Shown here one piece after another: positions 1-64,000 of a stretch of DNA of 64,000 nt. Made by a program: the position numbers and the translations under genes. The stretch is from Saccostrea echinata. Its lineage: Eukaryota. The DNA is taken from positions 9,734,001 to 9,798,000 of the forward strand of contig NW_026889757.1 of assembly GCF_033153115.1 (NCBI RefSeq). Direction: 5' to 3'. Below the pieces are notes generated by a model. It ran no database searches. It was given only the letters and a program-made list of their open reading frames with translations, and was not told the origin of the DNA. Position 1 is the first letter of the stretch; each line of letters starts with the position of its first letter.

Positions 1-11738: not shown

Positions 11739-14212
11739 GTTTTGTGCTTTAAAGAAAATGCACTATCATCTTTGTATTTGAAACTAGAAATAATAACGTC
11801 AATGTAATATTCGTTTTGTATTTTGCAAATTGACAATCCAGATTCCTTTCATAGTTTTCAGAACAAGAGAATATTAAGTGCTCAAATGCATAAACTTTTG
11901 ACAAAGGCGTCGACAAAAATATGCAGCTAAGATGTTTTTTGACTTGATGTATAATGTGTTGAGCAATTCTGTTTTGAAGTATTGTGAAAAGAATACCTCA
12001 TCCTTGTCGCCAGGTTATTTCATATTTATCAGTAACATAGAAGTAGCAAAATAAAGGTTTCTTTTCTTTATACATTTTAATAGTGTATATGACTGTATAT
12101 ATATTTAAGTCACATATAGGCATTTCTTTGAATTATTCATTCAGTGTCAATTTGACAACCTGGCTTTAGAACAAGGCAACGGCGTTATTGAATTCCCCAA
12201 TAATTAATCTTGAAAATTAAACAGACTAACAAGACTTTCCGTGTTAATTTCAACTGTCCTTTTCTGGATGATAACCGTCTAGTTTCTCGATATTTTTCTC
12301 GTACTTGTTTCAATTGCTCTTTTACCCCAGAAAAAATAACACCAAACTCCCAAAGGTTTACTCTTAAAGGGGTTTATAATAAAATCACAATCACTTCGCG
12401 CATGTACATAATTATTATCAGTCAGTAAATAGTATTTATAATTTAATTGATATATACAAGTATAGATCTGATTTCCTTACATGTAGATCAAATGACACAA
12501 TAGTTTCTTCAAATAGTCTTCAATATGAATGTTCATTGTTAGTATAAATATTTTCATTATTTATTTATATATTTGTTATAATTATTATTTTACATTTCTC
12601 TCATTCTGAATACTGCACCCACCCTTTTGGATTAGACTTAGCATATACTAATTAGTCTTAAAGAGGAAGTAAATATCAAATATTTAATCGTCCTACTTTG
12701 TATAACCAGGCATTAATAATATTTATTTCTGTAACTTTATTATTCTACTTCTTTATATTTGTTGTCCAGGATCTAGAAATGACTCGGCGTTATTCTGATG
12801 GTGCATACAAATATAATAAAACGCTGCACATTTATAGGCGTCTTTTAAACTTCTTTTATTATTGTGTGTACGTGTGTCTTGGATCAATCTCTTGAAAAGA
12901 TTTTTTTGTATCTTTTCATAACCATTTATAAGAAGAAAAAATAAGTTTGTAGTTAAACATGTACATTGTATAGAACTCTTAAACCGGATAGGTAACTCTG
13001 CTTCATTAATTCCTTTAATATTGAACATATTATTTACTCATTATAACACTGTGAATATCAAATGAACATTAGGTACCAATTAAAATTTCTCTCAACTTGC
13101 ATTAAAACGTAAACTTTTACTATAAAATATACTTAATAGATAGATCAAAAACACTTGTTTCAAGGCAAATTATATGCCTCTTTAAATTTCAAATATAAAA
13201 AATAAAGTACTTGTGGAGCAGAAACAATAAATTTAAAGCATAATTAAAGTCAACTAACTCTAACCTACGCTAGGTATCAATTTCATAATTCTAAACAGGT
13301 CTCTTTTTGATTTCTAATAGAATTGTTTTGATTTAATGATTGATCTTATAATCGTATTAAATTTGTCTATATTGATTACTTGTATTTGTCTGAAGAAGGT
13401 CATGACTTGTGAAGCTTGGTAGAAATAATTATATACTAAATGAACTAACAAGAATTCAAATTTACAATGTAATTGAAACTGATTTAAAACTAACTTTACA
13501 CTCAGAATATTTTCTTTCTACACAAAAAAGAGACAATTTCGTTGTCCCCCTTTCTTGAAAGATGGTGTAAAGTTTTAATATTCCTTTATTTAAAAATGTC
13601 AAAAGAAAAAAGAGGTAAAATTGGCCGGGGCATGTAATACTATTTCACAGTTAGTCCAAAGTAAAATGACAAACAAGGACATCGACACAATATTAATAAA
13701 GTCAAATGACGCAATTAAATGTGCAGCGTTTATATACACCTATATGCACATTCAGAATATCATTCAGTCATTTCTTGTTCCTTGACAACGTACGTAAAGA
13801 AATATAATAATTAACCCACAGAATTAAATATTTATTTTTATGACTGGTTGTACAAAGTAGGACATTTAAATACCTGATATTTACTTCCTCTTTGAGGCTG
13901 ATAAGTACAAGCTTAGTCTAATCCAAAGGGAAAAAAGTTTCCAGTATGTAGAATTCTGGAAAAGTAAGCATAAAACACTTTTGTACATAACAATTAAATT
14001 TCATACTGAAAACAAAAGGAAGAAACTTTTTTCATATTTTGGTATATATATATATGGGGCGGAAGTGGGTATCCTTGTAAAAAGNNNNNNNNNNNNNNNN
14101 NNNNNNNNNNNNNNNNNNNNNNNNNNNNNNNNNNNNNNNNNNNNNNNNNNNNNNNNNNNNNNNNNNNNNNNNNNNNNNNNNNNNNNNNNNNNNNNNNNNN
14201 NNNNNNNNNNNN

Positions 14213-14508
14213 GAGCCGGAAGGTCGTGTGCTCGAATCACGGCCGCGACTGACCTAATAAGTCGATAAAAAATAGGTAACAACTGTTCCTTCGCCAAGCG
14301 CTTTGAAGTGAAAGTTGCGGGTCATTCGGATGAGACCTTAAAAACCGAGGCCCCGTGACACGTAAGGCGTTGGCACGATGAGAATCCTCACTGCTCAATG
14401 GCCCTAAGTGCCGAGTAAAGGTCTAAATTTGAAGCCCTCCACCGGTATATGTATGAGTGAAAAATTCTCGAATGGGAAGTAAAACAACATACAATCAATC
14501 AATCAATC
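14213..14508 (+). mobile_element. tRNA-derived SINE with Deu/Nin-like core (possibly Meta+Deu type)
   Basis: B-box-like GCTCGAATC, core CGGATGAGACC..AAACCGAGGCCCCGTG and (CAAT)n tail. The 5' end falls in an N gap. Confidence 0.75.
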
Positions 14509-16199
14509 GTTTAGAGCGAACTTTTGTTAACTTGGGGTTATTATTTTTGGGTAAATGCGTTTGATATGTACAAGCAAGCTTGTATCTTGAATCTTGACGG
14601 CTGTTATTTATTAAATGCAGACCAAGACTGATAAATGAACATGAAATGTCATACTAGTTAGCGTGTTGTATTTTTTTTTTTTTTGGTATTATTTATTTAT
14701 AGTTTTTATAATGTCTTGACTTGTTTTTTAGCCTATTGACAAAGTAAATAAATATACAAGTACACATGCTTTTGCGACATAAAATATACGACGAAAGAAA
14801 CTCATAAATCTAGTATATTGACAAAAATGAAATTTTACCGTACACTAGTGTGAAATATTTTGTTGACAATTTTTCAGATGATAATTGCCCAATAATGATT
14901 ATAAACCAAGCGGAAATGTTTTCAATAGCACTGGTTTTGCCCATGTCTTTAACAAAAGCTTATGCGTTCTAGGACATAGTATATTTTTTTTTCATTGAAA
15001 AACATGAAAGGAATCAGGATATGACAATTTGCTAATTACGTGAAGAACACCACGTTGTCTTTATTACGTCTCATTACAGACATAAAGCTGATAATCCATT
15101 AACAATTACGGAATAGAAATATATATAGGAGAGATTATTGGAAAAAGTTTTACTAAAACTACTTACAGAATATTATTGGTAAATAGATTTAAATACGGAC
15201 AGTTGTTTAAATTCCAATTCTAATGTATACATTTTTATTTAGATATAGCTTCATCCAAAAGAAGTCTAGTGTACATGTACTTCTTTGCAATAAATGTACA
15301 CAATGTTATGATTATAAAATTAGAAATATGCATTTTGCTACTTAATGTCATATTTTAGTACTCAATTGTTTTATACTGTTCTAGGCTATATGTGAAGATT
15401 GTGCTTGTTGGGCATATTTTTCTCACAACTGATTTATGCATATTTTAAACCAAGAATTCAAGGAGACTTATTAATTTTTTGTTTCTATGTCAAGAACTTC
15501 TAAATCTACAGGTAATTATTTTTTTCTTCAATTTGACTGTTGATAATAAAAGTATTTTTGTGTGATCAAACATTTCTCTATAAGAATTCTATTTTCATTT
15601 GCTTTGATTTGAAATCATATATAAGAAAATCGTTCATTTGTAGTTTTTTTTTGCTATGAATAGCAAGTAAAAAGAATTATATGAAGATGAAGTCTATAGA
15701 ATTAACGTAGTCTAACTTTTTTTAAAAATAAAAAAAATGTATTTAGCATAACATGCCAAGTCACTATTTGTTAATGACGAATAACACCACAAAGTGTAGA
15801 CCATAAAACTCCCGATTCTCACTTCCTCTTTCAGGAAGAATAATCACAAATAAAAAAAGTACCCAAATCAATGCACCATATTAGTTTTAAAGATATGTTT
15901 TAATAAAATAAAAGATAAGCAGGAGGTGAATCATGCTGAAGATCTTGACAGGTTCTGATTTATTAAATACAAATTAGCACGGGAGACCTATATTAAAGAA
16001 AAACACAAACGATCAAGACGACTAAGTTTTACAGGATTATGTTTACATGTATTTATTTCGATTTATTGGTTCTAGAAGAGCCTTGAACTTGTCTTGTAGG
16101 CCAAGGAGTACTTGGGACTGTTTAAAATCTCGGTCGATCTATACGTGCGTGTGGTAAGTGTCAAAACTAAGAAGACTTTTCAGAATAAAGTTATTTCTA

Positions 16200-16868
16200 A
16201 AAACAATGCACTCTAAAAGATTTATTCAAAGAAGTCGCTTTAATACAAAGAGGCATGGCGTCTTTCTTTGCAAAAAATAACCATAAGAGAAGAGAACGAC
16301 ACATGCAGAACATATTTGTTTTTTTTTTAATTTGAAATTTTCTACACACAAGGCGAACACAACCGTATAGCTCCTTTGTATTATGACAGACGGGGTGCAG
16401 TTTTGGACTTCTATTGTCGGAAGATAAATCTGACTCAATCTGAGGGTTCCTTAAACTTGTCAACAAAGGTATATATGCTGTGATAACTAGTAACATTCTG
16501 AATCATAAAAGTTCAGTCTTGCATTCCACCATATTTCAAGTCTACACCCTACATTTCCCACAGATATTCACAAACTGTTGCTTCCAAACTTTTCAATAAT
16601 AATTAAAACTTTACAGTTCCTAGATATTGAACATCTAAAACAAAATCCTCTAAAGTGTTCTTGTTCTTTTCCTTCTTTCAACTACAGTCTCGCTGCATGT
16701 ACACGTCATTACTGGTGATGTAAATATAGTTGAAAATGAAGACCTAAAAGCAATTATCTTAAAAGGTCCTAAATACAGGGAGCCCCGATCTTTCAATTGG
16801 TGACAGAACTCTATTTTTATTATGAATGCTGTCGAAGATTATGCCAGACGGTGGGCTAAATATGAAAG
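16200..16868 (+). mobile_element. Penelope-like element fragment
   Basis: Homologous to the reverse complement of ~8930-9500 (KGPKYREPRSFNW, VEDYARRWAKYE). Confidence 0.75.
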
Positions 16869-16869
16869 G

Positions 16870-16998
16870 GATTGATTGATTGATTATATGCTGTTTAACG
16901 TCCCATTCAAGAATTTTTCACTCATATAGAGACGTCACCATATACCGGTGAAGGGCTTCAAATTTTGACCTTTACTCGGCACTCAGGGCCATTGAGCA
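16870..16998 (-). mobile_element. 3' fragment of the same SINE family
   Basis: (ATTG)n tail, then the reverse complement of GCTCAATGGCCCTGAGTGCCGAG...GAGTGAAAAATT. Confidence 0.75.
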
Positions 16999-19414
16999 TA
17001 ATTTTCATATGTTTGAACTTAAATATAATACAAACCTGCAATTTTTTATGCACATATGCGAAATAAACCTCAAGATATTCAAAATCAAAATTTTGACTTA
17101 AGTCTGTTCTCAGTTTATGGTCTTGAGGCCAGGATCTCATCTCTGTTTTCAGTTAAGAGATCCATATTGGCTCTGCCCACAAGTTGTATTGTTTAAATGG
17201 ACGTTTGAACATCATCACTGTTCGTTATCGTCACAATTCATTTAATTTATCATTAATTTTCATTTTTTCTTTTATACTAAATAAAATTTAAAATCTTTTA
17301 AAATTAATTTAAAATCTTGGTTTAAGCTGTCCTTTTTGTATGCAAAATCCCAGTTAACATACATGTATTCAATCATCATTTATGTTCATTACCTACAAAA
17401 AATGAATTAAGTACAAGTCTCTGCAAGAATCAGGCAAAAGGTGAATCATGAGGGTTCTCAGAATCAGATGATTTTCAACACATAGATTTCTCTTGCGCTA
17501 TAAACCATGTATGGAAAGTGAAAAAAGTTTTGGGTCATGGTTACTATGGAAACATGGCTTAAGAAATTTCCCTAGCAACCAGTGAATTTTCCATGTGTTT
17601 GGATAAAAAAATCACTGATCTTCAGGGCTTGAAATTGATTGTGAATATTTAAGAATTTCTTCTTATTTATTCTCATCGTAAAGACAAAAATTTAAAGTGT
17701 TTTCACAATGCATTGCATAGAAATAAGAATTTGAGATATATCTGTACTAGACATGGGTAGATATGCATGTTTTGTGTTTTTTTGCTGATTCAGCATTTTT
17801 GTTGATTTTGGTACTTTTCAAGGTCTTATAACTCAAACTTCTGGCGTAATACAGGAGTTGTAAATGTTTCGCATAAAAGCAGAGGAATGTCTCTTTTGGA
17901 CATTAAATTCAAAAAGGTGTGTTTTTTGAAAATTCCAATCCGTTGCCTAGCAACAAAAATGGATGTTTTGATAAATAAAAATGGAAAATCGTACAATGTG
18001 CAAACTATTAATCTAATAAACTGCTATCTTAGAGTACAAAAACACAGTTTAAAATAAGAAAATATATCTGAGACAATTTTGCAAACCAAGATTATTGTAA
18101 AGATTCTTATCTCCATGGCAACAGCAAATTTTCCATTGCAACAAAGCAAATAAAGTCACTTTTGGCACATATTTGTGAACAATTGTAAAATATTAATCCA
18201 CAGTTTGGTAGCATATTGCGATTTATCAAATTTGATTATGTAATAAATGTCTTAGCAAAGTACATTTTTAAAATTTTAACCCATTTTTATACTTTTAACC
18301 CATGGCAACAACATTTGAGCACATAAAAACCAAAATATGTTATGGAGAGTTAAGAGCAATTTTCTGTAACCACTTGAACTTTTTTCGGCACGCATGGTCA
18401 CAGATTTTCATGAAACTTTGCTCATTACAATAGTTACATATATAAAAGTTTGTCAACAGAATTTTATATCAATCAAAGTTTGGTTGCTATGTGCCTTGGT
18501 TGTCATGGTAACAGACAGGATGATTTCAACAAAATTTAGATTTTCGGCTACTTTGAATCTTTATTGACCCTTCACAAGCACGTAAAAAACCAAATTGGCC
18601 ATTAACCTATGAAAAAAAACCCAATAAACCTTGTTGCCACTTACTTGTAAAGAAAGTCTATGGAATATATCTCTATATAGGTGGTAACCATGGCTACACT
18701 CAGCATACATTTTATATGCAGAAAAACGCTCTGTATTTTCTTATTATAGGAATTACATGACTCAACTCAATCGCCAGTGATAAAAAAGAAAAATACTTGA
18801 CCTTATGAAAAAAAATCTTTTTAGCAATATTATTCTAACAATGAAAATATGAGTTGCCAAGATGACACAGCATAGTACCACAATTTGTTATAACCCAGCA
18901 AACAAAGATATGGGTTATAAAGGAATCACCTGTCTGTCTGTCTCTGTGTCCTTTTGTAAGTGCAATCATGTCCGGGTCATAACTTTGTAATGCTTTGTAA
19001 TGTGGAAACATTACAAGTTCATTCTTGATTGAAAAATTGTTAATAATCTGAGGGTGTATCTCAACTTTTACCCAAGGTCATTTCAGCTAGTTCAAGGTCA
19101 CTAGCAGTTAAAAGTGTAACGTTCATGTCTTGTCTACAACTGTATAACTGTATAAAATGGGACACTCAACATGCTCAAAAGTGCCATTTTTCAAACTTTA
19201 GGGCATGTTGTCACAGTGAGACTTGGCAACCAATATTTGCTTGATGGTATTAATGCTTAATGGTACTAAATTTAGGCTGAATCATGTCAGTTGGAATGGA
19301 AAAAAGTTGTTTAGCAATGTAATTAACCATACATTTTGGGGGTGTAAGAAAAAAAATCAAACATTGTTTCATTTGTTACCATGTCAAGAAGTCTCCCTCT
19401 CTATATATAATCTA

Positions 19415-19441
19415 CTAGGTGAAATCCCGCGCAAGCGCGGG
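19415..19441 (-). mobile_element. Helitron-like 3' terminus
   Basis: GC hairpin CCCGCGC-AA-GCGCGGG followed on the minus strand by CTAG|T. Confidence 0.55.
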
Positions 19442-21162
19442 GGATTGAATTTTTACCACTATCGACAGAAAAGATATTGTAGTTTCTACTGACAGACTAC
19501 AGGCTTATAGCAGGAAGAAATACTTTGATCAAAATCCTGCACGAAGTAGATGTACGTCTCTATCCCACTCCCTTTGGTAAAAACTTGAAAAATAAACCAT
19601 TAATTGACGTTTATTATGAAACCTGTTATACTATGTTATGGATATTGTACTCCAGATGCTCTTATTTCATTTCTGTCATGGATGAAAGCAGCATATAAGC
19701 ACATTTTACTGATAAATTGATTTTATTTTAAAGGGGGGGGGGGGTAAAAATTCACAGGTACTTGGGTCTTGGTATATAAATATGTATGTATCTTATTGTT
19801 ATGTAAAAAAGGTACTTTACTTTTTTTACATATCAATAAGGTACATACATGTTTATAAACCAATACCCTAGTACCTGTGCAAAAATTAGCTTCTAATGCC
19901 CGATGAATAGGCCGATTATTTGATACAAAAGACTGTATTCAGAAAAAAAATGAAATGTATTGATTAAAGCACAAAATTTTACAACTTTAAATGTATTTGA
20001 ACAATACCTTATTCATTAATTTTCTCTTTTCATATATAAGCAAGTTTATTACGAAGTACAATTTGTACTTCGGGTTCGTTGCCACGACGCTCTCAGTGTG
20101 GAATATAAACAAATTTCACCGATAAATGTATCAGGAAAACGTACTATACATATGTAATTAATAGTCTTTCGATATATAAATATATTCACAACTTAAAGTG
20201 TTATCAATGATTACCATCATTTCAATGACCATTTACAAAAAAGCTTCTAATGTTCATGCAGCTATAATCGTCTAGTTTTTATTAAACATCGGGCTCGATG
20301 CTATATGATGTTCTAGAAGCTTCCGTCAATAATAAGATCGGTGAATGACAAAAATAATTTGCACATTTCCCTTTTTAATCGGTTATCACAACTTATTTCT
20401 TTTATATCATTTAAATCAAGTTTTTATTGAATATTTCAATGATGACGTTTTATGAAATAAATAAACAATTTTTTGTTGTCAGTTTCATTCAAAATTGCCG
20501 GTAACTTAGATCCGCCAACAGGAAACACCACCGTACTCACGTTTTTGCTATTTCATGGCTGTTTATAGAAAATGAAAGTAGACTTTTTATTCAATGTACA
20601 ATACCTACTATGCGAGTGAAATCTAAATATACTTTACGGACATCATCTTGTATCCAGTGTTTTGGTAGAGGAGTAAGTAAGAACTCTGGTGCACCCGTTT
20701 CGGAGTTTATTTGCAAAATTTATTAATTTATAAGTATAGATACCCATATATTTTCGCATAGTGTTCTAAGGATTTATAAAACGTAAGCATACTATGCCTA
20801 AATAGTGCACGGCTTCTTTTTCTAAAGAAAATCCGACGACAAGGATCGAACTCATGATCACGAAATTGTCAGTCCGACGTGCTACCGACATGACGCTGTT
20901 ATCAAACACTGTATTTTAATGTAAATAACCGTAGTTCAAATATTTGACACTTAAAAGAAAACTAAACAAAACATTTTTTTAAAATAGTTTCTTACAATTT
21001 TTTTTTATCCCTTTATTCAATTAAAATTCTTTGAAATGTTCTGTACATTATACCTCACTGCACGAAAAGCTCAAAATTATGACGTAATTGTATCACATTG
21101 TGACGTCGTAAAAGGGGTGTAACAACATGTTAGTAAGAGACGTTGGAAATCGAAAAAAATAT

Positions 21163-21450
21163 TGTTATACCCCCTTCGAAGAAGGGGGGGCATATTGCTT
21201 TGCTGCTGTCTGTCGGTTGGTTGATTTGTCTGTCTGTCGGTTTCACCAACAGTTTCCGTTCATTTTCTTCGCAGAGGTTGCACATACTGAAATGAAATTT
21301 GGTATACAGATGTATCATAAGAATATCTAGGTCAAGTTTTGTTTTGAGTACGATTGGGCAATTTTTGACAGATGTGTGCCCCTTGGACTTAGAAAAATTC
21401 CAATTCTTTGGGGGGGGGGGTGCATAAGTGTTTCACAAACATCTCTTGTT
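21163..21450 (+). mobile_element. Short Helentron/HINE-type non-autonomous element
   Basis: CCCCTTCGAAGAAGGGG hairpin, GTCT/GTCG microsatellite, terminal GTGTTTCACAAACATCTCTTGTT palindrome. Confidence 0.65.
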
Positions 21451-22169
21451 GCTTTTATACAACAGTCAGTATAATAACAACAATAGTGTTGTGGTTTGCA
21501 TGCACCTCCAGCACCACGTGTCAAACCCTGACTACTATTTAGGCATAGTGCATTGCAAAGCACAACACTATTATATAAATCAAGCACTGAATCCAGCCTT
21601 TTCAAAACTGATGTCCCTTAGCCGCCATCTTTGGGGAAAATCATAGAACTCTCACAGTAGGCTTTGTAGTTTTCTGGTTTGTAACTTTGTCATTTGACCA
21701 GACAATTTTTTTTACTTCTATGTTGATCGCCAAAGGATAAGGCTATCCATACATTGAAGGAAAAGAATTTAAACACAATGGATGCATCAGACCACGCCCA
21801 AATGTTTGGTAGGAAAAGTCGTTTTTTTCCCTTTTGACTTTTCGGTTGCAAATCTGAAAGGGACACAACTTTTGCAAAGTATGGATAGGATTATTCACCA
21901 AAGTGATGTGGAACAGCCTATTAATGTCCCCAATTTAACATTCCAAAATTATACATGTCGATACAAATTAATAAGGAGAATAGCAGTGGTCCTGATCTAT
22001 CTACACTTTTAACCGAAAGTGTCATTGAACATTACCGGAATGACCTTGGATCAAGGCAACATCATACCTCAAGACCATATGTAATATTTTTGTGAACAAT
22101 GAACTTTCAATGCTTTAGCTCTACTGGTCAGAGACCAGAAGAGCTAATGCGATAGTAAGGTGTCCGTCC

Positions 22170-22203
<34 letters not shown>

Positions 22204-22294
22204 AATTTTTCAAAAACGCTACTCCTCCTACAGTTTTGGCCTGATTTCAATATAACTTGGCACACAAGTAGACTACACTAAGATACATTATTCT

Positions 22295-23648
22295 GGGGTG
22301 TTGCCAAAACGCGGAACGGAAAACGGAACGGAAAGCGGAACGGAACGGAAAATTTGATGTCAAGTTTAGCACAGGTATAATTTGGACATAGGAATCAGTA
22401 TTTCTTATATTATACATGTAGTTCATATCTAATTAAAAGTTATCGTAACAGAGTGATTTATTCATATTTTTCCCCTCAAAACATGTGGCATATACATGCA
22501 ATGGTCAATAATTAGACTCACATCTCAATTATCTATCAGAATGTCTCATTTATCACTCATCCAAATCTGAATTTAAAAATGGCTTATTCGTCAAAGACAA
22601 AATCATCATTATTTATTATAAAAGGGGCAATGTTGTCTTAAAACAGACGGAGAGAAAGATAAATTCAGAGCATATATCAGGCCCGTAGAGCGCAGAGGGG
22701 AGGGGGGCCTGCTCCCCCTTTTTTCTGAGTATAGTTTTTGCTATAGTAAATTTTCCTTTAGATGCTGGTTGCCCCCCCCCCCCCTCCTCCCATTTTGATG
22801 TTGTAAGGTCGAGCATAGGCAAATTCCAGGATCTGGACAGTAAATTAGCTTTTTTTTTGCTTGACAGATAACTTGGTGGGATGTTGCAACCCCCCCAACC
22901 CTGACCCCACCCACTAGTGTAGTTTTTTTTGTGCTTGGCCCCCCACTTTTGAAACTGTTGCTATGGGCCTGTATATACCTTTGTGCTAGAGACAATGATC
23001 ACTGGCATTAAGAAAAAAAAAATAAAAAGGTTTATCACAACTACAGGAGTGTTGTTGCAATCAACGGGGATTTCAGAAAGAAAGCAGAGATGTATATGAC
23101 TAGATTGTTCAAAACGGCGCAAACTGATTGCACAGAATACCATAAAATGGATGGAGAAATTACATATTTTCGAGAAAATTTAGAGTTGTTATTTATATTT
23201 TAGTACTGGGGGGTTGCAGAGATGTACGTTATCCACGCTTAAGGTGTATGGGTATATATGCATTGAAAATTGTGGAATTTTTATTTTTCGCTCATAAGGC
23301 TCATAAGGATATCGAAAACCTGCCGTTCATATTGATCAGAGTGATCTTCAATAAAGTTTTTCCACTCATCCATATTTTACCACAACATGTTACATGTATA
23401 TATATTTTCTGTTCCGTTTTCCATACCCTTTGTCTATGTTTAGAGGTCTTCATGAATAAGAGAATGAACATGACTAAATTAACTCGCATTTAAATAATTA
23501 AGGATTAAATATGAAAAAATTATATGATGTATACTGTTTCTGGTATGATTTTTATATTTTAAGTGATTTAACCTGGAATCGTATGTTCCGTTTTCCGTTC
23601 CGTTCCACATTCCGTTCCGTTTTCCGTTCCGCGTTTTAGCAACACCCC
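22295..23648. mobile_element. Nested TIR DNA transposon (MULE- or hAT-like)
   Basis: TIRs GGGGTGTTGC.AAAACGCGGAACGGAAAACGGAACGGAA, with 8-10-bp TSD (C)ATTATTCT(G)/(C)ATAATTCT(G) inside one satellite unit. Confidence 0.8.
22678..22971. mobile_element. GC-rich MITE with 5-bp TSD (hAT5-like)
   Basis: CAGGCCCGTAG...CTATGGGCCTG flanked by TATAT on both sides. Confidence 0.65.
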
Positions 23649-26600
23649 ATAATTCTGTATATCAGTTTTTGATTTCAATGAACGGTGTTGCCATGGTTAC
23701 TAAAAATAGAAATTTCTGTAAAATACTTTCAAAATGCTACTCTTCCTACAATTTTGATCTGATTTCATTATAACTTGGCACACAAGTAGACTATACTAAG
23801 ATACATAATTCTGTTTATCGGTTTTTGATTTCAATGAACAGTGTTGCAATGGTTAGTAAAAATAGAAATTTCTGTGAAATACATTCAAAAAGCTACTCCT
23901 TCTACTGTTTTGATCTCTTTAAATATAACTTGACACATAAACTACACAAGATACATAATTCTGTGTATCCGTTTTTGATTTGGATGAACGGTGTTGCCAT
24001 GGTTACTAAAAATAAAAATTTTCTTGAAATACTTTCAAAATGCTACTCCTCCTACAGTTTTGGTCTGATTTTAGTCTAACTTAACACACGAGTAGACTAC
24101 ACTAAGATACATAATTCTTTTTACCAGTTTTTGATTTGGATGAACGGTGTTGCCATGGTTACTAAAAATAGAAATTTCCTTGAAATACTTTCAAAATGCT
24201 ACTCCTCCTACAGTTTTAATCTCATTTCAATATAACTTGGCACACAAATAGACTACACAAAGCTACATAATTCTGTGTATTTTTTTGATTTGGATGAACG
24301 GTGTTGCCATGGTTACTAAAAATAGAAATTTCCTTGAAATACTTTCAAAATGCTACTCCTCCTACATGTTTTGTCTGATTTCAGTATAACTCGGCATACA
24401 AGTAGACTACACTGAGATACATAATTGTCATTATTGCTTTTTGATTTTGTTGAATGATGTTGCCATGGTTACTTAAATCGAAATTTCTGTAATTTTTTTT
24501 TAAAAGGCTACTCCTCCAAGAGTTTTATTCTGATTGCAATAAATCTGGCCACAAAACAGACTAAACTAAGGATCATTATTCTATTCATTGCTGTTGCAAA
24601 GTTTCAAGTCTAAGTCCTTTATAAGTACAAGTAGAGCTACAGTCTCATCAGAGACTTCTGGTTCAATTAAGAGCTGTGTACTAGAAATGAACATGACACT
24701 TTTCCTGGAAGCGACCTTGACCTTGCCAAAATGACCTTGAATAAATATGAAGACACATCCCTGAATCATTAGCAATATTTGTTTCAGGTATGGGATTCGA
24801 ATGTTTAATCATTTCAAGATGTAGACAGGACACTAGGGCTGGGCAAAATATCGTTATTTCGGTATGTTGCAATCCAATGACAAAACATATCGTATTGCAA
24901 TACGATATACTGGCAAAATGCTTGAACTCGGGAAATCTATTATTAAATTTAAAAAAAAAAGTTGTCGGAAAGGTCTGTAGTTAAGCCAAACAGTAAGACA
25001 GTGCATAACTGTAATTAAATCAATATGATTTTTTCCTTTTTGGTTACTTAACACAGATATGTACATTGTGCATGTAAATGGAAGTTAATATAATAAGAAA
25101 AGGCCATTTTGATTTTCGTTCAAAATTTTGCAATACATATTGCAATACAGTTAAAAATATTGCAATATATTGCAAAACGAAAGTTCTGGCCAATACCCGT
25201 CTTACAGGACAAAATGTGTACATTTTTCAAAATTGACTATGAACTTGATCAAATGACCTTACGTCAAAATCATGACATACTTTAAGGTCATAATCAATTT
25301 TTCGATGAAGTATGAACATCCAATACTTTCCATTAGAAAATAAGACCAGGCACAAATTTAACATTTTTTTCCGCCAGTGGTCTTCATTTGCTAGAATTAT
25401 CATGGGTCAAGACCATGACACACTCTTTGCTCACATGCAATCTATCAAAAATGAACTTCTAAATGGTTCTCCATTACAAAGTTATGTGATCTGGACAGAT
25501 ATTTTAAACTTTTTCTTGTAGTGATCTTGATCTTGCTGGAATGACCTTGGGTTAAGGTTTGAACATACCACTGGGGCATAAATTTTTTTTGTCAAGCATG
25601 AACTTACAATATTTCTCCATAACGAAATGTGGTCAGGACACGAATTATACATTTTTTTTTATAAAGGATCTTGAACTTTATCATCTGACATTGAATGAAG
25701 AACATGATACACCTACATGTCTTAAACAATCTCTGTATGAAGTTTGATATCCGATATGCCTTCATAAAAAAGTTATAGACCAGACACGAATTTTACACTA
25801 TTTACTGCCAAAGACCTTGAACTAGCTGAAATGACCTTGGGTTAAACAAAGTCAAAATTCAACCTCAGATTATAAACAATCGTTTTATCAAGAATGAACT
25901 TGCAGTCTTTCCCCATTACAAAGTTATGACCCCATCATGATTGCACAGACAAAAGAATACAGAGACAGACAGACAAAGTGTTTCCTATATACCCCAGTCT
26001 TTGTTTGCTGGGTTATAACTATGGCACAAATGATTTGTTATCATGGCAGTCGATATTTTAATTGTTAGAATAATATTGCAATAACATCTTTTCATAAATT
26101 AAGATTAAGTTAAGTCTCGAGCTCCCCTAATAAGAAAATACTGAGCGTTTTTCTGCATATAAAATGTATGCTGAGTGTAGCCATGGTTACCACCTATACA
26201 GAGATATATTCCAAAGACTTTCTTTACATAATAAGTGGCAACAAGCTTTTTTGGTTTTTTTATCATAGGTAAATGGCCAATTTGGTTTTTTACGTGCTTG
26301 TGAAGGGTCAATAAAGATTCAAAGTAGCCGAAAATCTAAATTTTGTTGAAATCATCCTGTCTGTTACCATGACAACCAAGGCACATAGCAACCAAACTTT
26401 GATTGATATAAAATTCTCTTGTCAAACATTATATATGTAACTATTATAATGAGCAAAGTTTCATGAAAATCGGTGACCATGCGTGCCAAAAAAAAGTTCA
26501 AGTGGTTACAGAAAATTGCTCTTAACTCTCCAAAACATATTTTGGTTCTTATGTGTTCAAATGTTGTTGCCATGGGTTAAAAGTATAAAAATGGGTTAAA

Positions 26601-27687
26601 GTTATAAAAATGTACTTTGCTAGGACATTTATAACATAAACAAATTTGATTAATCGCAATATGCTACCAAACTGTGGATTAATATTTTACAATTGTTCAG
26701 TAATATGTGCCAAAAGTGACTTTATTTGTTTTGTTGCAATGGAAAATTTGCTGTTGCCATGGAGATAAGTATCTTTACAATAATCTTGGTTTGCAAAATT
26801 GTCTCAGATATATTTTCTTATTTTAAACTGTGTTTTTGTACTCTCAGATAGCAGTTTATTAGATTAATAGTTTGCACATTGTACGATTTTCCATTTTTAT
26901 TTATCAAAACATCCATTTTTGTTGCTAAGCAACAGATTGGAATTTTCAAAAACACACCTTTTTGAATTTAATGTCCAAAAGAGACATTCCTCTGCTTTTA
27001 TGCGAAAAATTTACAACTCCTGTATTATACCAGAAGTTTGACTTATAAGACCTTGAAAAGTACCAAAATCATCAAAAATGCTGAATCAGCAAAAAACACA
27101 AAACATACATATCTACCCATGTCTAGCACAGATATATCTCAAATTCTTATTTCTATGTGAAAACACTTTAAATTTTTGTCTTTACGATAAGAATAAATAA
27201 GAATAAATCTAAATATTCACAATCAATTTCAAGCCATAAAGATTAGTGATTTTTTTGTCCATACACATGGAAAATTGACTGGTTGCTAGGGAAATTTCTT
27301 ACGCCATGTTTCCATAGTAACCATGACCCAAAACTTTTTTCACTTTCCATACATGGTTTATAGCGCAAGAGAAATCTATGGGTTGAAAATCGTCTGATTT
27401 TAAGAACCCTCATGATTCACTGTCAAACCTACTTTGCCTGATTCTTACAGACACTTGTACTTAAGTAATTGCAATATCAATAACATATCATGAAAGAGTT
27501 GATAAATCTCAGATTAGGCTTTAAATTTAAGAAAAATCAAAGAGAACATGAATTAAAAATATGACTAAAAATATATGTTGTACAAATTTTACTATATGCG
27601 TTATTGTTTGTGTATTATTTACCATTGTTTAATAGCATAGATCAAATGAAAAGTAAAAGCAAGATGTAGCGACATTTGTGTCATTAC

Positions 27688-27927
27688 CAGGCGCGGATCT
27701 AGGAATTGAAGTTAGGTGGGGGCACAAAAAGTAGGCAGGGGGTCTGGGTGAAGCCCTGGTGGGGGCCAGGGGGCGAAGCCCCCGGAAGCTCCTGGTTTTT
27801 AGAGATTTTTATAGGGTAAAATTGAGGTCTACCGAGTAGACATTTTTACATTTTCCCGACAAAACTATGATTTACGCGAACTTTGACAATTGGGGGGGGG
27901 GGTGCGCCCCCCTTAAATCCGCCTCTG
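27688..27927. mobile_element. GC-rich MITE with 5-bp TSD (hAT5-like)
   Basis: CAGGCGCGGATCTA...TAAATCCGCCTCTG flanked by ATTAC on both sides. Confidence 0.7.
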
Positions 27928-29526
27928 ATTACATCGTTCGATTTGTGCAGCATTCCCAAAGAAACTAGATCATTTATAGCCATTTATATTCTATTACAGA
28001 AATAAAACTATATAGTCCAAAGACCAGTAATGGGTTAAATAAAAAAAATATCATCAACATTGACTGCCAGTAATCAAGTTCAGACTTTTACGGTATTTCG
28101 CTATCTATTCAACCATCTCTATCCAGTAAAATCAAAGCCCAATTAGTCTTTTAAAAATTGTCACAATGTCAGCTTCCTTTAATCTTTACTCGGGTTTCAA
28201 AATTCTATAATTATTAAAATGATGTATATTTCACACGCTCCAGAATTTAAAACACTCTCGTACGTAAGGCAGTATGTCACTGATATGTTAAAAAAGAAAA
28301 AAAAGGATTCAATACAATACTTTATCTTTACAATTTTGCGAGAATGTTGACTTTGTTGCCCTTGAATGTATACACTTCTGATAAGAACAAGACAAAATGA
28401 TTAAGGATCCCAAGTTTTATTCCATTTGAATCGCAATAATTATGTAACATACAGGGCTACTATATTTGTATGAGTTTCACACGAGCCGTTGCTAAACAAT
28501 TTGAAGAGACATCAGGACAAAAGTCTTAAAAATCAGTTACACTGTTTAAGTTTGTAACGATGTCAGAAACTTGAGCAAAGAAAGAATTAAATGTCAAGGT
28601 GTGCCTGACTTGAGCACTAGATTTTTACCCCGTTTTTATATTTCTTTTCTTATTATGGAGTATATTTCACAAAACCCGAGTACATATGAATGGATCTTGT
28701 ATCTGACTTCAAGAAACAATGACATTGCACGGTTTTAGAAATTCCACAATTCTTAGAATTGGATTATATAATCAACAGGAAATGTCTCAGTTATAGAAAT
28801 TCTAACCGTTTAAGAAACACCTCATCAAAAGATTTGGGTATTAATCTGAAAGTACAAACAAGTACTTGTAAGACGGTGACATTTCAAATATATGGAATGA
28901 TAACCATTTTTAATATGAGAAAAAGATTTCTTTTTTCCAAAACAAATTAAACATTAAAAAAATCATACATATTTTTACCCTGTTTTACAATGATTTACAG
29001 TGTAACCACTTTACATGGTACAGTTAGAGTCAGGTCGAAAAAAATATGTTAGTTGTATATTTGATGAAAATCCTCATTATTTTGTTAAACATTCGAAAGC
29101 GGTTGTGTAGCGCATGTTCCTAAATTTTTTTAAATTTTAAAGCCTGTAAGTACTGCAGTTCAAAATCAGTGAAGCATGACTAAGAGAATCAATAGAAGAC
29201 GAATCCATAGAATAGACTGACAACCAGGAAGACAAATTAAAGAATTTAAAGGGAGTGGAACCTTCAGTGCATTGGTTTAACAGATTAATGCTTTACTGAA
29301 GACGTATTATTTAAAACAATTAGTTAGAGAGGAGTTTTAAAAGAGGTTGGAGAGATTCCTTAATTATGTTTATTTTTCCATGATAGTCAGAAAGCAATCT
29401 CTCCCTTCAAAGACCATGACAACAACAAACAGAAATTAAAAAAAAAAAATTGGAATTGGTGCTTCACCAACCTTTCATACTCTTCTAAACGGAACATATT
29501 TCGGGCTATCTGATGACCACATAGAT

Positions 29527-29910
29527 ATGGAATATTTTGGAAAATCAAAAAATGATGATTATCGAAGATCTCATGGACCAAATCCAGAATATTTTCCCGA
29601 TAATCCAGGAAGGAGAGAACTTCAGAGTTCCAGGAAAACAACTCCCAGTAATACATTTGAAAATTTGAATGGAAACGTAGACAAAATTTCTCAACAAACA
29701 AGATCTGTCGATGGAACAGTCAATGGGAGAAATCTGCCTATTGGTAGTTCAAATGTGTTTTATGGATATGGCGGTCCCTTCCGCTTTGATGACGACACTG
29801 ATGGAAGCTCTGAGACCTATTCCATGCAGGATTTCAAAATTCAACCATGGATGGATAAAATTACGGGTGGCACATTCAAAAAGAACTACATAGATCGAGT
29901 GTCATTTCGG
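29527..29910 (+). CDS. Gene A exon 1: cytoplasmic N-terminus
   Basis: MEYFGKS...YGYGGPF...FKIQPWMDKITGGTFKKNYIDRVSFR|gtaaga. No signal peptide. Homologous to 62867-63277. Confidence 0.88.
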
Positions 29911-32900
29911 GTAAGAATATATCTTGATGTTTTTGTTTAAATGTTGATTTTTTGTAACTTTGCAAGGATAAAAACACTAATTTACTTAACTTGCATTCAG
30001 TTAAAATTCATTTTTTATGCTAATACAGGTCTAATGTTAATGCAGTGATACAGAAATAATTTGAATGAAAGTGAAAGAGAAAGTTAATATCTAATTGAGG
30101 AAGGTTACAAGTTTGAATCTGAGGGCGTGCTTGATTTAGCTAAACTTGGTGTACACCAGTGTGCACTGGTGTGAAAGGTGGGGGTGTATAATCAAGTGCA
30201 TTTTACGAGGTGTAGTGTATATGGTGTAGTATATGTTTTGCATCTCGCCCTTTTGGAGCTAAAATGTTTTGGTTTAAAGTGAAAAGAAAATTAAAATACA
30301 TTAAGAATTGACTAAATTATTTAAAATGGTTAAAAAATAATTTCAATGTCATCACTTACACATAAAAGACAACTTGAATGTGATTTCTTATCCTTTATAT
30401 TACATAAAATCATTTCTTAAATTTTCAATCGTACCATTCTCCGTCATATTGGATTCAGTGTACACCTTTCAACACATGCCCTAAATTTGGTGTGAGAAAG
30501 TTTACACCGAGTGTACACCAAAAGTCTACACCCATGCACTTGATTAAGAAAGATGTACACGGTGTAAGCGGTGTAAGTAAATCAAGCGCGCCCGTCATGA
30601 TTATAGGACTCGGGTGTAAATTAAAAAAAATATTATAGTTCTTGCATATTGCACTAGCAAGAGGGTTACCACAGTCTTCCGAGAAACCTTTAGGAATTCA
30701 ACCGAAGTCAATTTTGAATCAGAACCAGAGGTATTTTTGCCGTTTGTTCTAATAATACCTCCTAGTTCATTGGATTTTTCTAAGAAACCTTAGAATACCT
30801 GGAGTATCTCCGAAAGATAAGTCGCGTGAGGTATTTACGCCTACCTGAGAAGTTGTTTAAATAAGTCTCTAACAATATTTTTTCTCCAACAATAAAGCTA
30901 AATTTAACATTAATCTTGTGATCCAATGAATTTGAATAGTTTTTTCATAATTGTTTTACTGGAAAGAACATTCATTTAAATGCTAGAATGATACGAATAA
31001 AACAAAATATTTTCACAAAAAATTGCATTGAAGCAAACATTTTGAAAAGTGTATTACTAAATTCCTAAAATTCTAGTCGGTGAACTTAATTATCAAATCT
31101 TGAAATCTTATAATATTTCAAAGGAAAGCAGGAGTTACTTGTAGTTCCTTTGATTTTTCAAACAAGAAGATACGGATGGTTGTATGCACAGATATACACG
31201 ATATAGGTCAGACAGTAAATTGTTAGTTACTTCAAATTTTACGAGAGAATGATATGCAGAGAAAATCAATGCTGTCATTCTCAAATTAAAATTTATTTAA
31301 ATAAAAGATAACACCAAACAAAGGTATTTAATGTTGATAACATACCCGTTTGATTAGTTTACCTAATATTCCCCTAGGTAGCATCTCTGGGTTTATATTG
31401 AAGCATATTTAATATATTTGGAATGAATAATTGTGAAAATGAGAAGAAACTTGGCAATGCTATTTTTGCAGCATTTTACGGAATATCTATACACATATCT
31501 AGCAGTGGTTTTGTCTGCTATCTAATTTCAAAACCTTAAATTTTTAATATGTCAATCTGTCTGATATATAACTACAAAATATTTGATCAATAGTTTTATT
31601 TTGCCATGTCATATTACCAGGTGGACTGTCACTTTGAGTGAGTTAATTATTTAGTGTTTATTTAAAAATTTATTCTTTAGCACTATTTATAAAACTGACT
31701 CATGACGTATGTTGCCCACATTTATCAGTAATAATGTCTTTAAATATGATTTCTTTTTAACTTTCGGGGATTTGGAACCTGGCACTGTCCCTGATACTGC
31801 CCAACCCATTGAAATATAAAGGACTCCAATTGTCATTACCACCCTTCACTGTAAACTAAAAAACGCATAAACGGTCTGTGACAATATATTTGATAGTATT
31901 GTAGAAATGTTTTCGTTTTGGAATACTGTTGATTGACCCTTACATGTATTTCATTCCTTTTAAGGTTTCAATATAGAAGTATTTCCAAAAGTAACGATAA
32001 CAAATAAATTTTAACAATAATTTTACATGTTATTTAGAAATTATAATTATTATACTTTAATCTAAATCCTTCAGTGGAACTTATAAAACTGTTAAAAAAT
32101 GTTTATATCCAAAGGGTTGAAATCAAAATCTTTCATTCTTTTTGTATCATGCTCCAAAAATCGTGAAATTCAGCAAGTAATGTATTGAAAAGTCTTATTT
32201 GTATTTCTCTTTACTAAATTCAGTTTTTAAATTTGAATAAAATTTTCTTAAATAATGTCTAGTTTGAGAAATTAATTTTAACATAATATATTTATAATAA
32301 GGTTACTGAATAAAGGTACATTCACCAGGATCAACTACAAACCCTACAAGGGATTTGATATATACCATCAAAACCACATTCTCTTTTAATTCTTGTGAAA
32401 ATGAGGTATTTCATTTTAGAACATAATACTAGTATGCAAAGTCACAGCTCCACAACGGTGAAGTGGCGTTTTGAATCATAGTGATCTCATAAGAATATTT
32501 ACAAGGTGTACATTCAATATTTGAAGACCACGGATAGGCTCTTTAATTTCATAAACTCTGAAAGCTAATAAGATATTACGTGAACATTAAATAAAAATTA
32601 CCATGATAGCAATTTAAATCTTAAATAGGAAAGAAAAAATGAGGAAAGAAACATGTTGAAGACAGAACGAAAGGAGGGATTGTTATTTTCTCCAAACCGT
32701 AAATTTTCAAAGCGGAGTTCTTTGTTTTTAAATTCTATTAATTTTGAACACTATCTCATATTGAATGATTACGATGTGTGTGTGTGTGAGGGTGTGTGTG
32801 TGTGTGTGTGCCTTTAATTTTTCAATATTATATATTAGAAAACAAATCTACATGTTGTAATTTACAGTTGTCCCCGACCCCTCAATAATAACATCTACTT

Positions 32901-35900
32901 GATGATCTTCTAATGGGCCTGCACGAAAATAAATTCTAAATGAGAAGATAAACTTTATCTTTCATAGTACTGTCAATTAGTGTTTTTTAATCTTATTTAT
33001 TGAACAAATGTAAAATGTATAATAGTTCATTGTAGTTAATTGCTGCAATATATGTCATTCCTTTAAAGCATTAATTTTTCATATACCATTATCATTTACC
33101 ATTACAATTATTGTAAATGAACATGAAAATGTTTCTGATTGTGATGTCAAATTGAACAGTCAAATATATCATATAAAAAAGAATAATATTGATATTTAAG
33201 CCCTCACTCCATCATAACCCCCAAAGTAGGATGGACGATATTCGGCAGTTTCGAAGCAAGGAAAGTCCAAGTGAAACTGATTCTAAGGGAAGTAAATCGA
33301 GAACTATTGTGACCATTTTGAGCATAATTTCGGGGATCATATTAATCGGATGCATAGCAGGAACACTTGCATATTTTCTGTCACAAAAAGGTATTCATTC
33401 AATGTTCAGTTCCAAATTTGTATTTTTCTTTATACAAATTATAAAAAGGAATGTTCCATTTAATAAATTTTTGACTGAAAATAACAATTATACATGTTTG
33501 TATGTAAATAACCTTCAGTGGACATATCAAAACATTGTTTTGTATACTTTAACATAAATTATTTTTATTTAATTGAAGAAAGTGGAGATACCTCAATAAA
33601 ATATTGTAAGTATAATTTTTTTAATGAATTTTTTTTAATGTATTCTCAAATTAAGCAATAATAATTCTATGTAAATGTACAAGCATTTTGTAAATATATA
33701 AGAGCTGACAGCGATGTTACTTGTTTAACAGATGTAGCAACCGGTGAGCTCAGTTTGAATGAAATCTTCTATGAAGAACTGTCGAATTCATCTTCACAAG
33801 AATTCAAGAATTTGAGCTCCAAATTCTGTGGCGCAGTACGTATATCAAATATTCTCTTTTTCCACCACACCTGAACACTCCAATTATAAATATTTGTATG
33901 AATTATGATAAGCGGTATGTTGATCCATTGGTAAAAGCTAGATTGAGAGAATTTTTGTTCTTATTTCTTTTTTAACAGGCACGCAGTACAGTCATTCTAC
34001 AAAAACATGACCAATTAAGAATTTTTTATGTCGCTTACAAATTTACCGTTGTAATATCTTAACTATAAATTTAAAGATCTATTTCAACTCTAAGACTTAA
34101 CATACACACATGGTTTTATAAATTCTTACCGATATATATGCAGTTCAAGTTTTGATATGAACATAATGTAAAGTTGAAAAACGTATTCCACTGCAAATCT
34201 TAATGTCGCTTCATTTATTTACAAATTTCAAGATGAAATTTTCAGCCGTTCCGAATAGCGTTCCGAATGGTTTGCAATGAATGTTTAAAAAAAGTTTTTT
34301 ATTCTATACAAAAAGAAATCATGCAAACTAAAAAATCGATTTACTTCCGTAACGATTTTGTTTTAAATTTCAAACACAGAATGAAGGTTTAAAAAAGAAC
34401 TGAAACATATCTGAAAGTGACCACGGAATCTAATATCATCGATTCTAATTGCGAGTCAGCTTTTTTTTTAGACAATTACATTTTCGACATAACAAAATTA
34501 ATTAGACAAAAACAGTTGTCTCTCTTAAAAAAATTAACTTCCGTAACGGTAATTCAGGAAAGTTTTAGCATTAAAAGTATAAAAAAAAAAATTTTTTTTT
34601 TGGGAGCGAAATGCTTCACACTTACGTTTTATATCCAGAAGCAAACTATTTCATCTATTGTCGAGAATTTTAACTATTATTGCTGGGAATTAACTTCCAT
34701 AACGATTAACTTCCGTAACGATATTCCCCGAAATTTTAACTTAATTTCGGATTACTGCGAGACTTCATGAATCATACTTAAGCGTTCTCTACTAAACATC
34801 AGAAACGAAATATTGGTCAAATTCAGCTTTCATTATTTAAAAAATAATTAGACTTGATCAGCATTAACTTCCGTAACATTACATTAAAATCAATGGAATA
34901 TTGAAATTGTTAAAAATATATTGAAGTTGATGAAAAAGTTAGCGATACCAGATTTGTGGACAATTCTTTTTTTTTTCAAGTTCACTGATATGTCCTTTAG
35001 TGAATTATGATGTTCATTTTGCTATTTGAAACAATTATTTTTTTCATGTTTTATACCCCCAAATTGGTCCATTTATCGTAGAACGACTGAGTATCGTTTT
35101 TGAAAAAAAAGGGAGGCAGAAAAAATATTTTACTATTTGACAACTTACCTGGAAAAGACTTTGAAAAGCAAAAACAAAAAAGTCCAGACTCGAAAATCCT
35201 ACTTCATGTTTTAAATTAACTACGATGTAACAGTAATTTTTTCTCTCTCCATTTATTCATTATTATTGCAAATCACACTGGATATATATACACGAACAAG
35301 AAATTTAGAACCAAAATTCAATCCGTAGGTATTATTTGTTTTAAATGTTATACAGTTTAATAATTATACCTGTTCAAGGTATGATATGAATAAATATGTG
35401 TGACATTGTATTCAGATATTAAGCACCCTGCATGATGCTGTAGGGTTAACTTATATACTGTTATAGAGAGAGCTTGGTCAGAGCCCCATCCCTGGTAGCT
35501 GTTTTATATATCACTTTTAATGTTATAGGTCTGGGAAATGTTTGTTACTGACACGTTCGGATTAGAAATTCGTGTTTCAAGTCTTCTTAACTTTTCTTGT
35601 CGACATTAATAATTTTTCTAAAGATTACAGAAGCATTGCAAAACTCCACAGAAAACGGGGATAAATACAGACTATGTGAAGTTAGAGATTTCAGGTTAGA
35701 ATCTTTTACATTTCCAAAAATCTTAAGTTCAAGATAAAAGACAATTAGAATTCTCCTAGCAGAGCCATTGTGATTTTTAGTGGGATATTGCTTTATAAAT
35801 ATGTTAAATTTATGAAATATTGCCACAAATGTACGATTATAATTATGGCTCCGATTAAATGCTACTTCCACAGAAACGGGAGCATAATAGTTCGATTCAA

Positions 35901-38900
35901 AGTGTATTACGTTTACACGGCCACTGTCACTATCACCAATGAGACGGTTGAGAAGGATCTGAATAACTCTTTAACATCCAAAGATGCCAATCTCGCACAG
36001 CTTTCAACTTTAGTTATTATAAAAGTGACTTTGAAAATCACAGTCGAAGTGGAGACTTTCCGAAAAGAAAACGATCCTGTTGCAACCAATTCATTACCTT
36101 CTACAACTCCATCCCCAACAACAAAAGCAACTACTATACCGTCAACAGAAAGCACAGGAAGCATATTTTCTTCAGAACCCTCAACTGATGCTACAACAGG
36201 AACAAATATAACAAGAGTAACCACTACAACAACACCGACCACAACAACACCGGCCACAACAACAATACCGATCAGTACAATAACATCGACAACTTCAACA
36301 CCAACCACAACAACAACATCGACCGGTACAACATTAACCACTTTAACAACACCTTCCACCATTACAACACAAATAACTACAAAATCGACACATACAACAA
36401 CACAAACCACTACAACAACAGCAACGGCAGCTACAACACCGTCCACTACAACAACACCGTCCACTACAACAACAACGCCGTCCACTACAGCAACACCGGC
36501 CACTACAACAACACCGACCGCTTCAGCAACTCAATTGACCACAACAACAGCAGCTACCACCACCACAACACCGACCAGTTCAACAATGCCCACCACTACA
36601 ACAACATCTACTACTACATCACCACCCTCTTCAATGATAACGACCAATACAACAACACAGATCACTACAACACTGACTACTACTACAACACCGACCTCTA
36701 CAACAAGACCAACCACTTCTACAACACCGATCACTACGACAACAGCAGCATATATAACAACACCAATGACTGCAACAACAGAGAACACAAACAGTAGTAA
36801 ACTACCGAGGACGACGGAAACATTGGACACCACAACCGAAGGCACAAAATTGAACATTACAACAACAACAATGACAAACGAAAACACATCTGACAGTGAA
36901 ACGCAAACGTCTTCGTCAAACACTGCGATGTCAACTGAAAGAATGACACTAACTACAACTACAGATAGTACAACACTGGTAACCACTGAAACAGAAATCA
37001 TGACAGAAAAAACAATACCGGTGACAGCTAAAACAGAAAGGACGACAGAAAGTTCAATACCGGCAACACTAAACTCAACTGAGAGTATAAAGCCAACGAC
37101 TACAACAGTAGAAGATATCATGACTTCCACCGAAGGAACAACGCTATCGATGACAATCACAGCAGAAAGAAAAATAGATACGGCATCACCAGACGAGACT
37201 TCAAAGCCGACGACTACAACAGAAACAAAAAGTACAACAGACAGTACAACACCATTGACTTCTTTGGCATCATCAACCGACAGTACAATAACACAGACTT
37301 CAATAGCAACAGTAAGCACCGTCTCTACGGAGCCATCAACGAAAAGTACAACATCAGAATCGACATCAAAAATTGAAAGCTCAACATCTACAGAAATGTC
37401 AACCAACAGTACAAAACTAACAACGCCAACAACAGAGATCATTACATCTAAAGTACCAACAACCAATAATACAGATCAATCGACTTCAATAACAACTGAT
37501 AGCATAACATCTTTTGCATCACCTAGTGCTACATCAAAAATAAACCAAACAACTTCAGAAAGCACAACCGAAAGCACTACAGAAAATATGTCACAAATAT
37601 CTACAACTGTGTCAGCAGATAGCACAACTCGCGTTATAACACCAACAATGGAGACGACTTCTAGGACACAGGAATCAACGCAATGTAACGATTGTGTCAC
37701 AGATTCTACAGTAGACACAACAGCTTCATCAGACTTTACAGTTCAAAGTACACTTGAAACAACTGCTGCTGTAGTCATGGAATATACAGCAGGTTTGTTT
37801 TCATTGATTGGTATAAAGGTCACTTAAATTATACTGTTTTCTCTAAAAGGCAATTTTTAAAAGGAATCTTCTTATGTGTTTATCTTGTTAAATTCATACT
37901 TTACTATTCATGATTCTTACGTTTGTAGTGCCGTTATTTTGTTAATCGCCATAGATATTCATAATCAAGGTAACCCCTGATAATTACTGTACAATTTGTT
38001 GATTCCATGAGATAATAATTTTTATATGCACCAGCTCTTGTGTGGTAATATTTACTCTGCGTCAATCTTACATCCTAATAATATAGTAACCTATAGTTAT
38101 GATTTAAATTCTTCTGTCACATGTGGTCCATTTTTAATAACTTTAATTTTCGAAGAACTTACATCTTTGTCCTCCATAACTGTTCAACACAAAAGATAAA
38201 CAAAACAAACCATTTAATACATAATGTAAATTAAAACTTAAACTTTCAACAATTCTTGAAAGGCATGCGACAAATGATTAAATAGGACTTTTTGTTTTGA
38301 ATATAATTTATTATAATGTTTTTTCTTTGTTATCGTCTCAGACGTCAGAGTCCCGAGGATCACTGCAATCGTCGGGGAAACTACTACAGCACAAGGATGT
38401 ATAGTCATCCCACACGGCGAGTGGCTGCATGTAGATCTATCAATCGATTATAACAGTTCATCACACGTCATTGCAAAGTTGGATCACAACAAAATATTTC
38501 AAAAACCGACTTCTGTTGACAGATTTAACGGTAGCATTGACATGAATGGTGATGATATTGTTGTTACATTAACGGTTGATTTAACATCACCAAAATCAGA
38601 CTTTTGCACATGGGACGGCCGATACATCGTCACATGCTCCGTGATTATGAATGATACAATGCAAACCAGACAAACTAATGGGAGTCAGATTTCAATTACA
38701 GGTAATAACTTCTTTTAAGTGGGAAGGGATATGCATTACGATATCGCTAACTATAACAAAGCAGACTGTGGGAAGTTTTCTACCGAGAGATGATGACTGA
38801 AATATTTTGGGCCAAAAGTAGACCAATTACGTCAATATAACCAGACTAGTTCATATTAATTCTCAAAAGTTTGAATCTTTTATATACGGTATAGCGGTAT

Positions 38901-62866: not shown

Positions 62867-63277
62867 ATGGAATCTTTAGGTAAGTCGGGAAAAGTCGATT
62901 TTCAATCTTTTCGTCACACGAATACAGAAGATTCCGTCGGTAGGTCAAGGATATATGAATATCGAAGTTCTCGTCGGACACCTACGGATTCCTTTGGTAA
63001 TTCAGCAGGGAACGGATTTCGGGATTCCTCACAAAGTAGACCAGTGCATTCATTTGAAGGACCCTCCAATAACAGTGGAACCAATGTAAAGCCTCCTCGG
63101 AGTAGTGTTTACTATGGATATGGTGGTCCTTTTTCTTTAGATGACGATTTTGACAGAAGGTCGGATAGTACACAGATGTCGTCTGATTCTATTAGAAATT
63201 TTAAAATCCAACCTTGGATGACAAAAATTACTGGGGGAACATTCAAGAGGGACTACATTGACCGTATTTCATTACGG
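62867..63277 (+). CDS. Gene B (paralog of gene A) exon 1: cytoplasmic N-terminus
   Basis: MESLGKS...YGYGGPF...FKIQPWMTKITGGTFKRDYIDRISLR|gtaaga. Same intron position and phase as gene A. Confidence 0.88.
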
Positions 63278-63681
63278 GTAAGAATAAAAGAATCCATTCG
63301 TTTTTATGATTATGCTCATTTTGATACCTTAATGGTCAATTTCAAACTACACAACCAAAGCATAACATGTTGTCGCATTTACAAACGCGTCTCAATTATT
63401 CCGCTCGTTAAACCATTTTGTTTTCAACTGGTGAAATATGGAAAGTATTTGACATTAAAGCAAGTCCAAAAATTTTTTTAATAGAGAGGGTCGAAAAAAC
63501 CTTTTCCAATAAACAATAATACAATTAACTGATGTGGTTCCTCTCTAATTCCGTCACCATACTTTTGAGTGTTTCGTCTAGGAAAAAAATTATGACGTTT
63601 TTCTTCATATTATGTTGACATCTTTTCATCATTGAAATCAAAACCTCCTTGCTCTATAAATGGATTTTCTTTAATTTTTAG

Positions 63682-63880
63682 CCAACACTACAGCATGACA
63701 CCACAATACTCTGGCAAGACACTCGACAGCTTACAGAAGCAGATGACAGGGAGCCCATTAGAGGGAACTGTAATGAAGAAATTCTTGGTCGAACCACCTT
63801 AACTATCATCTTTATAATTCTTGGGGTGATTTTAGTTGGTATTGTTGGAGCTGTCATTGCATGGTTTTTAGCGATGAAGG
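63682..63880 (+). CDS. Gene B exon 2: TM signal anchor; gene continues beyond the window
   Basis: tag|PTLQH...GRTTLTIIFIILGVILVGIVGAVIAWFLAMK|gtaaaa. Phase 0-1, as in gene A exon 2. Confidence 0.85.
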
Positions 63881-64000
63881 GTAAAACTTTTGTACATATA
63901 TTTAAAACATTTTTTGGATATTAAACGTTATTCTAGACTACGTCATCTATTACTTTTTAACGAATTAAATAAATAATGGGTAAAAAAACAACAACACAAT

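Follow-up and report, generated by a model that had tools for sequence, protein, structure and literature searches.

The forward strand of the DNA analysed here carries, between positions 29527 and 47871, a series of long open frames in surroundings that are otherwise rich in stops. The question raised by this locus is whether these frames belong to a single gene and, if they do, what kind of protein such a gene would encode. We define "the window" as the whole stretch of 64,000 nucleotides (contig C8:9734001-9798000 of a 923-Mb genome), which is AT-rich, with a GC content of about 31%. The original prediction had read the frames as one spliced gene for a membrane-tethered mucin that combines a SEA domain, immunoglobulin (Ig) domains and chitin-binding modules of the CBM14 type.

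A splice-site scan combined with a reading of the exon borders yielded a predicted gene of 20 exons at 29527-47871 on the forward strand, with a start ATG at 29527 and a stop TGA at 47869-47871. All 20 exons are bordered by AG acceptors and GT donors, are free of internal stops and have compatible phases, and none of the split codons, which were checked individually, is a stop; each gives an amino acid. The exons were analysed one at a time, and the length of the protein is the sum of the exon lengths: the coding sequence amounts to 6732 nt, that is 2243 codons (2243 aa) and the stop. In the following list P0011 is the Magallana gigas protein A0A8W8IX23, and phases written as 1-1 are those of the two exon borders.

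29527-29910, forward strand: exon 1, start ATG and 128-aa cytoplasmic tail; open frame, GT donor in phase 0
33201-33390, forward strand: exon 2, juxtamembrane segment and single transmembrane (TM) helix (signal anchor); acceptor phase 0, donor phase 1; P0011 residues 170-240
33732-33835, forward strand: exon 3, first part of the SEA domain; Pfam SEA 15.1 bits for the exon alone, 59-71% identity to the start of the oyster SEA domain
35624-35694, forward strand: exon 4, middle part of the SEA domain; AG/GT borders, in phase 0, out phase 2; 54-62% identity to oyster SEA, for example P0011 285-308
35874-37792, forward strand: exon 5, end of the SEA domain with GSIIV, then a 566-aa stalk; SEA part 46-54% identical to oysters
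38342-38701, forward strand: Ig1, class a, V-like; phase 1-1 exon
39397-39717, forward strand: Ig2, class b; Pfam Ig_2 18.7 bits, oyster equivalent 31.1 bits against a cut-off of 27
39900-40229, forward strand: Ig3, class c, V-set; Pfam V-set 25.5 bits against a cut-off of 26
40445-40858, forward strand: Ig4, class d, beside a CBM14 module; no Pfam match, AlphaFold model with pLDDT 85
40990-41187, forward strand: CBM1, divergent 8-Cys CBM14-like module; no Pfam match, likenesses from profile and structure model
41365-41406, forward strand: linker exon 1, Thr-rich, 14 codons (42 nt); AG/GT borders, phase 1-1; A0A8W8IX23 (P0011) residues 1352-1363
41836-42174, forward strand: Ig5, class a; phase 1-1 exon, included in the class-a alignment A5
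42907-43233, forward strand: Ig6, class b; splice acceptor located, likeness to Ig2 at the P0011 position
43469-43795, forward strand: Ig7, class c, V-set; Pfam V-set 22.6 bits
44144-44506, forward strand: Ig8, class d; in alignment A2 with Ig4 and Ig10, alternative acceptor at 44126
45665-45862, forward strand: CBM2, divergent 8-Cys CBM14-like module; no Pfam match, C. angulata equivalent above threshold
46054-46101, forward strand: linker exon 2, Ser/Thr-rich, 16 codons; AG/GT borders, phase 1-1
46407-46712, forward strand: Ig9, class a; weak Pfam ig match of 14 bits, included in the class-a alignment
46805-47152, forward strand: Ig10, class d; in alignment A2 with Ig4 and Ig8, matches six places in the genome
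47729-47871, forward strand: CBM3, canonical 6-Cys CBM14 (Peritrophin-A), then the stop TGA; Pfam CBM_14 44.4 bits against a cut-off of 22.1, E 1.8e-11

Chance cannot have produced this arrangement: 16 domain-sized open frames of 100-140 codons that are collinear and phase-compatible would be impossible to obtain at random at about 31% GC. From Ig1 to CBM3 there are 15 exons in a row that are all in phase 1, and each of them holds a single domain or a single short Thr/Ser linker. The phase-1, one-domain-per-exon pattern is the classic layout of domain-shuffled extracellular proteins. Read from the start, the domain order is a cytoplasmic tail, a type II TM helix, a SEA domain, a Thr/Ser/Pro stalk, two units of four Ig domains and a CBM14 module, and a last unit of two Ig domains and a CBM14 module. 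All of the elements listed in the original prediction are present where it had placed them, now within a 20-exon model with valid borders and phases; the order that it gave was correct, and the list was refined in that the SEA domain spans three exons and two short Thr/Ser linker exons were added, one after CBM1 and one after CBM2.

Relatives of the gene were found in oysters. A profile of the cytoplasmic tail, searched with HMMER among 1.84 billion representatives, matched nine short clusters, one of which contains UniProt A0A8W8IX23 (Magallana gigas, 2193 aa, "Ig-like domain-containing protein") and another of which is a 380-aa SEA protein of Magallana gigas (P0004). A0A8W8IX23 can be aligned with the window gene exon by exon and in the same order, at 31-59% identity, and all 19 of the alignable exon pieces match this protein in order, as they do the RefSeq models. 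A search with the Ig/CBM region of A0A8W8IX23 led to RefSeq models in C. gigas (LOC105324798), C. angulata and Ostrea edulis, which range from 1968 to 3270 aa and are all collinear with the window gene. The identity to the gene models of Crassostrea gigas, C. angulata and Ostrea edulis is 28-71% per exon or domain, and the closest relatives of the window gene are oyster proteins at roughly 30-60% identity, which bears out the molluscan origin that the original prediction had held to be probable. These proteins share the tail motif, the TM helix, the SEA domain, the stalk, a module of Ig classes a-b-c-d and a CBM, a linker, a second such module, and a final module of Ig classes a-d and a CBM; they also share the Pfam set of SEA, Ig families and CBM_14. 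They differ in the number of Ig and mucin repeats: A0A8W8IX23 has an extra Ig1-Ig2 pair, and isoform X7 reaches 3270 aa. The oyster gene models are automatic predictions, and so are their names, which include "Ig-like domain-containing", "mucin-22-like" (Ostrea edulis) and "serine-rich adhesin for platelets-like" (C. angulata).

The same layout occurs at five or more loci in the genome that contains the window, among them a tandem neighbour, paralogue B, whose start lies within the window.

62867-63879, forward strand: start of paralogue B (tail exon 62867-63277, TM exon about 63658-63879); the gene runs on beyond the window

The order in paralogue B is tail, TM, SEA, mucin, Ig1-4, CBM, Ig5, Ig9, Ig10 and CBM. 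A cluster on a second contig (C1) comprises at least three copies with their own TM, SEA, mucin, Ig1, Ig2, Ig7, Ig8, CBM, Ig9, Ig10 and CBM; the tails of these copies differ. By sequence comparison, the window gene belongs to a bivalve family whose oyster members exist only as unnamed automatic models. The original prediction knew of no characterised protein that combines all of these features, and none was found in the searchable literature: searches on the domain combinations, on "VCBP-like" and on mucin-22 with Ostrea edulis returned no paper on such an architecture, and no paper found mentions C. gigas LOC105324043 or LOC105324798. The claim has to be narrowed in one respect, in that the architecture is not unique but recurs in RefSeq and UniProt models of three oysters and at the five or more loci here. 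In a 2026 paper (PMC13664851), a C. gigas gene named "serine-rich adhesin for platelets" is reported to be mantle-biased. Because this name is given automatically to many genes, the gene in that paper is not attributable to the present family and is a lead only.

P0004 bears on the question of whether the locus holds one gene or two. In this protein of 380 aa, from another lineage, the tail-TM-SEA cassette has a different, Ig-free ectodomain, as would suit a reading in which two neighbouring genes, a short TM-SEA-mucin gene and then a separate secreted Ig-CBM14 gene, have been wrongly merged in our model. We regard a merger as very improbable. In the mucin exon the frame stays open up to the phase-1 donor at 37792, the Ig1 exon opens in phase 1 and has neither a Met nor a signal peptide, the independent gene models of three oyster species join both parts, and the same order recurs at an unlinked locus with its own TM exon. 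Every exon is, moreover, collinear with single oyster proteins (P0011, P0060-P0062 and P0064; P0063 and P0065 are without a few terminal exons). On this evidence the prediction of a single gene with the architecture described above holds.

The intron that follows the first of the two linker exons contains a gap in the assembly.

41455-41593, no strand: assembly gap, inside the phase-1 intron between linker exon 1 and Ig5, as judged from the exon borders and the contiguous orthologue

The gap begins 48 nt past the donor of linker exon 1 (41406), which leaves phase 1, and 242 nt separate its end from the Ig5 acceptor at 41836, where phase 1 is required. In P0011 the linker ends at residue 1363 and Ig5 starts from residue 1366, so that the protein is contiguous across the position of the gap. 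Since the flanks are in frame and the oyster orthologue is contiguous, the gap is not expected to hide a coding exon. The loss of an exon in the gap was considered as a separate case and is ruled out by the contiguous oyster orthologue at that point.

Several signals in the first two exons bear on the topology of the protein. An N-terminal hydrophobic signal is absent: exon 1 is hydrophilic, with a 19-residue Kyte-Doolittle maximum of 0.02. The sole TM segment lies at approximately residues 160-185, where the 19-residue Kyte-Doolittle mean is 2.56, and Lys/Arg residues sit N-terminal of the helix. The first 191 aa contain no N-glycosylation sequons, versus 54 after the TM helix. A single TM helix, the lack of a signal peptide, basic residues on the N-terminal side and sequons only C-terminal of the helix together indicate a type II orientation. 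Taken with the exon structure, the locus is one gene that encodes, as predicted from the sequence, a 2243-aa type II (N-in, C-out) membrane glycoprotein. The cytoplasmic tail has a conserved C-terminal motif, WMDKITGGTFK..YIDR.SFR. Exon 1 aligns to the N-terminus of P0011 and is 46% identical to the tail exon of paralogue B, and a three-way alignment of tails has 29 invariant columns. The tail matched no Pfam family and no ESM Atlas cluster.

The SEA domain follows the membrane helix and is divided among exons 3, 4 and 5. An alternative in-phase acceptor of exon 3 at 33705 would add 9 aa that are oyster-like. When the exons of the window are taken alone, the Pfam score for SEA is below threshold, at about 15 bits for the first piece. 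The three pieces, however, align contiguously to oyster regions that score 28.3, 31.3, 36.4 and 38.2 bits (Pfam SEA, cut-off 26.4). At the start of exon 5 the motif reads F-R-N-G-S-I-I-V, with N-G-S-I-I-V opening the exon after a split Arg codon, and GSIIV fits the G|S[VI]VV type of self-cleavage motif. MUC1 and type II serine proteases, matriptase among them, are known to cleave themselves at G|S[VI]VV and then to re-associate non-covalently. By analogy with these proteins, the SEA domain of the predicted protein is probably self-cleaving. The stalk that follows had been put at about 570 aa and measures 566 aa, of which 42% is Thr, 15% Ser and 6% Pro (63% S+T+P). From this composition the stalk is predicted to be heavily O-glycosylatable.

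Compared with one another, the ten Ig exons sort into four classes, with Ig1, Ig5 and Ig9 in class a, Ig2 and Ig6 in class b, Ig3 and Ig7 in class c, and Ig4, Ig8 and Ig10 in class d; members of class d always stand directly before a CBM. A class-a profile matches the V domain of CADM1 (E 1e-4), and a class-c profile matches the V domains of pIgR and of antibodies (E 2e-8); compared with each other, classes a and c give an hhalign probability of 91.5%. A fragment search with Ig1 gave no match. The position of Ig7 in the oyster orthologue scores 49.7 bits for I-set, 48.8 for Ig_3 and 29.5 for V-set. Ig2 also matches the Ig6 position in P0011 (residues 1484-1565, E 5e-11), which links Ig2 and Ig6 as one class.

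Class d was approached through structure. Alignment A2, of 16 sequences, includes the three class-d domains and is invariant at columns of Cys, Gly, Leu, Cys, Phe and Cys, and an AlphaFold model of the class was built from it. This model, of Ig4, aligns to Ig domain 2 of CD22 with a VIA-align Z of 10.3, and 154 chains reach a Z of at least 8; among the top-ranked VIA-align matches listed for the model, every one has the Ig fold. Foldseek with the same model reached an E of 3e-3 only. The Ig fold that was originally proposed, backed by profile matches for classes a, b and c and by a structure model for class d, is thus supported for all ten exons and all four classes, with class d as a modelled fold.

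The three chitin-binding modules differ in how readily they are recognised, so that the original count of three CBM14 modules can be accepted for one of them outright and for two with a qualification. CBM3 is clear by its Pfam score, and CBM1 and CBM2 are too divergent to pass Pfam. A profile of CBM1 and CBM2 has a sole match in the PDB, the CBM14 lectin Avr4 (6bn0, E 0.08), and hhalign gives 86.8% for the comparison of this class with that of CBM3. The best CBM_14 stretch of the C. angulata orthologue corresponds to the position of CBM2 (residues 2098-2151, 24.5 bits, cut-off 22.1). The structure model of CBM1 is of low confidence (pLDDT 57), and its top Foldseek row, the chitin-binding domain of Blo t 12, is not significant (E 2.7). 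Aromatic residues are kept around the Cys-x5-Cys core. The identification of CBM1 and CBM2 as divergent CBM14-like modules is moderately supported by these sequence comparisons, and the two may be unable to bind chitin.

The divergence of these modules gives reason to consider that the protein might be a general apical adhesion or lubrication mucin, in which CBM1 and CBM2, and perhaps CBM3, would be spacers or protein-binding knots and the Ig domains would make cell-cell or cell-matrix contacts. With 8 rather than 6 Cys, CBM1 and CBM2 miss every Pfam threshold in the window gene, and the fold prediction for CBM1 is poor. We nonetheless consider this role improbable. CBM3 is a clear CBM14 module, the likenesses of CBM1 and CBM2 point only to CBM14 proteins (Avr4 and Blo t 12), the aromatics around the core have been retained, and a CBM follows a class-d Ig in every one of the paralogues and orthologues.

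Each part of the protein has counterparts in known systems. Type II serine proteases (enteropeptidase, matriptase and HAT) share the N-terminal cytoplasmic tail, the signal-anchor TM helix and the membrane-adjacent SEA domain. Pfam searches over all exons gave no Trypsin match and the gene ends in a CBM14 module and a stop, in agreement with the earlier statement that a protease domain is absent; a protease-bearing member of this group was rejected on that ground. The SEA mucins (MUC1, MUC3/12/13/17 and MUC16) share a membrane-proximal SEA domain with a motif of the G|S[VI]VV type and a long Pro/Thr/Ser stalk, and the expected behaviour of SEA transmembrane mucins is that of a non-covalent, sheddable heterodimer. 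They are, however, type I proteins with a signal peptide and a C-terminal tail that end in the mucin domain, whereas the window protein is type II, with its tail and TM helix at the N-terminus and sequons only after the helix, and carries distal Ig and CBM14 domains. Insect peritrophic-matrix mucins and peritrophins share CBM14 and mucin domains in a chitin-rich extracellular matrix, and an oyster shell-matrix protein (with CBD, Ig-like and LamG domains; PMC5379566) shares the association of chitin-binding and Ig-like domains in a matrix of that kind. In contrast to the window protein, both are secreted and are without a TM anchor, a SEA domain or a repeated Ig-CBM module.

The closest analogy in domain types is to the VCBPs, which also combine V-type Ig domains with a C-terminal CBM14 module; Ciona VCBP-C binds gut chitin and bacteria (PMC4757023, PMC2632668). 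A VCBP is small and secreted and has exactly two V domains and a single chitin-binding domain, whereas the product of the window gene is a type II membrane mucin of 2243 aa that has ten Ig domains in four classes and three CBMs. In place of an N-terminal signal peptide, the only hydrophobic segment is the internal TM helix; in place of two tandem V domains there are ten Ig domains, of which only classes a and c are V-like; and the clear C-terminal module, CBM3, is accompanied by two divergent internal CBM14-like modules. On these comparisons the window gene is not a member of the VCBP family, and the likeness is an analogy of domain types. The description "VCBP-like" in the original prediction can be retained in that sense only, since the protein is membrane-tethered rather than secreted, has ten Ig domains in four classes rather than two V domains, and shows no J-like motif.

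The same analogy suggests a function as a mucosal immune mediator, in which the Ig domains would attach to microbes while the CBM14 modules kept the protein on chitin-containing gut or gill mucus, and the SEA domain would release a soluble opsonin, so that the protein would be a functional analogue of VCBPs. This account overlaps with the matrix-anchoring explanation given below, but places microbe recognition at the centre in place of matrix anchoring. We rate it as possible but on the whole unlikely. The joint presence of V-type Ig classes a and c and of CBM14 reproduces the domain types of VCBPs (PMC2632668, PMC4757023), and the family is multi-copy, with a number of Ig modules that varies among paralogues and oyster isoforms, as is common in invertebrate immune genes. 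Against this, no J-like motif is visible, and the comparison of the window gene (paralogue A) with paralogue B gives a fairly even domain identity of 31-57% with no obvious hypervariable domain. Ig4, which lies beside CBM1, is among the best conserved exons in that comparison (56%), which suits a structural role better than an arms race.

The best explanation, and one that we hold to be somewhat probable, is that the protein is a cell-surface tether that anchors or senses a chitinous matrix and can be shed. Its observed basis consists of the gene structure, the topology signals, the domain identities, the conservation and the multi-copy state of the family. By this explanation the SEA domain would cut itself at G|SIIV during folding, after which the stub of tail and TM helix would stay non-covalently attached to the stalk and head. 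The stiff mucin rod would hold this head perhaps 100 nm or more off the apical surface of the cells presumed to express the gene, where the CBM14 modules would bind extracellular chitin fibrils, as in the shell or periostracum matrix, the gastric shield, or the lining of the gut or gill. The bivalve stomach wall carries a chitinous gastric shield (PMC4457423), and the bivalve shell matrix incorporates chitin (PMC5379566). The Ig domains would supply additional binding surfaces. Chitin-bound heads combined with a SEA joint that lets go under force would be the most economical mechanism. Shear or load might then part the joint, with the result that the head would be shed into the matrix, or that strain would be reported by signalling through the conserved cytoplasmic motif. 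The original suggestion that the protein anchors or surveys a chitinous matrix is a reasonable hypothesis.

Accounts of proteins with both Ig domains and CBM14 usually treat them, in the form of the VCBPs, as particular to protochordates, and SEA mucins are as a rule type I proteins in which nothing lies beyond the stalk. The mollusc family described here fuses the two designs into a type II, probably self-cleaving SEA-mucin tether that displays repeated Ig-CBM14 heads, and this design is conserved with three oysters and has expanded to five or more loci in the present genome. Its parts are known; the family is uncharacterised, yet it is already present in oyster databases as automatic models. 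A more speculative suggestion, which we put forward as rather unlikely, is that the family is the lophotrochozoan counterpart of the protochordate VCBPs, namely a sheddable, membrane-launched mediator that uses Ig and chitin-binding domains to manage microbes on chitin-containing mucosal or shell-forming surfaces, with the SEA joint as its release switch. If this were true, the pairing of Ig and CBM14 in chitin-based barrier immunity would have arisen more than once or would predate the chordates.

Because the oyster orthologues have RefSeq identifiers, the family constitutes a concrete set of genes that can be tested. If the heads bind chitin, as the tether explanation supposes, these proteins would be candidates for a physical link between the epithelium and the chitin scaffolds of bivalves, including the shell matrix, the gastric shield and the gill supports. 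The alternative is a mucosal immune factor in the style of the VCBPs, and in both cases the biology would be new for animals of commercial importance.

The exon-1 tail motif of gene A, its single transmembrane segment (TM), its SEA domain and its Ig and CBM14 modules recur, in part or in full, at further loci of the Saccostrea echinata genome (G000), on the same contig (C8) and on a second one (C1). The features considered here, with an open frame upstream of gene A, are as follows.

Window 6521-7141, plus strand: open frame of 207 aa with a reverse-transcriptase-type motif (..RYIDDIL..)
Window 62867-63879, onward through G000:C8:9796867-9812200 (L004-L005), same strand as gene A: paralogue B, a tandem copy with shared domain order
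G000:C8:5077795-5080965 (L003), minus strand: third tail-motif gene, sharing tail motif and TM exon with gene A and paralogue B
About G000:C8:9817402-9822671 (L006), minus strand, opposite to gene A: gene with TM, SEA and a Ser/Thr-rich mucin region, the SEA carrying NGSIIVEF
G000:C1:52810001-52910000 (L009-L018), minus strand: at least three more paralogues, with TM, SEA, two mucin exons, Ig1, Ig2, Ig7, Ig8, CBM, Ig9, Ig10 and CBM

The upstream open frame is probably a retrotransposon remnant.

Each of the ten Ig exons of gene A (window 38342-47152) encodes exactly three cysteines. The extra cysteine of classes a (Ig1, Ig5, Ig9) and c (Ig3, Ig7) lies a few residues ahead of the [DE]-x-G-x-Y motif, and in some class a copies it stands in place of the usual F-strand cysteine. 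Two exon borders have in-phase alternative acceptors, at window 33705 versus 33732 in the first SEA exon (9 additional aa, similar to the oyster sequence) and at 44126 versus 44144 in Ig8 (6 additional aa). We rejected the possibility that the GSIIV motif (window 35874-35890) is built across a splice junction; it is complete within the exon starting at 35874, and the preceding intron splits only the Arg codon upstream of it.

Paralogue B is 31-57% identical to gene A per exon; its stalk is shorter (a 368-aa exon), and the Ig6-Ig7-Ig8-CBM2 block is missing from it. No match to the exon-1 tail motif was detectable in the C1 paralogues. The peptides encoded by the Ig1 and Ig7 exons are identical between two C1 copies about 56 kb apart, suggesting that the segment was duplicated recently.

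The oyster orthologue of the third tail-motif gene (A0A8W8IRX1, 380 aa) has tail, TM and SEA without Ig or CBM, an arrangement indicating that the tail-TM-SEA cassette is combined with other ectodomains too. The L006 SEA-mucin gene sits about 20 kb past the window's end, and the region seems to harbour clustered genes for type II SEA mucins.

Follow-up and report, generated by a model that had tools for sequence, protein, structure and literature searches.

Motif-bearing exons, transcripts and predicted topology

The window, the whole stretch of 64,000 nucleotides analysed (C8:9734001-9798000 of the Saccostrea echinata genome), is AT-rich eukaryotic DNA (GC 0.27-0.40) and carries exons of two related genes, A and B (Table 1). 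The exon 1 peptide of gene A is hydrophilic and without cysteine, its C-terminal part reading ...NVFYGYGGPFRFDDDTDGSSETYSMQDFKIQPWMDKITGGTFKKNYIDRVSFR, and it contains two conserved stretches, termed block 1 and block 2. A six-frame motif scan of the window revealed that both blocks recur once more, at 63113-63277 on the plus strand, within exon 1 of gene B. The two tails start alike (MEYFGKS in A, aligned with MESLGKS in B), and 11/14 residues of block 1 and 21/26 of block 2 are identical between them. Position 29910 is the end of exon 1 of gene A and not of the motif, which crosses the intron and continues in exon 2 of both genes. The patterns noted in the initial annotation, YGYGGPFxxDDDxD and FKIQPWMxKITGGTFKxxYIDRxSxR, are read in the plus frame of both genes at the positions in Table 1, and its count of 24 identical residues in 31 for the second block is reproduced once the PxLxH of exon 2 is included. 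The SEA-mucin tail motif is a conserved stretch of ~32 residues in an intracellular tail that is otherwise predicted to be disordered.

Table 1 Features of genes A and B in the window and of paralog C elsewhere on the same contig.
Feature	Position	Strand	Description
Gene A exon 1	29527..29910	+	ATG start, 128-residue tail (predicted cytoplasmic), phase-0 GTAAG donor; ORF and donor read directly
Gene A block 1	29761..29802	+	YGYGGPFRFDDDTD; aromatic/Gly stretch, then acidic cluster
Gene A block 2 (core motif)	29833..29910	+	FKIQPWMDKITGGTFKKNYIDRVSFR
Gene A exon 2	33201..33390	+	PSLHHN (33201-33218), 28-residue linker, TM helix TIVTILSIISGIILIGCIAGTLAYFL (33303-33380)
Gene A micro-exon 3	33579..33605	+	27 nt; with split end codons reads ESGDTSIKYY
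Gene A exon 4	33732..33835	+	First half of SEA; sub-threshold Pfam half domain
Gene A ectodomain exons	35749..47868	+	SEA second half, Thr-rich mucin exon (to 37824), Ig-like exons, CBM_14
Gene B exon 1	62867..63277	+	ATG start, 137-residue tail (predicted cytoplasmic) with both blocks
Gene B block 1	63113..63154	+	YGYGGPFSLDDDFD; from six-frame motif scan
Gene B block 2	63200..63277	+	FKIQPWMTKITGGTFKRDYIDRISLR
Gene B exon 2	63682..63880	+	PTLQHD (63682-63699), linker, TM helix (63796-63870); remainder of B outside window
Paralog C exon 1	C8:5079295-5079726 (L003:1501-1932)	-	From genome search with exon 1 and profile
Paralog C region L003	C8:5077795-5080965		

The exon structure of gene A is matched by contigs from one small run (X1, organism A), which are labelled 'RNA?'. 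These are 100% identical to exon 1 over 29545-29909 and also match exon 2 over 33243-33390. One contig skips 3290 bases with GT..AG ends, joining 29909/10 to 33200/01; the contigs are taken to derive from RNA because this intron-less form is present, the spliced joint being the sole argument for that origin. On this joint, from a single run, the motif is transcribed and spliced as modelled. The acceptor and donor of exon 2 were read directly, and the loose end of the X1 contig behind 33390 corresponds to micro-exon 3 followed by the ATG of exon 4 (33732). The micro-exon, which separates the TM exon from the first SEA exon, has its collinear counterpart in the 'DDEFSVKYY' of a Crassostrea homologue. 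A second run (X2, organism B) contains a 149-nt contig over 29747-29895 with ~91% identity to gene A. The amino-acid changes in organism B (F87L, T97M, Y98D and Q101L, with a compensated indel) all fall in the linker between the blocks, and in residues 103-123 there is one change, which is synonymous.

In exon 2 of both genes ~30 variable residues separate the end of the motif from a single hydrophobic helix, which in gene A is flanked on its N-terminal side by KGSKSR. The features are those of a type II (N-in) single-pass protein: a hydrophilic N-terminus, no signal peptide, one TM segment and extracellular-type domains C-terminal to it. Since the signal peptide is absent and the extracellular-type domains follow the only TM segment, the protein is predicted to be type II and the motif-bearing tail is, by this predicted topology, cytoplasmic. 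The placement of the motif on the cytoplasmic side in the initial annotation agrees with its position N-terminal to the single TM helix, and the order of the domains contradicts a position in the lumen.

Domains of the predicted ectodomain were assigned with Pfam; these searches, like those for relatives, used single exons or database proteins as queries. The SEA domain (PF01390) of gene A is split over exons and its halves score 15.1 and 14.3 bits against a gathering cut-off of 26.4, while collinear Crassostrea homologues pass that cut-off (28.3 and 38.1 bits); exon 4 is collinear with the SEA domain of one that does so, P0034. The Ig-like exons include two V-set matches (25.5 and 22.6 bits) and an Ig_2 match (18.7 bits), and the Cys-rich CBM_14 domain (PF01607) at 47683-47868 scores 44.4 bits against a cut-off of 22.1. 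The ectodomain exons of A (SEA, mucin, Ig and CBM-like) are matched exon by exon in B (L004, L008).

The mucin exon (35749-37824) is a Thr/Ser/Pro-rich single open frame of ~2 kb with a GC skew of -0.35 and an AT skew of +0.36. In the second half of SEA, just upstream in this exon, a GSIIV site resembles the autoproteolytic G/SVVV motif. Further downstream, 39375-41276 and 42825-45999 appear to be duplicates of one exon set within gene A, made up of three Ig-like exons and one that is Cys-rich and chitin-binding-like; the two sets are 20-35% identical, and gene B is closest to the first.

Distribution and conservation of the motif

The Saccostrea genome (923 Mb, 425 contigs) was searched with exon 1 of gene A and then with a 15-sequence profile, and both searches found carriers at only three loci, namely A, B and a third gene, paralog C. 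The latter lies on the same contig as A and B, 4.7 Mb away and on the opposite strand. It keeps WMDKILGGTFKRNYLDRQSFR, the remainder of its exon 1 being unalignable with A, and its junction, EWMDKILGGTFKRNYLDRQSFR/ASLRLN (the slash marks the intron), has the intron position of A and B. Further along come TM and SEA exons, a mucin exon coding for ~1000 residues (L009:5624-8899) and a pair of Ig-like exons; CBM_14 was not seen in the 30 kb searched downstream (L009, L006 and L007, excluding a 10-kb gap between L006 and L007).

Outside this genome, exon 1 of gene A recovered three short Logan proteins in a word search, and a HMMER scan of 1.84 billion representative proteins with a six-sequence profile gave 10 matches, nine of which are true relatives. 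Most of these relatives are exon 1 sequences called on genomic contigs, in which the frame continues past the same donor (R/VR..., GTAAG). The tenth match, a repetitive bacterial protein, was rejected as spurious. The named members, traced by cluster look-ups and word search, are Magallana/Crassostrea gigas A0A8W8IX23 (= LOC105324043, 2193 aa, entered as 'Ig-like domain-containing protein'), A0A8W8IRX1 (entered as 'SEA domain-containing protein'), A0A8W8IPZ8 and K1QA24, together with C. angulata LOC128179545; all named relatives are from Crassostrea/Magallana and uncharacterised. Judged on the named matches only, the motif appears to be restricted to oysters. A literature search returned no paper on this family and none on LOC105324043. 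A word search with residues 105-180 of P0034 for relatives of 1206-3838 aa gave no match, P0034 itself being filed under a 175-aa cluster representative. The UniProt name 'Zonadhesin' of K1QA24 (P0081), a C-type member, is unsupported by its sequence as read by eye (tail motif, partial SEA, mucin) and looks like a label carried over from mucin-like composition.

In A0A8W8IX23 (P0034) the tail carries FKLQPWMDKITGGTFRKEYLDKNLFRPTLQHD, with the exon junction FR/PTLQHD as in gene B, and a single annotated protein combines the motif tail, TM segment, SEA (28.3 bits), Ig domains and a C-terminal CBM_14 (29.1 bits). An alignment of 15 sequences has seven invariant columns (D92, W108, I112, G114, Y121, D123 and R128) and five that are nearly invariant (D110, K111, G115, T116 and F117); six of the former and all five of the latter lie inside W108-R128. 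The core consensus is QPWMDKIxGGTF[KR][KR]xY[LI]D[RK]x[SL]FR[PA][ST]L, with its end ~30 residues short of the membrane. Ahead of it, members of the A/B subfamily have the YGYGGPF/acidic block, which is conserved in A/B-type relatives (P0001-3, P0023) and loose in the C-type. All carriers with readable downstream sequence have a TM segment followed by SEA/mucin and/or Ig domains. The motif co-occurs only with this architecture in those carriers, in keeping with the earlier proposal that it defines the family; it is not confined to two copies, since it is also present in the third paralog, in the transcript of a second species and in Crassostrea, with an omega of ~0.07.

Codon comparison of A with B by Nei-Gojobori counts gave pN 0.113 and pS 0.688 for block 2, and pN 0.174 and pS 0.75 for block 1 (17-codon span, 29755-29805). 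The tail upstream of block 1 has pN 0.391 and pS 0.648, and the exon 1 peptides are 47% identical over 144 residues (E 5e-34), so that the initial description of the tails as mostly divergent is roughly right. At synonymous sites of block 2, 11/16 are changed, which amounts to saturation, and the omega calculated for the blocks (~0.07) is on that account approximate only. The seven synonymous codon pairs listed in the initial annotation as signs of purifying selection (TTC/TTT, ATT/ATC, CCA/CCT, ACG/ACT, GGT/GGG, GGC/GGA and CGA/CGT) are all present, as are AAA/AAG, ATA/ATT and GAT/GAC, and the low pN of block 2 against its pS upholds that interpretation.

Every exon of gene A was also aligned with its counterpart in gene B, the rest of B being taken from the genome (L004, L008). 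Block 2 is the best-conserved 26-residue segment of the whole protein pair, the next best (18/26) being in an Ig exon. Against a background identity of 0.45, 21/26 has P = 2e-4 for one segment, which is weak after correction for the ~1500 segments compared; the excess is nevertheless beyond chance because the 15-sequence alignment concentrates its conserved columns in W108-R128. Purifying selection on the protein sequence of the motif is strong.

Similarity between A and B might also have arisen by recent gene conversion, from an element acting at the nucleotide level, such as a splice enhancer or an RNA structure, or from an antisense gene. The block does adjoin the exon 1 donor site, and an antisense ORF at 29752-29901 also matches its counterpart in B, but at 37% compared with 81% in the sense frame, and the motif is kept at the protein level in the distant paralog C and in Crassostrea. 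All three of these origins are contradicted by the saturated synonymous sites; saturation within the block excludes recent conversion and nucleotide-level constraint, and the probability assigned to an origin of this kind is minimal.

One Crassostrea paralog lineage (LOC128179545 type; P0083, P0029 and P0084) has a decayed core motif, HQLRTDNITGGTSKKEYIDMNLYR, with W to R, F to S and R to M replacements. This decay indicates that the motif is dispensable in at least one copy, and the LOC128179545-type copy may have been released from constraint. In isoform X2 of this type the TM segment is directly followed by Ig domains, without SEA or mucin.

Candidate functions of the motif

Searches for a known domain were negative. 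In Pfam the exon 1 peptides of A and B have no match at E<=10 and the two exon 2 peptides none at E<=1, a sequence profile search of the PDB gave nothing at E<=10, and the ESM Atlas contained no usable match for exon 1 of gene A or for residues 60-160 of P0030. Motif classes were compared by regular expressions over 10 tails, with patterns taken from general knowledge and not from a curated motif library. The ITAM pattern (Yxx[LI] x6-8 Yxx[LI]) is absent from the 10 tails, and the ITIM/ITSM pattern ([SIVLT]xYxx[ILV]) is not conserved among them, its single match, in P0027, lying outside the block; the context of the conserved Tyr is xNY[IL]D[RK]. The family does not present a PDZ-binding tail, because its cytoplasmic tail is predicted to be N-terminal and the C-terminus of the protein is the extracellular CBM_14. 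The statement in the initial annotation that the motif corresponds to no recognised ITAM, ITIM or PDZ class holds. Patterns for 14-3-3, TRAF2/6, clathrin-box, LIR, AP2-ear (FxDxF, DPF/W) and PPxY likewise have no conserved match in the 10 tails.

The same comparison bears on whether coat or adaptor proteins recognise the block as a signal for ER export, apical delivery or endocytosis, which would make it a sorting or trafficking element and not a signalling dock. Such a role would suit the cytoplasmic tail of a very large glycoprotein bound for the cell surface, and an acidic Ser-rich cluster of the kind used in acidic-cluster sorting is located just upstream. However, members of the family have no canonical sorting pattern in common: YxxPhi, [DE]xxxL[LI] and NPxY are not conserved in the 10 tails, NPEY being found in gene A alone, at residue 19. 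Known sorting signals are also 4-7 residues long compared with ~30 here, and we consider this function unlikely.

Based on AlphaFold2 models, which were built from shallow alignments (9-15 sequences), the tail is predicted to be disordered apart from small helical turns at the motif. The exon 1 peptide of gene A has a mean pLDDT of 50.8 and one helical turn at 107-110. In Crassostrea P0033 (mean pLDDT 52.9) the TM helix reaches pLDDT 87-98 and the tail is disordered, with the motif blocks scoring highest within it (pLDDT 56-57) and turns at 150-154 and 162-165. The segment after the Gly-Gly pair has a hydrophobic moment of 0.42-0.48 at 170 degrees compared with 0.10-0.20 at 100 degrees, a strand-like periodicity.

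This periodicity raises the question of whether the stretch of ~55 residues formed by block 1, the acidic linker and block 2 is a small self-folding domain and not a linear motif. The candidate fold would be a beta-hairpin with a tight turn at the Gly-Gly and cross-strand pairs W108/Y121, D110/K119 and I112/F117; the invariant Gly-Gly does separate two segments that would turn their conserved residues to the same face, and conservation over more than 20 residues is long for a classical linear motif. Against it, AlphaFold2 predicts no strands here, only helical turns of 4-5 residues at pLDDT 55-60, block 1 is not conserved in C-type members and PDB sequences are without a match. An autonomous fold is accordingly rated as improbable as a sorting function.

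Common to all 10 tails is the spacing W-x3-I-x4-F-x3-Y (1-5-10 and 1-14), together with an [ST]x[RK] site at T116. In calmodulin terms, W108-I112-F117-Y121 fit the 1-5-10 and 1-14 classes in 10/10 tails, and with a net charge of ~+3 the block could serve calmodulin or some other EF-hand protein as a basic amphipathic binding site, or could bind the membrane in-plane. These patterns are loose, though, the 1-14 spacing occurring 2-8 times per tail; the invariant Gly-Gly and the conserved D110 and D123 are atypical of calmodulin-binding helices and argue against a continuous helix, and the second half of the block is low in helical hydrophobic moment. Binding of this type is rated as very unlikely.

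We favour, with a probability of about 0.6, a lineage-restricted short linear docking motif in the disordered N-terminal tail of a small type II family; docking is inferred because the conservation lies within predicted disorder. For a block of 20-30 residues in which W, I, GG, F, Y, D and R are invariant, folding upon contact with a conserved cytosolic partner is the most plausible behaviour. A signalling or cytoskeletal dock is provisionally ranked first, by likeness to MUC1-type tails, followed in order by a mini-domain that folds on its own, a signal for sorting, and binding to calmodulin or the membrane.

The protein would consist of the tail, a signal-anchor helix, SEA, a mucin region, Ig-like repeats and, in the A/B type, CBM_14. 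The motif would act as a recognition element, folding on binding into two short helical turns or strands around the obligatory Gly-Gly turn, so that a single hydrophobic face, made up of the conserved W, I, F and Y, would bind a conserved partner in the cytosol. Docking could in this way couple a chitin- or glycan-binding ectodomain to signalling, the cytoskeleton or sorting. Binding might be regulated through the [ST]x[RK] sites at T116 and S126, an idea weakened because the second site, present in most tails, is not invariant (Leu in some members).

A more specific possibility, which we regard as doubtful, is that the motif is the output module of an unrecognised class of molluscan receptors, namely type II SEA-mucins with VCBP-like Ig and chitin-binding heads, which would recruit a dedicated adaptor or kinase after ligand binding or force-dependent cleavage of SEA. 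If true, this would amount to a signalling pathway in oysters, specific to their lineage, for mucosal immunity or the sensing of chitin.

Related architectures and genomic surroundings

The Crassostrea homologues share with A and B the tail motif, the intron after FR, the TM helix, SEA, mucin, Ig and CBM_14. Outside the motif they are 25-50% identical to the Saccostrea proteins, and they differ in including the LOC128179545 type with its decayed motif. Among vertebrates, enteropeptidase, matriptase and HAT/TMPRSS11 have an N-terminal cytoplasmic tail, a signal anchor and a SEA domain adjoining the membrane. The oyster proteins are predicted to have the topology of these type II SEA proteins but are without the protease domain, their tails have no detectable similarity and the ectodomain is instead of the mucin/Ig/chitin-binding kind.

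MUC1-type mucins combine a SEA and mucin ectodomain with a short, disordered cytoplasmic tail containing conserved docking motifs. MUC1, however, is type I with a C-terminal tail whereas the oyster proteins are predicted to be type II with an N-terminal one, and the MUC1 motifs for beta-catenin, Grb2 and PI3K are absent from the oyster tails. The VCBPs of amphioxus and Ciona resemble the oyster proteins in having Ig V-type domains together with CBM_14 (assigned by Pfam in the oyster proteins). Unlike them, VCBPs are small and secreted, lack TM, SEA, mucin and tail, and have no counterpart of the oyster motif.

In oysters, innate-immune and surface-recognition families are greatly expanded and receptor signalling is little known. 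Going by sequence comparison, the motif appears to be previously undescribed and its host to be an uncharacterised type II SEA-mucin/Ig/chitin-binding family, apparently restricted to oysters. The conserved tail peptide of ~30 residues is a concrete bait for an intracellular partner. It is also a simple marker for annotating a family whose members are now labelled 'uncharacterised', 'SEA domain-containing', 'Ig-like domain-containing' or, wrongly, 'Zonadhesin'. The importance of the motif is specialised, as the family is small and apparently taxon-restricted and its function putative.

Repeats also lie in the sequence around the two genes in the window. A large inverted repeat ~2 kb upstream of gene A (17441-19100 and 25900-27420) has arms 8-9.5 kb apart, including arms of 463 nt (97% complementarity) and 211 nt (95%), with ORF-level matches extending to ~1.6 kb per arm; tandem repeats are found between the arms at ~23.5-24.5 kb. 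Either a transposon bounded by long terminal inverted repeats or an inverted duplication could account for this structure. Dispersed and inverted repeats that share ORF fragments at 50-100% identity occur at 6500-10800, 49300-50100, 53400-53620 and 58200-59620, and the dispersed repeats around A and B are presumably intergenic remnants of transposable elements.

What the first reader, a model, noticed from the sequence alone, without database searches (positions are those of the whole stretch)
62867..63880. Tandem gene cluster: a second family member starts 15 kb downstream
Gene B has the same exon 1/2 layout (R|P phase-0 intron, TM exon ending in phase 1), a similar start (MExxGKS) and the conserved tail, but an otherwise diverged sequence. 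This suggests an old tandem array in which a constant tail may be paired with variable ectodomains, as in diversified innate receptor clusters (inference).
Basis: partly seen in the sequence, partly recalled or inferred. Interest (0 to 1): 0.7.

Follow-up and report, generated by a model that had tools for sequence, protein, structure and literature searches.

The report
Oyster membrane mucin with chitin-binding tip
This is the start of an intact second copy of an oyster gene for a predicted cell-surface protein with a mucus-like stalk, antibody-like domains and chitin-binding-type tips, which likely ties the cell surface to chitin; its inner tail is no more conserved than its outer domains, so the pair does not fit the proposed "fixed tail, variable head" immune array.

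Summary
Gene B starts at 62867, 14,996 bases after gene A's stop. It has the stated exon 1/2 layout and runs past the window as an intact 16-exon gene of 1,564 aa. Its intron 1 is skipped exactly in a contig from a related organism. B and A (21 exons, 2,258 aa) encode type II membrane proteins: tail, TM, SEA, mucin stalk, Ig-like modules and CBM14-fold modules. B lacks one block of five phase-1 exons.

The duplication is old and module number varies, but the tail is not constant: 47% identity against 44% for the ectodomain, p=0.54. Only a 26-residue motif is well kept (81%). Three tail-bearing genes were found in the genome, and none of 7 tails scanned has an ITIM or ITAM.

Relatives are annotated in Magallana and Ostrea under uninformative names, and my searches found no paper on them. 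In M. gigas the pattern is reversed: paralogs share 82-99% identical distal Ig modules but only 35-41% identical tails. The likeliest role is a sheddable epithelial chitin tether, like a membrane-anchored VCBP (inferred).

The parts
62867..63277 (+). Gene B exon 1: predicted cytoplasmic N-terminal tail, 137 codons, phase-0 donor
   Evidence: 52% identical to A exon 1; covered by contigs of runs X1 and X3
63200..63277 (+). Conserved 26-residue tail motif of unknown function, shared by A, B, F and other oysters' genes
   Evidence: 81% A/B; alignments; no Pfam match
63278..63681 (+). Intron 1 of gene B, 404 nt, GT-AG, phase 0
   Evidence: sequence; joint skipping 404 bases GT..AG in a contig of run X3
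63682..63880 (+). Gene B exon 2: juxtamembrane stretch and the single predicted TM helix (about 63805-63861, protein residues 179-197), ends in phase 1
   Evidence: mean hydropathy 3.22, the only 19-residue window of B above 2
63881..64000 (+). Start of intron 2 of gene B. The gene goes on beyond the window's end, with exons 3-16 at G000:C8:9798106-9812201: 27-nt micro-exon, three SEA exons, mucin stalk of about 283 aa, Ig-like x4, internal CBM14-fold module, linker, Ig-like x3, terminal CBM14
29527..29910 (+). Gene A exon 1 (tail, 128 codons)
33201..35694 (+). Gene A exons 2-5: TM exon 33201-33390, micro-exon 33579-33605, SEA exons 33732-33835 and 35624-35694
   Evidence: weak Pfam SEA match on exon 4
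35874..37792 (+). Gene A exon 6: end of SEA with the GSIIV strand, then a mucin stalk of about 574 aa (56% Thr+Ser)
38342..42174 (+). Gene A exons 7-13: Ig-like x4, internal Cys module, linker, Ig-like; all phase 1-1 and all present in B
   Evidence: exon 9 passes Pfam V-set, 26.2 against cut-off 26
42907..46101 (+). Gene A exons 14-18: Ig-like x3, internal Cys module, linker; the block that gene B lacks
   Evidence: modules 14-17 present in the Magallana and Ostrea full-length relatives
46407..47871 (+). Gene A exons 19-21: Ig-like x2, terminal CBM14 and stop
   Evidence: Pfam CBM_14 45.7 bits against cut-off 22.1

Best explanation
The finding is the 5' end of an intact old tandem paralog (gene B) of gene A; both encode a predicted type II membrane protein (inner tail, one TM helix, SEA domain, mucin stalk, Ig-like modules, CBM14-fold modules) that likely tethers an epithelial surface to chitin-containing mucus, matrix or microbes. 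Shown: the gene structure, the paralogy, the absence in B of five phase-1 exons, and splicing of intron 1 in related material. Predicted: the topology and the Ig and CBM14 folds. Inferred mechanism: the glycosylated stalk holds the Ig-CBM14 head away from the membrane; the CBM14 modules bind chitin or a similar ligand; the SEA domain self-cleaves at Gly-Ser so that the head can be shed; the conserved tail motif docks an unknown trafficking or cytoskeletal partner rather than signalling through tyrosines. Family members differ because symmetric phase-1 exons are gained and lost as blocks, not through a diversification mechanism.
For: B has 16 exons and A 21, all with AG/GT ends, compatible phases and no internal stop. 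Intron 1 is skipped exactly in a contig. The terminal exon passes Pfam CBM_14 in both genes (30.6 and 45.7 bits, cut-off 22.1). 4 of 7 Ig-like exons of B and 5 of 10 of A match Ig families, 1 of these 17 above cut-off. The full-length M. gigas relative P0007 passes SEA, I-set, Ig_3, Ig_2, V-set and CBM_14 cut-offs. A model of B exon 11 (pLDDT 80) has as its 7 best of 48,161 chains small Cys-rich chitin-binding-type folds: EHEP Z 6.8, Avr4 5.8, Der p 23 5.2, CHIT1 CBM14 5.1, tachycitin 4.0 (same picture; grouping them as the CBM14 fold is partly recalled). A model of an O. edulis relative matches two-domain Ig chains such as CD200R/CD200 and BTN3 (E about 1e-8). The stalks are 44% and 56% Thr+Ser, and each gene has one TM. 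The SEA strand is GSIIV in A and GSIDV in B; SEA cleavage at GSVVV-like motifs is described in PMC2958558 (passages). VCBP-C binds gut chitin through its CBD (PMC7947342, passages). The tail is no more conserved than the ectodomain. pN/pS among related copies on C1 is 0.45-0.55.
Against: No binding, tissue or localisation data exist here. Fold likeness does not show chitin binding: the Z-scores are under 8, and (recalled) EHEP binds tannins and Der p 23 is reported not to bind chitin. None of 3 internal Cys modules matched Pfam. B's SEA strand has Asp in a normally aliphatic place, so cleavage is unsure. The 524-aa model is poor overall (pLDDT 55.5). The RNA nature of the laid runs is a guess and only the stretch with exons 1-3 was laid. 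Between M. gigas and M. angulata the CBM modules change fastest (62-78% against 85-98% for Ig and 95-100% for tail, TM and SEA), and M. gigas paralogs look homogenised in the ectodomain; both fit a recognition role under selection.
Confidence: 0.6

Rival explanations
1. One reading: a diversified innate-receptor cluster in which one constant signalling tail is paired with variable ectodomains.
For: The 26-residue tail motif is kept in A, B and F, whose ectodomains hold 10, 7 and 2 Ig-like modules. Between M. gigas and M. angulata the tail is 95% identical while CBMs are 62-78%. Ig plus CBM14 recalls the polymorphic VCBPs (PMC2632668, abstract).
Against: Tail 47% against ectodomain 44%, p=0.54. 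Only three tail-bearing genes were found. Gene G has a related ectodomain with a 22-codon candidate first exon and no motif. 0 of 7 tails has an ITIM or ITAM. pN/pS is 0.45-0.55 among G copies. The pattern is reversed in M. gigas.
Confidence: 0.12
2. Paired-receptor-like system: paralogs keep near-identical ligand-binding heads by gene conversion or unequal crossing-over while their tails differ, so one ligand has different effects inside the cell.
For: M. gigas P0022 and P0025 lie on one contig and share tail 35%, TM exon 35%, SEA 63%, Ig7 55%, but later Ig modules 84-99%. A separately annotated model, P0056, repeats P0022 at 89-100% in all 7 regions, so a one-off chimeric model is less likely. 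Ectodomains group by genus with 100/98-100 support. Homogenised binding domains with different tails are described for vertebrate paired receptors (PMC5701461, PMC3210942; search listing and start of abstracts only).
Against: It does not apply to the pair in this window: A/B Ig exons are 32-56% identical and no conversion tract is seen. No opposing signalling motifs. It rests on automated protein models with no DNA checked. Ordinary unequal crossing-over in a repeat-built gene gives the same pattern.
Confidence: 0.12
3. Shell or periostracum protein: a mantle-cell anchor that holds the chitin scaffold during shell formation.
For: CBD and Ig-like domains occur together in a C. gigas shell matrix protein (PMC5379566, passage). 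The relative G lies about 10 kb from a tyrosinase-like gene (name recalled from the translation).
Against: The shell protein in that paper has Lam-G, and no SEA, mucin or TM is mentioned in the passage seen. No mantle expression or shell-proteome evidence was found. The neighbourhood of G says little about A and B.
Confidence: 0.14
4. Gene B is a decaying duplicate or a two-exon remnant.
For: It lacks five exons that A has, four of which are matched in the full-length relatives, and contig depth in the nearest run is low (about 3).
Against: 16 exons stay open and in phase at 32-56% identity to A, which needs long selection, and intron 1 is spliced in related material.
Confidence: 0.02

Closest known systems
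Unnamed oyster proteins: M. gigas LOC105324798 (XP_034330428-439), LOC105324043 (XP_034330442.1; UniRef A0A8W8IX23), LOC105341314, XP_065925082.1; M. angulata XP_052702942.1; O. edulis XP_056005953.1, XP_056006656.1
   Same: TM, SEA, mucin, Ig-like and CBM14 modules in the same order; most also have the same tail motif and the same Arg|Pro junction.
   Different: Named only 'uncharacterized', 'mucin-5AC', 'mucin-22-like' or 'serine-rich adhesin-like'. Most carry extra copies of modules 7-8 or 14-17; B is shorter. Identity to A and B is about 28-70% per module.
[quoted passage not shown]
   Same: Ig domains followed by a C-terminal chitin-binding domain; some genes clustered (PMC2632668 abstract; PMC7947342 passages).
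   Different: VCBPs are secreted, with a leader, two V domains and one CBD. A and B have an N-terminal tail, a TM anchor, SEA, a mucin stalk, 7-10 Ig-like modules and 2-3 CBM-type modules. Homology was not shown; the likeness is one of architecture.
SEA-containing transmembrane mucins (MUC1 type)
   Same: SEA domain with a GSxxV strand next to a Thr/Ser-rich stalk.
   Different: MUC1-type mucins are type I with a C-terminal tail (recalled); here the order is reversed and the far end carries Ig and CBM14 modules.
Type II transmembrane serine proteases (enteropeptidase, matriptase, HAT/DESC)
   Same: N-terminal cytoplasmic tail, type II TM, then SEA (PMC2958558 passages).
   Different: No trypsin domain; the chain ends in CBM14.

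Membership tests
VCBP | Leader peptide, secreted, no membrane anchor | tested here: not met
   Polar N-terminal 178 residues; single strongly hydrophobic segment at 179-197
VCBP | Two tandem V-type Ig domains only | tested here: not met
   7 Ig-like exons in B and 10 in A; mixed V-set, C2-set and Ig_2 matches, mostly under cut-off
VCBP | C-terminal chitin-binding domain (CBM14) | tested here: met
   Pfam CBM_14 above cut-off in the last exon of both genes
VCBP | Gut expression, chitin and microbe binding | not testable with these tools
   No tissue labels or binding data; runs are coded contigs
SEA transmembrane mucin (MUC1 type) | SEA domain with Gly-Ser cleavage strand | tested here: inconclusive
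   Relative P0007 passes Pfam SEA; A's SEA exons match weakly and B's not at all, being split over three exons; A has GSIIV, B has GSIDV
SEA transmembrane mucin (MUC1 type) | Thr/Ser/Pro-rich stalk | tested here: met
   Thr+Ser 44% over 283 aa in B, 56% over 574 aa in A
SEA transmembrane mucin (MUC1 type) | Type I topology with C-terminal tail (feature recalled) | tested here: not met
   TM lies N-terminal to SEA; no hydrophobic segment near the C-terminus
Type II transmembrane serine protease | N-terminal tail, type II TM, SEA | tested here: met
   (topology predicted from hydropathy)
Type II transmembrane serine protease | C-terminal trypsin-like domain | tested here: not met
   No protease match among 30 exon translations or in P0007; stop follows CBM14
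Diversified innate receptor cluster | Tail more conserved than ectodomain | tested here: not met
   74/158 against 400/906, p=0.54
Diversified innate receptor cluster | Many paralogs in one array | tested here: not met
   Two full genes in 582 kb; three tail-bearing genes in the genome, a lower bound
Diversified innate receptor cluster | ITIM, ITAM or similar signalling motif | tested here: not met
   0 of 7 tails match ITIM or ITAM patterns; A alone has one NPxY
Diversified innate receptor cluster | Positive selection on binding domains | tested here: inconclusive
   pN/pS 0.45 and 0.55 for the C1 copies; not computed for A/B, which are too diverged; CBMs change fastest between Magallana species
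Diversified innate receptor cluster | Copy-number or presence/absence variation between individuals | not testable with these tools
   One assembly only

The most novel reading that the evidence does not exclude
An undescribed oyster family of membrane-anchored, sheddable Ig-CBM14 chitin receptors on a type II SEA-mucin stalk, whose paralogs act as invertebrate paired receptors: in Magallana the binding heads are homogenised (82-99%) while the tails diverge (35-41%), and a new non-tyrosine tail motif sets the output.
Probability: 0.15. Interest if true: 0.7.

Novelty: new variant of a known kind. Interest (0 to 1): 0.38.

Why it matters
The tandem copy itself is ordinary. The protein layout is less so: it joins the N-terminal half of a type II SEA membrane protein to a VCBP-like Ig plus CBM14 head, and my ten paper searches found no description of it. 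If it binds chitin at an epithelial surface, it is a testable mollusc counterpart of the chitin-mucus barrier studied in Ciona, or a mantle anchor for shell chitin. The 26-residue tail motif has no Pfam match and the tail profile had only 5 hits among 1.84 billion representatives, so it is a clean bait for a partner search. The reversed conservation pattern in M. gigas can be checked with existing Pacific oyster data.

Tried and rejected
Pseudogene or two-exon remnant: rejected. Constant tail: rejected. More full copies near A/B: none in 582 kb by profile search, none in the 15-kb gap or the upstream part of the window. Recent A/B gene conversion: no tract. Calling P0007 'the ortholog of B': dropped; later modules favour B but the two trees disagree and support is weak. 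Search with B exon 1 among longer proteins: 0 of 212 candidates, weak evidence since relatives turned up by another route. ESM Atlas with P0048: best score 0.81, a lead only, mostly Ig families. PDB sequence search with the internal Cys modules: one hit at E 0.3. Tail tree: 1 of 9 inner branches well supported, not used for order of events. First exons of neighbours C, D and E: not identified. My coordinates for one exon of C snapped to the wrong acceptor; read correctly it is open. Sequencing runs: no holder on record as RNA. Run X2 covered only 35 intronic bases and was ignored. Paper searches found no paper on this architecture or on five locus or protein ids; main texts only, so supplementary expression tables may list these loci. 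No complex was predicted, as there is no candidate partner.

Full report
Setting. The window is G000:C8:9734001-9798000 of a 923-Mb genome in 425 contigs. All relatives with a species name are oysters. An earlier, unchecked note calls the genome a black-lip rock oyster. Module identities of mostly 40-60% to both Magallana and Ostrea fit a third genus.

1. The observation. Gene B exon 1 is 62867-63277, intron 1 is 63278-63681 and exon 2 is 63682-63880. Exon 1 ends in Arg at phase 0, exon 2 starts with Pro and ends in phase 1, exactly as in gene A (29527-29910, 33201-33390). B's ATG lies 14,996 bases after A's stop. None of 1000 shuffles reached the A/B score for exon 1 or exon 2, and 1 of 1000 did for the first 12 residues. 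On L003:800-2800, a 1,462-base contig of run X3 (under 90% alike) skips exactly 404 bases GT..AG, and its loose end resembles exon 3. A contig of run X1 (95-99% alike) leaves exon 1 and reads on as the first codons of exon 2. Run X2 gave only 35 intronic bases. The tool marks all three runs as guessed RNA.

2. What gene B is. I read 120 kb downstream and checked exons one by one. B has 16 exons, 1,564 aa, ending at C8:9812201; A has 21 exons, 2,258 aa. All splice ends are AG/GT, phases agree, and no exon has an internal stop. The order is tail, TM, 27-nt micro-exon, SEA over three exons, Thr/Ser-rich stalk, then phase 1-1 exons for Ig-like and Cys-rich modules. Each gene has one strongly hydrophobic segment, in exon 2, so the N-terminus is predicted to be inside the cell.

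Pfam on 30 exon translations: the last exon passes CBM_14 in both genes; 4 of 7 Ig-like exons of B and 5 of 10 of A match Ig families, one above cut-off; 0 of 3 internal Cys modules match; tail and TM exons match nothing. The full-length M. gigas relative P0007 passes SEA, four Ig families and CBM_14. The internal Cys modules align to the terminal ones (hhalign 85.7%). A model of B exon 11 (pLDDT 79.9) has chitin-binding-type folds as its 7 best rows of 48,161 chains, Z 4.0-6.8; Foldseek gave no hit at E 0.001 but the same leaders. A partly confident model of O. edulis P0048 (pLDDT 55.5) matches two-domain Ig chains.

B lacks A's exons 14-18 (three Ig-like, one Cys module, one linker). The six Magallana and Ostrea proteins and P0007 all carry modules 14-17, so loss in B is the simpler reading. 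Because all these exons are phase 1-1, the loss keeps the frame.

3. Is the tail constant? No. Global A/B identity is 52% for exon 1, 32% for exon 2, 48-56% for SEA and 32-56% for the nine shared ectodomain exons. The whole tail is 74/158 against 400/906 for the pooled ectodomain (p=0.54); exon 1 alone is 65/124 (p=0.08). Only the last 26 residues of exon 1 stand out (21/26). That motif is rare: a profile of the two tails found 5 proteins among 1.84 billion, and it recurs in the oyster full-length models. None of 7 tails has an ITIM or ITAM pattern.

4. Size and age of the family. Profiles of A/B exons over 582 kb found only A and B. Own-genome searches add gene F, 4.7 Mb away, with the tail motif and only two Ig-like exons, and gene G on C1 with a related ectodomain, no motif and two partial copies. 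These counts are lower bounds. Three distantly related TM-SEA-mucin genes follow B on the other strand; C and D have no Ig or CBM exon, and none was found for E. A and B share DNA only in exons, at 65-80%. In trees rooted on G (WAG+G4; P0022 left out of the last-unit tree, P0024 and P0047 out of the first-unit tree), Magallana and Ostrea copies each form a clade (100/98-100). A and B branch near the base: A outermost in one tree (83/77), B in the other (82/57). The duplication is therefore probably about as old as these genera; its order is unresolved. Among the C1 copies pN/pS is 0.45 and 0.55.

5. Results that cut the other way. In M. gigas, P0022 and P0025 on one contig share tail 35%, TM exon 35%, SEA 63%, Ig7 55%, later Ig modules 84-99% and CBMs 75-84%. 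P0056, from another annotation, repeats P0022 in all 7 regions compared (89-100%), and P0007 has a third tail. It rests on automated models. Also, between M. gigas and M. angulata the CBMs change fastest, which leaves room for selection on ligand binding.

6. How it most likely works. Shown: gene structure, paralogy, the missing block, splicing of intron 1 in related material. Predicted: type II topology, Ig and CBM14 folds. Inferred: an O-glycosylated stalk holds an Ig-CBM14 head away from an epithelial surface, where it binds chitin in mucus, matrix or microbes; the SEA domain may self-cleave at Gly-Ser, as described for mucins and enteropeptidase (PMC2958558, passages), allowing shedding; the tail motif docks an unknown partner. 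The nearest working model is VCBP-C, which binds gut chitin by its CBD and opsonises bacteria (PMC7947342, passages).

7. Comparison and novelty. It works like a membrane-anchored VCBP but fails VCBP membership (not secreted, wrong module number). It also fails as a MUC1-type mucin (reversed topology) and as a type II protease (no protease domain). The relatives are in RefSeq and UniRef under uninformative names. Ten searches of main texts found no paper on the architecture or on five ids; supplements were not searched. Papers seen: PMC2632668 (abstract and outline); PMC7947342, PMC2958558, PMC5379566, PMC5877582 and bioRxiv 10.64898/2026.05.15.723513 (passages); the last two held nothing specific. 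Earlier scan notes had nothing near this place or on this sequence; one lists another cluster with variable domain number in this genome (unchecked).

Verdict. Real, intact, old tandem paralog; the 'constant tail, variable head' reading is not supported for this pair. The family layout seems undescribed and is testable. Novelty: new variant of a known kind. Interest 0.38.

Noticed in passing
G000:C8:9817400-9822520 (L005), 9858430-9861180 (L009), 9902500-9917070 (L013-L015), all minus strand: Three more TM-SEA-mucin genes (C, D, E) follow B on the other strand. C and D share the exon phases of A/B, stop after the stalk, and have no Ig, CBM or tail motif; their SEA is about 17-29% identical to A/B and 47% to each other (C's values were computed with two misread exons and are rough). 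E has a 3,850-codon open frame with about 18 copies of a 552-base unit.
   Followed up: partly
G000:C8:5079729-5073500 (L057, L083), minus strand: Gene F, 4.7 Mb away: same tail motif, TM exon, 27-nt micro-exon and SEA exons, a stalk of about 1,000 aa, two Ig-like exons, then a stop.
   Followed up: partly
G000:C1:52896500-52883900 and 52837200-52815600 (L059-L067), minus strand: Gene G: short candidate first exon without the motif, TM, SEA, mucin, Ig x4, Cys module, Ig x2, terminal Cys module. Two partial copies (97-98% DNA identity over about 5.5 kb each) lie downstream with a LINE-like piece between them.
   Followed up: partly
G000:C1:52871490-52874230 (L065): Tyrosinase-like exons (name recalled from the translation) between gene G and its partial copies.
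   Followed up: no
Proteins P0007, P0022, P0024, P0025, P0056 (M. gigas): Paralogs with three distinct tails (35-55% identical) share later Ig modules at 82-99%, with identity rising from the N- to the C-terminal side.
   Followed up: partly
Proteins P0025 and P0023: Between M. gigas and M. angulata the CBM modules are the least conserved parts (78% and 62%) while TM and SEA are 100%.
   Followed up: partly
window 41455-41593: A run of 139 N lies inside intron 12 of gene A; a small hidden exon cannot be excluded.
   Followed up: no
window 6521-7547 and 8627-9576: Fragments of reverse-transcriptase-like frames of a repeat that recurs around these loci (name recalled).
   Followed up: no
window 23648-24582: Tandem array of a 156-base unit, 6.1 copies, 83% alike.
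   Followed up: no
G000:C8:9730994-9732055 and 10037837-10038688: Flanking genes look like an FtsJ-type tRNA methyltransferase and a SoxB HMG-box factor (recalled from translations); useful as synteny anchors.
   Followed up: no
G000:C8:9889260-9894460 (L012), minus strand: Fragmented LTR-retrotransposon-like frames between genes D and E (name recalled).
   Followed up: no
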